From Bacilli bacterium (GTDB lineage: Bacteria; Bacillota_I; Bacilli_A; RFN20; CAG-826), in NCBI GenBank assembly GCA_045114745.1, contig JBGULD010000011.1:190-64189 (forward strand): a stretch of DNA of 64,000 bases, in the 5' to 3' direction. Both the position numbers and the translations under genes were made by a program. Numbering within the stretch: position 1 is the stretch's first letter; each line of letters starts with the position of its first letter. The notes beneath the pieces were generated by a model that did no database searches, had not been told where the DNA came from, and saw only the letters and a list, made by a program, of their open reading frames with translations. Of this stretch, positions 1 through 64,000 are shown piece by piece.

Positions 1-514
1 TTTTTTGATATCTGAATTTAGCAATATTGTTAAGTAGACGGATGTGATAGTGGTCCAGATAACTCCTGATGTTGACAATAACTGGTAGAACTTTTTGTGA
101 TATATACATGACCATATAAGAGCAAGAATGGTGGAACCGCAAGCAGCATATATAAATATGAGCCACCAAGAGAATGCGTGAGGCATAGCGATCATCATAA
201 TGACGAAGACTAAGCCAAAGACTAAATATAGTAATGTTTCACTTAATCCAAAGATGAACCAGTGTTTGGTTGTTTTAGACATTGGAAGACGTCTTTTTTC
301 TTCGCGAAAAAAGTCATCCACTTTAATACCATAGAAATCCGCTAATGATTTCAAAACAAGAACATCAGGCATTCCCTCTGCTCTTTCCCATTTAGAAATT
401 GATTTATCGGAATAGTTAAACTTCTCCGCAATTTCGAGTTGTGTATATCCTGCGGCCTTTCTATAAAACGTGAGATTCTCAGCAATAATTTGTTCTAGTG
501 TTTTTTCTTCGTTC
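1..514 (-). CDS. XRE-family helix-turn-helix transcriptional regulator with C-terminal transmembrane region (partial, runs off left edge)
   Basis: The reverse-strand ORF starts ATG at 512-514 and translates MNEEKTLEQIIAENLTFYRKAAGYTQLEIAEKFNYSDKSISKWERAEGMPDVLVLKSLADFYGIKVDDFF, a classic HTH_XRE (Cro/C1) motif. It continues into hydrophobic segments, and no stop is reached before position 1. Confidence 0.7.
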
Positions 515-754
515 ATGCGTATATATCATACCTATATTAGTAAAAAAGGCAACAAGAATATGCTCTCCCTTATTTATAAGGGCATATGCATTTTTAAAAG
601 ATAAAAACAACTATTATTTTATGGTTTTTTGTCACTGTCTAAATTAATGTTAAATTATCTTGTATCGAGAACTCAAAGTGGTATAGTAGTTCACAAGAGA
701 AAAAGGAACGGCCAATAATCGGGCCATCCGCCAATCTCAAATTGGAGGTATTTT

Positions 755-901
755 ATGAACAAAAAAATTGGACCTAGAGATCGCAACACTGAGTTAACAG
801 ATAACGAAGAGTTGGAAATTTTAGAAGCCTACCAATCTGCTGATGAATACCTCAACATGGATAGCGGTTCCGATGACTTCTTCTTTGAGTCAGAGGAATA
901 A
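755..901 (+). CDS. small acidic peptide (48 aa), divergent from the XRE regulator
   Basis: ATG at 755 lies 7 nt after a GGAGGT Shine-Dalgarno (745-750). The product is MNKKIGPRDRNTELTDNEELEILEAYQSADEYLNMDSGSDDFFFESEE with stop TAA at 899-901, and a weak GCGG..CCGC hairpin plus T7 run follows. Confidence 0.4.
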   Translation: MNKKIGPRDRNTELTDNEELEILEAYQSADEYLNMDSGSDDFFFESEE

Positions 902-982
902 GCGAACAGAAATTGCGGGTTGACCGCTTTTTTTGTGCCCAAAAAACTATAATAATATATAATTAATAAAGATTTATAAAAT

Positions 983-2446
983 ATGGAAAAGGCTAAAGAA
1001 AGAAAAAAGATTGATTTCTCGACCTACGGACTAGTAGTGGGATTCTTATGTTTGGAGATATTAGCATTTGTCTCTTTTTATCTTGGTCATTCATTCTTAT
1101 TATATGGAATCCTTTCTATTGTTTTAGCAGGTCTTTTACTTTTAGTAACATTTAGACAAATCAAAAAAGATGGAATCACATCATTCCTGTTTTTCCTCTT
1201 CCCAATATTCGTCTTTGCTTTATTAACGGCACTAAGTGGATTTGGCACTAAATCAATCGGCGCTATTTCAGTTGTAGAGACCGTTTTTGTTCCAATTGGT
1301 TTGACACTATTTGGTTTATCCGGTTTCTTATCCGCTTATATTGAGAAGTTTAAGATTAAACTTGCCTTATTAATTATCTATTCCGCACTTGGTTTATTTG
1401 TGTTTATTAATTTGTTAATCACAATGATCTATTATGTGCCTTTCTACACTTTGATTTATAAGAACTCATATATTGTCTATAATGGTCAACCATCAGCGCT
1501 TCCAATCGGCTCGATGGCGTACATGTTATTCGGCTTCCAAGTGAAGGAAGTTAGCGTCAATTATTGGTCCTTATTCCCAAGTATTGGAATGACCACAATA
1601 ATCCCTCTATTTTTCATCAAATTCAAAGAAAATAAGCGGGATTTCCTGATTTATTGCGCAATTTCCTTTGTTTGTTTCCTCTCACTATTATTCACAATTT
1701 CGACCTATTCTTTGATTAGTGATTTGGTCTTAATATTAGGTATTGCCATCATTGTTATTGCTGCAAAAATTCATAAAGCGAGACCGGTATTAGATGGCAT
1801 GATGATTGCTATTGGAATTATCTTTGGTTTATTGGTTATCGTCATGTTTATTAATGCTCAGACAAACTGGGGTTTCGTTTCTGGATTTAGAAACATGATT
1901 GCTAAAACATCTTTGTTGAATCGTCTATTTAATACAAATAGATTTGCTTCTTCAATCAATGTAGTCTTCCAAGATATGTTTACACAAATGAAGTTCTTTG
2001 GTGTCCCTGTTGGTGGATATGGTTATCAATATGATAACGGCGTTGCTCAAGAGCTTTGTAATATGTGGATCTTTGATAATGCAATGACCAGTGGTGTATT
2101 TGGTTCATTGTTCTTTATTGCTGCGATCGTCTTAGGTGTCATTAAATTATTTAAATATTTGAAATATAGTGAAGAAGAAGGCTTAGTGAAATTTACCATT
2201 GCGGGTTATGTCCTTGGATTCTTTGTAATTTCCTTATTCTTACAAGATACTCGCCCATTAGTGAACTCTTCACTTCTTTCTCCTTTCTATACAAGCGCTC
2301 CATTGCTCATTTCATTATTTCTATTAGGATATGTCTATAATAAAACCCTTTCATTAAACATTAAGAAAGAAGAGTCTTCTAAAGAAGAAACTTCAAATGA
2401 AAATAATAACAAGGAGGAAATCGAAGATGAAACTATCGCGTTATAA
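983..2446 (+). CDS. polytopic integral membrane protein (about 12 TM segments, Lys/Glu-rich C-terminal tail), function unknown; possibly glycan polymerase/ligase-like
   Basis: A 487-aa ORF with many hydrophobic helices and a C-terminal tail EESSKEETSNENNNKEEIEDE. It is co-oriented with and overlaps the next lipoprotein gene. Confidence 0.55.
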   Translation: MEKAKERKKIDFSTYGLVVGFLCLEILAFVSFYLGHSFLLYGILSIVLAGLLLLVTFRQIKKDGITSFLFFLFPIFVFALLTALSGFGTKSIGAISVVETVFVPIGLTLFGLSGFLSAYIEKFKIKLALLIIYSALGLFVFINLLITMIYYVPFYTLIYKNSYIVYNGQPSALPIGSMAYMLFGFQVKEVSVNYWSLFPSIGMTTIIPLFFIKFKENKRDFLIYCAISFVCFLSLLFTISTYSLISDLVLILGIAIIVIAAKIHKARPVLDGMMIAIGIIFGLLVIVMFINAQTNWGFVSGFRNMIAKTSLLNRLFNTNRFASSINVVFQDMFTQMKFFGVPVGGYGYQYDNGVAQELCNMWIFDNAMTSGVFGSLFFIAAIVLGVIKLFKYLKYSEEEGLVKFTIAGYVLGFFVISLFLQDTRPLVNSSLLSPFYTSAPLLISLFLLGYVYNKTLSLNIKKEESSKEETSNENNNKEEIEDETIAL

Positions 2447-3317
2447 ATTGTTACTTATCGCTCCATCCCTTCTTTTAACTTCTTGTGGATATGGTTTAAA
2501 AGAAACATTTAATGGTCTTCCATACAATTCTTCTGTCTTCGCAGAGAATTATTTCAATGTTTGGGATAAGAGAATTAATCCATTTGTTGAAGGTAACAAG
2601 ATCACAGTCAACAAAGAAGATTACATCCTTGATGAAGAACAAGACAAAGTCTTCTTATCATTAAAAGATACGACATTTAGAGATTGCGAAGATAAATGGA
2701 ATGATTACGAATATGGATACGATAAGACTTCTCAACCAGAAAACGGAAAGAAAGCTTATGGTCCTGATGTCGCTATGACTAAATTAGATGACTCATTTAA
2801 ATATGGTGTTGTCTCAAAAATGTTTGATGGTCAAATGTTCTGTAATGGTGATTTTCAAAAATCCCGTACACAAGTTGAATCTATAAACAATGAGAATCCA
2901 AGCAAAGGTCTCGGTGTCTTATTCTCCAAAGAAACTAACAATGCATCATATTTTATGATGAACTTCAAATGCTCCGTAGTTACTGAAACTAATCAAAACC
3001 TCGGAAGATGCGACAGCATGCTTGAAATCAAAATTAATTTCTTCTTAAAGAACGATACTGGTTATACCAGAGTTCCTGTTTCTTATGTGATTGATGATGT
3101 TCCAACCAATTCAGGTGACGGCTTTGCAAACGATAGATTCAATAACTATATATGCTTTGGCTTTAAATTGGATAATATCGAAACTAATAGACTAATCGGT
3201 TTCTCTATTCAATATGAAAAACTCATGGATGGTTATTCAGAAGCCCATCCAGAAGAAAAAACACTTCACGCATTGATGCTTTATGAAGTGAGTTTTCCAC
3301 ATACTACTTGGCATTAA
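2427..3317 (+). CDS. lipoprotein, function unknown
   Basis: ATG at 2427 lies 9 nt after AAGGAGG (2411-2417). The N-terminus MKLSRYKLLLIAPSLLLTSCGYG has a lipobox (LLTSC). An upstream in-frame ATG at 2397 overlaps the previous gene. Confidence 0.6.
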   Translation: MKLSRYKLLLIAPSLLLTSCGYGLKETFNGLPYNSSVFAENYFNVWDKRINPFVEGNKITVNKEDYILDEEQDKVFLSLKDTTFRDCEDKWNDYEYGYDKTSQPENGKKAYGPDVAMTKLDDSFKYGVVSKMFDGQMFCNGDFQKSRTQVESINNENPSKGLGVLFSKETNNASYFMMNFKCSVVTETNQNLGRCDSMLEIKINFFLKNDTGYTRVPVSYVIDDVPTNSGDGFANDRFNNYICFGFKLDNIETNRLIGFSIQYEKLMDGYSEAHPEEKTLHALMLYEVSFPHTTWH

Positions 3318-4230
3318 TATATTTACTTATATCTAACCATTTACCCATTTCGAAGTCGCATTGGTCATCGTCTAATATCAATGTTCCTTTTGCGGGCGTA
3401 AATGTCATTTCGGAAAAATAAATTTTTCCGTTGATGTTATATAGATCCACTCTAACGAATGGGAATGGTTCGGATAATATCTCCGCCATTTCGACCATAT
3501 CATTCCAGTGATCTGGTTTTTTTAATGGGTAATCGGTTTTCTTCCAACCATTGAATTGACTGCCATCAAATGGAGTCCAATCAATATAGTAATTGTTATA
3601 TCTAATATCGATTCCGCGCGAGGTAACGACATACATAGAACGTGCCTTGCCATTGAAGACATGAATCTTATATTCGATTGGTAATTTACCATCTTCCTCT
3701 AAGAACTTTTCAATGATGATTTGTGGTTTGATAGGGGCGTAGTGGAGTTCGACAGTCTTCTTGCCATAATTGGTTTTAAGCCATTTGTTAAACTTCTTTT
3801 TTAACTCTGGAATGTTAATTTGTGATTTATCTCGACAGATATAATTGAAGGCACAAGCATGGGTGCATTTCATCACAAATTGATTAGGTAATTTATCAAA
3901 GTCAATTTCTTCAAAAGTGTCAAAAACCCCGTAAATCGGGATTAATTTGTCCGCAAATCCGCGTTTATTGAGATATTCTCTTACTCCAGCACGACCTGCA
4001 CATTGACTGACTAAAGGATCTTTTGGATAGACAAAAAGACGGAGATATTGAAGCTTCTCGGTATATCGAACTGGATTCTTTAAATTTAACTTGTGATGGG
4101 TAATGTACTTATATTGATATTTAACATATGCCGTTTTGGAAACAGCTTTGACTAAACCACGAAAAGGCACCACAAGTGCTCTTTTAAATATGTTTTCTTT
4201 TAAATTCGGATTAGGCATATTTTTTTTCAT
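3304..4230 (-). CDS. TupA-like ATP-grasp family protein (surface glycan / teichuronopeptide-type biosynthesis)
   Basis: The 308-aa product contains KNPVRYTEKLQYLRLF, IPIYGVFDTFEEIDFDKLPNQFVMKCTHACAFN and KIHVFNGK, which are typical of the TupA-like ATP-grasp family. Confidence 0.6.
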   Translation of the reverse strand: MKKNMPNPNLKENIFKRALVVPFRGLVKAVSKTAYVKYQYKYITHHKLNLKNPVRYTEKLQYLRLFVYPKDPLVSQCAGRAGVREYLNKRGFADKLIPIYGVFDTFEEIDFDKLPNQFVMKCTHACAFNYICRDKSQINIPELKKKFNKWLKTNYGKKTVELHYAPIKPQIIIEKFLEEDGKLPIEYKIHVFNGKARSMYVVTSRGIDIRYNNYYIDWTPFDGSQFNGWKKTDYPLKKPDHWNDMVEMAEILSEPFPFVRVDLYNINGKIYFSEMTFTPAKGTLILDDDQCDFEMGKWLDISKYINAK

Positions 4231-4274
4231 ATATTAGTATATGCAAAAGGTTTCTCAATTCCAATATATGTGTT

Positions 4275-4655
4275 ATGCTTTTAAAGATGAAAAAGGCATT
4301 TAAAAAATTTAGAGTTTGGATGATTGCTTTAGCACTTACTGTTGTCGGTGGTGGTGTTCCATTTTTAGTTTTGGTCATTACACTCAATATTGATAACGCG
4401 GAAGCTTTCCAATATCCATTACTCCTCGGTGCCTTTGCTGCTGTTTATCTATTAGTGGGTTTTGTCTGGGGTGACTTACATGTCGCTTTCTATCGTCGTA
4501 AAGAGAAGAACTGGGATGGTGCATTACCCGAGGAAGTGAAAGAGTCTGCTTGGTCAAGAAGACTCCCTTTCTATATTGCCGCTGCAATTATTTTTACAAT
4601 TTTTATGGTATTTGAAATAATCTTCTGGATTAGTGGTAAATACCCATTTTTGTAA
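4275..4655 (+). CDS. small membrane protein (3-4 TM), unknown
   Basis: A 126-aa ORF with hydrophobic helices. The antisense ORF 4384-4587 is judged spurious. Confidence 0.4.
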   Translation: MLLKMKKAFKKFRVWMIALALTVVGGGVPFLVLVITLNIDNAEAFQYPLLLGAFAAVYLLVGFVWGDLHVAFYRRKEKNWDGALPEEVKESAWSRRLPFYIAAAIIFTIFMVFEIIFWISGKYPFL

Positions 4656-4793
4656 GGTTTTTACATAGTTAATACCCTTTTTAAATCATTATATTTATAT
4701 GCGTATTTTATTGTGTGCGCGAAAAAATGTTTTGATTTTTTCTTTATATGAGTGTAAGGTTATAAACAATCATTAAGAATTCTGAAAGAAAGG

Positions 4794-7187
4794 ATGGAAA
4801 ACTACATTATGAAAACAAAACTCAACTCTCTAATGATCCTTGCGTTGTGTGGTATGTTGTCTGCATGTGGTAGCAAATATGGCAAAGTTTCCGGTTCCCC
4901 ATATAACTTGTTAAATGGTAGAACTGCTAAAAAGAGCTATGAATCATTAACTGTTTCTGGTATCGGTTCCTTAAACTATTTGGTCTCCTCTGCTCAAGCC
5001 GATGCCTCTCACTTCGCAAACTTTGTCGATGGCTTAGTTACACATAATGAATTTGGCGTTCTCGAACTCAACTTAGCGGAAACTGCAAGTCACAATGCTG
5101 ATTACACTGAATTCGAATTCAAACTAAGAGATGACAAAAACTTAGTATGGCTTAACTATAATGGCAAACCATATTCATTCAATGGTGAGACACAATACGT
5201 TAAAGCAAGCGACTTCTTAGCAGGCGCGAAAGCAGTCTTAACATTCTCCAATAACTCTAAGACCGCTTATATGATCTATGACTTTGTGAAAGGTGCTATG
5301 GAATACTACCTTTACACACAAATTCAAGATGGTATTGCAAAAGGTAACAAAACCTATACCAAACTCAACACCAATGATAAAAAGGCTGATTGGATTCAAA
5401 ACGAAATCAAAACCGCTCACCCAAACATTTATGAAAATGGTGGTTATGAAGCCAGCCCAGTCACTGGTAATGACATTCCAAACATTGAAAGTGGTAAACG
5501 TTTAGGCGTTGTTGTCGATGACCAAGCGAGAACCGTTAAATACATTTTAATGACTTCCGCTATGTACTTCCCAACCATGCTTACATACTCACCATACTTA
5601 CCAGTCAATGCTCACTTCTTAGAAGAAAAAGGTTCTAAGTTCGGTGTCTCCGCTAGAGATTCTATTCTCTATAACGGACCATTCATCTTAAGCCAATTAG
5701 ATGAAACAACAATCGTCTATTCTAAGAACACAACATATGCCAAACGTGCTGATATCCATGGTTACAACAGTGTTCACGTTGACAAAGTCAAATTCAACAT
5801 TGTTAAAGCTGATATCGATAACAGCTACGTCAGAACCCAATTTGAAAACGGTAACATCGATGGCTTCTCCCTCTCTCCAAACGATAAAGAAGGTTGGGCC
5901 AAATACGTTGTCGGTCCAAATGGTGATGGCACAATTGAAAATCCAGCCAATGGTTTAGTTAACTCCCGTTTATTAGACACAATTGGTTCTTGCTACGGCA
6001 CAAACATCGTTATGGAACGTGCTGCCAACAGTGCTTCTGCAACATCATATTCTACATTCGGTACAGCTGATACAATTGCTAACACAACTAGAGCTCTCCG
6101 TTTGAAATCAGTCAGAGAAGCCATCATGGCCGCCTTCGACTATCCAGAATATTACAAACGTTATGCTGATGGCGATTCTGAAAGCGTCTTCGCTTCTCAA
6201 GAAGTTGTTCACACATATGTTCCAAAGAACTTCGTCTTTGACGATAACAACAACGAATACACTCAATACTACTATGCTAAAGAATTAGCAAAACATAATG
6301 GTATTACTGATGCACAAGCTCTTGAATTAATCCAACCAGGTCAATTCAAGACACGTCAACAAACCAGAGACCAAGTTGCTGCTAAAGTGGCAAAAGCCCA
6401 AGCTGACATCACTAAATATAATGGTTCAGCTTTAGCAACAAAATATGGCGTCATTAACTACCCAATTCAAATTGAATACTACTCAATCTGGGATTCTCAA
6501 GAAGAAAAAGTCTATGACACCACAATGATCTCTTCCATGAATAAGAGATTAAATAACATTGATGATATCGGTGACAATTATGCCAACTGTAATATCTTCA
6601 AGGTTGTTCCAACCGATCTCTGTAACACCAATAACTATCAAACGGTTGATGGTAATGGTGGTAACGCAGCCTTCGACTTCTCCGCAGTTTTGTGGGGATG
6701 GGGCGCTGACTATGGTGATCCATTAACATACTTGAACACTTACACCAGAAATGGTGACTGGAGCAGCATCTTCAACTTCTTAAGTATGGATTATGTTGCT
6801 AACATCACTGTTGATGGCGATGTCGTTTCTGAAGAAGACTTATTAACTCACTACACAGCGACAGTCCGTAAGGCTCAAAAAGAAAACGAAAACTTAACAA
6901 CTCGTTATTCTCTCTTCGCGGAAGCTGAAGTTGAACTCATTAATGACTTAGCGATTTATCAACCACAAGTCAACCGTGGTCAAGGTTGGTCCTTATCCAT
7001 CAGTAAGTCTGCTGGTTATGAAGTCCCAACATCTAACTATGGTATTTCCAATGAACGTTTAACTGGCTTATGGGTGTTAAAAGATCCATTAACCCGTGAA
7101 GAACGTGCTTCAATCCGTGCTGAATATGATGCCAACAAAGCAGCATACATCGGCGAACACGGTAGTATGAACATCTATAGCAAATAA
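4794..7187 (+). CDS. oppA: oligopeptide ABC transporter substrate-binding lipoprotein (OppA-like, family 5 solute-binding protein)
   Basis: The 797-aa product has a lipobox MLSACGS. It is the first gene of a co-oriented set with two permease and two ATPase genes. Alternative start ATG at 4809 (MKTKLNSL...). Confidence 0.7.
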   Translation: MENYIMKTKLNSLMILALCGMLSACGSKYGKVSGSPYNLLNGRTAKKSYESLTVSGIGSLNYLVSSAQADASHFANFVDGLVTHNEFGVLELNLAETASHNADYTEFEFKLRDDKNLVWLNYNGKPYSFNGETQYVKASDFLAGAKAVLTFSNNSKTAYMIYDFVKGAMEYYLYTQIQDGIAKGNKTYTKLNTNDKKADWIQNEIKTAHPNIYENGGYEASPVTGNDIPNIESGKRLGVVVDDQARTVKYILMTSAMYFPTMLTYSPYLPVNAHFLEEKGSKFGVSARDSILYNGPFILSQLDETTIVYSKNTTYAKRADIHGYNSVHVDKVKFNIVKADIDNSYVRTQFENGNIDGFSLSPNDKEGWAKYVVGPNGDGTIENPANGLVNSRLLDTIGSCYGTNIVMERAANSASATSYSTFGTADTIANTTRALRLKSVREAIMAAFDYPEYYKRYADGDSESVFASQEVVHTYVPKNFVFDDNNNEYTQYYYAKELAKHNGITDAQALELIQPGQFKTRQQTRDQVAAKVAKAQADITKYNGSALATKYGVINYPIQIEYYSIWDSQEEKVYDTTMISSMNKRLNNIDDIGDNYANCNIFKVVPTDLCNTNNYQTVDGNGGNAAFDFSAVLWGWGADYGDPLTYLNTYTRNGDWSSIFNFLSMDYVANITVDGDVVSEEDLLTHYTATVRKAQKENENLTTRYSLFAEAEVELINDLAIYQPQVNRGQGWSLSISKSAGYEVPTSNYGISNERLTGLWVLKDPLTREERASIRAEYDANKAAYIGEHGSMNIYSK

Positions 7188-7221
7188 GCTATTCGTTTAC
7201 ACTAAATATTATTTAAAAACA

Positions 7222-7262
7222 TTAGGGCTCCGGAAGAATTTTTCTTCCGTCCCTAATTTCAT
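7222..7262 (+). promoter_or_regulatory. intercistronic stem-loop between oppA and oppB (partial terminator / mRNA-stabilising hairpin)
   Basis: TTAGGGcuCCGGAAG-aattttt-CTTCCGuCCCTAA gives a 6+6 bp stem with a small internal loop, followed by a U-rich tract, 34 nt after the oppA stop. The oppB SD AAGGAGG is at 7272. Confidence 0.5.
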
Positions 7263-7283
7263 TCGTTTATAAGGAGGAAAAAT

Positions 7284-8468
7284 ATGGCCACATTTATTAT
7301 TGGTTATTCACTAATATTCTTAGTTGTCGCATTCATCATTTTTTCCATTTTGGTGAAGAAAAGAATTATTTTTGGAAATACCATTGCCATGCAAAGAATT
7401 TTTGCCAATCCTCTTCTTCACTATTCAATTAAAAGACTATTATCGTCAGTCATTTCTATCGTCTTGGCGATGTTAGTAACATTCTTTTTAATTCGTATCG
7501 CAAAACCAGCTGATAAGACTTGTAATCAATTCTTCTTTGATCCAAAACTACCTAAAGAAGTCTTTGAATTACAATGTAATGCCTGGAAAGAAAATATGGG
7601 CATGAATGGTTCTATATTAGAGCAATTACTTAAATTCTTTTATTCCGTTATCCCATTCCCAAAGATGATTTGTTTAACCACATATGAATCTGTGGATATT
7701 AATGGGGTCAGTACACTCCAAGGGGTTATTTCTGATTGTCGAACTGTAGTATTTGATTTAGGGCGTATCTATAAGATGGATAACGTTCCTGATGGCTATT
7801 TAGTCACAGACTACATGATGACCAGAATGGGTGTGTCATTCAAAATTGGTATTTTTGCGGTTATTTTGGAACTTGCCTTAGGATATCCTTTCGGTATCTT
7901 TATGGCGAAGTATCAAAATGGCCTTTTCGATAGAATAGGTAAAGGCTACATCATGATTATCGACGCGATTCCTGGTGTTGCTTATTACTACATCTGGATG
8001 GCGATTCTTTGTAATCTCTTCCAGTTACCATTCCAATACGACGCGAACAATGTTTTATCTTATTTACCAGCAATCTTGACAATGGGTGTTACTGGTATGT
8101 CAGGTATTGGACTTTGGGTCCGTCGTTACATGGTTGATGAATTTAACTCCGATTATGTCAAATTCGCTCGTAGTAAAGGTTTGAAAGAAAACCGTATTAT
8201 GACGATTCACATTTTAAGAAACGCGGTCGTTCCATTAGTGAGAACATTCCCTGCAGCGATTATCGGCGCATTGATGGGTTCTTACTTTATTGAAAATATG
8301 TATGGTATCAATGGTATCGGTAACGCTTTGATGGTGGCACAAAACACCAGCAATGTGTGGCTCATCCAAGGTATCATCTTATTCTCCGCATTCTTATCAG
8401 TCACCTCATACTTATTAGGTGATATCGTTACCGCCTCAGTTGATCCTCGTATCAGCTTTGAAGCGTAG
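7284..8468 (+). CDS. oppB: oligopeptide ABC transporter permease OppB (with N-terminal extension)
   Basis: The 394-aa polytopic product has the ABC permease signature region (FARSKGLKENRIMTIHILRNAVVPLV), and AAGGAGG lies upstream. Confidence 0.8.
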   Translation: MATFIIGYSLIFLVVAFIIFSILVKKRIIFGNTIAMQRIFANPLLHYSIKRLLSSVISIVLAMLVTFFLIRIAKPADKTCNQFFFDPKLPKEVFELQCNAWKENMGMNGSILEQLLKFFYSVIPFPKMICLTTYESVDINGVSTLQGVISDCRTVVFDLGRIYKMDNVPDGYLVTDYMMTRMGVSFKIGIFAVILELALGYPFGIFMAKYQNGLFDRIGKGYIMIIDAIPGVAYYYIWMAILCNLFQLPFQYDANNVLSYLPAILTMGVTGMSGIGLWVRRYMVDEFNSDYVKFARSKGLKENRIMTIHILRNAVVPLVRTFPAAIIGALMGSYFIENMYGINGIGNALMVAQNTSNVWLIQGIILFSAFLSVTSYLLGDIVTASVDPRISFEA

Positions 8469-8482
8469 AAAGGAGGCTAATC

Positions 8483-9553
8483 ATGAAGAAGAAAAAGAAA
8501 GTCGCTCAAGAAGAAGCCCTTTTCCAAACTTACGATAATGATCCTCGTTTAGCGGATACTGTTAAGGTTGAAGAAACGATTGACACTAATATCGAAGACT
8601 TATTCAAAGTGGTGGGAACTTCTGATGAAAGAATCGAAAAATTAGATTCCACTCCATATTCATATTGGTCTCTTACTTTCAAGTATTTATTTAAGAACCC
8701 ATTTGTCATTATTTGCTTGGTTATCCTTGCAATTCTCATCTTTTTCACCATTTTTGGTCCATTGATGAAGAATTACCCAATCTTAGTTAGAGAGGGTGTT
8801 GGATATGTTCCAAGTCAATATCGTTGGAATGAGATAATTGGGCCGAACGCTGACCACTGGTTTGGCGTCTTCTACCCATCCACAAGCGCTGTCTTCAATG
8901 GTGCGGATATGTGGTATATCGTCTGGAAAGGTAGCCAACTCTCCTTAATCTTAGGTACAGTTGTCGCCCTTATTGATACTGTTGTTGGTATCATCATCGG
9001 TTCCTTATGGGGATATTTCAGATGGTTAGACCCAATCCTCATTGAATTCCGTAACTTTGTTAATAACATTCCAACATTGTTATTAGACATCTTGTTAATG
9101 CAGATCTTAAAACCATCATTCTGGGTTTTGGTCTTCTTATTAACCGCATTAGGATGGATTGGTTTGGCAGGATTTATCCGTAACCAAATCATCATCATCC
9201 GTAACCGTGAATATAACATTGCATCACAAACTCTTGGTAGTTCATCTGTGACAATGATTACTCATAACTTATTACCATATTTGGTAAGCGTTATTATCAC
9301 TGTTGTTTCTACAGCGATTCCAGAAGCGATTTCTAGCGAAGTCGGATTGGCTTACTTCAACCTTTCCTTCAACGCCTCTAATAACGAAATCACTTTAGGT
9401 CAAGTTTTAACCACAGTTTGTAAATCATTAACATGGATGCAACACCCATATTTATTGATAGGGCCGATGATGGTCATGGCACCGCTGACGATAACGTTCT
9501 TCTATCTAGGACTGGCTTTAGCAGATGCTACTGATCCGAAGTCGCATCGTTAG
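8483..9553 (+). CDS. oppC: oligopeptide ABC transporter permease OppC
   Basis: A 356-aa polytopic product downstream of oppB with SD AAAGGAGG at 8469-8476. It has typical OppC/DppC topology with an N-terminal soluble extension. Confidence 0.8.
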   Translation: MKKKKKVAQEEALFQTYDNDPRLADTVKVEETIDTNIEDLFKVVGTSDERIEKLDSTPYSYWSLTFKYLFKNPFVIICLVILAILIFFTIFGPLMKNYPILVREGVGYVPSQYRWNEIIGPNADHWFGVFYPSTSAVFNGADMWYIVWKGSQLSLILGTVVALIDTVVGIIIGSLWGYFRWLDPILIEFRNFVNNIPTLLLDILLMQILKPSFWVLVFLLTALGWIGLAGFIRNQIIIIRNREYNIASQTLGSSSVTMITHNLLPYLVSVIITVVSTAIPEAISSEVGLAYFNLSFNASNNEITLGQVLTTVCKSLTWMQHPYLLIGPMMVMAPLTITFFYLGLALADATDPKSHR

Positions 9554-9564
9554 GAGGTAGTTTT

Positions 9565-10692
9565 ATGGTTGAAAAAGAATTAAAAACTAATAAAACGAAG
9601 ACTCCTGAAGTAGTTAATGAACCAGAAGTCGCTATCGATGTTCAACACTTATCCGTTGGCTTCACAGTTCGTGGTAAAAAGATCAATGTTATTAGAGACA
9701 TTTCCTTTAAAGTTTATAAAGGAGAAACTCTCGCAATCGTCGGTGAATCAGGTTCTGGTAAATCCGTCACCACAAAGACATTTACCGGTATGCTTGAATC
9801 CAATGGTGCTGTCACTGGTGGAAGCATCATCTTTGATGGCATGGATTTAGCTAAATTCACCACAAACGAAGAATGGCAACCAATTCGTGGTAAACGTATT
9901 GCCACCATCTTCCAAGACCCAATGACTTCTTTGAACCCATTATTAACAATCGGTTTCCAAATTAGTGAAGTCTTGAGATTACATCATGGTCTTACTAAAG
10001 AAGAGGCCAAAGAAGAAGCCATTCGTCTATTAAAGAAAGTTCGTATTCCTAACGCGGAAGCTCGTTATGACGATTATCCATTCCAATATTCTGGTGGTAT
10101 GCGTCAAAGAGTTGTTATCGCCATCGCCTTAGCGTGCCGTCCAGAAATCTTAATTTGTGACGAACCAACCACCGCTTTGGACGTGACTGTTCAAGCGCAA
10201 ATTATCGCCCTTATTAAAGAACTTCAAGAGGAATACAAATGGACAACCATCTTCATTACTCACGACTTAGGTGTCGTCGCTAATGTCGCTAACCGTATCG
10301 CGGTTATGTATGGTGGTCAAATTATCGAATACGGAACTGTAGAAGATGTCTTCTATAATCCCGCACATCCATATACATGGGCATTGCTTGCTTCCTTACC
10401 ACAATTAGGAAGTAAAGATGAACCTTTAGCTTATATTAAAGGTAATCCTCCATCATTCTCTGGAGAAATCATTGGTGATGCATTCGCCCCAAGAAATGCC
10501 TTTGCTATGAATATTGACTTTGTCAAAGAGCCTCCTGTGTTTAATATTTCTCCAACACACTGGGCCAAGACTTGGTTGCTTGATCCACGCGCTCCAAAAG
10601 TGGAAAAACCAAAAGTCATCCAAGAGCTACACGAGAGAATGAAACGTGCAGCGGAAGAACTCAAGAGACAGGAGGGTGCTGAAAATGAATAA
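9565..10692 (+). CDS. oppD: oligopeptide ABC transporter ATP-binding protein OppD
   Basis: Walker A GESGSGKS, LSGG-type signature (YSGGMRQR), Walker B LICDEPTTALD and an Opp-type C-terminal extension. SD TAGGAGG is present. Confidence 0.85.
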   Translation: MVEKELKTNKTKTPEVVNEPEVAIDVQHLSVGFTVRGKKINVIRDISFKVYKGETLAIVGESGSGKSVTTKTFTGMLESNGAVTGGSIIFDGMDLAKFTTNEEWQPIRGKRIATIFQDPMTSLNPLLTIGFQISEVLRLHHGLTKEEAKEEAIRLLKKVRIPNAEARYDDYPFQYSGGMRQRVVIAIALACRPEILICDEPTTALDVTVQAQIIALIKELQEEYKWTTIFITHDLGVVANVANRIAVMYGGQIIEYGTVEDVFYNPAHPYTWALLASLPQLGSKDEPLAYIKGNPPSFSGEIIGDAFAPRNAFAMNIDFVKEPPVFNISPTHWAKTWLLDPRAPKVEKPKVIQELHERMKRAAEELKRQEGAENE

Positions 10693-11728
10693 TGAAGAAT
10701 TAAAAAAGCAAACTCCTCATAATCTTGAAAAGAAAGAACTCGATATCTTTGATAAGAGTAGATTAGAACATCCAGAAGACGAAGATACAGTCGTCAAAAT
10801 GAGAGATGTTCGTGTCGCTTTTAAGATCGGTTCTATTGAAAGAGTTATTATCAACCACCTTGATTTAGATATTAAACGCGGTGAAATTTTAGGTTTAGTC
10901 GGTGAATCCGGTTCTGGTAAAACAACGATTGGCCGTGCAATCATCCGTATTAACAAGGTTAGTGGTGGTGAAATCACTTATAATGGCGTGAAGATTTCTG
11001 GAAAGATTCCTAAGAAAACTGAACGTCTATTAAAAACCAAGATTCAAATGATCTTCCAAGACCCAGGCGATTCTTTAAACGATAGAGCGAATATTGACTA
11101 TATCGTTTCTGAAGGATTAAGGGCCTTCCATCTTTATAAAGATGAACAAGATCGTTTGGATAAAGTCACTCACATGATGGAAAGAGTGGGCTTACGTCCA
11201 GAATACTTAACACGTTATCCACACGAATTCTCTGGTGGTCAACGTCAAAGAATTGGTATTGCTAGATGTATGATTATGAATCCGGAATTCGTCATCGCTG
11301 ACGAACCTATTTCCGCGTTAGACGTTTCCATTCGTGCCCAGGTATTAAACCTCATAAGAGAGTTCCAACAAGAAAGAAAGATGTCGGTCTTATTTATCGC
11401 ACACGACCTTTCTGTTGTTAGATATATCTCTGATCGTATCGCGGTTATCTATGCGGGTCACATCGTGGAAATCGCTCCTGCGAATAGATTATTCGAAGCC
11501 CCACTTCACCCATACACCAAATCTTTACTTTCTGCGGTCCCAATTCCTGACCCAAAAGTTGAAAGAAATAAAAAGATTATTGTCTATAACGCGATGGAGA
11601 CACATCACTATGTGAAGAGTGACGCTCCAAAACTCGTGGAAATTGAAAAAGACCACTTTGTCCGTTGCAATACTCCTGAGTTAGAAGCTTATAGAAATGA
11701 ATTAGAAAGATTAGGAGGTAAGAAATAA
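10685..11728 (+). CDS. oppF: oligopeptide ABC transporter ATP-binding protein OppF
   Basis: ATG at 10685 overlaps the oppD stop (ATGAATAA), with GGAGGG 12 nt upstream. Walker A GESGSGKTT, signature FSGGQRQR and Walker B ADEPISALD are present. Confidence 0.85.
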   Translation: MNNEELKKQTPHNLEKKELDIFDKSRLEHPEDEDTVVKMRDVRVAFKIGSIERVIINHLDLDIKRGEILGLVGESGSGKTTIGRAIIRINKVSGGEITYNGVKISGKIPKKTERLLKTKIQMIFQDPGDSLNDRANIDYIVSEGLRAFHLYKDEQDRLDKVTHMMERVGLRPEYLTRYPHEFSGGQRQRIGIARCMIMNPEFVIADEPISALDVSIRAQVLNLIREFQQERKMSVLFIAHDLSVVRYISDRIAVIYAGHIVEIAPANRLFEAPLHPYTKSLLSAVPIPDPKVERNKKIIVYNAMETHHYVKSDAPKLVEIEKDHFVRCNTPELEAYRNELERLGGKK

Positions 11729-13938
11729 TGGCACGTGATATTTCCGAATTAGGTGCGGACGTATTTGATGATACCCCGAAACCTGTGCGAAAAATTTCTC
11801 CAAAAAAGAGAAACTACATTATTGGTTTATCAATATCAGCGCTTTTATTAGCAGGTGCTTCTGTCGCCGCTGTTATCTTATGTAACACCGCTCTTACTGA
11901 CTACTCCAATGTCCAAAATGTAACTTATTATTACACTCCTCAATCCATGCTCGGTGAAGGAGAAAAACCAACCGCGGTTTTATACCGTTTAAGAAGTGAT
12001 GTCAAATATCCATCTACCTTCCGTGTCCCAAGTCAAATCAAGGGATATAAAGTCGTGGGTATTGCCTCTAACGCTTTCTCTGGTCATAGTGAAATTAAAC
12101 ATGTCGTTTTACCTAACACAGTGACCTGGGTTGGTGAAAAAACCTTCTATAACTGCACTAATTTGTCCAAATTTACTTGGTCAAAGAACCTTTCTGAAGT
12201 TGGTGTTGATGCTTTCTTAAATACTGCTTTCTATAACAATTTATTAAAGCAAACCGATTCCATCTTCGACCTTCCTAGTGGATTATTAATCTACGTCGGA
12301 AAGAATTATTTAAAACCAAATACCGCTTTAATTTCCGATTCACTTAAAGAAGAAGAAATCAATGCCATCAAGAGCAAATATGCCGCTTCTGAGATTAAGA
12401 AATTCTCAGAAATGAATATTAAGAATATCGCTTCTGGCGCTTTCAAAGAAAACGACAAGATCGTCTATATTGATTTACCAGAAACATTACATGATATTTC
12501 TAATTCCACATTTGAAAACTGTTACAACCTCAAAGGTTTGAACGCTTTACATGGTAAGGTCTCCACAATTAGACAAAGAGCTTTCGCCAATTGTGCCCAA
12601 TTAGTGGATATCGACCTTCCTGATAACCTCACCTTAATCGGTGATGAAGCTTTCTCCGGTGCTGGCTTAGTGAATGAAATTCCTAATATTTCATCCGCTC
12701 AAGAATTAGGATCTGGCATCTTCTCATATTGTGAAGACTTAGAAAGTGTTAATTACACAGGTACATATGTTCCTGATTACACCTTCTTAGGATGCAAATC
12801 CTTAAATAGCATCACCTGGGGCGATGGTAGTGCGGAAACCAAAGATAAAATTGACTTTATCGGTATCGGTGCTTTCAGTGGCACAGCCTTCTCTTCATTC
12901 ACTGTTCCAAAGAATATTCTCACCATCTTAGATGAAACATTCATGAACTGTGAGAACTTAGAAACTGTTTCCTTATATGGAAACCCTACAAACAAAGTTG
13001 TTACTATCGAACCATCTGAAGACGAAGATGAAGATGAGGAAGAAGAAGTTGAAGAAGATACCTCTTCGTTCATCGATAATGATGGCAACGAACAACCTGG
13101 TACCCTTCTCGGTGTCGGTTCTATTAGAGCAAATGCTTTTAATGGATGTATCAAATTAAGCACAATAAATTTGTATGATGATACATATACCGTTTATGAA
13201 GGTAATAATGGTGAATTTACTTTCCCAAATTCCTTACAAAGAACAGATGCTTCATCCACAATCAGTGGTAATGACAATAACGTCTTCAAAGGTGCGGTAA
13301 CCACAAAAGTTATCTTAACTCCAAACTTAAGAAGTATTGGTTCCCACGCTTTCCAAGATGTCAAAGATTTAACAGAAGTAACAATTACTCATCCTGAAAA
13401 ATCTAGATTATCCACAATTAACACCAGTGCATTTGAAAATTGCGAAGCTTTAGAACAATTTGAACTTCCTAGCTCAATCACTGTCTTAGGCTCATCCGCT
13501 TTCAAAAACTGCACCAGCTTAAAACATGTTGGTCTTGGCGATACACAAATCAAGTCCATCAACGCGGAATTATTCTACAATTGTCCAGCATTAGAAGAAA
13601 TTGAGATTCCAAACACTGTTACCAACATTAAAAAAGATGCTTTCAAGAATATTGGAAAAGTCTCTCATGTGGTAATCCCAAGTTCTATCAATGAAATTCA
13701 AGAAAATGCTTTCACAAATTGTTTGAATGCTTCTGATGAAAAACTTCCACTTTACTTCTCATTTACAATTAGTCAAGCTAAGACACTTAACTTAGCGAAA
13801 AAGACTATCGCGGGTGAGCAAGTGGAAATCTGGAAAGATGATACTGTTGAAGTGTATTATCTCCTCGGTGATGGCGAAGAAAAACAAACCGGTTATAAAT
13901 ACTGGGATGGTAATGCCGCTGACCCACACGAAATCTAA
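11728..13938 (+). CDS. BspA-family leucine-rich-repeat surface protein with N-terminal membrane anchor and central poly-acidic linker
   Basis: The ATG overlaps the oppF stop by 1 nt (TAATG) and follows AGGAGG. Its N-terminal TM is YIIGLSISALLLAGASVAAVIL. Repeated ~22-aa LRR_5/BspA-type units (IAS.AF..C..L..V.LP..LT.IG..AF) recur, interrupted by EDEDEDEEEEVEED. Two terminators follow it. Confidence 0.7.
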   Translation: MARDISELGADVFDDTPKPVRKISPKKRNYIIGLSISALLLAGASVAAVILCNTALTDYSNVQNVTYYYTPQSMLGEGEKPTAVLYRLRSDVKYPSTFRVPSQIKGYKVVGIASNAFSGHSEIKHVVLPNTVTWVGEKTFYNCTNLSKFTWSKNLSEVGVDAFLNTAFYNNLLKQTDSIFDLPSGLLIYVGKNYLKPNTALISDSLKEEEINAIKSKYAASEIKKFSEMNIKNIASGAFKENDKIVYIDLPETLHDISNSTFENCYNLKGLNALHGKVSTIRQRAFANCAQLVDIDLPDNLTLIGDEAFSGAGLVNEIPNISSAQELGSGIFSYCEDLESVNYTGTYVPDYTFLGCKSLNSITWGDGSAETKDKIDFIGIGAFSGTAFSSFTVPKNILTILDETFMNCENLETVSLYGNPTNKVVTIEPSEDEDEDEEEEVEEDTSSFIDNDGNEQPGTLLGVGSIRANAFNGCIKLSTINLYDDTYTVYEGNNGEFTFPNSLQRTDASSTISGNDNNVFKGAVTTKVILTPNLRSIGSHAFQDVKDLTEVTITHPEKSRLSTINTSAFENCEALEQFELPSSITVLGSSAFKNCTSLKHVGLGDTQIKSINAELFYNCPALEEIEIPNTVTNIKKDAFKNIGKVSHVVIPSSINEIQENAFTNCLNASDEKLPLYFSFTISQAKTLNLAKKTIAGEQVEIWKDDTVEVYYLLGDGEEKQTGYKYWDGNAADPHEI

Positions 13939-13945
13939 AAACATT

Positions 13946-13973
13946 AGGTCACGTAAATCGTGGCCTTTTCTTT
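13946..13973 (+). terminator. rho-independent terminator ending the opp-BspA operon
   Basis: AGGTCACG-taaat-CGTGGCCT stem followed by TTTTCTTT. Confidence 0.6.
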
Positions 13974-13975
13974 AA

Positions 13976-14020
13976 GAAAAATAAAAAGATGTGGAATTTA
14001 TCGTTCACATCTTTTTCTTC
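13976..14020. terminator. bidirectional terminator (opp operon on the plus strand, flippase gene on the minus strand)
   Basis: A-rich run, then a 7-bp perfect stem AGATGTG..CACATCT with a 12-nt loop, then TTTTTCTTC. Confidence 0.55.
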
Positions 14021-14038
14021 GCTTAAATCGCCTATAAA

Positions 14039-15568
14039 TTAGGATTCTTGGTTATTGTGGTCTCTACGTATGAATGAGTAGACAAGCTTTTCTTTTGTTA
14101 AACCTAAGAATACGAGATAGATTATTGCATCTATTCCGACGATTGAAACCATTTGTAATATCGCTGCATTGGTGCTTGATAATTTCATAAATGCCCATAG
14201 ACTTTCAAGTGGTCTATATAGAAGTAGTGAAACCGCAAGAATAATTAAGCTAGCAAGCAATAACTTTAATGTGTTCATATTGAAGATCGCTTCTTTGACC
14301 CATTTCCAAGTGATGGACACTAAGAAGATGATAATTAGTAAATCAGTAACTGCAGTACCGATAGCAACACCGATAGAAGGAGTGAGCCAAGAAACCTTGT
14401 TTGGTAAATATCCACCTAGTAATAAAGAGAGACCGATATTTAATGCAGTACCGACGAGCATACTAATGAGGTAATATTTTTCTTTCTTCATCGGAAGAAG
14501 GATTTGTCCATAGATGATATCGCCTAAAGAATAAGTGAGCATCATTGAGGTAAGGATAATCAATATCGTTGGAGCAGTAATATAACCACCAGTACCTGAA
14601 GAATAATCAAAGTTACCGGATATTAATGAGCAGATTGGTTTAGCTAAACACGCCATAGTGACAATAGCGGGCATGACGATAAAGAAACAAATATTCAAAG
14701 AATATCTCGTTAAGTTTTTAAAGAATTGTTTATTCTCTTTACTATAATAATAAGCACTTCTTGGGATAAAGACTGTGGATAAACCAGCGATGATACCGAT
14801 GATGATATCAATACCTTTAATACCGACAGAATAAGAAGCGACCTCACTCTTATCTTCATTAATGAAACCCAAGATAAAGGTATCAGTTTGGTTATATAAA
14901 GAGATGATGAATGTTAAGCTACATAAAATGAATAGTGGTTTAGCGTAGTCCTTAAAGGAATAAGACATCGTCTTTTTAAAGGAAATGAATTTGCGAATGT
15001 AAAATAAGTTAGAAATAGTGGTGATGATTGTCACACTGACAGCGATCAAAGCATAGATATAAATATCACTTGGATTAGTGACAAAAACAATGATCAAAAT
15101 GGCGCTTAATGTTAAGGCGACGATTGAACGAACACACATATAAAATTGCTTTTCTAAAGCAATAAATACCCACTCAAATGAGAAAGCACCAACGAGGAAG
15201 TTGATTGATAAGATAAAGATTAACGCACTTGAGTTTCTTAATGCGGGAACGGAGAAAACCACCGCGCACATTAATCCAAAAGAAACCATTGTAGCAATGA
15301 GTTGTAATAAGAAGAACCCTTGAACTTTGTTGGATAGTTTTTCTTTATCATCTCTAACTTTGACACATTCTCTAACGGCAAGATTTGGAATGCCAATCTT
15401 AGCGAGTATTAAGAAATATGCGACAAAGGTATTGGCCCATGTATAAGCACCAACGGCAGAGTCACCTAAATAACGGCAAACCCATGGGAAAGTAATGAAA
15501 GATAATAAGGTCAAAACTAATGTCCTTATTATGTTGACGATAACATTGATTCTCGTGTCGTTAATCAT
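14039..15568 (-). CDS. polysaccharide biosynthesis protein / oligosaccharide flippase (Wzx-like, MOP superfamily)
   Basis: A 509-aa product with about 14 TM segments and an N-terminus typical of the Wzx / polysaccharide-biosynthesis family (NVIVNIIRTLVLTLLSFITFPWVCRYLGDSAVGAYTWANTF). Confidence 0.7.
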   Translation of the reverse strand: MINDTRINVIVNIIRTLVLTLLSFITFPWVCRYLGDSAVGAYTWANTFVAYFLILAKIGIPNLAVRECVKVRDDKEKLSNKVQGFFLLQLIATMVSFGLMCAVVFSVPALRNSSALIFILSINFLVGAFSFEWVFIALEKQFYMCVRSIVALTLSAILIIVFVTNPSDIYIYALIAVSVTIITTISNLFYIRKFISFKKTMSYSFKDYAKPLFILCSLTFIISLYNQTDTFILGFINEDKSEVASYSVGIKGIDIIIGIIAGLSTVFIPRSAYYYSKENKQFFKNLTRYSLNICFFIVMPAIVTMACLAKPICSLISGNFDYSSGTGGYITAPTILIILTSMMLTYSLGDIIYGQILLPMKKEKYYLISMLVGTALNIGLSLLLGGYLPNKVSWLTPSIGVAIGTAVTDLLIIIFLVSITWKWVKEAIFNMNTLKLLLASLIILAVSLLLYRPLESLWAFMKLSSTNAAILQMVSIVGIDAIIYLVFLGLTKEKLVYSFIRRDHNNQES

Positions 15569-15659
15569 GTAATTAATATGATATACATTTTTTGGGGCAG
15601 ATTAAATAATATTTAACAATTTGTGGAAATGTAAAACTTGAATAATTACAATAAAAGTC

Positions 15660-16844
15660 ATGAAGATACTTGCAGTATGTCAATATTATTATCCAGAGAA
15701 TAATGTTTTCACTAATATTTGTGAAGAACTAGTCAAACAAGGGAACGATGTTACAGTCTTAACTGGTAAGCCGAATTACGGTTATGGGGAAATTATCCCA
15801 GAATACAAAAAAGTAAAATTTGAAAACATCAATGGTGTAAAAGTTCATAGAGTAAACCTTGTGGCTAGAAAAAAGAGCCGCCTTTCGATTATTAGAAATT
15901 ACCTTTCTTTTTGGCGGAATTCTAAGAAATGGGTCAGGAAATGCAAGGAAAAATTCGATATTGTCTATTCGATGTCGATGTCTCCGGTGACCATTTTATC
16001 CGCTGGAAACCTCTATAAAAAGAAACATGGTGTGAAGCATGTTGTCCACTGCGTTGACCTCTGGCCAGAGAGTGTTTTAGTAACTCATGCAGTGAAAGAG
16101 AGTTCCTTGATGTACAAGATTCTCTACAAGTGGTCTAGAAGTCTATATTTGAATGCTGATTATGTGATTATGGGTTCTCCATCTTATAACGACTACTTCG
16201 ATAGTGTTTTGAAACTACAAAAGAGAACTTCTATCATTCCTCTTCCTAGTTTGGTGGAAAAATGCGAAGGCAAACCTATTAAGTTCGAAAAGAAATTCAA
16301 TATTTTATATTGTGGTAACTTAGGAATCATTCAATTAATTCATCTCATTCCTGAATCCATGAAACTTATTGATAATGACGATATTCAGTTCCATGTTATC
16401 GGCATGGGACCTAAGAGTGGCGAATTACAATCACTCATCAAACAATATAAGTTGGAAAACAAAGTTATCTATCATGGACCAATACCAGCGAAGAAGGCCT
16501 CTGAATATTTCTTAGGTGCTGATGCATTATATGTTTCATTAGAAGGTACTGGTTATGTTGGCAAAACCATCCCTGGCAAATTAATGATGTCATTAGCGTT
16601 TGGAAAACCGATCGTTGGTGTTCTTGAAGGCGATGGAAGAAATATTTTAGATAATGCTGGTGGTGCGATTAGTGCTGATGCTAATCCACAATCAGTGGCA
16701 AAAGCTATTAATAGAATTGCCTCTATGACTCCTGATCAAAGAAAAAAGCTTGGTCAATTAAACCAAACTTATTATCAGAGCAATTTATCGATTAAACGCT
16801 GTGGCGAATTAGTTAACGAAGTATTACTTAAGGAAGTTCTTTAA
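15660..16844 (+). CDS. glycosyltransferase family 4 (WbuB/WcaI-like)
   Basis: N-terminus MKILAVCQYYYPENNVFTNICEELVKQGNDVTVLTGKPNY matches the GT4 N-domain, and a GT-B C-domain follows. Confidence 0.7.
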   Translation: MKILAVCQYYYPENNVFTNICEELVKQGNDVTVLTGKPNYGYGEIIPEYKKVKFENINGVKVHRVNLVARKKSRLSIIRNYLSFWRNSKKWVRKCKEKFDIVYSMSMSPVTILSAGNLYKKKHGVKHVVHCVDLWPESVLVTHAVKESSLMYKILYKWSRSLYLNADYVIMGSPSYNDYFDSVLKLQKRTSIIPLPSLVEKCEGKPIKFEKKFNILYCGNLGIIQLIHLIPESMKLIDNDDIQFHVIGMGPKSGELQSLIKQYKLENKVIYHGPIPAKKASEYFLGADALYVSLEGTGYVGKTIPGKLMMSLAFGKPIVGVLEGDGRNILDNAGGAISADANPQSVAKAINRIASMTPDQRKKLGQLNQTYYQSNLSIKRCGELVNEVLLKEVL

Positions 16845-17978
16845 GAAACTAGTAAACTTATCACTTAAATTATCCAATGAATAGAGTTCTAGAACTCTAT
16901 TTTTTGCTTCTTCACCCATATCTTCTCTTTGGATTTCGGTGAGTTCTAATACCTTGTTCATCGAATCTAACAAATCATCAGAAGAAGATGATGGTGACCA
17001 AATAATCTCTTTTGGGAACTTCTTCATAAGAATAGTGTTCTTCACAGATATAACTGGGCGACCCGCAGACATATATTCTAAAGTCTTGCTTGGGATTGAG
17101 AATCTATCCAAGTCTTCAGAGAATGGTCTTGGGTTGATACAAGCAATCGCTTGAGACTCCATATCTAAAACTTTATTAACTGGTAATAGACCTAAATACT
17201 TAATATTGTTAGCATCACCAATTTCTTCTTTAAGCTTTGCTTTATCAGCGTGATGACCACAAATGTATAAATCAATATCTTTGTTGTCTAGTTTTTTGAA
17301 AGCATGGATAAGTTGATAGACCCCATATCTTTCCATAAGAGCGCCACCAAAGAAGAAATATGGTCTCTTCTCTTTTTCACTCTTTTCTACTTTTCTATCT
17401 TCCACTAAACCTTCAAAGATATAGGCTGGTTTGTGATTTGGATTGAATAAGTCATTAAGACCCTCAGTCAACGCTAAATAACCATCAAACTTTTCGCAGT
17501 GGGAAAGAAGATAGAGTGTATATGATCTTTTTGTACCAGAAATGTTGCTTGGCGAATCAGTACAAACGCCGATAATAGGTCTCTTATATTTCTTGTTTAA
17601 TTTTGAGATAGAACGGACGATTGACTTGTTGATTGTGTCAGTCACAAAAACTGCATCATTTAGGTCGATTTTGCTCAAAATCCTTGTAGTTTGTGGGCAA
17701 ATTGATAAAGTTCGATAGATTTTTCCGCCGCTTCTTTTGAGATAATGCCAAGTAATATTGCCATCAGTTTTGGTCTCTTTTTTGAGATTTTTAACCTTGG
17801 TGTGGCGATGAGAAAACGGTCTAACGGAAATGACATCAACTTGGTTATTGATGGCGAGACTTCTGATTAACTTGTTATGAAAGTTTTGATTACTGGAATT
17901 TAAAGGATACTTCCAAATATTCATGTATTGGCGGAAGTCTTTTTCATCTTGTGCAGTAGTGAAATATATGATTCTCAT
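16824..17978 (-). CDS. glycosyltransferase family 4
   Basis: A GT4 C-terminal Rossmann domain with the E-x7-E region (SKTLEYMSAGRPVISV). Its 3' end overlaps the previous gene in a convergent arrangement. Confidence 0.65.
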   Translation of the reverse strand: MRIIYFTTAQDEKDFRQYMNIWKYPLNSSNQNFHNKLIRSLAINNQVDVISVRPFSHRHTKVKNLKKETKTDGNITWHYLKRSGGKIYRTLSICPQTTRILSKIDLNDAVFVTDTINKSIVRSISKLNKKYKRPIIGVCTDSPSNISGTKRSYTLYLLSHCEKFDGYLALTEGLNDLFNPNHKPAYIFEGLVEDRKVEKSEKEKRPYFFFGGALMERYGVYQLIHAFKKLDNKDIDLYICGHHADKAKLKEEIGDANNIKYLGLLPVNKVLDMESQAIACINPRPFSEDLDRFSIPSKTLEYMSAGRPVISVKNTILMKKFPKEIIWSPSSSSDDLLDSMNKVLELTEIQREDMGEEAKNRVLELYSLDNLSDKFTSFLKNFLK

Positions 17979-17980
17979 AA

Positions 17981-19063
17981 TTATAAAGTCTCCAATATTT
18001 CATTAAGTTTTTTCGCGGAACATTCAATGGTGTTATTCTTCGCGGTTTCAATCGCCGCTTTACCCATATCTTCTTTGATACTATTTATTGCGTTAATTAT
18101 TTCATCTCTATTATTGAGATCAACAATATATCCGTTCACACCATTAGTGATTAGATCTAAGGAAGAAACAACTCTATCGGATGAGATGACCGGAAGGCCA
18201 TTTGCCATGGCTTCTAATGTAGTATGACCAAAGATATCTTCGAATGATAAAGTGATAAAAGCGTCACAACATTTGAGGACTTCAAATAGATCGTTTTTCT
18301 TCAAGAAATCCATGATGATAATATTTTTAATATTATTGTCTTTAATATATTTCTCGTATTTTTCTTTTTCTTTTCCGGAACCAATTAGCAATAATGTCTC
18401 TTCTCTATCTTTAAAAATTGAGATGAGTTCCATGTTATTCTTTCTCTCAATAAACTGTGATGCATTGATAAAGATTTTATTGTTTGGTAAGTTCCATTTT
18501 TTTCTAATTTCTTCCTTTTCTTTTTGGCTAGGAATTTTATTAACTATTTCGCTATCAAAATAGTTTCCGTATGGGTAGTGGAAGATGTCTTCTTGTCTTG
18601 CACCATAATAGACCAAATATTTATCGGCTTCAGTACATGGAGAAAGATATTTTGTGGCATGAGAAATATAAAATTTCTTCATTCTTCTTTTAATACAATT
18701 ATCTTTCTTTTTGATTCCACCGTTGATTTGTAGGACATATGGAATCTTGTGACGAACCATGTAACGGATAGCTTTCATTTCGGCAAATGTGCTATATCCA
18801 TTCATCACAATAATGTCATATTCTTGATGATGTTTTTTGATATATTTTCTTAGTTCGCTTGAGCATGTGTTTTCATTAGAAAAGTATCCTTTTTTAAAAA
18901 AGATAACCGGGAAATTATATTCGTTATCTTCATAAAAAGAAGATGGTCTATCTTTTGCGCTTTCACGCTCAAAAATGACTTGGATATCTTTGAGTTTAGC
19001 TAGTTCATTATAAACTTTCACCTTATATGGTGCTGGATGGTTAAAAACAAAGAGAGTTTTCAT
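17981..19063 (-). CDS. glycosyltransferase family 4
   Basis: Contains EAMANGLPVISSD and GKEKEKYEKYIKDNNI, which fit a GT4 fold. Confidence 0.7.
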   Translation of the reverse strand: MKTLFVFNHPAPYKVKVYNELAKLKDIQVIFERESAKDRPSSFYEDNEYNFPVIFFKKGYFSNENTCSSELRKYIKKHHQEYDIIVMNGYSTFAEMKAIRYMVRHKIPYVLQINGGIKKKDNCIKRRMKKFYISHATKYLSPCTEADKYLVYYGARQEDIFHYPYGNYFDSEIVNKIPSQKEKEEIRKKWNLPNNKIFINASQFIERKNNMELISIFKDREETLLLIGSGKEKEKYEKYIKDNNIKNIIIMDFLKKNDLFEVLKCCDAFITLSFEDIFGHTTLEAMANGLPVISSDRVVSSLDLITNGVNGYIVDLNNRDEIINAINSIKEDMGKAAIETAKNNTIECSAKKLNEILETL

Positions 19064-19118
19064 ATTTTCTTAATTATATATTATTTTGTAAACATAATAA
19101 AAATGTTATCATTTTTGC

Positions 19119-19790
19119 ATGGACGAAATTCCGAATACATGGATTGAATTTTTTAAGAGTATTCAAAACAAAGAATATTCGATTAATTTACATAAGTTTT
19201 TAGATAAGGAATACGCAAGTAATGTTTGTTATCCTCCTAGAAAACTTTTGTTCAACGCTTTTAAGTTGACTCCATTAGATAAAGTCAAAGTGGTGATTAT
19301 TGGTCAAGATCCTTACCATGAACCAGGACAGGCGATGGGTTTATCTTTTTCTGTTCCTAGTACAGTTAAGGTTCCACCTTCACTAATTAACATTTATAAA
19401 GAAATTGCTGATGAATATGACACCACAATTGATATGGAAAGTGGTGACTTAACTTATCTTGCTAAGCAAGGAGTTCTTTTATTGAACTCTATTCTTAGCG
19501 TTAGAGCCCATCAACCAATGAGCCATAACATTAAAGAATATGAATTATTCTTCAAAGATGTTCTTGAAGTATTAGATAAACAAAACCATCCATTAGTGTT
19601 TATGTTGTGGGGTGGTTCCGCAAGAAAATTTAAAGTGTTGCTACACAATCCTTCACATTTAATATTAGAATCCGCTCACCCTTCTCCGTTAGCAGCGAAT
19701 AGAGGAGGATGGTTTAAAAATAATCATTTCCGTTTGGCAAATGAATATTTGAAAAAGAATAAAGTAAAACCTATTGATTGGATTAAATAA
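19119..19790 (+). CDS. ung: uracil-DNA glycosylase
   Basis: VVIIGQDPYHEPGQAMGLSFSV is the canonical water-activating loop, and HPSPLAANRGGW is also present. Confidence 0.95.
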   Translation: MDEIPNTWIEFFKSIQNKEYSINLHKFLDKEYASNVCYPPRKLLFNAFKLTPLDKVKVVIIGQDPYHEPGQAMGLSFSVPSTVKVPPSLINIYKEIADEYDTTIDMESGDLTYLAKQGVLLLNSILSVRAHQPMSHNIKEYELFFKDVLEVLDKQNHPLVFMLWGGSARKFKVLLHNPSHLILESAHPSPLAANRGGWFKNNHFRLANEYLKKNKVKPIDWIK

Positions 19791-19805
19791 TAATCCTAAA
19801 CTAAT

Positions 19806-19930
19806 TACAGGAGCTGAGCAGTAACTCGGCTGAGAGGAACCGTGTTCCGGTTCGACTGAACACCTGATCCAGGTAATGCTGGCGGAGGTTAGTGTTTTTC
19901 CTCCGGGTGAGTCTATCCAGGAGGTATTTT
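19806..19930 (+). ncRNA. TPP (thiamine pyrophosphate) riboswitch with SD-sequestering expression platform
   Basis: GGCTGAGAGGAACC...GAACACCTGATCCAGGTAATGCTGGCGGAGG closely matches the THI-element consensus (CUGAGA ... ACCUGAUCUGGAUAAUGCCAGCGUAGGGA). Downstream, CCTCC (19900-19904) can pair with the GGAGG SD at 19922. Confidence 0.8.
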
Positions 19931-19932
19931 TT

Positions 19933-20958
19933 ATGGATGAACAAAGCCCAAAAGTTATTGAGAAAAAGAAGATAAATTTCTTCGACAAATTCGGTTGGTT
20001 AGTGGCCGCGATATGTGGAACATTGGCCGTATTGTTCCTTTTAGGAACAGTTGTCACAATTAAATTAAAGATTCCCGGAGAAGGAGATGAAGTAATTAAG
20101 AAAATCATCGACTTACATTTATGGGATTATTTTCAAGGTAAATATGAATATGATTGGACGATGTATGTCACACTTGGTTTATTGATTTTGGGTGTCATTA
20201 CTTCATGTCTAGAAAAACTAAAAAAAGGATTTGGCTCTGCATCGAGTATGCTATTTTTATTAGCCATTCCGATGCTTGCTTTAACTAGAGAATTCTTCGC
20301 TTCAAATAATGTTGAATATATGTCTTCAGTTACCTTTGGTTGGGGTAGTAATGTTTCAATTGCTCTTTCCATTTGTGCAGCGGTTCTCGCTTTATCTAGT
20401 GAGTTCTCCACAAATCCGATTGTCACCAGACAAATCGCGGAAGATGGTATTCTCATTGCCGCGGCATTCATTCTTAATCTAATTAAGATTCCTCTCGCGG
20501 CAGGTGCTGGTTCTGTTAACTTCCAAATGTTACCATTATTCATTATCGCTTTAAGACATGGCCCATCTCATGGATTAGTTTGTGGTGGCATTATCTATGG
20601 ATTAATCACATGCTTAACAGATGGTTGGGGATTCGCCTCTTATCCATTTGATTATTTAATCGGTTTCGGTAGTGTGATGGTTATGGGATATTTCTCTAAA
20701 CTCATCTTTAGCAAAAAACAAACATGGTATAACGTCAAAGGTGAAATTTTCTTATTTGTCGGTGCGGTTATAGCGACATTGATTAGATTTATCGGATCAA
20801 CTGCTTCTTCAATGATTATTTATAAGTACACATTTGCCGCAGCACTTGCATATAATGCAATCTATATTCCGGTCAGTGGATTAATCGCTATTGCGGTCTT
20901 AATGGCGGCTTATGGACCAATCGCTAAGATACAACATCGTTATCCAGTAAAAAGATAA
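19933..20958 (+). CDS. thiT: thiamine transporter, ECF-type S-component ThiT-like domain with an N-terminal membrane extension
   Basis: ATG at 19933 follows GGAGG and lies directly downstream of the TPP riboswitch. The C-terminal ~180 aa (ILIAAAFILNLIKIPLAAGAGSVNFQMLPLFIIALRHGPSHGLVCGGIIYGL...) resembles an ECF S-component, and the N-terminal ~150 aa add further TM segments. Confidence 0.55.
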   Translation: MDEQSPKVIEKKKINFFDKFGWLVAAICGTLAVLFLLGTVVTIKLKIPGEGDEVIKKIIDLHLWDYFQGKYEYDWTMYVTLGLLILGVITSCLEKLKKGFGSASSMLFLLAIPMLALTREFFASNNVEYMSSVTFGWGSNVSIALSICAAVLALSSEFSTNPIVTRQIAEDGILIAAAFILNLIKIPLAAGAGSVNFQMLPLFIIALRHGPSHGLVCGGIIYGLITCLTDGWGFASYPFDYLIGFGSVMVMGYFSKLIFSKKQTWYNVKGEIFLFVGAVIATLIRFIGSTASSMIIYKYTFAAALAYNAIYIPVSGLIAIAVLMAAYGPIAKIQHRYPVKR

Positions 20959-20978
20959 ATTCTATATTTTATAATTTT

Positions 20979-21043
20979 GCCCTCGTATCAGTATTATTTT
21001 CTAATTTAATATGTTATATTTATTAGAAAGCGAGGGCTTTTAT
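20979..21043 (+). promoter_or_regulatory. long imperfect hairpin (GCCCTCG...CGAGGGC with nested TTCTAAT/ATTAGAA) between thiT and the next gene; probable terminator or SD-sequestering structure
   Basis: A 7-bp GC-rich inverted repeat encloses a 7-bp AT inverted repeat. The 3' arm CGAGGGC contains the only SD-like element for the ATG at 21044 and is followed by TTTTAT. Confidence 0.4.
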
Positions 21044-22066
21044 ATGTCTGATGTATCAAAAGAAAAGATTGAAGAAAAAGAAAACACCGAAAATGTAAAA
21101 GAAGAAGCGGTTGAAGACGTTAACGATCTTTTACCAAAAGGTGAAAAAATAGAAAAACCCGCTGCCGATGCCGAAGATTATGGTGTGACAGTGGAGAATG
21201 CTCGTTTAGCATTCCAAGCGAAATTTAAAAGAGGACGCCGCAATAGTTATATTGTTATGGCTGTCATTTTAGCGGTGGCAGTTGCTTCTGTTATTTGTAT
21301 CACTATGAAGGCTATGGTCTTTAAGATCATCGGCTGGTCTTTAGTGGGTTCCGCGGTTGTCGGAATGATTGTCTATTACATTGTGAATAGAAACATCTTA
21401 CCAAGCGCCACTAAGGAATATATCGCCTTAGTGAATAGATGCTTTAACGGCAGAAACTTCTCTAACAACAAATTCACCGATGTGACCACTGATGAGAACG
21501 AGAGATTTGAATTATCTGATCCAATTAGTGACCGTATCTATAAAGATTTAAATAATATTGCTTCTAGAAATGTTATCAATGGTCATTTCTCTAAGAGAAC
21601 CTTTAAAGCTGGAGATATGGGCTTATATAGTGGAGCGGGCAAAAACCGTCGTTCTTTGTTTGTTGGTAAATATGTTTCCTATCCAAATGATTTGCATTTT
21701 GAAAACCGTTATATCTTAGTCATGAAAGGTGTTTCCGCAGTAGATTTGCCTGATGATATTGAAGATTTAAAAGTTCTTTCTGAACAAGATGGGTTAACCA
21801 TTTATGGTCCAGAAGGTGCGAAATTTGAAAGTGATTTAACCAAAGAATTTATAAAGAAAGTTAAGGGTATTGCTGTTGAAAGACATTTACTCAATCTCGA
21901 TCTTGTGATTTGGAGTGGTCATTCTTCCGCATATATGTCATATGACGATGTCATTATGACTTTACCTTTTGAAAAAGAATTCGATAAAGATAGCAATGAG
22001 CAATATGCATCTAATCTATTAGATGTCTTAAATGCTTTTGAACTTTTAGTGAAGAAGGAAAAATAA
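21044..22066 (+). CDS. hypothetical membrane protein (acidic N-terminus, 2 TM, C-terminal soluble domain)
   Basis: The ORF is 351 aa, and the likely start is ATG at 21044 (MSDVSKEK...). It has no recognisable catalytic motif. Confidence 0.5.
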   Translation: MSDVSKEKIEEKENTENVKEEAVEDVNDLLPKGEKIEKPAADAEDYGVTVENARLAFQAKFKRGRRNSYIVMAVILAVAVASVICITMKAMVFKIIGWSLVGSAVVGMIVYYIVNRNILPSATKEYIALVNRCFNGRNFSNNKFTDVTTDENERFELSDPISDRIYKDLNNIASRNVINGHFSKRTFKAGDMGLYSGAGKNRRSLFVGKYVSYPNDLHFENRYILVMKGVSAVDLPDDIEDLKVLSEQDGLTIYGPEGAKFESDLTKEFIKKVKGIAVERHLLNLDLVIWSGHSSAYMSYDDVIMTLPFEKEFDKDSNEQYASNLLDVLNAFELLVKKEK

Positions 22067-22067
22067 G

Positions 22068-22613
22068 ATGTCAATCGTAGGTCGTTGGCTTGGCGTTCAA
22101 TGCTTTAAACATAATGGTAGCCTTCATCGTTGTTGGGACCGTGGTTTAGTATTGGAAAATACACCTGAATATATTGTCACCGCCACCAAAAGAGCGAAGG
22201 TTGTTGAAAGTAATGGTAGACGTTGGTTTACCAAAGAACCAGCAGTTACCATCTTCTCCAAGAAGGAGTGGTGGAATGTTATCTGCATGATTAAACAAGA
22301 TGGCATTTGCTATTACTGCAATATCGCCTCTCCAAGTATTGTGGGTCACGACTGTATCAAATATATCGATTACGATTTAGATACCAAGCTATTCACTAAT
22401 AGTGAAATCAAAGTGCTTGATGAAAAAGAATACGCTCATCATAAAGCTACATATCAATATGGTGATGACTTAGATACTGTATTAAGATATACAACCAATA
22501 TCATCATTCAAAGAATGAAGAAAAGAGAATTCCCATTCAATGATGATAAGATCAAAGAATATTTCAACCAATATCTAGAAATGACAAAAAAGAAAGATGA
22601 TGAAGCCTATTAA
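22068..22613 (+). CDS. ntdp: nucleoside tri/diphosphate phosphatase Ntdp (DUF402, YgaC-like)
   Basis: The product matches the YgaC/Ntdp family along its whole length (HNGSLHRCWDRGLVLENTPEYIV...EPAVTIFSKKEWWNVICMIKQDGICYYCNIASP...IKYIDYDLD). Confidence 0.75.
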   Translation: MSIVGRWLGVQCFKHNGSLHRCWDRGLVLENTPEYIVTATKRAKVVESNGRRWFTKEPAVTIFSKKEWWNVICMIKQDGICYYCNIASPSIVGHDCIKYIDYDLDTKLFTNSEIKVLDEKEYAHHKATYQYGDDLDTVLRYTTNIIIQRMKKREFPFNDDKIKEYFNQYLEMTKKKDDEAY

Positions 22614-22627
22614 CTTAGGCTTTATCT

Positions 22628-23086
22628 TTGCTAATAATGAAAGAGATTACTAAGTTAACACATAATAAAGAAGAAACCATGGAATTAGCTAGAAAGTTAG
22701 CTAATCGTCTTCCTAATGGAATTACTTTAACTTTGACTGGCGATTTAGGTGCCGGCAAAACCACTTTTGTGCGTGGAGTTGCCGAAGGCCTTGATATTAA
22801 AGAAGTTGTACAATCTCCAACATTTAATATCATGAAGATTTACCTTAAAGGTAATAGACCACTTATTCATATCGATGCTTATCGTCTAGCGGATTTGGAT
22901 ACCGACATTGGATTAGATGAATTTATCGGTTATGAAACTGGTATCACGATGATTGAGTGGCCAATTTATATTGAAAAATTAATTCCAGAAACCGCTGTTG
23001 AAGTGGAAATTAAAAACCTCGGTGGCGATGACCGTCAGATTAGATTTTTATTAAAAGATGATTCTCTTTGGGAGATATTTCAATAA
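22628..23086 (+). CDS. tsaE: tRNA threonylcarbamoyladenosine biosynthesis protein TsaE
   Basis: P-loop GDLGAGKTTFVRG and the TsaE/YjeE family architecture. It is the first gene of the tsaE-tsaB-rimI-tsaD set. Confidence 0.85.
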   Translation: MLIMKEITKLTHNKEETMELARKLANRLPNGITLTLTGDLGAGKTTFVRGVAEGLDIKEVVQSPTFNIMKIYLKGNRPLIHIDAYRLADLDTDIGLDEFIGYETGITMIEWPIYIEKLIPETAVEVEIKNLGGDDRQIRFLLKDDSLWEIFQ

Positions 23087-23670
23087 TGTTTACCATCTTA
23101 CTTGATTCATCAAACACATCTTTAACTGTCGGTCTTGCTAAAGATAATGAAATGTTAGAAAGCGTTTCTTATGAAGCGTGGCAATCTCAATCGGAACATA
23201 TGATTCCCGAACTCAATAAACTTTTGGATAAATATGGTGCTTCTAGAAATGAGATTAAAGAAGTAGTGGTTGCCATTGGACCTGGATCCTATACGGGTGT
23301 CAGAATTGCTATAACTATCGCTAAAACCATTGCCGCAGTTATTGATTGTAAGGTATACACAATTAGTTCATTAAGATGTCAAAAAGACCGCAAAAACCCG
23401 TCAATTTGTCTAATAAATGCTAGAAGTGGCCGTTCTTACGTCGGTGTTTTTGAAGATGAAAAGATATTATTAAAAGACTCCATTATGACTAACGATAAAG
23501 TCATGGAATATATAAATGAACATCCAGATTATGTCGTATGTGGAAACGTAAAATATTTAGGTATTGAAGGCAAGGAACCTGATATCGCTAGAGAATTATT
23601 AGCTCTTAAGAGTGCTGTTAAACCAGTTAAAGATCCTTTAGCCATCAAACCTGTTTATATGAAGGATTAG
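23086..23670 (+). CDS. tsaB: tRNA threonylcarbamoyladenosine biosynthesis protein TsaB
   Basis: The ATG overlaps the tsaE stop (TAATG). The N-terminus MFTILLDSSNTSLTVGLAKD is a YeaZ/TsaB inactive Kae1 homologue, and GPGSYTGVRIA is present. Confidence 0.85.
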   Translation: MFTILLDSSNTSLTVGLAKDNEMLESVSYEAWQSQSEHMIPELNKLLDKYGASRNEIKEVVVAIGPGSYTGVRIAITIAKTIAAVIDCKVYTISSLRCQKDRKNPSICLINARSGRSYVGVFEDEKILLKDSIMTNDKVMEYINEHPDYVVCGNVKYLGIEGKEPDIARELLALKSAVKPVKDPLAIKPVYMKD

Positions 23671-23671
23671 T

Positions 23672-24145
23672 ATGGACTATTTATACGTGACTGTTAGAGA
23701 AGCTACAGATAATGATGTTCCTGCAATTCTTGAATTAGAAGGATTGTGCTTTAAAGCACCATGGAAGAAAGAAGATATCCTATATGAACTCCATGATAAT
23801 CCAGTGAGCAATGTCTGGGTCATTGAATTAGAAGAGAAAAGTCAAAACCTCAAATCCGTTGTTGGCTTTTGTGATTATTGGCATACCTTTGATTCAGCAA
23901 CCATTGCTCAAATCGCTGTCCATCCCCAACTACAGAGAAAGCAACTTGGTAGTGCGATGATGGATGAGATTATTAATGATTGCTACGCAAAGAAAGTGAG
24001 AACCCTTACTTTAGAAGTCAGAGCAGACAATGAGAAAGCTATTAATTTTTATTTGAAGCATGGTTTTAAAAAAGAATTAGTCAAACCCAGATATTACGAT
24101 AATGGGGATGATGCTGTTTATATGATTAGAAAGGTGGAAGATTGA
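23672..24145 (+). CDS. rimI: ribosomal-protein-alanine N-acetyltransferase (GNAT)
   Basis: The GNAT motif RKQLGSAMMDEII, a 157-aa size and the conserved position between tsaB and tsaD. Confidence 0.75.
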   Translation: MDYLYVTVREATDNDVPAILELEGLCFKAPWKKEDILYELHDNPVSNVWVIELEEKSQNLKSVVGFCDYWHTFDSATIAQIAVHPQLQRKQLGSAMMDEIINDCYAKKVRTLTLEVRADNEKAINFYLKHGFKKELVKPRYYDNGDDAVYMIRKVED

Positions 24146-24146
24146 T

Positions 24147-25160
24147 ATGGCGTTAATACTCGCTATTGAATCTAGTTGTGATGAAACTTCCGTTGCCATC
24201 ATCAAAGATGGTAAACTCCTTTCTAATGTTGTCAGTACACAAATTGAAGTCCATCAAAAATATGGCGGCGTGATGCCGGAGATTGCTTCTAGACTCCATG
24301 CTGAAAATATTGGTGTGGTCCTCAAAGAAGCGGTTGAACAAGCTAACATTAAGTTAGAGGATGTTGATGCTTTCGCAGTTACGCGTGGTCCCGGACTTAT
24401 AGGTGCCTTACATGTCGGATTACAATGTGCGAAGACGCTCGCGATGCTCTATAAGAAACCATTAATCCCTGTTCACCATTTAACTGGACATATTTATGCA
24501 AATGAGTTTATTGAACCATTGGAGTTCCCTCTTCTTGCCGTTGTTGTTTCCGGTGGGAATAGCGAACTAGTAATTATGGAAAAATCAATGGACTTTAAGG
24601 TCATTGGTGAAACTAGGGATGACGCGATTGGCGAATGCTATGACAAGGTTGCTCGTGTATTAGGACTTCCTTATCCAGGCGGTATTCCAATTGATAAATT
24701 AGCTAAGGAAGGAAAACACACTTATAATCTTCCAATTCCACTTCATGGTGAGCACACATATGATTTATCATATTCTGGTTTAAAAACTAATATTATTAAC
24801 TTAGTTCATAACCTAGAACAAAAAGGTGAAAAAGTTAATGTCCCTGATATGTGCAAATCATTCCAAGATGTTGCTGTTGGTTTGGTTATTGATCGTGCGA
24901 AGAAAGCGGTTGAAGAATATAAAGTCAAGCAAGTTATCTTAGCGGGTGGTGTCAGTGCGAATTCTTATTTAAGAAGCGAAATGAAGCGTGAGATGGAAAG
25001 TAGGAATATCAAAATCATTATTCCTCCAATGTGGTGTTGTACTGACCAAGCAGCGATGATTGCTAAAGTTGCAGAACACTTATATGAAATGAAAGTTTTC
25101 GCTCCATTAGATATAGGTGTTGACCCCAACTGGTTTATTGAAGATTACAAAAACTTCTAA
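24147..25160 (+). CDS. tsaD: tRNA N6-adenosine threonylcarbamoyltransferase TsaD
   Basis: MALILAIESSCDETSVAI, the metal-binding HHLTGH and VSGGVSANS, all typical of the Kae1/TsaD family. Confidence 0.9.
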   Translation: MALILAIESSCDETSVAIIKDGKLLSNVVSTQIEVHQKYGGVMPEIASRLHAENIGVVLKEAVEQANIKLEDVDAFAVTRGPGLIGALHVGLQCAKTLAMLYKKPLIPVHHLTGHIYANEFIEPLEFPLLAVVVSGGNSELVIMEKSMDFKVIGETRDDAIGECYDKVARVLGLPYPGGIPIDKLAKEGKHTYNLPIPLHGEHTYDLSYSGLKTNIINLVHNLEQKGEKVNVPDMCKSFQDVAVGLVIDRAKKAVEEYKVKQVILAGGVSANSYLRSEMKREMESRNIKIIIPPMWCCTDQAAMIAKVAEHLYEMKVFAPLDIGVDPNWFIEDYKNF

Positions 25161-25213
25161 TTATTCAATAAAATAATTAAATAAATGATATAATTTATGA
25201 CGAGGTGATGAAA

Positions 25214-26605
25214 ATGGAACCTATTAAAACAACAAATTTTGAATTATTCGATATCGTTTGTAACGGTAGCGAAGAAGAAAAACGCGAAGCTAAATTCGTT
25301 GAACTTGAAGGTTGGGTGAAAACCAATCGTGATAATGGTTCAATCGGCTTTGTGGAATTTAATGATGGTACTTGTTTTAAGAATGTTCAACTTGTTTATA
25401 ACAAAGATAGCAAAGGTTATGATGTTTTAACATCATTAAGAACTGGCGCTGCAATTAGAGTGGTGGGTGAAGTAGTTCTTACTCCTGAGAATAAACAACC
25501 CTTTGAAATTCATGTTAATGAATGTGAATTAGAAGGTGGAGTAGATGACGATTATCCTCTTCAAAAGAAGAGACACTCGTTTGAATTCTTACGCGAGATT
25601 GCCCACATTCGTCCACGTGCAAATACATTCCAAGCCGTTTATAGAGTGCGTTCTGTTTTATCCATGGCTATTCATGAATTCTTCCAAGAAAGAGGATTCA
25701 TCTATGTTCATACTCCATTAATCACCACAAACGATGGTGAAGGTGCTGGTAATGTTTTTGATGTCACTACACATGACACTAAAGATCCAAACTATTTCTA
25801 TGGCCGTAAAGTCAACTTAACAGTCACTGGACAATTACATGTTGAGCCATTTGCTTTAGCATTTAGAGATGTCTATACCTTTGGTCCTGCTTTTAGGGCG
25901 GAGCATAGTAACACTGTTAGACATGCCTCTGAATTCTGGATGGTGGAACCAGAAATCGCTTTTGCGGATTTATCTGACAATATGGATTTAATCGAAGATT
26001 GTGTGAAATTCTGCATTAACTACATCATGAAATCATGCCCAGATGAAATGAACTTCTTCAATTCCATGATTGATAACACATTATTGGAAAGACTCAATCA
26101 TGTCGTTAATAGCGAATTCAAGAGAATGAGTTATTCCGAAGGAATTAAATTATTACAAGAAGCCGTGAAGAATGGTCATAAATTTGATAATCCAAATATT
26201 GAATGGGGTATGGATTTACAATCTGAACACGAAAGATATCTAACTGAACAAATCGTTAAAGGACCATTATTCTTAATCGATTATCCAAAAGAAATCAAAG
26301 CTTTCTATATGAGATTAAACGATGATGGTAAGACCGTTGCCGCTTGTGACTTATTAGTCCCAATGGTGGGCGAACTTGTCGGTGGTTCTCAAAGAGAAGA
26401 AAGATATGAACTTCTCAAAGCTAAGATGGAAGAACTCGGAAACGATAAAGGCCTTGAATGGTATTTAGATACCCGTCGTTATGGTGGATGCCGTCACTCC
26501 GGATTTGGTATTGGTTTTGATCGTTTATTAATGTATATTACAGGTATGCAAAATATCCGTGATGTTCAACCTTATCCACGTACATCTGGATCAATCAAAT
26601 ATTAA
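25214..26605 (+). CDS. asnS: asparagine--tRNA ligase
   Basis: The class IIb signature is present throughout (FRAEHSNTVRHASEFWMVEPE, GGSQREERYELL, GFGIGFDRLLMYITG..NIRDV.PYPRT). The likely start is ATG at 25214, after GAGGTG and a TATAAT -10 element. Confidence 0.9.
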   Translation: MEPIKTTNFELFDIVCNGSEEEKREAKFVELEGWVKTNRDNGSIGFVEFNDGTCFKNVQLVYNKDSKGYDVLTSLRTGAAIRVVGEVVLTPENKQPFEIHVNECELEGGVDDDYPLQKKRHSFEFLREIAHIRPRANTFQAVYRVRSVLSMAIHEFFQERGFIYVHTPLITTNDGEGAGNVFDVTTHDTKDPNYFYGRKVNLTVTGQLHVEPFALAFRDVYTFGPAFRAEHSNTVRHASEFWMVEPEIAFADLSDNMDLIEDCVKFCINYIMKSCPDEMNFFNSMIDNTLLERLNHVVNSEFKRMSYSEGIKLLQEAVKNGHKFDNPNIEWGMDLQSEHERYLTEQIVKGPLFLIDYPKEIKAFYMRLNDDGKTVAACDLLVPMVGELVGGSQREERYELLKAKMEELGNDKGLEWYLDTRRYGGCRHSGFGIGFDRLLMYITGMQNIRDVQPYPRTSGSIKY

Positions 26606-26607
26606 TT

Positions 26608-26754
26608 ATGGAAGAGAATAAAAAAGTACTTACTCCCGAAGAACAAGCTAGAAAAGATAAACTTCATTTTCGTTTGTTTGTATTGTTAATTATCTTCGAT
26701 ATTTTATTGGTTGGATATCTAGTCTACGAGATGATTAAAATCTTTGTTAAATAA
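26608..26754 (+). CDS. small membrane peptide (48 aa) immediately downstream of asnS
   Basis: The ATG lies 2 nt after the asnS stop. The product is MEENKKVLTPEEQARKDKLHFRLFVLLIIFDILLVGYLVYEMIKIFVK, which has a single TM segment. A terminator follows directly. Confidence 0.35.
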   Translation: MEENKKVLTPEEQARKDKLHFRLFVLLIIFDILLVGYLVYEMIKIFVK

Positions 26755-26786
26755 AAAAAATCCTAACTTAGTTAGGATTTTTTATT
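26753..26786. terminator. bidirectional rho-independent terminator
   Basis: A8, then an 8-bp stem ATCCTAAC-tta-GTTAGGAT, then T5. It serves asnS/small ORF on the plus strand and gene 26782-27456 on the minus strand. Confidence 0.75.
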
Positions 26787-27456
26787 GGTTCTCGTTATTG
26801 TTTGGTTCATTATTTTGCATGCCTTGTTGTTGAGAATAATGAACGTTTTGATTGAAACCTTCTAATGTCTTTTCAAATGCGGTTGTCGATAATTTATACA
26901 TTCTAAATGTTCTTGCGATTAATGATTGTAAAGCGATTAAATACCAGATTGCACCGACAGAGGCGAAGATAACAAATATATATCCACCCCAGGCATCTAA
27001 AACGAAGTGTGGTGTATTGACTAATTTTGGCCAATTAACAACTAGTGAGATACCATCTCTTTTGAAACATACTGAGAAATCCCATAGGAACAATAGTGAA
27101 CCGAAACCAGTATCTTTATTAAATGGGTTATAAGAGAAATCTTTATAAATAGCGTCTCTAACGATGAGCATGATAACCGCAAAGAGCATTAAGAGGATAG
27201 CAATATATGATTGTTTGAAGAATAATCTCCAATTTTTCTTTCTGGCATATCTAATAAAGTGGTGCTTATCAGTGATAACTCTAGTGACAACAGCGTCGGC
27301 CACTAATGTATCTAGTTTCTTACCTTGCCACTTCATAACTCTAGTGATGAGGAAACCGATATAACCGATTAAAACAATGACTAGGATGAGGACTAAAAGA
27401 ATAGCAAAAATAAGTCGTTTGTCATTTTCTGATAATGAAATAAAAACATTAAACAT
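26782..27456 (-). CDS. membrane protein (4-5 TM) with Asn/Gln-rich C-terminus, unknown
   Basis: A 224-aa ORF with a C-terminal QQQGMQNNEPNNNENQ. It is the last gene of a three-gene minus-strand set. Confidence 0.5.
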   Translation of the reverse strand: MFNVFISLSENDKRLIFAILLVLILVIVLIGYIGFLITRVMKWQGKKLDTLVADAVVTRVITDKHHFIRYARKKNWRLFFKQSYIAILLMLFAVIMLIVRDAIYKDFSYNPFNKDTGFGSLLFLWDFSVCFKRDGISLVVNWPKLVNTPHFVLDAWGGYIFVIFASVGAIWYLIALQSLIARTFRMYKLSTTAFEKTLEGFNQNVHYSQQQGMQNNEPNNNENQ

Positions 27457-27473
27457 ACTATCTATCCCCCTTC

Positions 27474-28073
27474 CTAATTAAAGTCAATATCGATACCGGA
27501 ATCAGAATCATCATCTTCATCATCGATGTCACTAATTTCTAAAATACTGTCATTTTGCACAGTTTTTTCCACAGAAATGACATCTTCTGTCTTTTTCTTT
27601 TCTTCTGGTTTTTCCTCAATGATTTGTTTCTCTTCTTCTAAAGGCATTTCAAAAACATTGGTTTCTGGTTCAGGATTCTCTTCTAATTCATTTTCAATTT
27701 CTGGTTCTTCTTCAAAAGCTTGAGTCTCTTCGAGTTGTTCTTGAGTTTTCAAGTATTCTGGAACATAGAATGGATCATTAGAAATATCATCTTCTGGTTT
27801 TGCTTCCTCATATTGTTCTACACTAGGTCCAGTAGTGGTTTCTTCTTTAAATTCATTTTTATCATAGATACCTAAGCGTTTCTTGGCTTCTATATCTTCT
27901 GGTAAATCTTCATATAAAGAACGACCGGTGAAGAATAAAACTAATCCCTTAATCGCGAGATAAATGAATATGAAAAGCGCTACCACAGCATAGCCGGCAA
28001 GTGCGACCGCTAAGAATGGTAATACAAAGATATATAGGATTCCTTTTCCGAAATTTTTAAAGAAATTAATCAT
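27474..28073 (-). CDS. membrane protein: N-terminal TM hairpin plus ~130-aa highly acidic disordered tail, unknown
   Basis: The N-terminus is GILYIFVLPFLAVALAGYAVVALFIFIYLAIKGLVLFF. The tail is EEEPEIENELEENPEPETN...DIDDEDDDSDSGIDIDFN. Confidence 0.5.
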   Translation of the reverse strand: MINFFKNFGKGILYIFVLPFLAVALAGYAVVALFIFIYLAIKGLVLFFTGRSLYEDLPEDIEAKKRLGIYDKNEFKEETTTGPSVEQYEEAKPEDDISNDPFYVPEYLKTQEQLEETQAFEEEPEIENELEENPEPETNVFEMPLEEEKQIIEEKPEEKKKTEDVISVEKTVQNDSILEISDIDDEDDDSDSGIDIDFN

Positions 28074-28077
28074 ACTG

Positions 28078-28989
28078 CTATTTTATTGTATATTTACTGT
28101 CGCCTTTTAACAAATAATTATTGATTAAAACAATAATTCCTTCGATAAAGAAGAATATATTTATAAATATTAAACCTAATGGTTCTTTCGCTAAAGGATA
28201 GAGCAAAGCGAACAAAAAGATAGAAACAATAAATCCAATTGCTAAGGCAATATAAACAATAATGTTTTTAGACTCAATTAATAATGAGAGTGCATAGATA
28301 CCTAGTAACAAACCAAATAAAGTCATCAAATATGATAATGGCCCATAGACAAACATAAAAACTATTGATAGAACAACGCAAACTCCTAGAGAGATTGTTA
28401 ATGATAAAGGAAGGTTCTTTGGAGTATTTAATTCATATCCAAAAACAGGAAGTTCTTCTCTTATGACCATGAACGCAAGTATTTCTTGAGCTAGAGAAAT
28501 AAAGAATATGAAACATGGAGTAACATAATTGAGATATTGGAAGTCCGCTATTCCAAATGCGGTTGCAAAGACTTCAATAATGTCTCTACCAGTAAATAAC
28601 TTAATTAGTGGGATGCTAGCATAAGTAAATCCGATCTGTAGAATAGTGGTAATAATAATAATCCAAAAAGATGGAACTTTCTTCTCCACTAGTAGTCCGA
28701 ATATAAAACCGGATATGACAGATGGGATAACGTAGAAGATTGTGTCATCAATTCTCCATATCGTGCATATCATACAAAGACCAATCGTAGCCACCGCATA
28801 GATAGGAAAATATATTTTCTTACAATGTAGGGTTACAACGACCGATGTTAAAGGTAAAACGAAAACAATTAAAAAGAATAAGAATGGAACAAATGTAGTT
28901 AATAGAACAAAGATAACATTAATCGCTGCCATCAAGGCCATATAGGTAATGTTTTGTACTAATGTTTCTCTTTTCTTAAATGGCTTCAT
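28078..28989 (-). CDS. polytopic integral membrane protein (8-9 TM), unknown
   Basis: The product is 303 aa and hydrophobic throughout. Its stop is 4 nt before the next ORF start, which suggests an operon. Confidence 0.5.
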   Translation of the reverse strand: MKPFKKRETLVQNITYMALMAAINVIFVLLTTFVPFLFFLIVFVLPLTSVVVTLHCKKIYFPIYAVATIGLCMICTIWRIDDTIFYVIPSVISGFIFGLLVEKKVPSFWIIIITTILQIGFTYASIPLIKLFTGRDIIEVFATAFGIADFQYLNYVTPCFIFFISLAQEILAFMVIREELPVFGYELNTPKNLPLSLTISLGVCVVLSIVFMFVYGPLSYLMTLFGLLLGIYALSLLIESKNIIVYIALAIGFIVSIFLFALLYPLAKEPLGLIFINIFFFIEGIIVLINNYLLKGDSKYTIK

Positions 28990-29067
28990 ACTAAAAAGTT
29001 TATCATTTTAAAACTTTTTTGAGACAAAAATCGCAAAAAGTTCGTATTTATATAATAGGAGAGACCT

Positions 29068-29511
29068 ATGAAAAAGCTATTATTTTTGTGTGCATGCCTT
29101 TTATTGACTGCCTGTCAAAAACAAGAAACATCATCAGAATATTCAATATTAATTGAATATGATTACCAAGATGTCGAACACTTACATATTGAATGGAAAG
29201 ATATCTTGTCCCAAGAGAGATACAATTATTTTGTTTATATTTATTCTTTAACTTGTGGACATTGCAAAGAAGTGAAACCGTATATCTTAAATGCAGCATT
29301 AAACTCTGATAAGCAATTTTATTTTGTGACCTATACCAAAGAGATTCCCATTATTACAAATGCTGAATTGAATATTGGTGTTACTTATTATGAAAAGTTA
29401 GGAATTATCGGAACACCGACCTTATTTGAAATTGAATCTGGTATGGTATCAGCGTGTTATACAGGTAGTGTAGCAATTATTGAGACATTGACTAACAACT
29501 ATGATGAATAA
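29068..29511 (+). CDS. thioredoxin-fold lipoprotein (CGHC active-site motif; thiol-disulfide oxidoreductase-like)
   Basis: Lipobox MKKLLFLCACLLLTAC. YSLTCGHCKEVKP carries the CxxC (CGHC) motif characteristic of the thioredoxin/PDI fold. SD GGAGAG is present. Confidence 0.6.
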   Translation: MKKLLFLCACLLLTACQKQETSSEYSILIEYDYQDVEHLHIEWKDILSQERYNYFVYIYSLTCGHCKEVKPYILNAALNSDKQFYFVTYTKEIPIITNAELNIGVTYYEKLGIIGTPTLFEIESGMVSACYTGSVAIIETLTNNYDE

Positions 29512-29556
29512 ATTGAGGATTGATTATTAATATGTTATTATATTGCTTAGCAATAT

Positions 29557-33755
<4,199 letters not shown>

Positions 33756-33780
33756 AAAAGAGCTTTAAAGCTCTTTTCTT

Positions 33781-34821
33781 TTACCATTTCATCAGGTTCT
33801 TACCAATGATGATTTTGTTATTGATTTCCTCTTCGTAACAATGGTAGATGTCGTGAACAGATAGTATTTCATTCTCACTAATAACCATTGGTTCAAGTTT
33901 CTTTTGCACTTTAGGATTCTCTAATAATTTAGCGACTGTTTCAAAGTCTTTTCTATCACTTCTAGTGACACCTTTTAAAGACAACCCTTTTTCCAAAACC
34001 AATCTGGTATTGAGTGGGACTTTTTCTTCGCTAACACCCATAAGGATGAGATCCGCTCCGACAGTCGCCCAATCAATCATTTTGTTAATTGCATCAGCGG
34101 AATATTTGCCACCGACAATTTCAATCATCGTGTCATATCTTTCGCCTTTATAATCTTCATAGGTTCTTGTTTCAACATCTTCAAACATTGATAGCTTGTT
34201 TTTATCAATACCATAGATGGTTAATTTGGTTTCTGGATGTAATGCGGTCATCACTATATAAGTAATATAAGCTAAGATGCCGTCACCAAATATCGCGACA
34301 TGATTTGTTTCTTGGAAATTAATCCTTCTTAATCCCGCAACAGCGACAGATAATAATTCACTAAAGACTGCAAGTTTGGCGGGGACTTTTTCATTGTATT
34401 TAACTAATAATCCGGGTTCCGCTGAATAGAATGGTTTTAAGAATCCATCAGTCGTGGAACTTCTAAATGTGGAATTGATTGCGTAGTTATCACCCAAATC
34501 TTCTCTTTTGCATCTTGAGTTTTCAAATGTATCTAAATATTTAGGTTCGATGGAATTTGGAATGAGGATAACCTTATCCCCAGGTTTATAGTTTCCAGTA
34601 GGATCTTTGAGTACTCTTCCGACTGCTTCATGGATTGGTGCTAGTGGATATTTATGATTCAAAACATTTTGATCACGGTTACCTAAAAAGTAACGGATAT
34701 CCGCTTTACAAATCGCCATGTATTCCACTTTGACTAATACATGGTTGTTATCAATATCGATTGAATCGATGAATTCTTCGATAACGCCTGGTGAAGTTAC
34801 TTTATAAATTGTTTGGAACAT
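33781..34821 (-). CDS. tarJ: ribulose-5-phosphate reductase TarJ-like (Zn-dependent alcohol dehydrogenase family)
   Basis: The product is collinear with S. pneumoniae TarJ (MAICKADIRYF, PLAPIHEAVGRVLKDPTGNYKPGDKVILIPN). Its start overlaps the tarI stop. Confidence 0.7.
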   Translation of the reverse strand: MFQTIYKVTSPGVIEEFIDSIDIDNNHVLVKVEYMAICKADIRYFLGNRDQNVLNHKYPLAPIHEAVGRVLKDPTGNYKPGDKVILIPNSIEPKYLDTFENSRCKREDLGDNYAINSTFRSSTTDGFLKPFYSAEPGLLVKYNEKVPAKLAVFSELLSVAVAGLRRINFQETNHVAIFGDGILAYITYIVMTALHPETKLTIYGIDKNKLSMFEDVETRTYEDYKGERYDTMIEIVGGKYSADAINKMIDWATVGADLILMGVSEEKVPLNTRLVLEKGLSLKGVTRSDRKDFETVAKLLENPKVQKKLEPMVISENEILSVHDIYHCYEEEINNKIIIGKNLMKW

Positions 34822-35534
34822 TATAAGACCTCAGATTTTCCAATCTTTAATAATGCTTTAAGCATCATTAAATCATCAAATGTTGTAATCTTGAAGTTGA
34901 GTTTATCGCCTTCAACGAGATGGACATCAATGCCTTGTAATAAAACAAGTTTAGTATCATCAGTAACATTTGGAATGCTTTGATTCTGTACAGCATTATG
35001 GGCACCCATAATAATGGATAGCTTAAATGTTTGTGGGGTTTGACCTTGATATAATTCTTTTCTTGGTGGAATATCGGAAATGGTTTTTTCATCAACACTA
35101 TGAACGATAGTGTCACTAGCTTTGATGACTGTATCAACAGCACCAAATTCTTTACACACTCTAATATTTTCAGAAATAATTTTTTGACTAATAAGTGGTC
35201 TAGCAGAATCGTGGATTATGACAATGTCATCATCTTTCGCACCGATTGATTGAACACCTTTTAATCCGTTATAAACGGAGATTTGTCTTGTGGCGCCGCC
35301 AGCAACAACGGCTTTAACTTTGCTTAAGTCATATTGTTTGCACATGACTTTCACATCATCTATGTATTCTTCGTTTGTGGAAATGACAATTGCGTCAACT
35401 TCATCATTAATTTCAAAAGCCTCAATGGTGTGCACCATTAAAGGTTTTCCATAAATAGGAAGAAATTGTTTTGGTTTATCAGTATTGCCCATTCTTGAGC
35501 CAGCACCCGCTGCTAATATTAATGCAATATTCAT
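34821..35534 (-). CDS. tarI: ribitol-5-phosphate cytidylyltransferase TarI (IspD family)
   Basis: ILAAGAGSRMG, AVDTVIKASDTIVHS, YQGQTPQTF (identical to pneumococcal TarI) and NFKITTFDDL. Confidence 0.75.
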   Translation of the reverse strand: MNIALILAAGAGSRMGNTDKPKQFLPIYGKPLMVHTIEAFEINDEVDAIVISTNEEYIDDVKVMCKQYDLSKVKAVVAGGATRQISVYNGLKGVQSIGAKDDDIVIIHDSARPLISQKIISENIRVCKEFGAVDTVIKASDTIVHSVDEKTISDIPPRKELYQGQTPQTFKLSIIMGAHNAVQNQSIPNVTDDTKLVLLQGIDVHLVEGDKLNFKITTFDDLMMLKALLKIGKSEVL

Positions 35535-35543
35535 AACGTACTC

Positions 35544-36395
35544 CTAGATTCTGTGTTCTTTCATGTATGACTTATAGTCCTGAGTTAATGATAACCCTTT
35601 ATTGACGTGATGGCCAACTTGTTGCTTTTCTGGAGGCAATTTTCTCCAGTCGTGGAATAGATAAGTGAGATAAGCATCATAGTCTTTTGGAACTGATGCT
35701 TCGATATCTTCAAATGGTAGTTTAGTGAATTCTTCAAATAAGGATTTTGGCATCGCTTCTTTCTTGGCGTTTGTGCCACATAGATTACCCACTAAAACAG
35801 CATCTTTATATGGAACTTTTCTCATGAATTTTTCGCATCTTTTCCTACGGAAATGATTGATATCAAACGGCCATGCAATAATCGCCGCGATGTTGATGAG
35901 CAAATCCAAGAACCATGTTTCTTTATGGAAGGTTCTTCTAAGCTGTGGCATATAACTAGCAAAGACTTGTCTCCACATAAACTTCACTCTTTTCGCGTAT
36001 GACTTTAATGGCTTGTCATCAGTTAAAGACATACCATCGATTGGGAAGATATCAATCCAAACACCATGATTGATTCTATGCTTCCAGAAATAGGATTCAA
36101 TAAAGGTTGTTGAACTATCTCTTAATTTTGCGAAGTTGTAGCAGTAGTGAGGATCAGTTTCCCAAGTTTGAATAAAGTATGGTGTTCCATCATATTCGGA
36201 TTGGAGTTTTAAATATTTATCATAATCTTCTCTTGGCATACCGACATCAATATCATCATCCCATGGAATAAAACCTTTATGTCTGGCCGCACCCAAACAG
36301 GTTCCACCTACAAGGAAATATTTTAAATTATGTTTTTCACAAACTTTAATAAAGGCTTTTAAAACCTCTAATTGTTTCTTTTGTAAATCATTCAT
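35544..36395 (-). CDS. licD: LicD-family phosphotransferase (putative CDP-ribitol:glycan ribitol-phosphotransferase)
   Basis: The LicD (PF04991) N-domain is present (KYFLVGGTCLGAARHKGFIPWDDDIDVGMPREDY). The first ATG is at 36395; the listed ORF begins with an upstream TTG at 36413. Confidence 0.7.
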   Translation of the reverse strand: MNDLQKKQLEVLKAFIKVCEKHNLKYFLVGGTCLGAARHKGFIPWDDDIDVGMPREDYDKYLKLQSEYDGTPYFIQTWETDPHYCYNFAKLRDSSTTFIESYFWKHRINHGVWIDIFPIDGMSLTDDKPLKSYAKRVKFMWRQVFASYMPQLRRTFHKETWFLDLLINIAAIIAWPFDINHFRRKRCEKFMRKVPYKDAVLVGNLCGTNAKKEAMPKSLFEEFTKLPFEDIEASVPKDYDAYLTYLFHDWRKLPPEKQQVGHHVNKGLSLTQDYKSYMKEHRI

Positions 36396-36513
36396 ACTTA
36401 AATATGTTAACAAAATTATATTGATTTTGTTCGTATTTTTTTAAAGTCGGACATTTTTATATATAAAAAATCTCGTGCGTGTTACAATACACATTAGTTA
36501 AGTGAGTCATTTA

Positions 36514-36810
36514 ATGAAACCTATCAATAAGGAAACACTCAAACTTGCCGCTGATAAAGTAATGTTATCTATCGAAGATGAAGAATATGATTCTTTAATC
36601 GTCGAATTACAAGATATAGTCAAACAATTAGAGCAAATGGATAGTATCGAAGGCATCAATGATGCTGAGCCCATGACTTTTCCTTTTGAAATCAAAGTTG
36701 ATTATCTAAGAGAAGATATTCCTGAAACTCCTTTACCTAGAGAAGATGTTTTAAAGAATTCACGTGATATTAAAGATGGACAAATTCGTTTGCCGAAGGT
36801 GGTGAAATAG
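36514..36810 (+). CDS. gatC: Asp-tRNA(Asn)/Glu-tRNA(Gln) amidotransferase subunit C
   Basis: A ~98-aa product sits directly upstream of gatA. Its C-terminal EDIPETPLPREDVLKNS is typical of GatC. An alternative GTG start is at 36502. Confidence 0.75.
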   Translation: MKPINKETLKLAADKVMLSIEDEEYDSLIVELQDIVKQLEQMDSIEGINDAEPMTFPFEIKVDYLREDIPETPLPREDVLKNSRDIKDGQIRLPKVVK

Positions 36811-38268
36811 ATGAACTACCTAGATTTGACAATTGAAGAAATCCATCAAGCTTTAATAGAGAATAAAGTCACACCTTTTGAGTTAGCAAAAGAAGCTATC
36901 AAAAGAGCAAAAGAAGATAGCAATAATGCCTTCGAATATATCTATGAAAAAGAAGTTTCCGCTTTTATCGATGGGTTAAAGAATAAAGACAAGAATAATC
37001 TTTTCTGGGGAATTCCATTCGTTATCAAAGATAACTTCTCCACAAAAGATATACCCACAACTGGTTCAAGCAATATGCTTACTGGATACAAACCTCCATT
37101 TTCTAGTGAAGTCTATACCCGTTTAATTAATGCTGGTGCCATTCCAATTGCTAAAACAACATTAGATGAATTTGCTATGGGTGGAACTGGTATGACTGGT
37201 CATAAAGGAACAACATTTAATCCATATGATCCAAGTCATAAACGCATGGTCGGCGGATCTTCTTGTGGTTCTGCATCAGCAGTAGCGGCATGTATTTCTC
37301 CATTAGGCATCGGAAGTGATACTGGTGATAGCGTGAGAAAGCCAGCTTGCTATGCTGGGTTGGTGGGATTTAAACCAACTTGGGGAAGAATATCACGTTA
37401 TGGATTATTCCCATTTGCCACCTCATTAGACCATGTTGCTTATTTCACCAGAAGCGTTGCCGATTCCGCAATTACTTTGGATGTTTTAGCGGGTAGAGAT
37501 GACAAAGATTCCAGCAGCTCATTTAAACCTGTAGAACAATACAAAAAACAGCTAAATCCCTGCATTTCTGGACTAAAAATCGCAATTATTGATGAAATTT
37601 ATGATTCTATTACCGATAGAAATATCAAAGTAAAATTTGAGAATTCTTTGGTTGAATTAGAGAAACTTGGGGCGGTTATCAATCATGTCAAAATGGATGA
37701 TAAATTATGCCGCGCTATCTTCCCAACTTACTACATAATCTCTTGTGCCGAATCAACAAGTAACAATGCCTATCTGGATGGTATTAAGTTTGGTACTCAC
37801 TATGATGGAAAGAGCTATGAAGAAATAATCAAAACCGTGAGAACAAAAGGTTTCTCAACTCGTATTAAAAAGCGTTTTATTATTGGTGCCTATTCATTGC
37901 TCAGCAGTAATCAAAAGGATGTCTTTTTGAAAGCACAAAAATGTCGTCGTTTAATTGTTAATGCGATTAATAAAATCTTAGAAGACAATGATGTGATTTA
38001 TTTGCCTGCCGCACCAACAGTAGCACCATTATTTACTGATTCAGGACATAAGTCATTTGATGAATATTCTATCGCTGATAATTATTTAGCGCTTGCGAAT
38101 TTTGCTGGTCTTCCATCTCTATCTTTACCTTTAGGTAAAATTAATGGTTTACCTATCGGAGGTAATGTTACTGGACGCGCTTTTGAAGAGCAAACTGTAT
38201 TTAATGTTTCTTTAGCTATTGAAGGGATCACTGGTTTAAAGAATCTCTCTGTTAAGGAGAATAAATAA
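36811..38268 (+). CDS. gatA: Asp-tRNA(Asn)/Glu-tRNA(Gln) amidotransferase subunit A
   Basis: The amidase signature GGSSCGSASAVAA...GSDTGDSVRKPA, with IKDNFSTKDIPTT. Confidence 0.9.
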   Translation: MNYLDLTIEEIHQALIENKVTPFELAKEAIKRAKEDSNNAFEYIYEKEVSAFIDGLKNKDKNNLFWGIPFVIKDNFSTKDIPTTGSSNMLTGYKPPFSSEVYTRLINAGAIPIAKTTLDEFAMGGTGMTGHKGTTFNPYDPSHKRMVGGSSCGSASAVAACISPLGIGSDTGDSVRKPACYAGLVGFKPTWGRISRYGLFPFATSLDHVAYFTRSVADSAITLDVLAGRDDKDSSSSFKPVEQYKKQLNPCISGLKIAIIDEIYDSITDRNIKVKFENSLVELEKLGAVINHVKMDDKLCRAIFPTYYIISCAESTSNNAYLDGIKFGTHYDGKSYEEIIKTVRTKGFSTRIKKRFIIGAYSLLSSNQKDVFLKAQKCRRLIVNAINKILEDNDVIYLPAAPTVAPLFTDSGHKSFDEYSIADNYLALANFAGLPSLSLPLGKINGLPIGGNVTGRAFEEQTVFNVSLAIEGITGLKNLSVKENK

Positions 38269-38269
38269 T

Positions 38270-39694
38270 ATGAATTTCGAAGCGGTCATTGGATTAGAAA
38301 TTCATGTTGAGATGAACACCAAGAGCAAGATGTTTTCTTCCGCTCCTGTGAGATTTGGTGAAGAGCCAAATACTTGTGTTGCACCTTTTGATGTTGCCTT
38401 CCCTGGAACAATGCCGACAGTTAATAAACAAGCGGTCATCAATGCTATCAGAGCGTGTCATGCCCTTCATATGAGTATTGATGATGAACTTTGGTTTGAT
38501 AGAAAGAATTATTTCTATAGTGATTTGCCCAAAGGATATCAGATTACTCAAAGGAATCGGCCAATAGGAAAAGAGGGATATTTAGATATAGAAACATCTC
38601 TCGGTAAAAAGAGAATTCATTTTGAACGTCTTCATATTGAAGAAGATGCTTGTAAACAGATTCATTATAAAGACTATACACTCCTTGATTTTAATAGAGC
38701 GGGTAAACCACTTATTGAAATGGTTTCTAAACCGGAAATTAATTCTGCTGAAGAAGCTCTTAAAGTAGTGGAGAAGATTCGTTCCATCGTGACTTTCTTA
38801 GGTGTCAGTACCGGAAAGATGGAAGAAGGAACTTTAAGATGTGATGTTAATGTTTCTTTAAGACCAATCGGATCGACTGTTTTAGGTTTCAATGTTGAAT
38901 TAAAGAACATTAATACTTTAAACAATATTTACCGAGCGATAGAATTTGAAATCAAAAGACAGAAAGCTTTGCTTTTATCTGGTGAGGCAGTCAAAAAAGA
39001 GACAAGGCGTTTCGATGAAATCAAAAAAGAAACCGTCGTCATGAGAGACAAGAATGAGGATGTTGATTATAAATATTTCATCGAACCAAACATTCCTCCT
39101 ATTAAGTTATCTTCAGAATTCATCAAAGAAGCTATTGAGTCTTCACCTGAATTAGCAGAAAAGAAATATCAAAGATATGTTGAAATTGGATTAAATGAAA
39201 ATACCGCTAATCAATTAACATCCAGCAAAGCAGTTAGTGATTACTTTGATGAAGTGATTTCTTGTGGAGCCAATTGTAAGAGAGCGGCGAACTGGATACT
39301 AGTGGATGTGCAATCGGTTTTGAATAAGTCAAATATTGAAATTGATAGTTTCAAAATAACAGCGAAAGAATTAGCCAAATTAATATTATTAATTGATGAA
39401 GGCAAAATTAATAATAAACAAGCTCGTGAATTGTTCGACAAAATGCTAACAAGCAATAAAGATGTTGATGAATTGATGAAAGAAATAGATATAAATCTTA
39501 TTTCTAATGAAGAAGAATTAATTGCTATAATAAAACAGGTTTTAAAAGATAATCCAGAAGTCATTATTGATTATAAAAACGGTAAGGGCAAAGTTGTTGG
39601 ATATGTCGTTGGCCAAGTTATGCAAATAACTCATGGAAAAGCGGATCCAACATTAACAAACAAATTGGTGAATCAACAGTTAAAGGAGAAATAA
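38270..39694 (+). CDS. gatB: Asp-tRNA(Asn)/Glu-tRNA(Gln) amidotransferase subunit B
   Basis: N-terminus MNFEAVIGLEIHVEMNTKSKMFS and a GatB/YqeY C-domain. Confidence 0.9.
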   Translation: MNFEAVIGLEIHVEMNTKSKMFSSAPVRFGEEPNTCVAPFDVAFPGTMPTVNKQAVINAIRACHALHMSIDDELWFDRKNYFYSDLPKGYQITQRNRPIGKEGYLDIETSLGKKRIHFERLHIEEDACKQIHYKDYTLLDFNRAGKPLIEMVSKPEINSAEEALKVVEKIRSIVTFLGVSTGKMEEGTLRCDVNVSLRPIGSTVLGFNVELKNINTLNNIYRAIEFEIKRQKALLLSGEAVKKETRRFDEIKKETVVMRDKNEDVDYKYFIEPNIPPIKLSSEFIKEAIESSPELAEKKYQRYVEIGLNENTANQLTSSKAVSDYFDEVISCGANCKRAANWILVDVQSVLNKSNIEIDSFKITAKELAKLILLIDEGKINNKQARELFDKMLTSNKDVDELMKEIDINLISNEEELIAIIKQVLKDNPEVIIDYKNGKGKVVGYVVGQVMQITHGKADPTLTNKLVNQQLKEK

Positions 39695-39695
39695 T

Positions 39696-40712
39696 ATGTC
39701 AGTATTAGTTACAGGGGGAACTGGTTATATTGGTTCCCATACAGTCGTGGATTTAATTAACCATGGCTATGATGTTGTCATCGTTGATAACTACTGCAAT
39801 AGTAAGCCTGAAGTTTTAAATAGAATCTTCAAAATTACTGGCAAAATGCCGAGATTTTACGAGATTTCTGTGCAAGATGAAGCAAATTTAAGGAAAGTTT
39901 TTGAACAAGAAAAGATCACGGATATTATCCATTTTGCGGGTTTAAAGAGTGTTGCTGAGTCTGTCGCAAAACCAGATCTATATGTCGCAAATAACGTCGG
40001 CTCCAGTCGTGTGCTTTTGAAATTAATGAAAGAATACGGTGTTCATAATATTGTCTTCTCTTCTTCGGCAACAGTTTATGGTGTCCCAGACCATGTCCCA
40101 TTAAAAGAAGATGATAAAGTCGGCGGGTGCACAAACCCATATGGACAAACCAAACTGGATATTGAATATTTATTAAAAGATTTCGCTAAAGAAAATAAAG
40201 ATGCGAATATTGCTATCCTAAGATACTTCAATCCTATCGGTGCTCATCCAACTGGTTTGATTGGTGAGGATCCAAATGGTATTCCTAATAACTTAATGCC
40301 ATATATTACTCAAGTTGCTGTCGGTAAACGGGATCACTTAAATGTCTATGGTAGTGATTACAAAACAATTGATGGCACAGGTGTTAGAGATTATATCCAC
40401 GTAGTGGATTTAGCGTATGGTCACTTATGTGCGTTAAGAAAATTAGAAGAAAAACCAGGTCTTGTCATTTACAATTTAGGTACAGGCAAGGGTACAAGCG
40501 TGTTAGAATTAGTTCACGCGTTTGAAAAAGTTAACAATATTAAAATCCCATATATTATTTGCGATAGGCGTCCTGGTGATGTAGATGAAAACTACGCTGA
40601 TGCGTCTAAAGCATATCGAGAAATGAATTTCAAAACTAAATTAACCATCGAAGATGCATGTCGCGATTCATGGAATTGGCAAAAGAATAATCCAAACGGC
40701 TACGATAAATAG
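39696..40712 (+). CDS. galE: UDP-glucose 4-epimerase
   Basis: The NAD-binding N-terminus VLVTGGTGYIGSHTVVDLINHGYDVVIVDN, YGQTK (YxxxK) and full-length GalE similarity. Confidence 0.9.
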   Translation: MSVLVTGGTGYIGSHTVVDLINHGYDVVIVDNYCNSKPEVLNRIFKITGKMPRFYEISVQDEANLRKVFEQEKITDIIHFAGLKSVAESVAKPDLYVANNVGSSRVLLKLMKEYGVHNIVFSSSATVYGVPDHVPLKEDDKVGGCTNPYGQTKLDIEYLLKDFAKENKDANIAILRYFNPIGAHPTGLIGEDPNGIPNNLMPYITQVAVGKRDHLNVYGSDYKTIDGTGVRDYIHVVDLAYGHLCALRKLEEKPGLVIYNLGTGKGTSVLELVHAFEKVNNIKIPYIICDRRPGDVDENYADASKAYREMNFKTKLTIEDACRDSWNWQKNNPNGYDK

Positions 40713-40723
40713 GAGGCTATATT

Positions 40724-41656
40724 ATGTCAAAAGCACAAAGAGTGGAATTAATTAACAAAAACGGAGATAAACTTTTTGGTTTATCTTGGCATGTTGAAAA
40801 CAGCATTGCAAACGTCATTATCATGGAAGGTATGGAAGAACATTCTTCACGTTACGATGGCTTTGCTCAATACCTCAACAAAGAAGGCTTCAATGTTTAC
40901 TGCATTGACACATATGGCCAAGGCGAAAACGTCTTACCAGATATGAGTAATTTAGGTATTTGGCCAACAAGTGGTTTCAGAAAACAAGTTCAAGCGGTTG
41001 ACGCACTTGTGGAAAAACTCAGAATTTCTTGTCGTCCAACATTTATCTTCTCTCATTCTATGGGTTCATTCATGTGTCAAGACTACATCCAAAGATACAC
41101 TGAACACGTCAGTAAAGTTGTCTTATGTGGTAGTGGTGCGAAAAACCCAGCAGTTCCTATGGGATATCAATTAGCGAGATTAATCGTCCATAAGAAAAAT
41201 AGAAACAAAAAAGCGGGATTATTAAACAAATTAATGTTTGGTAATTTCAATAAGAAAATCAAAAATCCAAGAACACCTTATGACTGGCTCTCTGTCAACC
41301 AAGAAAACGTTGATAAATATATCGCTGATCCACTTTGTGGATTTGGTCCTACAAACGGATTCTGTTACGAATTCGTTAAAGGTATGAATCGTCTTCATAA
41401 GAAGAAATTCCTAAGAAAGATTCGTAAAGACTTAGATATCTTCATCATCTCTGGTAGTGATGACCCAGTGACTGGTTATGGTGCATCAGTGAAAAAACTT
41501 CATGATATGTATATCAAATTAGGTGTCAAGAATGTCCAAACCAAAATCTATGAAGGTTTAAGACACGAGATTCTTAACGAAGATAGAAAAGAAGAAGTCT
41601 ACGCTGATGTCGTGAAATTCTTCAAAGAAGATATCGAAAAGAAGAACGTTGTATAA
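40724..41656 (+). CDS. alpha/beta hydrolase (lysophospholipase / monoacylglycerol lipase family)
   Basis: GHSMG nucleophile elbow (FSHSMGSF) with a downstream Asp/His region (GSDDPV, LRHEIL). Confidence 0.65.
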   Translation: MSKAQRVELINKNGDKLFGLSWHVENSIANVIIMEGMEEHSSRYDGFAQYLNKEGFNVYCIDTYGQGENVLPDMSNLGIWPTSGFRKQVQAVDALVEKLRISCRPTFIFSHSMGSFMCQDYIQRYTEHVSKVVLCGSGAKNPAVPMGYQLARLIVHKKNRNKKAGLLNKLMFGNFNKKIKNPRTPYDWLSVNQENVDKYIADPLCGFGPTNGFCYEFVKGMNRLHKKKFLRKIRKDLDIFIISGSDDPVTGYGASVKKLHDMYIKLGVKNVQTKIYEGLRHEILNEDRKEEVYADVVKFFKEDIEKKNVV

Positions 41657-41669
41657 TGTTTTTCTTCTT

Positions 41670-41746
41670 GCGCCCGTAACTCAGCTGGATAGAGTACCTT
41701 CCTCCTAAGAAGGGAGTCGGACGTTCGAATCGCCTCGGGCGCGCCA
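41670..41746 (+). tRNA. tRNA-Arg (anticodon CCU)
   Basis: GCGCCCG acceptor, TCAGCTGGATAGAG D-arm, anticodon loop cTCCTaa, GGTTCGAATCC T-arm and a 3' CCA that is encoded. Confidence 0.85.
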
Positions 41747-41848
41747 CAAGACACAAATGACGAGACCTTTAATGGCCTCGTTTTTTATATCCTTATTTAT
41801 ATAATTCTTGATTTATTTATTTGTTTTTATTAGAATAATCACCGCACT

Positions 41849-41924
41849 GGGTCTGTAGCTCACCTGGGAGAGCGCCTCCATGGCATGGAGGAGGTAGAGG
41901 GTTCGATCCCCTTCAGATCCACCA
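41849..41924 (+). tRNA. tRNA-Ala (anticodon GGC)
   Basis: The GGGTCTG acceptor has a G3-U70 wobble, the Ala identity element. The anticodon loop is aTGGCat, the T-arm is GGTTCGATCCC and CCA is encoded. Confidence 0.85.
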
Positions 41925-42042
41925 TAAATACCCGCTACCAGAAATGGTATCTATAGATAAGCCAATCTACGGGAATGGCGAAAACAGATTAGTATAAGCT
42001 GAGGTTCAAAGACCCCTGGCGGCTGTAGTGATAACTACTGGA

Positions 42043-42318
42043 CTAATCTTTTTTTCTACCTATAATCTCGATATCGATATTATATTTCAATTTTTTACCA
42101 AAGCGGCCCTTTTTGTCTTTTTGTTCCATTTTTACAATATACATTGGTGTGTCTCGTGATGAATCTGGATTTGGGTCAATCTTTATATTCTTGTGATGAC
42201 CACTTTTAGGAGAAGAGGTAACTCTATGAAAGTAATAAAAATTACCTTCTTCATCTACAATGTAGGCGGGATGACCACTGACTAGATAAATACGGAAATG
42301 TTTTTCGAATTTCGACAT
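42043..42318 (-). CDS. orphan hypothetical protein (91 aa), possibly of mobile/accessory origin
   Basis: An isolated ORF between the tRNA pair and an AT-rich non-coding stretch. The product is basic and has no recognisable motif. Confidence 0.3.
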   Translation of the reverse strand: MSKFEKHFRIYLVSGHPAYIVDEEGNFYYFHRVTSSPKSGHHKNIKIDPNPDSSRDTPMYIVKMEQKDKKGRFGKKLKYNIDIEIIGRKKD

Positions 42319-42628
42319 AAAAAAACTCCATTCTATACACTTCGCCGCTATGGGAATAATTAATAGCTAAGAAGTATATTTCACTGGAGCGGAATGATAT
42401 GTTGAAACCGCAAATAACTTTGTTATTATTTTATCAGAATATATAAACCAATGCTATGAGAAAACTTATTAAAGGTGTTAATGATTTGGAATCTTATTAT
42501 GATCCAAGTATTAACAGATGATTATAAATTATTCGTTTCTTATTCGCGAATCAGTTACGTCACGGCATGATAGCGATAGGTTTATTTAAACAAAACAGAA
42601 TAAATGATTTTTGTTGACAACATCCAAG

Positions 42629-42658
42629 TCCTGAGAAATCAGGATTTTTTCTTTTTTT
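42629..42658 (+). terminator. orphan rho-independent terminator in non-coding region
   Basis: TCCTGA-gaaa-TCAGGA followed by T6CT7. No plus-strand gene lies upstream within 300 nt. Confidence 0.5.
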
Positions 42659-42746
42659 CAATCCTTAGATTAAAAATTTAATTTTTATCATTTGAACTTT
42701 AATTTTTATCATTGTTATAACAATATAGTGAAAATAAAATAATGGT

Positions 42747-44771
42747 ATGAAAAAGATAATATTTAAAACCTTACTTGTATCACTTTTTGTGGTACCTTTA
42801 CTTTCTGCTTGTAATAAACAAGGGAACAAAACTAAAGAAGTTACTTTAGCATTTAAGAATGCAGAAGAAACAGTCGAAATGGCGTCAAAACCAGACCTTT
42901 ATAATTTCGTGGATTTCTCTTTAGAAAAAGAATTATTAACATTTTCTTTGGATGAGGAGATTGCCTTGATTGAAGATGGGCACATCCTTTCTCCTATTGA
43001 AATGGGAACCACAAATCTCGTGGCCAAATATAACGATTTAGAAAAGACATGCAAATTAACAATTGTCGATTCACGTCGTATTGAAGGCTTTCCATCATTA
43101 ACTACCTTTGAGACACCAAATGTTTATCAATCACCATATGCTAATAAATGGGGTTATCAGGCCAAAAAAGAAGGCCATGATTTATTTGTTTATGCTTTCC
43201 AAAAAGTTCCATCAGACCGCACGCTTGATCCAAACAATATGAATAATGTTATGGTGTCATTCTTCGGTAACGGAATTACTGGATTTGATTGTTTCATGAA
43301 TGAAGATAATTCTTCATCTATCAGTGGTGATGAAGCATTTAACGCACTCATTTCATATCAAAAACTATTCGTGGAGAAATCTGGCACCACACTTAAATAT
43401 TATTTGAAATTATCATTTAAAAATGATATTCCTGATTCTTTATTACTTCAGTTCTACGCAAAAGACACAAACGATAGCAACAAGAGTTATGGTGGTGCTG
43501 ATAAATATGTTTTAAAGAATGGAACATATTATCACACACACATTGGTGAAGGTTGGAGTGTCAGTGAAAAACTTGGAATGCCTCATTATTCCATGTATGT
43601 CACACCTTCTCAATATCAAGCTCCTGTCCCAGAAAGAAATGGTTTTAATTTTGCTGCTAGAAAAGAAGGTCTATACCTCCATCTATATCAAATAGTGGAT
43701 TCTATCAAAACCGATTATATCACCGATAACGATGCTAAGTGGCATAGTGCCACACATGTGGAAATGGAAATTTGGAACCATGGTATCGGTTATGGATGGA
43801 ACGGAACATATTTCGCTGGATGGACTAATGGCAGTTATTATATTAATAACAACAATGGTCTAAAAGGATTTGACCTCCAAGTTAAAACATCCGCTTCTGG
43901 CGCAAAGATTAGAATTGATTATGAATTCTTCTTATATTTTGATAACAATTTAGAAAATCCAAGTGATGGTCCATATGCTTATATCAAACCATATTTCTTC
44001 GATCCATCATTCGGTGAAGCTAGATTTAATGAAAATGATGTTGTGAGTTACAGAGATGAACGTTTCTTGCACACCATTAGAGGTAATTCTGTTGGTGTTC
44101 ATGCTCAAGTTAATGAATTAGATGATCCATTTACCACAACACATGCTACTAGTAGAGTGAATAAATTCTCTTCTCAAGGATTACGTAAACAAGACTTAAC
44201 TCTCTTTATTGGTGATTCATTCTTTGAATACGACAATTGGTGGGTCAATTTCTTCACTGATTTTGCTGGAAAGAACGTCTTTTCTTCCGCGATTGGCGGC
44301 ACAAGAATCACCCAATGGTTAAACTGGAATGATGCTTTAATTGCCCCATATGCTGAAGAAGGTAAGATTGATAACATAGTTATCCATCTTGGTTATAATG
44401 ATATCGGTCAAAATAGCGCGAAAGTCAGTGCCCCAAGACTTGAAACTTTCTTGGAACAATTAATCGAAATGATTCATACAAATTATCCAAGTGCCCATAT
44501 TTATCCAATGGGTGTTGGACAATCATATTGGTTCCAGAGTCAAAACTGGGAAGTCAGTTTAGAATTAGATGCTTTAACAAATGCTTATGCAGCAGATAAG
44601 TCCTATGTCACATTCGTGGATATGGATGCCGTCTATAATCAATATCTCACTGATAATCCAAGTGCGACATTACAATCCTTCTTCAAAGATGGAACGCACC
44701 CCAAAAATGAAAACTACCACTATTTAGTGGAAGCTTTACAGGCAGCGGGTTGTATATTCACTAACCTTTAA
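42747..44771 (+). CDS. lipoprotein with C-terminal SGNH/GDSL hydrolase (carbohydrate esterase-like) domain
   Basis: Lipobox VVPLLSACNK. The C-terminal domain has the GDSF block (LTLFIGDSFF), IGGTRIT, and HLGYNDIG, with DGTHP near the end, giving an SGNH catalytic arrangement. Confidence 0.6.
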   Translation: MKKIIFKTLLVSLFVVPLLSACNKQGNKTKEVTLAFKNAEETVEMASKPDLYNFVDFSLEKELLTFSLDEEIALIEDGHILSPIEMGTTNLVAKYNDLEKTCKLTIVDSRRIEGFPSLTTFETPNVYQSPYANKWGYQAKKEGHDLFVYAFQKVPSDRTLDPNNMNNVMVSFFGNGITGFDCFMNEDNSSSISGDEAFNALISYQKLFVEKSGTTLKYYLKLSFKNDIPDSLLLQFYAKDTNDSNKSYGGADKYVLKNGTYYHTHIGEGWSVSEKLGMPHYSMYVTPSQYQAPVPERNGFNFAARKEGLYLHLYQIVDSIKTDYITDNDAKWHSATHVEMEIWNHGIGYGWNGTYFAGWTNGSYYINNNNGLKGFDLQVKTSASGAKIRIDYEFFLYFDNNLENPSDGPYAYIKPYFFDPSFGEARFNENDVVSYRDERFLHTIRGNSVGVHAQVNELDDPFTTTHATSRVNKFSSQGLRKQDLTLFIGDSFFEYDNWWVNFFTDFAGKNVFSSAIGGTRITQWLNWNDALIAPYAEEGKIDNIVIHLGYNDIGQNSAKVSAPRLETFLEQLIEMIHTNYPSAHIYPMGVGQSYWFQSQNWEVSLELDALTNAYAADKSYVTFVDMDAVYNQYLTDNPSATLQSFFKDGTHPKNENYHYLVEALQAAGCIFTNL

Positions 44772-45651
44772 TATTTTTTAAGCGATATTCCTTAGGGGAT
44801 ATCCCCATATTCTTAATAAAGAAATGTGAGAAAGAATAGGCATCGGAAAATGAAAGTTCCGATGCTATTTCTTTTAAGCTCATTTTGGTTTCTCTTAAAT
44901 AAATACAAGCGAGATTTACTCTTTGTTTAATACGATATTGTTTTGGTGTGACACCATAGTATTTTGTGAAGCTATTAATCAAGGTGGTTTGCGAAATAAA
45001 TAATTGTTCACAAATATCTTCTAGGGATATATCTTCTTTGATATTTTCATCAATCAACGATTTGGCTTTAACCATCTCTTCAGGTATATTATTCTTTTGC
45101 TCATGAATTGATTCTCTCATCTTAAATAAGATGGAGGTGATAATCTTTAAAGCTTCTTCGGCGATAGAAGACGCTAATATTGATTTCTGTTCTAACGAGA
45201 ATAAAGCGTTGAATTCTTCAATAATATCGGTGTTTGGGAAATGATAAATTCCTTTGATTTGTAACGCTTCTAATAACAATGAAAAAGATGAAGAGGTGAA
45301 GTTGATCCAATATTTCTTAAATGGATTTGCTTTATCCGAATAGTAGTGGTGATTTGTATTTGCTTCAATAAGATAAGCATCACCCGCTTTAACGTTAAAT
45401 TTCTTATCTTCTATTTCTAAGTAGCCTTTACCATCTAGAACATATTCAATGACATAAATATTTTGTTTATTATCCCTTTTTACTTCGTAATTCTTATCAG
45501 GGAAGCTGACGCCGAAACATTGAACTCTTAATAAAGTATTATCATTTTCATCAAAGATAAAATGAGCGGCCTTTTCATTACCGCCTCCATGATACTCTAT
45601 TCCGGTTTGTTGATTGATAGTATCTACTAACTCTTTAATATACTTTTGCAT
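44761..45651 (-). CDS. AraC-family transcriptional regulator (cupin sensor plus HTH)
   Basis: The C-terminal AraC HTH (LEDICEQLFISQTTLINSFTKYYGVTPKQYR...LKEIASELSFSDAYSFSHFFIKNMGISPKEYR) and an N-terminal cupin domain. It is divergent from the sugar ABC operon. Confidence 0.8.
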   Translation of the reverse strand: MQKYIKELVDTINQQTGIEYHGGGNEKAAHFIFDENDNTLLRVQCFGVSFPDKNYEVKRDNKQNIYVIEYVLDGKGYLEIEDKKFNVKAGDAYLIEANTNHHYYSDKANPFKKYWINFTSSSFSLLLEALQIKGIYHFPNTDIIEEFNALFSLEQKSILASSIAEEALKIITSILFKMRESIHEQKNNIPEEMVKAKSLIDENIKEDISLEDICEQLFISQTTLINSFTKYYGVTPKQYRIKQRVNLACIYLRETKMSLKEIASELSFSDAYSFSHFFIKNMGISPKEYRLKNIKG

Positions 45652-45785
45652 GTTTAATTTTTAACATTATAAATCAACATTTATCAATAAAACAAATGGA
45701 GAAATTAATAATCTCCTAAAAAGTCATATTCTCTTTCTTTAATTTTCAACATTATTAATTTAAAAATATGCATTTTTATATTTGA

Positions 45786-47498
45786 ATGTTGAGAGTTATA
45801 ATGTTTACTATAGTAATACCGATGAAAAATCCTGTTAAGACCATTGTCTTGATTTCTGTTGTCGCTTTAGTAAGCGGTTCTTTAATCGCCTCTCGACTTA
45901 TTTTGTCTGGTTCGGTGAAAAATATTGAGAATCGTACAGTCATTACTTTTTATGGTTGGGGCAACGCTAGCGAAGTGGCTTTAACAAGACAATTTGTCGA
46001 TTCATATAACGAGAGTCAAGATAAGATATTTGTTCAATATACATCTATTCCTTCTTCGGATTATCAAACTAAAATCACTAACTCTTTATATTCCAGAACT
46101 CCGCCTGATGTTTTATTAGCAGGTGATGGTGAAATCAAACCTTGGATTGAAGTTAATGGTTTAGCGGAATTAGATGACTATTTAAAAGATTCATCGATTG
46201 ATCTAGATGACTTCTGGGAAGAAGGACAAAATCGTTATTATTACAACATTCAAAGAAGAATGAATGGTAATTATAAAGACCCACAATATAAGGCGCAAGG
46301 TTACCACCATTATGGAATAATGAGAGACTTATCTCCCACGGTTCTTTTCTATAACAAAACCGCATTTGAAAAAGTCGGTATCAAAGTCATCTCATTAAAT
46401 GAAAAAGATTGTTTGGAAAAATATGGTGTTGCCAGAGGTTTCTTCCAAGTCGATGATCAATATTATTTCAATGACCAAATCGCAATGACTTGGGATGAGA
46501 CATTAGCCATTTCAAGAATGAATACATTAAATACCGCAGCAGATGCCAGTAATAGAAATCCGAAAGCGGTGACTACATATGGTATTCACTATGTGAACTG
46601 GTTCTCCTTAGGATGGAGTTGTAACTCTAACTCTTTGCAATGGGTGAGAGATGATACTTATTCATTGGGTGGAAGATATGTTTTCACATTAGATGATCCT
46701 CGCCCTAATTATTCGGTCAAAGAAGGTAAAACTATTACCATTGGTAGTGGTGTTAGAGAAACAACATATACCGAAGGACAATTAATTAGATTTGATAATT
46801 TAGATGACGCTGCCGCATTAACAACTGCGGAAAAAGAAGAATATTTATATACTCTTCCAAGTTCATTACAAGCGATGCAGGATTATGTCGATTTATCCGC
46901 GACTTATAAAGTGGCACCAAGACCTGACTTCATGAATTCCAGTAGTGTCTCTCAATATTCCGTATTTACTTCTGGTAATCAAACCGCGATGATTGTCGAC
47001 TCCCGTTATGCCGTAGGCATCTATCGTCAATTAATCAAAAATAACTTTGAATGGAACTGCGCTCCATTACCACATTATGAACATGGTGTGGCGAGTGGTC
47101 ATAGTGGTTCTTTAGCCTATTGTATTTCCAATAAATCAACACACAAAAAAGAAGCTTTTGAATTTATCGAATATATCAATGGACTTGAAGGACAAAGCGC
47201 TTTTGCGGAAGCTGGTTTTACAATTCCAAATACCAAATCATTATCAAATTCCAATGTCTTTTTACAAAAGAAGAAGGATCCCACTAATTCAATTATGTTT
47301 GTGGACGCCGCAAGTTATCAAACAGTGGGTGACTGGGGATTCTTACCTTCTAAAGACTGGATTTCTCCATGGGCTAACTTGCTAAATACTAAAGTATTAA
47401 ATGGCGACATGACTTTAATTGATGCTTGTAACGCTTCTCGAGATACCACGCAAAAGATTATTGATGATTACTATAAAGGGATTAATCGCAAAGTATGA
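45786..47498 (+). CDS. sugar ABC transporter substrate-binding protein (family 1 extracellular solute-binding)
   Basis: The 570-aa product has an N-terminal signal/anchor and VITFYGWGNASEVALTRQFVDSYNESQDKIFVQY, which is typical of family 1 binding proteins. It precedes two permeases. Confidence 0.7.
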   Translation: MLRVIMFTIVIPMKNPVKTIVLISVVALVSGSLIASRLILSGSVKNIENRTVITFYGWGNASEVALTRQFVDSYNESQDKIFVQYTSIPSSDYQTKITNSLYSRTPPDVLLAGDGEIKPWIEVNGLAELDDYLKDSSIDLDDFWEEGQNRYYYNIQRRMNGNYKDPQYKAQGYHHYGIMRDLSPTVLFYNKTAFEKVGIKVISLNEKDCLEKYGVARGFFQVDDQYYFNDQIAMTWDETLAISRMNTLNTAADASNRNPKAVTTYGIHYVNWFSLGWSCNSNSLQWVRDDTYSLGGRYVFTLDDPRPNYSVKEGKTITIGSGVRETTYTEGQLIRFDNLDDAAALTTAEKEEYLYTLPSSLQAMQDYVDLSATYKVAPRPDFMNSSSVSQYSVFTSGNQTAMIVDSRYAVGIYRQLIKNNFEWNCAPLPHYEHGVASGHSGSLAYCISNKSTHKKEAFEFIEYINGLEGQSAFAEAGFTIPNTKSLSNSNVFLQKKKDPTNSIMFVDAASYQTVGDWGFLPSKDWISPWANLLNTKVLNGDMTLIDACNASRDTTQKIIDDYYKGINRKV

Positions 47499-48403
47499 AA
47501 AGAGCACCTTTATCCAGAAAACAAAGAGATAATATTAGCGGCATTCTTTTCGTTGCTCTTCCAACATTTGGTTTGTTCCTCTTTGTGGGTGTTCCTTTAA
47601 TATTCTCTTTGTTTTATTCCTTCACCAAACAAAATCCAAATTCCACGAACTTATTAGATACCACATTCGTCGGAGTGGAGAATTTCGCTAGAGTCCTATC
47701 CGATAAGAATTTCTATATGACTATTGGTCTATCTTTTGCCTATGCATTAGGAACATCATTATTCCAAACTATATTTGCGTTATTATTAGCCTTCTTCTTA
47801 AGTAAGAAATTAAAGGGTAACACTCTTATTAGAGTTCTCTTATTTATTCCATATGTTTGCTCGGTTGTCGCCATTTCATTTATATGGCAGAACTTATTAG
47901 ATAAAAACTTTGGTTTATTAAACCTCATGCTTAATAGCATGAAACTACCTTCCTTTGACTGGAAAAGAAATACATCCACAATTATTGTCTTCATGGTTTT
48001 GATGAGTGTTTGGTCAGGACTTGGATATGGCACTATTTTATATTCCGCATCCTTATCAAATGTCGATAATTCATATTATGAAGCGGCAGATGTATTGGGG
48101 GCTAATGGATGGCAGAAATTCTGGAGAATTACTTTCCCATCTATTTCACCGACAACATTCTTCTTGTTAATCATGGGGATGATTGGCAATTTACAAGCCT
48201 TTGCTAACTTCCAGATTATGGTGGGCGAAGATACTGTTTTAACCATGGTTCATTATATTTGGTTCTATGGCTTTAAGAGTGATGCTGCATCATATGGTAT
48301 GACTTACGCTTCCGCAGCCGGATGGTTAGTGGGTGCAATTATTATTGTCTTTACCATTTTGATGTTCAAACTACAAAAATACTGGGTGCATTATGAAAGC
48401 TAG
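47495..48403 (+). CDS. sugar ABC transporter permease (MalF/UgpA-like)
   Basis: Six TM segments and the EAA-region analogue YYEAADVLGANGWQKFWRITFPSI. The start overlaps the binding-protein gene stop. Confidence 0.8.
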   Translation: MKRAPLSRKQRDNISGILFVALPTFGLFLFVGVPLIFSLFYSFTKQNPNSTNLLDTTFVGVENFARVLSDKNFYMTIGLSFAYALGTSLFQTIFALLLAFFLSKKLKGNTLIRVLLFIPYVCSVVAISFIWQNLLDKNFGLLNLMLNSMKLPSFDWKRNTSTIIVFMVLMSVWSGLGYGTILYSASLSNVDNSYYEAADVLGANGWQKFWRITFPSISPTTFFLLIMGMIGNLQAFANFQIMVGEDTVLTMVHYIWFYGFKSDAASYGMTYASAAGWLVGAIIIVFTILMFKLQKYWVHYES

Positions 48404-49241
48404 TTTATTCGACAAAAAGAAAAGAAGAATATTAGTGAACATACTCGCGTATGTGGTTTTGATCATCGCCTGCTTCATTGTTTTATTACCATTCACCCTT
48501 GTTGTTTCCACAAGCTTTAATGGTAACGCCGGTAACCAAACAACATTCCATTTCATTCCAGAGATGTTCTCTATCGATGCTTATGTCACCATTCTCTCTA
48601 ATAAGAGAGTGTGGCTTGGTTTAGTGAACACTTTAATCATTGTTATGCCGGTTATGTTTGTCGGTGTCTTTATCTCTTCTTTAGCCGCATTTGCGTTCGC
48701 TAAATTTGAATTCAAGGGCAAGAATATCATTTTCTCATTATTATTAGGTTCGATGATGCTTCCTGGTGTTATTACCATGACCCCAGCATTCGTTTTATAT
48801 GACGCGATTGGATGGAAAGATACATGGCTACCATTAATGATTCCGGGTCTATTTGGTACCGCCAGTTGTATCTTCTTTATGAGAAACTATTTATCCAAAG
48901 TTCCAAATGCATTAATCGATGCTGGTAAAATGGCGGGATTATCTAACTTTGGTATCTTTGTGAAAATAGTGGTGCCAATCATTAAACCCGCTTTAGTGGC
49001 CCAAGTCATCTTGTGGTTCTTTGCTGGTTATAACGATTACTTTGGACCAATGCTCTACTTAAGCACTGAAACCAATTTCAATTTGCAGTTAATATTAAAG
49101 AATATTGTTTCACAATATGAAGGTCAACCCGCAGTTATGATGTCGAGCTGTATTGTTTCTTTAGTGCCCGCCTTAATTATTTATGCGATTGCTCAAAAAC
49201 AATTAATCAATGGCATATCCATGCAAGGAGTTAGAAAATGA
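48393..49241 (+). CDS. sugar ABC transporter permease (MalG/UgpE-like)
   Basis: Six TM segments and the EAA motif LIDAGKMAGLSNFGIFVKIVVPIIKPAL. Confidence 0.8.
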   Translation: MKASLFDKKKRRILVNILAYVVLIIACFIVLLPFTLVVSTSFNGNAGNQTTFHFIPEMFSIDAYVTILSNKRVWLGLVNTLIIVMPVMFVGVFISSLAAFAFAKFEFKGKNIIFSLLLGSMMLPGVITMTPAFVLYDAIGWKDTWLPLMIPGLFGTASCIFFMRNYLSKVPNALIDAGKMAGLSNFGIFVKIVVPIIKPALVAQVILWFFAGYNDYFGPMLYLSTETNFNLQLILKNIVSQYEGQPAVMMSSCIVSLVPALIIYAIAQKQLINGISMQGVRK

Positions 49242-50785
49242 GAAATAAATTTGTCTTGCTCCTTTTACCAATATTGCTTATCTCATCTTGCTCTTCTAAG
49301 GTGAATACTTTGGATGGTTACGATAATTCTAGTGAAGAGAAGATGAACACTAATCTTTTCTATCGCAATGTTGGGCAAATCCAAGCCGCTGACCCGCATG
49401 TTATTCAACATGATGGTAAATACTATTTATACGCCACAAACGCGAATGGTAATGGCGACTGTTCATATCTACAAGTTTGGTCGAGTGTCAATTTAACAAA
49501 TTGGACTAACGAAGGTATTTGTTATCAACCTAAAAAAGACCACTGGTGTATCGATGGCTTATGGGCTCCAGAAGTCATTGAAAGAAACAACGAATTCTAT
49601 CTTTTCTATTCCGGATGGCATTTAAGAAAAGGAATCCATGAAATTGGTGTCGCTAAAGCCTCTTCTCCAACTGGACCATTCGTGGACTTCGAAGGATATA
49701 ACGATAATGGCGAATATATCGACCCAACGACCGCACCATTAGAATTTGATTTCGATGGTAATGGTGTTAAGGATGCAGTTATCGATGCTTCTCCGTTCGT
49801 GGATGATAATGGCAAATCATATTTATATGTCGTTCAAGATCAGCTATTTTCTACGGAAAGAAGCGCAACCGTATCTACAGTATATGTCGTCGAATTAAAT
49901 GATGACTTTGTTTCCTATAAACATGGTAGTGAAACTAAATTAATCTCCCCACAATACGATTGGGAGATGGAAACATCAACTTCCGCTTTATGGAATGAAG
50001 GCCCATTCTGCTATAAAAAGGATGGTTTATATTATCTATTCTTCTCTGCGAATTATTATCAACATCGTGCTTATTGTGTTGGCTATGCCACATCAACATC
50101 TCCAATTGGTCCATTTGAAAAACACGATGAACCCTTATTAAAGACCAAAGATTATTGGGATTATGTGACTGGTACTGGTCACTGCTCAATATTCACATCC
50201 AGTGATCACAAAGAAACATTTATCGCCTATCACCGTCATAAAGATACGATTATCGGTGGTGCGGAAAGAAAGATTGCTTTCGATCGGATTTATTTAAAAG
50301 ATGGTATTGCTCATGTTAATGGTCCGACTATTTCCCCACAACCATTACCAAGTGGTTCTGGTGAATATAATAATGTCGCCTCTTTAGCGGATATCGCCGT
50401 CAACGATTCACGCGTCTCTTCTTTAAACGATGGCATTATTAATGCCTTTGAAGATAGATTAGACAAAGAACTCAATGTTTCTAGTAAAACAGCGACTATC
50501 AAATTAACATTTAAAGAACCTATTACCGCTAAAGCGGTGATGCTTTATGATTCTTCTAATTATGATTATGCATTAAGAAAAGTTGATCAAATCAAAATCA
50601 ACTCTCTTTCGGCATATAACTCACATATAGCTAGTTCTTATTTAGATACTGAAAAGAATATCGTCAAGATCCCTTGTAGTGCTTTTATCTATGAATTTGA
50701 TGAAATCAGCACAAAGGAAATTGAGATTACTTTGAAATCGAATAAAAACATTTATTTAAATGAAATCATGGTGTTAGGAAAATGA
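49238..50785 (+). CDS. glycoside hydrolase family 43 lipoprotein (beta-xylosidase / alpha-L-arabinofuranosidase-like) with C-terminal beta-sandwich domain
   Basis: Lipobox LLISSCSS. GH43 five-bladed propeller motifs (DPHVIQHDGKYYLYAT, WAPEVIERNNEFYLFYS, EGPFCYKKDGLYYLFFS). Confidence 0.75.
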   Translation: MRNKFVLLLLPILLISSCSSKVNTLDGYDNSSEEKMNTNLFYRNVGQIQAADPHVIQHDGKYYLYATNANGNGDCSYLQVWSSVNLTNWTNEGICYQPKKDHWCIDGLWAPEVIERNNEFYLFYSGWHLRKGIHEIGVAKASSPTGPFVDFEGYNDNGEYIDPTTAPLEFDFDGNGVKDAVIDASPFVDDNGKSYLYVVQDQLFSTERSATVSTVYVVELNDDFVSYKHGSETKLISPQYDWEMETSTSALWNEGPFCYKKDGLYYLFFSANYYQHRAYCVGYATSTSPIGPFEKHDEPLLKTKDYWDYVTGTGHCSIFTSSDHKETFIAYHRHKDTIIGGAERKIAFDRIYLKDGIAHVNGPTISPQPLPSGSGEYNNVASLADIAVNDSRVSSLNDGIINAFEDRLDKELNVSSKTATIKLTFKEPITAKAVMLYDSSNYDYALRKVDQIKINSLSAYNSHIASSYLDTEKNIVKIPCSAFIYEFDEISTKEIEITLKSNKNIYLNEIMVLGK

Positions 50786-52206
50786 GAAAGAGAGCGATTG
50801 TTTTAATTGGGTTAGTAACCCTTCTAGCTTCTTGTAATAGCGCTAAATCCCGCTACTCATTTTCTAATGTCGAGTATCCGGAAGGAACCATCAGTCATTA
50901 TATGGAAGATGATGATATGGTTGTCGATGGTCATGATGATGAATCCCATTACAAAGGTTTAGATGAATTAGTGATATTTGAGCCAGATAACAAAGTTACC
51001 TTAAAGAGTAAGGTTTACTTTGGTAGGAATGGTTTCTATTTCTTTAATTATGTCGATGACCATAGTGTTTTCTATAGCGATGAATTAGATATTTATTCTA
51101 ATGATGGTGTGGAAATGCATATTGATGTCAATCCTGACTATTCCATCTCTTTAGCGGGATTAAATAGAAAGAACCATGTCACTGATGAAATGTTACAAAT
51201 CAGAACCGATTGTAGCGGTAGAATGCAAACTTGGGTCGGTAATGGCTTACCAAGCGGATATGAATGGACACAATATCATAAGGATTGCAAGATTGCGGTT
51301 TATGTTGATGGTAAAGTCAATAGAACTGACGCCGCGAATGGGTATTCCATTGAAATGTATGTTCCATATTCTTCATTTGGATTAGACAAAGCACCGGAGA
51401 AGATTTCTTTCATGCCGGCGTTTAACAATTCATCTTCTAACCTTGACTCAGAAAGAAAATGGTTCACCTTAAAAGGTATGGCTCATAACTATCCGTCAAG
51501 CTGGATGAGAGTGAATAAAAATGGTTTTGTCTATAACGGAAAAGATATTGAACCAGAATATAAATTAACCGCGAATCGTAATGATGAAAAGTACGATAAC
51601 AAGAATAGTGCGACCATCTACGAAGTTGATAAAAATAACGAAAATATGGTCAAACGAGCGGAATTTGCAGCGTTTTTGGGCATTGATGGCATTTACACAA
51701 GAACCATTACTTTTGATAAATCCATGAGCCATTTCAATGATTCTATTTGGGATAACGACGGCATTGAATTTTATATTGATACAATCGATGATGGAACTGA
51801 TACATTGACTCATAATGGGGCTTATCGTTTTGCTTTTGATGTCGATGATGGACTACAATCCGATATCTACATCGATGATTATTCCGATTCCACACCATAT
51901 TACATGGGCACAACACACAAGGTCTCTATTATAGATGTTGATACATATAGTGATTACGAGTATCACGAATTATATTGTTTTGAAGTATTTGTTCCATATG
52001 AATCGCTGGGGATTTCTCGTTCCGAAGCTGAATTGTTCTTACATATGAACTTCGCGGTTTCTTCTCCAGGTGAATCCACTTACATTCTAGATCGAAGAGA
52101 CGGAATCGGTGATATGGAGGCTCAATCGTGGCTATGGATAGATAAGCATTATCCTAAGAACACTGATGAGTTCTTCAAAGTTACCGGAAACGGATTATTC
52201 GTATAG
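50782..52206 (+). CDS. lipoprotein, putative carbohydrate-binding (CBM9-like) protein
   Basis: Lipobox LLASCNS. Repeated DG.E.HID / DGIEFYID blocks are reminiscent of CBM9/DOMON-type sugar-binding domains. Confidence 0.4.
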   Translation: MRKRAIVLIGLVTLLASCNSAKSRYSFSNVEYPEGTISHYMEDDDMVVDGHDDESHYKGLDELVIFEPDNKVTLKSKVYFGRNGFYFFNYVDDHSVFYSDELDIYSNDGVEMHIDVNPDYSISLAGLNRKNHVTDEMLQIRTDCSGRMQTWVGNGLPSGYEWTQYHKDCKIAVYVDGKVNRTDAANGYSIEMYVPYSSFGLDKAPEKISFMPAFNNSSSNLDSERKWFTLKGMAHNYPSSWMRVNKNGFVYNGKDIEPEYKLTANRNDEKYDNKNSATIYEVDKNNENMVKRAEFAAFLGIDGIYTRTITFDKSMSHFNDSIWDNDGIEFYIDTIDDGTDTLTHNGAYRFAFDVDDGLQSDIYIDDYSDSTPYYMGTTHKVSIIDVDTYSDYEYHELYCFEVFVPYESLGISRSEAELFLHMNFAVSSPGESTYILDRRDGIGDMEAQSWLWIDKHYPKNTDEFFKVTGNGLFV

Positions 52207-52227
52207 AAAGGAAAAGGAGGAAAGTTT

Positions 52228-54324
52228 ATGAAAAAGTTGATATGTTTATTACCCGCATTCTTGTTATGTTTATGTGGGAGCAACTCACTAAGCATCGCTA
52301 AGGCTGATCCAGAGTATTATCAAGACCGGACAAAGTTAGAAGCCGAAGATGTTTTCTCTGGCACAAAAATCAATAATCCTCACGCTTCAAAACAAAAGCT
52401 TATTGATTTAGGTGATTCTAATGAAGTCTCTTTCCATGTCAATATTGAAACAAATACTACTTATGATTTATTAATTGGCTATTTTTCTGGTAGCGCAAAT
52501 CCAAAGATAAAAGTGCAAGTTGATAGTGAATCTCCTCTTTCTCATACATTAGGTTATGACAATGGTTGGGGAGATAATTCCAATAACTATGTCAGCGAAG
52601 AATTAATTGAAGGGTTCACTTTAACCGCAGGTGAACACGATATCAAAATCATCTCCGATAATAGTGGAGATAGCAAATACGTCAATCTCGACTACATCTA
52701 TTTGAATCATTCTAGATTCCAAGCTGATGGTAGCCGTATTCAAGCGGAAGATTGTTATAAATTAGGTCATAGTGTGGAAAAAGAAGGTGGTAACTGTGTT
52801 GATGGCACAACACTTAGTGTTGATGCGGAAGCGGATGCCAAGCCAACATGGAAGATTAATGTTCCAGAAGCTGGTACGTATACTTTCCAAGTCGCGTGTT
52901 TTACTGGTCATGGTGCCACTCCAACATACCGCTTCAACTTCTTGCAAAGTGTAAATACTCCTTATGATTTAGAACTTATCGGTACTGAAGGTGACTGGGA
53001 TAGACATTCTTATTCCTCGAAATCGGAATTTAATATTGATTTAGAAGCTGGTGAACTTGAATTATCTTATCAATATTTAACTCTTGGCTATGCTGATTTT
53101 GATTGGTTTAGATTATTTAAAGTAACACCCACAATCGGGGAAAAGATTCTTGCCGAAGACCACGTCTTTGGTGATGTCAATTTAATGAAATCGCCTAGTA
53201 ATTATCCATTCTTAACCGGACATGCTGCGGAAATTGCTAAAGGTAGAATTGAATTTGATGTCAGTGCTGGCGAAGCGGGTGATTACGATTTATACATCAA
53301 TGGATTTACTGGCACCACAGGTGCATATTTAAAACTAGATTTAAATGGCGATGAATCTAACTTAGTGGTTCCATCATCTTATGCAACTGGCTGGATTGAA
53401 AGTGTTTCCGAAAAGAACCTAATCCCATTTACCGTTTCATTGCAATTAGGAAACAACCATTTCATTATCACCAAAGGTGATGATAGTTTATCCATGAACT
53501 ACATCGATGTCGATTATTTATTAATCACAAGAACCAAGATTGATGAGACTTCTATTCATTTAGATTTTGAAACTCATACATCATTTGATTTAAAAACTAT
53601 TATTCATTTTGTTCCGGAATATACACTTACTCTTTCTGATCCAAGTGTGATTTCCATTTCTTCAAGCAAGATTATTACTCCTTTAAAACATGGTACATGT
53701 ACGATCAGTGTTGATTATCAACTTGATGGCATTGATTTTAATAAGCAAATCCGTGTCGATGTTGATAAACCATCTTATCCAATGCCCGAACAATTAAAAG
53801 GATTTGATACCACAAAAGAATATGATGGCACTGTTCCAAATGTCGATGTCTCTATGCCAGATGGCTGGACATGTCAACAATCCGGTGCTTCCTCAATGGT
53901 GGGCAACTATGTTGTGACATTAACATTCTCCCATACAGATTATCGCGATGTCGTGAAACCAGGTGCAGCGATATTAACAATTACCAAAGGTACATATCGT
54001 GGAAGCGATTTATATGCCGATGATATGAAAGTGGCCTATGATGGTGAACCTCATACCTTAATGGCGTCCGCTCCTGATGGATGGACTATTACTTATAGTA
54101 AGAGTGATTTGATCGAACCAGGAACCTATGACATTGAAGTGACATTCTCTCATCCTGGATATAATCCAGTTGTTAAGACTGCTAAATTAACTATTTATCA
54201 AGCGAAGAAGAACAATACTGGGGCAATAGTTGTCGCAGTAGTGGTTCCTTCTGTCATCGTTATCGGTGTGGCTGCCTTCTTTATCATTAAAAAGATAAAA
54301 GAGAGTCAAGAAGTGATTAAGTAG
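52228..54324 (+). CDS. cell-surface protein with N-terminal signal peptide, several carbohydrate-binding-module-like and Ig-like domains and a C-terminal TM anchor
   Basis: The signal is MKKLICLLPAFLLCLCGS. Repeated ...YVNLDYIYLN / NYIDVDYLLI modules (CBM6/35-like) occur. The C-terminal TM is AIVVAVVVPSVIVIGVAAFFIIKK. Confidence 0.5.
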   Translation: MKKLICLLPAFLLCLCGSNSLSIAKADPEYYQDRTKLEAEDVFSGTKINNPHASKQKLIDLGDSNEVSFHVNIETNTTYDLLIGYFSGSANPKIKVQVDSESPLSHTLGYDNGWGDNSNNYVSEELIEGFTLTAGEHDIKIISDNSGDSKYVNLDYIYLNHSRFQADGSRIQAEDCYKLGHSVEKEGGNCVDGTTLSVDAEADAKPTWKINVPEAGTYTFQVACFTGHGATPTYRFNFLQSVNTPYDLELIGTEGDWDRHSYSSKSEFNIDLEAGELELSYQYLTLGYADFDWFRLFKVTPTIGEKILAEDHVFGDVNLMKSPSNYPFLTGHAAEIAKGRIEFDVSAGEAGDYDLYINGFTGTTGAYLKLDLNGDESNLVVPSSYATGWIESVSEKNLIPFTVSLQLGNNHFIITKGDDSLSMNYIDVDYLLITRTKIDETSIHLDFETHTSFDLKTIIHFVPEYTLTLSDPSVISISSSKIITPLKHGTCTISVDYQLDGIDFNKQIRVDVDKPSYPMPEQLKGFDTTKEYDGTVPNVDVSMPDGWTCQQSGASSMVGNYVVTLTFSHTDYRDVVKPGAAILTITKGTYRGSDLYADDMKVAYDGEPHTLMASAPDGWTITYSKSDLIEPGTYDIEVTFSHPGYNPVVKTAKLTIYQAKKNNTGAIVVAVVVPSVIVIGVAAFFIIKKIKESQEVIK

Positions 54325-54335
54325 GAGGATAGGAT

Positions 54336-55916
54336 ATGGAAAAAGAAGAATTAAAACTATCTAAGAAACAAGAAAAAGAACAAGCAAAGATCTTGGCTAA
54401 AGAAAGGGAACTCCATCATTTAGAGGTCCTTAAAATGGCCAAAGAAGACGCTAAGAAAGAAAAGGTAGCTCCTAAGGATGCTTATATTTCTTTGTGCGAT
54501 GTTAATAAAATCTATCCTAATCACGTTCAAGCTGTTCACCATTTCAATTTAGATATTAAAGAAAAAGAATTTGTTGTATTTGTCGGTCCTTCTGGGTGTG
54601 GTAAATCCACAACAATTAGAATGATCGCGGGTCTAGAAGACATTACTTCCGGTGATTTATTTATCGGTAGTGAATACGCGAATAACTTACCACCAAAAGA
54701 TCGTAAGATTGGTATGGTCTTCCAATCCTATGCTTTATTCCCTCATATGACTGTTTATGAAAATATGGCATTTGGCCTTGAAGTTCTTCATATGAATAAG
54801 GAAGAAATCGATAAAAGAGTGAGATATGCAGGGGATTTATTGCAAATTAGCGAATATTTTGACCGTAAGCCAAACGCTTTATCTGGTGGTCAATGTCAAC
54901 GTGTGGCTTTGGGAAGAGCAATAGTGGCTGATGCAAAAATCTTCTTGATGGACGAACCATTATCTAACTTAGACGCTAAATTAAGAGTGGCGATGCGCAG
55001 TGAAATCGTCAGACTCCATAGAAGTTTAAATACCACGACAATCTATGTTACCCATGACCAGACAGAAGCTATGACTATGGCGGACCGTATTGTCGTTATG
55101 AATAATGGCTATGTGCAACAAATCGGTTCTCCAGCTGAAATCTTTAATGAACCAAAGAATCTTTTTGTGGCGACATTCGTCGGTTCTCCATCTATGAATC
55201 TTCTGAAAGGAAAAGCAATTAAGAATGAATTTGTTTTAGAAGATGGCACCAAATTAGATATGGGTAAAGATTTCTCTGAAAGAATTAAGAAATTCTATGA
55301 GAATGAAATCGCTATCTGCAAACAAAAGAAAGAAGATAATAAAGAGCTTTTCTTAAGAAGACAAAAAGAATCCAAGAGATATCTTAAGATGTTTAAAGGA
55401 GAAGAGATTAATACTAGCGCTGCAAGTAAGTATTTGAAGTGCTTAGATGAAGAAAGTTTAAAACTCATCGGTGTTGATAAGAGCGCGGCCATTGAAGAAA
55501 TTCTTTCTATGAAAGAAAAGAATCAATTTATTGAGAAGGTTGATGCTTTATTAAAAGAATATCTCTATGCCTATCATAGTCTCCATAATCCAGAAATTAT
55601 GAAAGATGTTGATGTCTTAAATAGATTAGAAAAAGTCTTATCTCAAGATGAGATTGAACTCATTTTAGGCATCCGTCCAGAGCATATTAAATTAGGTGAA
55701 AAGAGTAAAGAAAGCATCTCCTTAAAGATTGGTGTTGCGGAATTATTAGGCAGTGAATACTTTATCCATCTTCCATATATGGACAAGGATTTAGTGGCTA
55801 AGGTTACCGCGGATAAAGAAATCAAAGAAGGCGAATCTATCGATGTTAGTTTTGATAAGAAACGCATTCACTTATTTGATCCAATTGGAGAGAATCGTCT
55901 TTCTAGCAAGGAGTAA
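54336..55916 (+). CDS. sugar ABC transporter ATP-binding protein (MalK/MsmK/UgpC family) with N-terminal extension and a ~120-aa insertion in the C-terminal domain
   Basis: Walker A GPSGCGKST, Q-loop, signature LSGGQCQRV, Walker B LMDEPLSNLD, and a MalK-type TOBE C-domain interrupted by a K/E-rich insert. A strong AGGAGG lies 7 nt upstream. Confidence 0.8.
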   Translation: MEKEELKLSKKQEKEQAKILAKERELHHLEVLKMAKEDAKKEKVAPKDAYISLCDVNKIYPNHVQAVHHFNLDIKEKEFVVFVGPSGCGKSTTIRMIAGLEDITSGDLFIGSEYANNLPPKDRKIGMVFQSYALFPHMTVYENMAFGLEVLHMNKEEIDKRVRYAGDLLQISEYFDRKPNALSGGQCQRVALGRAIVADAKIFLMDEPLSNLDAKLRVAMRSEIVRLHRSLNTTTIYVTHDQTEAMTMADRIVVMNNGYVQQIGSPAEIFNEPKNLFVATFVGSPSMNLLKGKAIKNEFVLEDGTKLDMGKDFSERIKKFYENEIAICKQKKEDNKELFLRRQKESKRYLKMFKGEEINTSAASKYLKCLDEESLKLIGVDKSAAIEEILSMKEKNQFIEKVDALLKEYLYAYHSLHNPEIMKDVDVLNRLEKVLSQDEIELILGIRPEHIKLGEKSKESISLKIGVAELLGSEYFIHLPYMDKDLVAKVTADKEIKEGESIDVSFDKKRIHLFDPIGENRLSSKE

Positions 55917-55918
55917 TT

Positions 55919-57541
55919 ATGCAACTACAAGATTTAAGTTTTAAATTACCAACCGACCACATCTCATTAGATGATGGAGTCACCCTTTCCGTTGAAGTTT
56001 TTTCCTTCCATAACCTTTATTACCCAAAGGATCATTCCTATCAAAAAGAAGGAAATAAGTATGTTTCTAAACAAGTAATTTGGGGTGGAAGTGAACCCAC
56101 CAAAGAAGGTTTCGTCTCTCTTGAAGTGAATGAAAATGATGGTGTCTATTCTTTTGATTTAGAGGCCAAATTAGATGAAAAAGTCCGCGAAACTAAGCTA
56201 AAATTCGAAAATTTGCCACTTGGTAACTTAATTTCTGCGATTAACGGAGAGCATGTTACTAACGAAAGAGGAGAGGTGTTATTCTATCCAGAAGCCTGGA
56301 GGGGAATCGTCACTCCTTTATTAGTTTTTAAGATTAGTGAAAACCGTTATTTATATTTCCGCAGTCTCGATTACAAAGTCAGACAAAAGAGATTCTTCAT
56401 CAAAAAGACAAGTGAAAACACGATGATGGTGGAACTTCTTTTTGAAGAAAGTGGCAAGGACATGACTAATTCCGTCAAAGTTCCAACATGGGAATATGGA
56501 TATGTATCTAATAAAGAGGATATATATAAGAAACATCTCTCATTCTTAGAAAAGATATATCACTATGAAAGATATGAAGATAGGAAAGATGTTCCTAATT
56601 GGTTTAGAGATGTCTCCTTGATTGTTATTTGCCACATGCAACATTGGACTGGACATATTTTCCATACTTATCAAGAAGCATTAAATGACTTCAAAGAATT
56701 AGCGAAATATATTGATCCAAAGAGAATTCTCTTCTATATCCCAGGTTGGGAAGGTAGATATTATTACAAATATGGTAACTTCACCGCGGATGAAAGAATG
56801 GGTGGAGAAAGAGAATTAAAGAAGTTCGTTGATGGTGTTCATGAATTAGGTGGACACGTCTTAAGCATGGTTAGTCTAACCATCGCTAATAAAGAATTAC
56901 CAGATTATGAGAAGTGGGGCAAAGATAGTGAATTTGTCATTTGTAGTGGTTCCTCATTCAAACACGGTTCCGTGGACTGGGATGGATCTAGGCATTATGA
57001 TCATAACACAAATGCACAATTAAACCCCGCCGCACCAGGCTGGCAAAAGAAAATTATTGAAGAGATTTCTCGTAGCACTTTGGATTATGGCTTTGATGGC
57101 ATCTTTTTGGACATCTCAGCGTGTTATCATAACGACTTAAGGTATGAAATCGCCAAAGGTGTTTTTGATGTCTGTAATGCCTTAAATAAGAAATTTAAAG
57201 ATTTCTTAATCGCTGGTGAATGTCTATACGATGGAATTATGATGGCCATGCCTTTATATCAATGTGGTCACACTGATGGTTTGATGCATTATCACGATTC
57301 TACTTATGAGGATATGTTTAGTAATTATGCTCGAGAATTTGCCCATCTTTGTTTAGGTGATTTCTCTCGTGGTAGTACTGGTACTCATGAGCTAGGCACC
57401 AATAGCACTGATGTAAAAGCGCCATATCGTCGCGGAATTATTCCGACACTGTGTTTAGTAAAAGAAACAATTAAGGATTCCTTACCAGAAGTTAAAGAAG
57501 TTATTGAGGACGCGAAAAGATACGCGAAAGAATATTTGTAA
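55919..57541 (+). CDS. hypothetical protein, putative TIM-barrel glycoside hydrolase-like
   Basis: The ORF is 540 aa and sits last in the sugar-utilisation operon. GFDGIFLDISACYHND resembles (beta/alpha)8 glycosidase active-site strands. No family could be assigned from sequence alone. Confidence 0.35.
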   Translation: MQLQDLSFKLPTDHISLDDGVTLSVEVFSFHNLYYPKDHSYQKEGNKYVSKQVIWGGSEPTKEGFVSLEVNENDGVYSFDLEAKLDEKVRETKLKFENLPLGNLISAINGEHVTNERGEVLFYPEAWRGIVTPLLVFKISENRYLYFRSLDYKVRQKRFFIKKTSENTMMVELLFEESGKDMTNSVKVPTWEYGYVSNKEDIYKKHLSFLEKIYHYERYEDRKDVPNWFRDVSLIVICHMQHWTGHIFHTYQEALNDFKELAKYIDPKRILFYIPGWEGRYYYKYGNFTADERMGGERELKKFVDGVHELGGHVLSMVSLTIANKELPDYEKWGKDSEFVICSGSSFKHGSVDWDGSRHYDHNTNAQLNPAAPGWQKKIIEEISRSTLDYGFDGIFLDISACYHNDLRYEIAKGVFDVCNALNKKFKDFLIAGECLYDGIMMAMPLYQCGHTDGLMHYHDSTYEDMFSNYAREFAHLCLGDFSRGSTGTHELGTNSTDVKAPYRRGIIPTLCLVKETIKDSLPEVKEVIEDAKRYAKEYL

Positions 57542-57607
57542 AAGTCTTCCCGCAAGGAAGATTTTTTCTTTAATTCAAATAAAGATAGATTTTATAATTA
57601 TAAATAC

Positions 57608-58522
57608 ATGAAAAAGATTAGTAAGAAAACCATTGATGCTCTCGTTTATATTGGTTCAAGTCTTATTATTGTCCTTGTTTTAGTCTTTGCCTTATTTGCC
57701 CTAAGTGATGCGACAAATGAAGGAGGATATTTAAGACCTTTATTAGCAGCAACTTTCATTTGCTTATCTTTATCAAGACTTCCTCTTGCGGTTAACGCGA
57801 TTAAAAACAATCCAAGCAAGATAGTGATGTGGAAGAACTTTGCTTTTTCATTTGTCTATCTCGTCTGTGGAATCATTATTATTTTTTCACCCACTAATTA
57901 TGCTTTGTATGGTGTAATAAGCGGCATTTATTTATTTACTATCGTGGCTAATCGAGTCTGTTCTTGCATCCAAAAGCCGCATGCTTTAAATATTGTTATC
58001 AATGCATTCTTGGCCACATTATTTTTCCTTCTCGGCTTAGTATTCATGACTTCCAAAGAAACATTCAATGTCTTCGTTGTTGCTTCTTTAGTGGTTATCA
58101 TGTTCACTTCTATCTTTGATATCTTAAGCTTTGCTTTCTCACAAATTCGCTTAAAAGGTCTTATCAAGATTGTGCAAAAGACATATGTCTTACAAATCCT
58201 TTATGGCTTATTAATTATGGTTCTTTCCTTCTCTGTTTATTTCATGATCATGGAAGAAGGAATTACTAATTATGGTGATGCTTTGTGGTATTCGTTCGCC
58301 ATTATTACCACAATCGGATTTGGTGATGTCGTAGTTACCGACACTATCGGTCGTATCCTTTCTGTCATTCTCGGTTGTTATGGCATTATTGTTGTCGCTG
58401 CAATTACCAGTGTCATTGTTAATTACTATAACGAAACAAAAAATGATGAAAAGAATGAATCCGAAAAAGAAATAGAAGAAAATAAACAGCCGGAAGAGGT
58501 TGACAAAAAAGAAGAAAAATAA
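57608..58522 (+). CDS. potassium channel-family membrane protein (ion_trans_2-like) with Lys/Glu-rich C-terminal tail
   Basis: Six hydrophobic segments and the selectivity-filter-like sequence ITTIGFGDVVVTD (T-x-G-F-G-D). The terminator CCACTGCATAGCAGTGG+T6 follows at 58530-58553. Confidence 0.55.
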   Translation: MKKISKKTIDALVYIGSSLIIVLVLVFALFALSDATNEGGYLRPLLAATFICLSLSRLPLAVNAIKNNPSKIVMWKNFAFSFVYLVCGIIIIFSPTNYALYGVISGIYLFTIVANRVCSCIQKPHALNIVINAFLATLFFLLGLVFMTSKETFNVFVVASLVVIMFTSIFDILSFAFSQIRLKGLIKIVQKTYVLQILYGLLIMVLSFSVYFMIMEEGITNYGDALWYSFAIITTIGFGDVVVTDTIGRILSVILGCYGIIVVAAITSVIVNYYNETKNDEKNESEKEIEENKQPEEVDKKEEK

Positions 58523-58550
58523 GAAAACCACTGCATAGCAGTGGTCTTTT

Positions 58551-60197
58551 TTATCCGTTAAATGATGATTTCAAAGGACATGTTCTATTAAATACGAGAT
58601 GTTCCTTTGTGGATTCTTTATCGGTACAGAAGTAACCGGTTCTGATGAATTGGAATCTTTCTAATGGTTTTGTATCTTTTAAGGATTCTTCAACATATCC
58701 TTCTAATTTAATCCAGGAATTAGGATTTAATCTTTGTAAGAAGTCCAAACCTTTTGTTTCTTCGGTTTCATCAAACACTAATGGTTCGTATAAATTGAAG
58801 GTCGCTGGTAAAGCAGTAGTGGCTTCGACGTAGTGAATTGTGCCATTTGGTTTTCTTCCTTCAAAACCAATTCCCGATTTGGTTTCTGGATCATAGGTGC
58901 AATGTAATTCGATAATCTTGCCATTTTCATCTTTCTTGACGCTTTCGCATTTGATGAAATAGGCATGCATCAATCTCACCTCATCACCTAAAGATAATCT
59001 CTTCCATTTTCGATTTGGTTTTTCTTCGATGAAGTCTTCTTCTTCAATATAGAGATATTTGCCAAAGGCAATTTGTCGATTTCCTAGTGCTTCATTTTCC
59101 ATATTGTTAGGAGCGTCGCAATATTCAATCTTGCCTTCTGGATAGTTATCGATAACCACTTTTAAGGGGTGGAGAATTGCCATTGGGCGTTTAGCGATTA
59201 GCTTTTGCTCTTCTCTTAAGAAATAATCTAAGTTATCCGCATTAGTAGTGGAGTTAATTCTTGATAATCCAGTGTAGAGAATAAAGCTCTTAATGCTTTC
59301 CGCAGTGAAACCTTTTCTCTTTAATCCCACCAAAGTGGGCATTCTGGGATCGTCGTAACCGGTGACATATCCACCTTCCACTAATTGACGGAGATATCTT
59401 TTACTCATCACGGTGTTGGTGATATTTAATCTTCCCCATTCATATTGATGTGGAACATGCTCCATTTCACATTTTTCAATAAACCAATCATATAAGACAC
59501 GATGGTTATCATATTCTAATGAACAAAGTGAATGCGTCACTCCTTCAAAGGCATCTTGAAGTGGGTGAGCAAAGTCATACATTGGATAGATGCACCATTT
59601 ATTCCCTTGGCGGTGGTGGGTAACATGTAATATACGATACATAACAGGGTCACGCATATTGATGTTTGGAGAAGACATATCAATCTTCGCTCTTAAGGTT
59701 TTTTCACCATTCGCGTATTTACCTGCGCGCATTTCCTCAAATAATTTAAGGTTTTCTTCGATACTTCTATTGCGCCAAGGAGATTCTTTTCCTGGTTCAG
59801 TTAAAGTGCCACGGTATTCCGTCATCTCTTCTGGAGATAAATCATCAACATAAGCGAGTCCTTTTTTAATTAATAAAATAGCTTTCTCATAAGTCTTTTC
59901 GAAATAGTCGCTTCCAAAGAAGACATTTTTTGGTGTATAACCTAACCATTTTAAGTCGTCAATGATAGCGTCGACATATTCCGCACCTTCATTGACTGGG
60001 TTAGTGTCATCAAATCTTAAATTAGTGTAACCACCGAAAGCTTTTGCGAGTTCGAAGTCATTAACAATGGCTCTAGCATGGCCGATATGTAAATAGGCAT
60101 TTGGTTCAGGAGGAAAACGAGTGACGATTTGTTTAACACGCCCCTCTTCTAGATCCTTTTCCATAATTGTTTTGATAAAATTGTTAATTTCTTCCAT
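58551..60197 (-). CDS. glnS: glutamine--tRNA ligase
   Basis: Collinear with E. coli GlnRS: the HIGH motif (RFPPEPNAYLHIGHARA), LRFDDTNP, NKWCIYPMYDF, the VMSKR (KMSKS-type) motif and the C-terminal anticodon-binding beta-barrels. Confidence 0.9.
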   Translation of the reverse strand: MEEINNFIKTIMEKDLEEGRVKQIVTRFPPEPNAYLHIGHARAIVNDFELAKAFGGYTNLRFDDTNPVNEGAEYVDAIIDDLKWLGYTPKNVFFGSDYFEKTYEKAILLIKKGLAYVDDLSPEEMTEYRGTLTEPGKESPWRNRSIEENLKLFEEMRAGKYANGEKTLRAKIDMSSPNINMRDPVMYRILHVTHHRQGNKWCIYPMYDFAHPLQDAFEGVTHSLCSLEYDNHRVLYDWFIEKCEMEHVPHQYEWGRLNITNTVMSKRYLRQLVEGGYVTGYDDPRMPTLVGLKRKGFTAESIKSFILYTGLSRINSTTNADNLDYFLREEQKLIAKRPMAILHPLKVVIDNYPEGKIEYCDAPNNMENEALGNRQIAFGKYLYIEEEDFIEEKPNRKWKRLSLGDEVRLMHAYFIKCESVKKDENGKIIELHCTYDPETKSGIGFEGRKPNGTIHYVEATTALPATFNLYEPLVFDETEETKGLDFLQRLNPNSWIKLEGYVEESLKDTKPLERFQFIRTGYFCTDKESTKEHLVFNRTCPLKSSFNG

Positions 60198-60621
60198 AAG
60201 AACGCCCTCGGAGATATTTTACACTAGTAAAAGCATTGCTCAACAAAAATATTAATTGTTCAAATGAAAAATAATGGTGATGACCAAGTCAAAAAATGAA
60301 CTTTCTTGATCAATTTCAAAGATAAGTTTTTATTATTTTTAAGAGGAAATAATTAATATCAAAAGAACATTTTTAAGTAGTAGTGGGCCTTAATAAAACA
60401 ATAAAAAATAAGAAAAAATGAAAAATATACTATGTATCTTAGAAAATTGTTGACCAAAAAATAATTTTGGAAATAAAATAATTGTGCAGAACAAAAGCGA
60501 TAAAGGAAGTCCCATCCTTATTGGCGACAGGTGATGCAAAAATATAACTATCATCCATTCAATTTTAAATAACGAAAAAGTTGAATGATTTTTGTCGTTT
60601 ATAAGGAGAAATAAGAATTTT

Positions 60622-61551
60622 ATGAAAAAATCAAGAGTTATTATTCCTGCACTTGGTATTTTGGTTCTCTCTACCGCTGCTTCTGTTACAGGCACAGTCG
60701 CTTGGTTCACTGCTAATACAAAATATAACACCACAGTTGGTGACTTCGCAGTCGTGAAAACAAACGATGACCTAGTCTGTATCCAAGCTGCTGGCGTTGG
60801 TACCAATGTTAGCGCTGCTGATACACCAAACAACACCATTACAGTTAAATCTAATTATGAATTAACAGATGGTTCATTCGATCACACCGAAAACAATATC
60901 ATTGCACCAGATAGTTCAGGTCAAACAGTTGGTTCCGTTACCGCTTTAGGTAGCGCGAATGAAACAAATATGAAACGTGCTACATACATGGTCAGCACAA
61001 CCGAACACACCGTCTATACAGCCTTTACATGGACTATGACATTCAAAGTCAAATTCGGTGGTGTTAATAGAAACTATGGTTTATATATGGACCATACCGC
61101 TGATCACTCAGCAGTCACAAAGAAAAATGGCGATGCCATCGCTGCTACAGATACAGCCAAAGGCTTCAGATTAGCATTAGTTGGCCAAACCGCTACTTAT
61201 AGTAATACCAGAGTTTGGGCTGATAACCAAACATCTGCAAACTGCCAATTCGTTGATGGTTTAGCAGTTGGTGCTACCTTAGCAGGTACAGCTTATGCTT
61301 CACCTATCTTAATCGATAGCGCATACAATACCGCTTTACCAACAGCTGGTTCACCAGAATCAACAAGTACTGCTTCTGCTCGTCCAGACTACTTAGGTAA
61401 ATTCGTCTTCCAAGCCAATACAGAAGTTTCCTTGGTTTATAAAGCTGTTGCTTGGTTCGAAGGTACAGATCCAACCATCGTTAATACTGCTACAGTCTTC
61501 GATACAGTGACCGCTGCAATGCACTTTGAAGCGATTCCATTATCTGACTAA
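60622..61551 (+). CDS. secreted protein, TasA/camelysin-like (SipW-cognate-type signal peptide), paralog 1 of 4
   Basis: ATG at 60622 gives MKKSRVIIPALGILVLSTAASVTGTVAWFTANT, an n-region and h-region followed by a G-T-x-A-W-F motif (compare TasA GGGTWAAFND and camelysin GGGTFAYFSD). The body is Thr/Ala-rich and beta-rich. A W-F-E-G-x-D motif near the C-terminus is shared with paralogs 2-3. Confidence 0.5.
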   Translation: MKKSRVIIPALGILVLSTAASVTGTVAWFTANTKYNTTVGDFAVVKTNDDLVCIQAAGVGTNVSAADTPNNTITVKSNYELTDGSFDHTENNIIAPDSSGQTVGSVTALGSANETNMKRATYMVSTTEHTVYTAFTWTMTFKVKFGGVNRNYGLYMDHTADHSAVTKKNGDAIAATDTAKGFRLALVGQTATYSNTRVWADNQTSANCQFVDGLAVGATLAGTAYASPILIDSAYNTALPTAGSPESTSTASARPDYLGKFVFQANTEVSLVYKAVAWFEGTDPTIVNTATVFDTVTAAMHFEAIPLSD

Positions 61552-61571
61552 TATTAACTAAAGATGATTAA

Positions 61572-61605
61572 ATCCTCGCCTACTCGCGGGGATTTTTTAT
61601 TTTTC
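61572..61605 (+). terminator. rho-independent terminator after paralog 1
   Basis: ATCCTCGC-ctactc-GCGGGGAT is an 8-bp stem (one G-U pair) followed by T6AT5. Confidence 0.7.
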
Positions 61606-61626
61606 GAAAAAATTTTTCAAAAAGTA

Positions 61627-61656
61627 TTGCCACTTGTTAGTAAATGTGATAATTTG
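61627..61656 (+). promoter_or_regulatory. candidate sigma-A promoter for the riboswitch-led transcript
   Basis: TTGCCA (-35), a 17-nt spacer, then an extended -10 TGaTAATTT. The predicted start site is near 61663. Confidence 0.35.
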
Positions 61657-61662
61657 TATTCG

Positions 61663-61798
61663 AGCAAAAAGCACACCCATAGAAATATGGGGTCGCAAAA
61701 CTACAGGGTCTTATATAAAATAAGATAGCCAGTTGCCTTAAGAGGAACAATCCTCGCCAATGTATTGGATGATAGGCAACTGGCGTTTTTGTTTCTCT
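61663..61798 (+). ncRNA. candidate c-di-GMP-I (GEMM) riboswitch with intrinsic-terminator expression platform
   Basis: GCAAAAAGCACACC-CAUA-GAAA-UAUGGGG-UCGCAAAAC-UACAGGG parallels the Vc2 aptamer core GGGCAAACC-AUUC-GAAA-GAGUGGG-ACGCAAAGCC-UCCGG (a GNRA-capped hairpin followed by the (A/U)CGCAAA(G/A)C junction). A second hairpin UCUUAU-auaaa-AUAAGA follows. The 3' strand UAGCCAGUUGCC then pairs with GGCAACUGGC (61775-61784), giving a 10-bp terminator stem followed by U5GU3. Confidence 0.5.
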
Positions 61799-61842
61799 AA
61801 CGGGACACACGCTCCAAACCTTCGGAGCACAATTATTCATCT

Positions 61843-62664
61843 ATGTACGAATTACAATACGTAAAAAAACGGAAAAGAAGAAAATGGGTTGCGATCGGTG
61901 GTGGAATTGCATTGATCGGAGTTTCATCATTAGCAATCGTGGCATTCTTAGGCCGATTCGTTGGGACATTCACCGTATCGTTAAATACCGGGAATGTGGA
62001 ATTGGCGCTCAGTGATTCGTCAAGCTTCACTAGAAGTGAGTCATACTTGAGAATTAACGATATACCGAATTTTCATGAATGTACTTACTCAAGTCTTCCA
62101 AAAGCTGAAGTATTAGACAGTGATACAACAGACTACTTAACTGGAGCGACTTACAAACCTGATGGAGGAGTTGATGCACTCGACTACTTCAAATACACGT
62201 TCTTCGTGAGAAACGTTGGTAAGACCGCTGCTAGCTACACATTAAAAGTCAACATCACTGATAATAAGGCAGGCGAAGGATCAAGAACTTTAGATGATAC
62301 GTTACGCGTTATGCTCTATGAAAATGGCGCTGACACAGAAGATCACAACTTCAAAGTCTATGCCAAACGCGCAGCAACACATCACTTTGATGAAAACGGA
62401 GAAGTTAGCTTCAAAGAGCCGATCTCCATTAGTGAAGACAAGGCAACACCCTACGAACCATTCGCAGGATACGCTGAGGAATTTGAATCATCGAATGTCA
62501 TTACAACAATCACGGTAACAAATTTCGCAGTAGGTGAGACTAGAAGGTACACATTAGTAAATTGGCTTGAAGGATATGACCTTCAATCAAATAACTTAGA
62601 TGAAGCACCTAAAGGTGCAAGAATAAAATTAGGAGTTGAAATTAACGCTTATGAAAACCAATAA
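61843..62664 (+). CDS. secreted protein, divergent member of the TasA/camelysin-like paralog family (paralog 2)
   Basis: The signal is MYELQYVKKRKRRKWVAIGGGIALIGVSSLAIVAFLGRFVGTFTVSL. A C-terminal N-W-L-E-G-Y-D motif is shared with paralogs 1 and 3. It is the first gene downstream of the candidate riboswitch. Confidence 0.45.
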   Translation: MYELQYVKKRKRRKWVAIGGGIALIGVSSLAIVAFLGRFVGTFTVSLNTGNVELALSDSSSFTRSESYLRINDIPNFHECTYSSLPKAEVLDSDTTDYLTGATYKPDGGVDALDYFKYTFFVRNVGKTAASYTLKVNITDNKAGEGSRTLDDTLRVMLYENGADTEDHNFKVYAKRAATHHFDENGEVSFKEPISISEDKATPYEPFAGYAEEFESSNVITTITVTNFAVGETRRYTLVNWLEGYDLQSNNLDEAPKGARIKLGVEINAYENQ

Positions 62665-63631
62665 GAAAAATATTATTATTCCAGCATTAATGATGGCCGT
62701 CGGCTTAGGTTTAGTCGGTTCCATCTCTGGTACCGTTGCTTGGTATCAATATTCTACAAGAGTTACAACCTCTTACATTGGCGCTTCCGCAAAATGTACA
62801 GAGAGTTTACAAGTCAGCTTAACTGGCGTTGACAATGAATTTGTTAGTGAATTAGAAACAGCTGACATTATTGCTGCTGCTACTGCCAATGATACAGATG
62901 GTAGTGATTTCCAACCTGTTACATCCGCTGCTGCACACGCTACAGCTGTTGTCTCTGGTGCACAAACATACGCATTTAAAGGTCACCCAATGTATCAAAA
63001 CTTTGCATATGACACATGGCAAGATGCTCCAGCTAACTCATATTTACAATATGATTTATACTTCAGAGTTTTAGATGTTGATGGTGCTGCCACAAAATCT
63101 TACCTTGCTAAAAAATTATATTTTGAAGACTTCGTGATTAACTTCACAGGCACAAATTCTGGTGCTAGCGCAACAGCCTTCAAAGATGCATTAAGATTCC
63201 AATTTGACCAAGTCAATGGTACTGCTAAATCCACATTATTATCCAACACCGCTCGTTCAGCTATGAAATTAGGCGGAAGCTTAGATCTTAATGGTGATGG
63301 CGAATTTGACCAAACCCATGCTTATGAATGGGAAACCGCTACTGATGCAGTTTATGGTAATGAATCATTAACTCAAACCACAGCCGCTTTTGCCGATTAT
63401 AAAGGCACACTTACCAATGGTAAATTAGTTGCTGGTTCTAATGAACTCGGCACAACAGTTGCTGGCACATATTCTGCTGCTTCCGCATTACACTTCAAAG
63501 TCACAATTTGGCTTGAAGGTTGGGATGCCACAGGCACAACCGCTGCTACAAGCATTTGGGACGCCAAAGATTACATTGGCTCATTCCAAATTGGTATGAC
63601 ATTTGGTGTCACACCTTACGGCGAAGAATAA
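62651..63631 (+). CDS. secreted protein, TasA/camelysin-like, paralog 3
   Basis: ATG at 62651 gives MKTNKKNIIIPALMMAVGLGLVGSISGTVAWYQYSTRVTTSY. The C-terminal motif is VTIWLEGWDATG. An in-frame TTG at 62636 is the listed ORF start; AGGAG at 62631 lies 15 nt upstream of the ATG. Confidence 0.5.
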   Translation: MKTNKKNIIIPALMMAVGLGLVGSISGTVAWYQYSTRVTTSYIGASAKCTESLQVSLTGVDNEFVSELETADIIAAATANDTDGSDFQPVTSAAAHATAVVSGAQTYAFKGHPMYQNFAYDTWQDAPANSYLQYDLYFRVLDVDGAATKSYLAKKLYFEDFVINFTGTNSGASATAFKDALRFQFDQVNGTAKSTLLSNTARSAMKLGGSLDLNGDGEFDQTHAYEWETATDAVYGNESLTQTTAAFADYKGTLTNGKLVAGSNELGTTVAGTYSAASALHFKVTIWLEGWDATGTTAATSIWDAKDYIGSFQIGMTFGVTPYGEE

Positions 63632-63733
63632 TTTAACAAAACAAAAACACAAAAAACTTGTTTATAGATCTTATTAATTATTAATAAAATCTTTAAACTT
63701 ACTTAAAATAATAATTAGGGGAGGAGGCTTAAG

Positions 63734-64000
63734 ATGAAGTCTAACAAACGCGTTAGCTGGTTTCTCGTTGGATTCAGTTTATTGACCTTTGCGTCATTTA
63801 TTGGTGCAACGACAGGCACATTAGCATGGTATGCATATTCAACACGTGTATCTATGTCTTATATGGGCACATCTGTTGCAAAAACTGAACAACTTCAAAT
63901 CGGTCTTGTTGACGATGGTGCTACTGCACGCATCTCAGATGAGACAATCGCGACATATCATTATGATCGTGATAGTGATGACATTGTTTGGGCCCCTGCC
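63734..64000 (+). CDS. secreted protein, TasA/camelysin-like, paralog 4 (partial, runs off right edge)
   Basis: A strong SD AGGGGAGGAGG precedes it. The product begins MKSNKRVSWFLVGFSLLTFASFIGATTGTLAWYAYSTRVSMSYMGTS, whose N-terminus is near-identical in pattern to paralog 3. Confidence 0.5.
   Translation, partial: MKSNKRVSWFLVGFSLLTFASFIGATTGTLAWYAYSTRVSMSYMGTSVAKTEQLQIGLVDDGATARISDETIATYHYDRDSDDIVWAPA

What the first reader, a model, noticed from the sequence alone, without database searches (positions are those of the whole stretch)
60622..64000. Tandem array of four diverged paralogs with TasA/camelysin-type (SipW-cognate-like) signal peptides
Four consecutive plus-strand genes encode 270-330-aa secreted proteins. 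Their N-termini share a basic n-region and hydrophobic h-region followed by S/T-G-T-(V/L)-A-W-(F/Y), compared with TasA GGGTWAAFND and camelysin GGGTFAYFSD. Their C-terminal regions share W-(L/F)-E-G-x-D, echoing the F-E-A-T-Q-W-N-G strand of TasA. Paralog 2 is the most divergent (VGTFTVSLNTGNVELALSD). The compositions are Thr/Ala/Gly-rich and beta-prone, as expected for fibre or matrix proteins. No SipW-type signal peptidase lies inside the window; it may be just beyond 64000. Arrays like this are known from Bacillus (tasA/calY) but not, to my knowledge, from wall-less or Erysipelotrichia-like low-GC lineages.
Basis: partly seen in the sequence, partly recalled or inferred. Interest (0 to 1): 0.7.

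Follow-up and report, generated by a model that had tools for sequence, protein, structure and literature searches.

The report
Riboswitch-controlled TasA-like fibre operon with McrBC-like motor
The four genes are real, diverged copies of a TasA-like secreted fibre subunit, and they form the front of a conserved nine-gene operon of uncultured gut Bacilli that a cyclic-dinucleotide riboswitch switches on and that also encodes its own SipW-like signal peptidase and an unexpected membrane-anchored McrB/McrC-like NTPase pair.

Summary

- A c-di-GMP-I-class riboswitch lies at 61658-61743 between G1 and G2. It is built as an ON switch and has A at the G20 position, so it may sense cGAMP or both ligands.
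- A 97%-identical contig shows what follows the window: a fifth paralog, a membrane-anchored McrB-like AAA+ protein, a McrC-like DUF2357 coiled-coil protein, a divergent SipW-type peptidase and an EAL phosphodiesterase.
- This whole arrangement, riboswitch included, recurs in about 30 species-level MAGs.

It matches the "CoCoPALM" systems that Bell et al. 2024 named in one paragraph and did not analyse. The fibre role is inferred, and the role of the NTPase pair is unknown.

The parts
60450..60479 (+). Candidate sigma-70-type promoter for G1 (TTGACC-18-TAAAAT)
   Evidence: Consensus scan only, 10 of 12 matches. Weak evidence.
60622..61551 (+). G1: paralog 1, 309 aa, a monocistronic TasA-like secreted subunit. 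Signal peptide ends ...SVTGTVA|WF; C-terminal motif WFEGTD.
   Evidence: ORF. Motif uniqueness. Profile homology to G3 at 98.3%. Near miss to TIGR04088, 15.5 of 19 bits. G1-like genes lie 1-3 kb upstream of the operon in most related loci, sometimes on the other strand.
61570..61595 (+). Intrinsic terminator ending the G1 transcript
   Evidence: 10-bp stem, 5 GC pairs, followed by a T-run.
61627..61653 (+). Possible promoter of the operon (TTGCCA, 15-nt spacer, TG-n-GATAAT), ending 5 nt before the aptamer
   Evidence: Read by eye. The scan did not report it because the spacer is 15 nt. Tentative.
61658..61743 (+). Cyclic-dinucleotide riboswitch aptamer (Rfam c-di-GMP-I, RF01051) with A at the G20-equivalent position
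   Evidence: 64.9 bits against a gathering score of 35. My own covariance model finds an ortholog upstream of G2 in every locus that includes that region. A at position 20 in about 33 of 37 aptamers.
61723..61798 (+). Expression platform: a terminator hairpin (GCCAGTTGCC...GGCAACTGGC plus T-run) whose 5' arm is the 3' strand of the aptamer
   Evidence: MFE fold, z-score -5.4. The same overlapping terminator is found in at least 20 related loci. The pairings exclude each other, so ligand binding should allow read-through. The ON direction is an inference.
61843..62664 (+). G2: paralog 2, 273 aa. First gene of the operon and the best conserved of the subunits, with a distinct N-terminus (TM segment, then AFLGRFVGTFTVSL) and C-terminal WLEGYD.
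   Evidence: ORF. hhalign to G3 at 91.7% and to G1 at 89.3%. Conservation across loci.
62651..63631 (+). G3: paralog 3, 326 aa. Signal peptide ends ...ISGTVA|WYQYSTR. Has a DLNGDGEFD calcium-loop-like motif and C-terminal WLEGWD. Duplicated in many relatives.
63734..64000 (+). G4: paralog 4, first 89 of 388 residues. Signal peptide ends ...TTGTLA|WYAYSTR.
   Evidence: Sequence. Full length in L001 11084-12250. hhalign to G3 at 100%, E 1e-44.

Best explanation
The region is the 5' part of a conserved operon for an extracellular or surface filament built from TasA-like subunits.

Shown:
- There are five homologous secreted proteins (G1-G5).
- G1 is transcribed on its own.
- G2 to G5 are followed, without gaps, by a membrane-anchored McrB-like AAA+ NTPase (G6), a McrC-like DUF2357 coiled-coil protein (G7), a SipW/ER-type signal peptidase (G8) and an EAL phosphodiesterase.
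- A c-di-GMP-I-class aptamer sits in the leader, and its 3' strand doubles as the 5' arm of a terminator.

Inferred:
- A high level of cyclic dinucleotide stabilises the aptamer, prevents termination and switches the operon on. The ligand is c-di-GMP, or 3'3'-cGAMP or both, because position 20 is A.
- The pre-proteins are exported by Sec and cut by G8 after G-T-x-A.
- The newly exposed N-terminus (WYQYSTR...) is the most conserved segment and is disordered in the monomer model. It inserts as a donor strand into the next subunit, as in TasA, and the DxNxDG loops possibly bind calcium.
- G2, with its different and perhaps uncleaved N-terminus, is a candidate nucleator or membrane anchor, like TapA.
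- The terminal EAL enzyme gives negative feedback.
- G6 and G7 are an integral, strongly constrained part of the system (CoCoPALM). They probably couple NTP hydrolysis at the inner face of the membrane to assembly, anchoring or turnover of the filament. How they do so is unknown.
For: - Paralogy and motif uniqueness.
- The cleavage-site motif aligns with that of TasA (PMC10269814). The TasA donor strand is residues 28-38, directly after the cleavage site (PMC9674648).
- In G3 the invariant residues A30, W31, Q33, Y34 and T36 lie in the segment with pLDDT below 50.
- G8 has invariant S100 and H202. All 21 orthologs hit SipW NF046067 (best E 1.6e-10) and 14 hit TIGR02228.
- Riboswitch: 64.9 bits. 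It is present upstream of G2 in every assessable locus, and the terminator overlaps it.
- Synteny G2-G3-G4-G5-G6-G7-G8-EAL is found in about 30 species-level MAGs, with gene gaps or overlaps of a few bases.
- G6: Pfam AAA_5, and E. coli McrB is the best PDB sequence hit.
- The published description of CoCoPALM matches.
Against: - No sequence-level link to TasA/Peptidase_M73 for the mature domains.
- Only G3 was modelled.
- All G8 peptidase HMM hits are below the curated cut-offs.
- No multimer prediction or experiment shows polymerisation.
- TasA, BsaA, cannulae and threads need no NTPase, so the presence of G6/G7 does not follow from the fibre model.
- The downstream genes are read from a 97%-identical contig, not from the window itself.
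Confidence: 0.6

Rival explanations
1. The fibre part is as described above, but the McrB/McrC-like pair is a co-transcribed anti-phage or nucleic-acid-targeting module. It would be a relative of type IV restriction and CoCoNuT systems, and it would not take part in filament assembly. On this reading the operon couples a sessile or attached state with defence.
For: G6 matches the PADLOC defence-candidate model PDC-M26A at E 2e-40. Its best PDB hit is the restriction GTPase McrB. G7 carries the McrC N-terminal domain. Bell et al. place CoCoPALM inside the McrBC and CoCoNuT radiation.
Against: - The pair sits between the subunit genes and the peptidase in every locus, with gaps of 2-14 nt.
- G6 is 75-96% identical across thousands of clusters, far more conserved than the subunits. 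That is unusual for defence genes.
- G6 is membrane-anchored.
- G7 shows no PD-(D/E)xK Pfam hit. Its model has only one strand where a nuclease sheet would be.
Confidence: 0.2
2. G1-G5 are not polymerising subunits. They would be a set of monomeric surface or secreted beta-sandwich proteins, such as adhesins, carbohydrate-binding proteins or a surface coat, that merely share a dedicated signal peptidase and cyclic-dinucleotide control.
Against: - The most conserved segment is the post-cleavage N-terminal strand, which does not pack on its own domain.
- Multiple paralogs in fixed order resemble pilus operons with major and minor subunits.
Confidence: 0.15
3. The shared N-termini are ordinary Sec or lipoprotein signal peptides, and the resemblance to TasA is chance.
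For: TIGR04088 is not reached by any of the proteins.
Against: - The signal peptides have no lipobox cysteine (sequences).
- The motif is unique to these genes in the window, with 0.005 expected by chance.
- It is invariant across 75 homologs.
- A dedicated ER-type peptidase is encoded in the same operon.
Confidence: 0.03

Closest known systems
[quoted passage not shown]
   Same: The McrB-like NTPase is fused to an N-terminal transmembrane and coiled-coil segment. The McrC homolog has DUF2357 and a long coiled coil. A signal-peptidase-family gene is adjacent. The hosts are Bacillota.
   Different: The paper gives one paragraph and defers the analysis to a later publication, and no later paper was found. 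It does not describe the putative pilus subunits, their TasA-like fold and SipW-type signal peptides, the riboswitch or the EAL gene. Those points come from this analysis. The NxD motif said to mark this clade cannot be told apart here, because the invariant sequence is N-N-D-D.
Bacillus subtilis tapA-sipW-tasA and B. cereus sipW-tasA-calY; Clostridium perfringens sipW-bsaA (PMC9674648, PMC4292775, PMC7395162)
   Same: Several paralogous secreted beta-sandwich subunits. A signal peptide that ends G-T-x-A|x-aromatic. A dedicated ER-type (Ser-His) signal peptidase in the same operon. A fold most similar to the TasA fibre.
   Different: No detectable sequence homology of the mature domains and no Peptidase_M73 match. 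The subunits are larger (273-388 aa). There are five paralogs. A McrB/McrC-like pair is embedded in the operon. Control is by a cyclic-dinucleotide riboswitch rather than SinR or temperature. The peptidase is twice the size of SipW and has a conserved cytoplasmic tail.
Archaeal donor-strand filaments: cannulae CanA/CanX, DUF1102 tubes, Sulfolobus threads (Saci_0406) and bundling pili AbpA
   Different: The hosts are archaeal, the subunits are smaller, no NTPase is known in these systems, and calcium binding here is only a motif.
c-di-GMP-I (GEMM-I) and GEMM-Ib cGAMP riboswitches, for example the C. difficile ON and OFF switches and Geobacter Gs1761
   Same: The aptamer scores 64.9 bits on RF01051. 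It is a terminator-based transcriptional switch upstream of surface-structure genes.
   Different: A replaces G20 in most orthologs. That change marks cGAMP-selective or bispecific GEMM-Ib aptamers (PMC6140456), yet the operon ends with an EAL enzyme, which acts on c-di-GMP. This downstream gene set has not been described.

Membership tests
TasA/camelysin family (Pfam Peptidase_M73) | Match to the family HMM over the mature domain | tested here: not met
   No Pfam or NCBIfam hit for G1-G5 at E up to 10. A profile search of PDB sequences is empty. hhalign of the G3 profile against TasA aligns only the signal peptide.
TasA/camelysin family (Pfam Peptidase_M73) | Jellyroll or beta-sandwich fold like TasA (5OF1/8AUR) | tested here: inconclusive
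SipW-cognate signal peptide (TIGR04088) | HMM score at or above the 19-bit cut-off | tested here: not met
   The G1 N-terminus scores 15.5 bits (E 0.014, model positions 2-29 of 34). G2 to G5 are not reported.
SipW-cognate signal peptide (TIGR04088) | The h-region ends in G-T-x-A, with an aromatic residue at P2' as in TasA (TWA|AF) | tested here: met
   G1 GTVA|WF, G3 GTVA|WY, G4 GTLA|WY and G5 SIA|WY. The motif aligns to the TasA GTWA. The TasA cleavage site is taken from PMC10269814. G2 (GTFT|VS) does not fit.
SipW-cognate signal peptide (TIGR04088) | A SipW-type peptidase encoded nearby | tested here: met
   G8 lies in the same operon in L001 and in about 28 other loci. It lies about 6.1 kb beyond the window end.
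ER/archaeal-type signal peptidase I (SipW, TIGR02228) | HMM score above the curated cut-off | tested here: not met
   All 21 orthologs hit NF046067 (best E 1.6e-10) and 14 hit TIGR02228 (best 1.2e-5), but every score is far below the cut-off of 190 bits for NF046067.
ER/archaeal-type signal peptidase I (SipW, TIGR02228) | Catalytic Ser (SM-x-P box) and His (THR box), flanked by an N-terminal and a C-terminal transmembrane segment | tested here: met
   S100-M101 in TDSMEP and T201-H202-R203 are invariant in 21 sequences. Hydrophobic segments lie at about residues 55-75 and 268-290.
c-di-GMP-I riboswitch (RF01051) | Covariance-model score above the gathering score | tested here: met
   64.9 bits against 35, full length. 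Seven of seven related loci also pass.
c-di-GMP-I riboswitch (RF01051) | G at the position that reads G-alpha of c-di-GMP (G20 of Vc2) | tested here: not met
   The window has A (consensus AAaGGCAAAcc, window AAAAGCACACC). A is found in about 33 of 37 related aptamers and G in 4. A20 marks GEMM-Ib, which is selective for cGAMP or binds both ligands (PMC6140456).
c-di-GMP-I riboswitch (RF01051) | Ligand binding and the regulatory direction | not testable with these tools
   Only the mutually exclusive aptamer and terminator pairing is shown.
CoCoPALM (Bell et al. 2024) | McrB-like AAA+ GTPase fused to a transmembrane and coiled-coil (FtsB-like) N-terminus | tested here: met
   Pfam AAA_5 at 23 bits against a cut-off of 22. 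NCBIfam McrB E 8e-4. PDB McrB 6hz4 E 4e-4 over residues 194-365, with the DEMNLA...FAEFL and GTANNDDS boxes aligned. A hydrophobic segment at residues 57-83 is followed by a heptad-like charged helix (sequence). FtsB homology itself was not tested.
CoCoPALM (Bell et al. 2024) | McrC homolog (DUF2357) with a coiled coil, encoded next to the GTPase | tested here: met
CoCoPALM (Bell et al. 2024) | An associated signal-peptidase-family gene | tested here: met
   G8 starts 2 nt after G7.
CoCoPALM (Bell et al. 2024) | NxD rather than NxxD GTPase signature | tested here: inconclusive
   The invariant sequence GTANNDDST fits both patterns.
Type IV pilins | Class III signal peptide (short leader, G|F-x-x-x-E, then a hydrophobic helix), plus PilB/PilC/PilD genes | tested here: not met
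   The hydrophobic segment precedes the conserved motif, and there is no Glu at +5. No T4P Pfam families are recorded in the locus.
Sortase-dependent pilins and LPXTG proteins | C-terminal LPXTG, a hydrophobic segment and a basic tail | tested here: not met
   There is only an internal LPTAG in G1, with no C-terminal anchor. The others have none.

The most novel reading that the evidence does not exclude
This would be a new kind of pilus machine. TasA-like donor-strand filaments would be nucleated, anchored, extruded or remodelled by a membrane-anchored McrB-type GTPase ring and its McrC-like activator. A restriction-enzyme motor would thus have been recruited to build a surface structure. The whole apparatus would be switched on by a GEMM-Ib-like riboswitch that may read cGAMP as well as c-di-GMP, in abundant uncultured gut and rumen Bacilli.
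Probability: 0.3. Interest if true: 0.9.

Novelty: new variant of a known kind. Interest (0 to 1): 0.7.

Why it matters
TasA-type fibres are thought to assemble outside the cell without an energy source. Here an operon fixes such subunits, their private signal peptidase and an McrB/McrC-like NTPase pair in one riboswitch-controlled transcript, and it is conserved across a whole lineage of abundant but uncultured gut and rumen bacteria. If the NTPase takes part in assembly, this is a new principle of filament biogenesis and a non-defence use of the McrBC motor.

The analysis also adds detail to a system that the literature has only named (CoCoPALM). It predicts the subunits, the cleavage site, the candidate donor strand and the regulatory input.

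The A20 aptamers offer natural test cases for c-di-GMP versus cGAMP specificity outside Geobacter. Orthologous leaders carry either A or G at that position.

Tried and rejected
- The exact-sequence look-up of G3 from the TTG start found nothing. The ATG-start homolog P0001 gave the contig.
- Pfam and NCBIfam searches on G1-G5 gave only noise.
- PADLOC found nothing for the subunits, G7 or G8.
- PDB sequence-profile searches for the G3, G8 and G7 families gave nothing meaningful.
- The Foldseek search of PDB with the G3 model gave no hit with E below 0.1.
- The afdb50 fold library was not available.
- Cluster look-up of ten homologs returned no names.
- The profile search of 1.84 billion representatives listed only close family members, so it gave no bridge to TasA.
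- The supplements of the CoCoNuT paper held no CoCoPALM text, and no follow-up paper exists in the library.
- I considered a PD-(D/E)xK site at E184-x-K186 of G7. The model places these residues in a long beta-hairpin of the DUF2357 region, not in a nuclease sheet. I do not claim a nuclease.
- Lipoprotein, type IV pilin and sortase-pilin readings are rejected on sequence features.


Full report
**1. What is in the sequence**

Between a minus-strand glutaminyl-tRNA synthetase gene (58551-60197) and the window end lie four plus-strand genes:
- G1: 60622-61551, 309 aa.
- G2: 61843-62664, 273 aa.
- G3: 62651-63631, 326 aa from the ATG that all homologs use. A TTG at 62636 would give 331 aa.
- G4: from 63734, cut by the window end after 89 residues.

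G1, G3 and G4 begin with a basic stretch and a hydrophobic segment of about 18 residues, followed by GT(V/L)AW(F/Y). G1, G2 and G3 end with W(L/F)EGxD followed by one more strand. Each motif occurs three times in the six-frame translation of all 64 kb, only in these genes. Residue shuffles give expectations of 0.005 and 0.09.

BLASTP sees almost nothing else between the proteins. Profiles built from orthologs in related loci show that they are homologous:
- G3-G4: probability 100%, E 1e-44.
- G4-G5: 99.7%.
- G3-G5: 99.4%.
- G1-G3: 98.3%.
- G2-G3: 91.7%.
- G1-G2: 89.3%.

The fourth protein is 388 aa, and a fifth paralog follows it.

**2.

G1 is followed by a clean intrinsic terminator at 61570-61595. 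A c-di-GMP-I riboswitch aptamer follows at about 61658-61743. It scores 64.9 bits on Rfam RF01051 against a gathering score of 35.

Directly downstream, GCCAGTTGCC pairs with GGCAACTGGC, and a T-run follows. The 5' arm of this terminator is the 3' strand of the aptamer's second helix (fold z-score -5.4). The aptamer and the terminator therefore exclude each other, which is the layout of an ON switch. The direction is an inference.

The base that corresponds to G20 of the Vibrio Vc2 aptamer is A. In c-GAMP riboswitches G20 is replaced by adenine, and both the Vc2 G20A mutant and several natural GEMM-Ib aptamers bind c-di-GMP as well as cGAMP (PMC6140456). The ligand may therefore be c-di-GMP, 3'3'-cGAMP or both.

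**3. What lies beyond the window**

A metagenomic contig (L001, ENA ERZ28653728) encodes a 99%-identical G3. It differs from the window at 56 of 2157 positions over 61843-64000. It shows the rest of the transcription unit, with neighbouring genes separated by a few bases or overlapping:
- G4, 388 aa.
- G5, 363 aa. N-terminus SFSIAWY, C-terminal YLEGWD.
- G6, 504 aa.
- G7, 858 aa.
- G8, 340 aa.
- An EAL-domain protein, 517 aa (Pfam EAL E 2e-64).
- A PNP_UDP_1 gene and a GGDEF-EAL gene follow.

G8 would lie at window-equivalent coordinates 70105-71127, about 6.1 kb past the end.

**4. The signal peptidase**

In 21 orthologs of G8 the residues S100-M101 (TDSMEP) and T201-H202-R203 (MTHRLRE) are invariant, and hydrophobic segments flank this region. 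All 21 hit the NCBIfam SipW model NF046067 (best E 1.6e-10), and 14 hit TIGR02228, the archaeal-type signal peptidase I model.

All scores are far below the curated cut-offs, and a PDB profile search finds nothing. G8 is therefore a very divergent ER/SipW-type peptidase with the Ser-His dyad in place. It also carries a conserved cytoplasmic tail (LSxEDKxRLKxELLxEM) that is tandemly repeated in two loci.

**5. Are the subunits TasA-like?**

By sequence they are not:
- No Pfam Peptidase_M73 match and no NCBIfam match for the mature parts.
- No PDB hit for a 75-sequence profile.
- Scanned alone, the G1 N-terminus reaches 15.5 bits on TIGR04088 against a cut-off of 19. The others do not register.
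- hhalign of the G3 profile against B. subtilis TasA aligns only the signal peptides, but it places GTVA on GTWA.

TasA is cut TWA|AFND, with Phe at P2' (PMC10269814). G3 would be cut TVA|WYQY, G1 TVA|WFTA and G4 TLA|WYAY.

Foldseek finds nothing, so the similarity is distant.

In TasA the donor strand is residues 28-38, the first residues after cleavage (PMC9674648). In G3 the post-cleavage segment carries the invariant residues A30, W31, Q33, Y34 and T36, and it is the only part of the mature protein that the monomer model leaves disordered. That is what a donor strand would look like. G3 and G4 also carry DxNxDGxxD loops, which recall the calcium-dependent cannulae. This is a lead only.

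**6. The unexpected pair**

G6 has a hydrophobic segment (residues 57-83), a charged helical stretch and an AAA+ domain. The domain matches Pfam AAA_5. Its best PDB hit is E. coli McrB, with the DE(M/I)N...F(A/G)E and GT(A/M)N..D boxes aligned. It also hits the PADLOC candidate PDC-M26A at E 2e-40.

G6 is 75-96% identical across more than 8000 clusters. It is far more conserved than the subunits, which are 30-45% identical.

Bell et al. (eLife 2024, PMC11090510) describe exactly this combination in one paragraph. [quoted passage not shown] It comprises an McrB GTPase fused to an FtsB-like transmembrane and coiled-coil domain, coiled coils on both partners, and associated signal-peptidase-family proteins. 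They defer the analysis to a later paper, and I found none.

**7. Conservation**

A pattern search of 185,579 species genomes returned 37 loci. All come from uncultured rumen or gut MAGs labelled Erysipelotrichaceae, Bacilli, Bacillales, Candidatus Enteromonas or Candidatus Enterosoma. One contig is probably mis-binned as Bacteroides.

In every locus long enough to judge, the order is G2, G3 (often two copies), G4, G5, G6, G7, G8, EAL. The same order holds in a common lineage represented by P0056. A G1-like gene usually lies 1-3 kb upstream, sometimes on the other strand.

A covariance model built from eight aptamers finds the riboswitch directly upstream of G2 in every locus that includes that region. 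It also finds one in front of two stand-alone long G3-like genes.

In at least 20 loci the terminator starts 15-16 nt inside the aptamer. In eight others a second copy of the arm lies 40 nt downstream.

The G3 profile finds only 909 cluster representatives in 1.84 billion proteins, so the family is small and lineage-restricted.

**8. Most likely mechanism**

The shown and inferred steps are separated in the best explanation. In brief:
- A cyclic dinucleotide stabilises the aptamer and allows read-through.
- G2 to G5 are exported and cut by G8 after G-T-x-A.
- The exposed N-terminal strand polymerises the subunits by donor-strand complementation.
- G2 may act as the nucleator or membrane anchor.
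- The EAL enzyme feeds back on the signal.
- G1 is supplied from its own promoter.

The role of G6 and G7 is open. Their fixed position, membrane anchor and extreme conservation argue for a role in the apparatus rather than a passenger defence module. However, their ancestry is in restriction systems, and no known TasA-type fibre needs an NTPase.

**9. Verdict**

The finding is real and more interesting than stated. The TasA analogy holds for the signal peptide, the dedicated peptidase and, distantly, the fold. It does not hold for family membership. The system as a whole corresponds to the barely described CoCoPALM class. This analysis adds the subunit family, the predicted cleavage site and donor strand, the cyclic-dinucleotide riboswitch with A20, and the EAL feedback gene.

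I rate it a new variant of a known kind, with interest 0.7.

Noticed in passing
window 61658-61743 (position 61670): The riboswitch has A instead of G at the G20-equivalent, ligand-contacting position. This is the hallmark of cGAMP-sensing or bispecific GEMM-Ib aptamers. Orthologous operon leaders in L015 and L022 have G.
   Followed up: partly
L013 3243-5173 and L014 6-1935: A stand-alone, longer (593 aa) G3-like gene has its own copy of the same riboswitch and a short overlapping terminator, outside the main operon.
   Followed up: no
L019 705-785, L005 1294-1376, L032 6136-6219 (-), L037 3605-3685 (-): Further c-di-GMP-I-class aptamers lie a few kb from the operon and control other, unexamined genes. 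Two of them have G at position 20.
   Followed up: no
L001 18300-18477; L025 and L037 G8 C-termini: The cytoplasmic tail of the SipW-like peptidase carries a conserved motif, LSxEDKxRLKxELLxEM. It is tandemly repeated three to five times in two species. It may be a docking site for the cytoplasmic G6/G7 proteins.
   Followed up: no
L001 16000-17300 (G7 C-terminal half): G7 has a very long, length-variable E/K/R-rich region followed by a P/E/K-rich low-complexity region. G7 ranges from about 525 to 1080 aa among species.
   Followed up: no
L040 2765-5935: In a related lineage a family-2 glycosyltransferase and a GGDEF protein lie just upstream of the operon. A PNP_UDP_1 gene and a 1000-aa GGDEF-EAL protein lie downstream in both L001 and L040. 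This suggests a wider cyclic-dinucleotide and biofilm neighbourhood.
   Followed up: no
L038 (CAVCCX010000006.1): This contig belongs to a bin labelled Bacteroides uniformis but carries the complete Bacilli-type operon. It is probably mis-binned.
   Followed up: no
window 11728-13938: A 736-aa BspA-type leucine-rich-repeat protein (Pfam LRR_5, E 1e-80), another likely surface protein of this organism.
   Followed up: no
window 36811-38268 and 58551-60197: The window encodes both a GatA-type amidase (Pfam Amidase, E 4e-105) and a glutaminyl-tRNA synthetase. This pairing may be worth a look for Gln/Asn-tRNA charging in this lineage.
   Followed up: no
window 60198-60621: A 420-nt AT-rich leader lies upstream of G1. 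It has no Rfam match at E up to 1. L001 has a 30-codon ORF called in the same place. How G1 is regulated is unknown.
   Followed up: partly

What the first reader, a model, noticed from the sequence alone, without database searches (positions are those of the whole stretch)
61627..61842. Candidate c-di-GMP-I (GEMM) riboswitch with terminator platform inside a secreted-protein paralog array
A terminator (61572-61605) and a likely promoter precede a leader (61663-61798) that closely resembles the c-di-GMP-I aptamer core. It has a GAAA-capped hairpin (CCCAUA/UAUGGG) followed by UCGCAAAAC, compared with Vc2 ACGCAAAGC, and then a second hairpin. Its 3' strand AGCCAGUUGCC is exactly complementary to GGCAACUGGC in a 10-bp terminator stem with a U-run, the textbook aptamer/terminator mutual-exclusion layout. 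A second messenger would then control read-through into three genes for TasA/camelysin-like secreted proteins, which would be a c-di-GMP-gated matrix or fibre system in a Mollicutes/Erysipelotrichia-like genome. The aptamer call rests on my recall of the Vc2/GEMM consensus, not on a covariance-model hit.
Basis: partly seen in the sequence, partly recalled or inferred. Interest (0 to 1): 0.8.

Follow-up and report, generated by a model that had tools for sequence, protein, structure and literature searches.

The report
c-di-GMP riboswitch controlling fibre-protein operon
This is a real c-di-GMP-class riboswitch that most likely turns on, by blocking a transcription terminator, a conserved operon of TasA-like surface-fibre proteins in uncultured rumen bacteria; the switch is a known type, but the operon and part of its leader RNA are undescribed.

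Summary
Rfam's c-di-GMP-I model (RF01051) matches window 61660-61740 (+) at 64.9 bits against a gathering score of 35. The same aptamer lies about 90-175 nt upstream of the orthologous gene in all 23 related rumen Bacilli/Erysipelotrichaceae genomes that include the gene start.

The aptamer's 3' strand (61728-61738) is the 5' arm of an 11-bp terminator stem (partner 61774-61784, U-run 61786-61794). Ligand binding should therefore prevent termination, making this an ON switch.

- The G20-equivalent ligand-contact base is A here and in 23 of 27 aptamers. In the literature this substitution permits cGAMP binding as well as c-di-GMP.
- A covarying helix (61741-50 with 61789-98) is topologically incompatible with the terminator.
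- Two invariant blocks, GGAUGAUAGG and GGGACA, remain unexplained.

Verdict: a new member of a known riboswitch class in an interesting, uncharacterised setting.

The parts
61570..61605 (+). Intrinsic terminator of the upstream paralog gene U (60622-61551). It isolates the riboswitch transcription unit.
   Evidence: 10-bp stem at 61570-61595 with 5 GC pairs, followed by TTTATTTTTC.
61627..61655 (+). Sigma-70-type promoter: -35 TTGCCA (61627-32), 17-nt spacer, extended -10 TGaTAATTT (61647-55). The predicted transcription start is about 61661-61663.
   Evidence: Read. Equivalent TTGnnn / TAnnnT pairs lie at the same offset in the homologous loci. The consensus scan did not list it, so this rests on inference.
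61660..61740 (+). c-di-GMP-I (GEMM-I) aptamer. Hairpin 1 is 61671-61696 with a GAAA loop at 61682-85. Hairpin 2 is 61699-61734. A61670 corresponds to Vc2 G20, A61697 to A47 and C61736 to C92.
   Evidence: RF01051 at 64.9 bits against a gathering score of 35; the same hit in 23 of 23 orthologous loci; compensatory changes in hairpin 1.
61728..61794 (+). Terminator of the expression platform. The 5' arm (61728-38) is shared with aptamer hairpin 2, C92 and P1. The 3' arm is 61774-84 and the U-run is 61786-94. The 35-nt loop holds two small hairpins (61742-55 and 61757-68).
   Evidence: minimum-free-energy fold. RNAalifold keeps this stem in 21 of 21 leaders; paralogous riboswitch copies have the same stem with a small loop.
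61741..61798 (+). Helix PX: S1 AGAGGAACAA (61741-50) pairs with S2 UUGUUUCUCU (61789-98). It crosses the terminator stem, so the two cannot both form fully, and it can form only in read-through transcripts.
   Evidence: cognate duplex energy -10.1 against -5.2 kcal/mol for non-cognate pairs, 0 of 10000 permutations as low; covariation score 0.524 against 0.298 for shuffles (0 of 500) and at most 0.328 for slid partners. PX appears spontaneously when the aptamer is enforced.
61767..61776 (+). Invariant block GGAUGAUAGG. The last three bases belong to the terminator 3' arm; the first seven are unexplained.
   Evidence: invariant or nearly invariant in 21 of 21 leaders; no conserved Watson-Crick partner.
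61802..61807 (+). Invariant block GGGACA between helix PX and the last hairpin. Its function is unknown. In silico, GGG can pair with CCU at 61736-38.
   Evidence: invariant. (CCU/GGG pairing in the aptamer-enforced fold). (no conserved partner for the whole block). It is absent from the paralogous riboswitch copies.
61811..61828 (+). Terminal hairpin GCUCC/GGAGC. Its structure is conserved but its sequence is not. The 3' arm holds the only Shine-Dalgarno-like GGAG, 15 nt before the ATG.
   Evidence: a hairpin at this position in 21 of 21 leaders.
61843..62664 (+). Gene A (273 aa): an N-terminal transmembrane helix followed by a beta-sandwich. It is the first gene under the riboswitch.
62651..63631 (+). 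Gene B (326 aa): a signal peptide ending in GTVAWYQYSTR, a TasA-like beta-sandwich, an LDLNGDG..D loop and a WLEGWD motif.
63734..64000 (+). Gene C, the third paralog, cut by the window end (388 aa in the near-identical contig L025). It is preceded by a strong Shine-Dalgarno sequence, GGGGAGGAGG.
60622..61551 (+). Gene U, a paralog with a GTVAWF signal motif that lies upstream of and outside the riboswitch unit. It has its own promoter-like site (60450-60479) and its own terminator.
   Evidence: U-like gene upstream of the riboswitch in most loci.

Best explanation
Window 61660-61740 encodes a functional aptamer of the c-di-GMP-I (GEMM-I) class at the 5' end of an mRNA that starts at about 61661. 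The proposed mechanism is as follows.

- Without ligand, the aptamer's 3' strand (61728-38) pairs with 61774-84. That strand comprises the outer half of hairpin 2, the C92-equivalent base and the short P1. The pairing forms an 11-bp terminator followed by a U-run, and transcription stops near 61790.
- With the cyclic dinucleotide bound (most likely c-di-GMP), that strand is held in the aptamer. The terminator cannot form, and RNA polymerase reads into genes A, B, C and D.
- By synteny and tight gene spacing, it probably also reads into the AAA+ ATPase, p858, the SipW-like p340 and an EAL phosphodiesterase.

The products are TasA-superfamily-like subunits and their presumed assembly factors. 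High c-di-GMP would therefore switch on production of a surface or matrix fibre, and the co-transcribed EAL enzyme could provide negative feedback.

In read-through RNA a second, covarying helix (PX, 61741-50 with 61789-98) replaces the terminator. Together with the invariant GGAUGAUAGG and GGGACA blocks and a conserved terminal hairpin, PX probably adds a further step specific to this leader. That step could be mRNA processing, stabilisation, translation control or protein binding.

Shown: aptamer membership, the overlap with the terminator, conservation of all these elements, and the gene content.
Inferred: the ligand, the ON direction, the extent of the operon, the fibre function, and the role of PX.
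For: -: RF01051 at 64.9 bits against a gathering score of 35, full-length match.
- RF01051 hits (44-66 bits) immediately upstream of the gene A ortholog in 23 of 23 loci from different rumen MAG species.
- compensatory changes in hairpin 1 (up to 12 of 21 sequences per pair), and the terminator stem kept in 21 of 21.
- the terminator is the minimum-free-energy fold. At 61740 the aptamer fold lies within 0.5 kcal/mol of the minimum. The two folds share 61728-38.
- two further copies of the aptamer in related genomes precede other TasA-like paralogs and use the same shared-strand terminator with a simple loop. This shows the basic design is a terminator ON switch.
- a contig 97.3% identical to the window carries EAL and GGDEF+EAL genes downstream on the same strand, with no convincing intervening terminator.
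- GGDEF genes with the canonical ND..GH..GD motif lie next to the locus in seven relatives; an eighth, L008, has N at the last position.
- conserved synteny A-B-C-D-AAA-p858.
- the TasA fibre is the best structural match for both A and B.
- support for helix PX.
Against: - No ligand-binding or termination experiment exists.
- The base equivalent to Vc2 G20 is A. Per PMC6140456, this substitution lets the aptamer accept cGAMP as well as c-di-GMP.
- The canonical 11-nt tetraloop receptor is missing from hairpin 2 (alignment: deletions at model positions CUAA and AuG).
- The terminator loop is unusually large at 35 nt, and in a few homologs the U-run is poor (L002, L014).
- Operon extent is inferred from spacing only, and promoter-like sites exist between B and C.
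- No GGDEF motif lies within the 64-kb window itself.
Confidence: 0.85

Rival explanations
1. The aptamer is a GEMM-I-fold sensor whose physiological ligand is 3',3'-cGAMP, or which responds to both cGAMP and c-di-GMP. The reason would be that the G20-equivalent base is A, as in GEMM-Ib riboswitches.
For:: A at this position in the window and in 23 of 27 aptamers of this clade. (PMC6140456): the Vc2 G20A mutant binds both ligands, and natural A20 aptamers such as the C. beijerinckii Cbe 1-2 aptamer are bispecific.
Against: -: the neighbouring GGDEF enzymes carry the canonical Asp (ND..GH..GD), not the Ser/Thr of cGAMP-making Hypr GGDEFs.
- EAL enzymes, which degrade c-di-GMP, are in the same gene block.
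- No CD-NTase was seen in the DNA held.
- A20 aptamers still bind c-di-GMP tightly through a protonated adenine.
- Four sister aptamers have G20 with otherwise identical cores.
Confidence: 0.1
2. The main regulatory output of this leader is not termination. It would instead be a post-transcriptional event organised by helix PX, GGAUGAUAGG, GGGACA and the terminal hairpin. Candidates are endonucleolytic processing that leaves a hairpin-protected 5' end, binding of a GGA-recognising protein such as CsrA, or a second small-ligand pocket acting in tandem. The terminator-like stem would then be the ligand-free alternative fold.
For: -: these elements are conserved or covary in all gene-A leaders.
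- they are absent from the simple-terminator copies of the same aptamer, so plain termination control does not need them.
- the invariant blocks have no conserved pairing partner, which points to tertiary or protein contacts.
- Gene A lacks a well-spaced Shine-Dalgarno sequence, whereas gene C has a strong one.
Against: - The stem plus U-run is a good intrinsic terminator in most leaders.
- No Rfam family matches the extra region beyond a weak RefB11 hit (E 0.05).
- No covariation links S2 or S1 with the translation start region (p about 0.3).
- No processing enzyme or binding protein could be identified with these tools.
Confidence: 0.25
3. The match is a decayed or chance aptamer-like sequence with no regulatory role.
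For: None beyond the absence of experiments.
Against:: E 2e-10; the aptamer is conserved at the same position in 23 of 23 species whose proteins are only 43-55% identical; compensatory changes.
Confidence: 0.01

Closest known systems
Vc2 and other c-di-GMP-I (GEMM-I, RF01051) riboswitches
   Same: Same two-hairpin fold with a GNRA tetraloop on hairpin 1, the CGCAAA junction with the intercalating A47, and the GCC tail with C92. It passes the Rfam gathering score by 30 bits.
   Different: A replaces G20. The 11-nt tetraloop receptor is absent and hairpin 2 is short. Vc2 comes from a Gram-negative bacterium and sits in a different gene context.
Firmicute c-di-GMP ON riboswitches upstream of surface-structure genes. 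From my own knowledge, not tested here: C. difficile Cdi2_4 (class II) before pilA1, and B. thuringiensis Bc2 (class I) before the collagen-adhesion gene cap.
   Same: Same logic: high c-di-GMP prevents terminator formation and switches on a pilus, adhesin or matrix gene.
   Different: The regulated genes here are a sequence-orphan TasA-like family with an AAA+ ATPase. The leader also carries an extra covarying helix and invariant blocks that, to my knowledge, are not described for those switches.
GEMM-Ib cGAMP riboswitches of Geobacter (for example Gs1761 and the pilM ON switch; PMC6140456, PMC9262584)
   Same: A at the G20-equivalent position, and ON switching through a terminator.
   Different: The host has canonical GGDEF and EAL enzymes and no Hypr GGDEF signature. 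Sister aptamers with G20 are interchangeable. The host is a Firmicute-type rumen bacterium.
B. subtilis tapA-sipW-tasA matrix operon and archaeal TasA-like fibres (PMC9674648, PMC9245690, PMC12518558)
   Same: The best structural match of A and B is the TasA fibre subunit. There are several paralogs, an N-terminal signal peptide with a G-T-x-A-W-F/Y motif resembling TasA's, a candidate SipW-like peptidase, and a Ca-binding-type loop reminiscent of cannulae.
   Different: No Peptidase_M73 Pfam match. The operon adds an AAA+ ATPase and an 858-aa coiled-coil protein. tasA is controlled by SinR and AbrB, not by a riboswitch (my own knowledge).

Membership tests
c-di-GMP-I riboswitch (Rfam RF01051) | The covariance model score reaches the curated gathering score | tested here: met
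   64.9 bits against 35, model positions 1-87 of 87. In E-value mode the clan sibling RF03167 scores 58.3 against its gathering score of 59, but the window has A, not G, at the position that defines that variant.
c-di-GMP-I riboswitch (Rfam RF01051) | Two hairpins supported by covariation in homologs, with a GNRA loop on the first | tested here: met
   hairpin 1 pairs show 3-12 double changes; loops are GAAA, GUGA, GCGA, GUAA, GAGA or GCAA in 27 of 27 aptamers.
c-di-GMP-I riboswitch (Rfam RF01051) | Ligand-contact bases G20, A47 and C92 (Vc2 numbering; PMC6140456, PMC5888326) | tested here: inconclusive
   The A47 equivalent (A61697) and the C92 equivalent (C61736) are present. The G20 equivalent is A61670. 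Mapping to Vc2 numbering rests on the Rfam consensus and my reading of the structure papers.
c-di-GMP-I riboswitch (Rfam RF01051) | Binds c-di-GMP with high affinity and selectivity | not testable with these tools
   This needs in-line probing, ITC or a gel shift.
Terminator-based ON riboswitch | An intrinsic terminator whose 5' arm overlaps an aptamer strand needed for ligand binding | tested here: met
   61728-38 is shared; the stem is conserved in 21 of 21 leaders; the same design appears in paralogous copies.
Terminator-based ON riboswitch | Ligand-dependent read-through | not testable with these tools
   This needs transcription termination assays or a reporter.
GEMM-Ib cGAMP riboswitch | A at position 20 together with a cGAMP synthase (Hypr GGDEF or DncV-type) in the host | tested here: inconclusive
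   A20 is present. Ten neighbouring GGDEF ORFs have Asp (nine) or Asn (one), never Ser or Thr. Whole genomes could not be scanned.
TasA/camelysin family (Pfam Peptidase_M73) | Sequence match to the family profile | tested here: not met
   no Pfam or NCBIfam hit for U, A, B or C, nor for 23 B homologs; no PDB sequence hit.
TasA superfamily (fold level, donor-strand fibres) | Beta-sandwich fold closest to TasA and archaeal TasA-like fibre subunits | tested here: met
TasA superfamily (fold level, donor-strand fibres) | A dedicated SipW-type signal peptidase in the operon | tested here: inconclusive
   p340 hits the SipW equivalog NF046067 only weakly (E 2e-4, 21 bits against a cutoff of 190). SMDP and THR motifs were seen by eye. 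No Pfam or PDB support.

The most novel reading that the evidence does not exclude
The gene-A leader may be more than an aptamer plus terminator. Helix PX, the invariant GGAUGAUAGG and GGGACA blocks and the terminal hairpin could form a second functional RNA module. That module could be a processing site, a protein-binding site or a second ligand pocket, integrated with the c-di-GMP decision. It would gate a previously unrecognised, widespread fibre-assembly system of uncultured rumen Bacilli, made of TasA-like subunits, a membrane AAA+ ATPase and a divergent SipW.
Probability: 0.25. Interest if true: 0.7.

Novelty: new member of a known kind. Interest (0 to 1): 0.5.

Why it matters
The riboswitch gives a functional handle on a large family of unannotated proteins. 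Gene A has 559 homologs, the ATPase has at least 8000 relatives, and none carries more than a generic name such as 'hypothetical protein' or 'AAA family ATPase'. The family is found in uncultured rumen and gut Bacilli.

Being wired to c-di-GMP marks these proteins as a lifestyle (attachment or matrix) system. The fold matches point to donor-strand TasA-like fibres.

This also extends c-di-GMP riboswitch control to TasA-type matrix fibres. The paper searches here found no such link.

The dominance of A at the G20 position in a clade with canonical GGDEF and EAL enzymes is a natural test case for how position 20 relates to ligand specificity. The extra conserved leader elements are a candidate for a second regulatory layer.

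Tried and rejected
- Pfam and NCBIfam scans of the paralogs found nothing.
- A PDB sequence search with the gene B profile gave no hits. The same search with p340 gave only noise.
- A six-frame motif search for GGDEF, HD-GYP and PilZ in the window found nothing. The answer came from related loci and the near-identical contig instead.
- The metagenome scan with GGATGAWAGG-N(18-45)-TGGGACA was too unspecific. It returned 120 loci, of which only 2 (L032 and L077, both rumen) carried the real leader.
- RNAalifold on MAFFT alignments did not find helix PX because of register shifts. PX was confirmed instead by a cognate versus non-cognate duplex test and a CM-guided alignment.
- I looked for pairing partners of GGGACA and GGAUGAU within the leader and the first 200 nt of the coding region. 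None is conserved.
- I tested covariation of S1 and S2 with the translation start region and found none. A simple anti-SD/anti-anti-SD model is therefore rejected.
- A leader peptide starting at the invariant AUG in GGAUGAUAGG is rejected, because 1-nt indels between homologs shift the frame.
- A hammerhead-like reading of GAUGA is rejected. The core lacks CUGA, and Rfam gives no ribozyme hit even at E up to 10.
- The weak RefB11 hit (E 0.05) is treated as chance.
- A full pseudoknot of the terminator stem with PX is rejected on geometry. The connecting loops of 2 nt and 1-6 nt cannot span 11-bp and 10-bp helices (inference).

Full report
**Observation**

- A terminator for the upstream gene: stem 61570-61595 plus a T-run.
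- A promoter-like TTGCCA at 61627-32, a 17-nt spacer, then TGaTAATTT at 61647-55.
- A GAAA-capped hairpin, CCCAUA/UAUGGG (61676-91), followed by UCGCAAAAC.
- A second hairpin whose 3' strand, GCCAGUUGCCU (61728-38), is complementary to AGGCAACUGGC (61774-84), followed by GUUUUUGUUU.

The unconstrained fold of 61655-61800 forms that stem at -49.1 kcal/mol, with z = -5.8 against dinucleotide shuffles.

**The decisive test**

Scanning the whole 64-kb window against all 4227 Rfam families at gathering thresholds gives two hits only: a tRNA, and RF01051 (c-di-GMP-I) at 61660-61740 (+). The RF01051 hit scores 64.9 bits against a gathering score of 35, with E 2e-10 and full model coverage.

**Comparative evidence**

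The first gene downstream (A, 61843-62664, 273 aa) has 559 homologs. None has a functional name or a Pfam domain, and the few that are labelled come from rumen 'Bacilli bacterium' MAGs.

A scan of one genome per species recovered 24 loci from rumen MAGs labelled Bacilli or Erysipelotrichaceae. In every one of the 23 loci that contains the gene's 5' end, RF01051 hits (44-66 bits) lie about 90-175 nt upstream of the ortholog. The proteins are only 43-55% identical.

Alignment of 21 leaders shows many compensatory changes in hairpin 1, up to 12 sequences per pair. RNAalifold keeps the terminator stem in all of them. A -35/-10 pair sits at a constant distance upstream. Chance or decay can be excluded.

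**Mechanism**

The terminator's 5' arm (61728-38) is at the same time three parts of the aptamer: the outer 3' strand of hairpin 2, the C92-equivalent base C61736, and the 3' strand of the short P1 helix. The two folds are therefore mutually exclusive.
- When only the aptamer has been transcribed (to 61740), the aptamer fold is within 0.5 kcal/mol of the minimum.
- Once the 3' arm and U-run are out (61793), the terminator fold is favoured by 14 kcal/mol in the absence of ligand.

Ligand binding should therefore prevent termination, which makes this an ON switch.

Three further RF01051 copies in related genomes support this. Two precede other paralogs of the same protein family and use the same shared-strand terminator with a small loop. 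One precedes a GGDEF gene.

**Ligand**

The window itself has no GGDEF motif. A metagenomic contig that is 97.3% identical to window 52650-64000 (L025) shows what lies beyond the window end. After A and B come C, D, an AAA_5 ATPase, an 858-aa protein, a 340-aa protein, an EAL protein (PF00563, E 2e-64), a PNP_UDP_1 protein and a 1013-aa GGDEF+EAL protein. All are on the same strand and tightly spaced, with no convincing terminator between them.

Eight related loci carry GGDEF genes 1.5-5 kb upstream of the riboswitch. The guanine-specifying motif is ND..GH..GD in nine of the ten GGDEF ORFs and ends in N in one. It is never the Ser/Thr of cGAMP-making Hypr enzymes. c-di-GMP is thus the expected ligand.

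It is A61670 here, and it is A in 23 of 27 aptamers of this clade and G in 4. Published work shows that G20A lets the Vc2 aptamer bind both c-di-GMP (through a protonated adenine) and cGAMP. It also shows that some natural A20 aptamers are bispecific (PMC6140456; G20/A47/C92 roles also in PMC5888326). Specificity therefore has to be measured. The canonical 11-nt tetraloop receptor is also absent (alignment).

**What is regulated**

The block A-B-C-D-AAA-p858 is syntenic in all loci, and the ATPase is the most conserved gene at 69-80% identity. A U-like paralog usually lies upstream, outside the riboswitch unit.

U, B, C and D share two motifs: an N-terminal signal peptide ending in G-(T/S)-x-A-W-(F/Y), and a C-terminal W/Y-(L/M/F)-E-G-(W)-D. 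A has a transmembrane anchor instead of the signal peptide.

No Pfam, NCBIfam or PDB sequence match exists. AlphaFold2 models give the following.

Foldseek gives probability 0.98 for TasA. B has an invariant LDLNGDG..D loop, reminiscent of the Ca-dependent assembly reported for cannulae (PMC12518558). p340 has a weak SipW match (E 2e-4).

'TasA-like fibre system' is therefore supported at fold level, but membership of the Pfam camelysin family is not. Paper searches found no report linking c-di-GMP riboswitches to TasA-type genes.

**Extra leader anatomy**

Beyond aptamer and terminator, all gene-A leaders share four further elements.
- An invariant GGAUGAUAGG (61767-76) just 5' of and overlapping the terminator 3' arm.
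- An invariant GGGACA (61802-07).
- A structurally conserved but sequence-variable hairpin (61811-28) that holds the only SD-like GGAG, 15 nt from the ATG.
- A long-range helix, PX, between S1 (61741-50, inside the terminator loop) and S2 (61789-98, overlapping the end of the U-run).

PX is supported by three results.
- Cognate S1/S2 duplexes average -10.1 kcal/mol against -5.2 for non-cognate pairs, with 0 of 10000 permutations as low.
- A CM-guided alignment of 24 distinct sequences gives 8 of 9 pairs with double changes. The covariation score is 0.524, against 0.298 for shuffles (0 of 500) and at most 0.328 for slid partners.
- PX appears spontaneously when the aptamer is enforced on the full leader, together with CCU 61736-38 pairing with GGG 61802-04.

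PX crosses the terminator stem, and the connecting loops are too short for both to exist in full (inference). PX therefore belongs to the read-through state, and it can form only after the termination decision.

These elements are absent from the simple-terminator copies of the aptamer, and no conserved pairing partner exists for the invariant blocks. They are therefore not needed for the basic switch and remain unexplained. Processing with a hairpin-protected 5' end, binding of a GGA-recognising protein, or a second pocket are hypotheses only. No Rfam family covers the region.

**Verdict**

This is a genuine c-di-GMP-I-class ON riboswitch: a new member of a known class that any Rfam-based annotation would find. 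It is interesting for three reasons: its conserved coupling to an uncharacterised TasA-like fibre operon in uncultured rumen Bacilli, its A20 binding-site variant, and an unexplained conserved extension of the expression platform.

Noticed in passing
window 61767-61776 and 61802-61807: Two blocks, GGAUGAUAGG and GGGACA, are invariant in 21 of 21 homologous leaders. They have no conserved Watson-Crick partner and are absent from paralogous copies of the riboswitch.
   Followed up: partly
window 61741-61750 with 61789-61798: A covarying helix (PX) crosses the terminator stem, so it can exist only in read-through RNA. Its role is unknown.
   Followed up: yes
window 61670: A stands at the position equivalent to Vc2 G20. 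It is A in 23 and G in 4 of 27 aptamers of this clade, which raises the question of c-di-GMP versus cGAMP specificity.
   Followed up: partly
L025 13347-20981 (contig 97.3% identical to the window, beyond the window end): The operon appears to continue into a membrane AAA_5 ATPase (69-80% identical across species), an 858-aa protein with a long E/K/R coiled-coil and a proline/glutamate-rich (PEP-type) region, a 340-aa protein with a weak SipW-like match, an EAL phosphodiesterase, and then a GGDEF+EAL protein. The co-transcribed EAL gene could give negative feedback.
   Followed up: partly
L013 77-156 (+): A c-di-GMP-I aptamer with G20 lies directly upstream of a 501-aa GGDEF protein gene. This would be a riboswitch-controlled cyclase, a possible feed-forward or feedback loop.
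   Followed up: no
L010 413-488 (-) and L023 2971-3049 (-): Further c-di-GMP-I copies with simple terminators precede other paralogs of the same fibre-protein family (signal motifs GSTAWF and GAIAWF).
   Followed up: partly
L020 5751-5960: This leader has a partial duplication. The aptamer 3' end GAUAGCCAGCAACC is followed about 55 nt later by a second GAUAGCCAGUUGCC, and its RF01051 score is the lowest at 44.3 bits.
   Followed up: no
window 62651-63631 (gene B), residues about 211-220: An invariant LDLNGDG..D loop of the EF-hand or Ca-binding type occurs in the TasA-like subunit. An invariant W-L-E-G-W motif lies near the C-terminus and is shared by all paralogs.
   Followed up: no
window 61681-61832: Weak match (20.6 bits, E 0.05 in a 341-nt search) to Rfam RF02848, the Enterococcus sRNA RefB11. 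It shares an AUGAU(U)AGC element and a hairpin arrangement with the expression platform. Probably chance.
   Followed up: no
window 41670-41746 and 41849-41924: Two tRNA genes, tRNA-Arg(CCU) and tRNA-Ala(GGC), on the + strand.
   Followed up: no
L014 2166-2264 (-): A THF riboswitch (RF01831, 69.9 bits) lies in a related genome near the locus.
   Followed up: no
window 52228-57541: Just upstream of the locus lie a CBM6/CBM35 surface protein with a C-terminal transmembrane anchor, a MalK-like ABC ATPase and a DUF6259 glycoside-hydrolase-like protein. This fits a plant-polysaccharide-degrading rumen organism.
   Followed up: no
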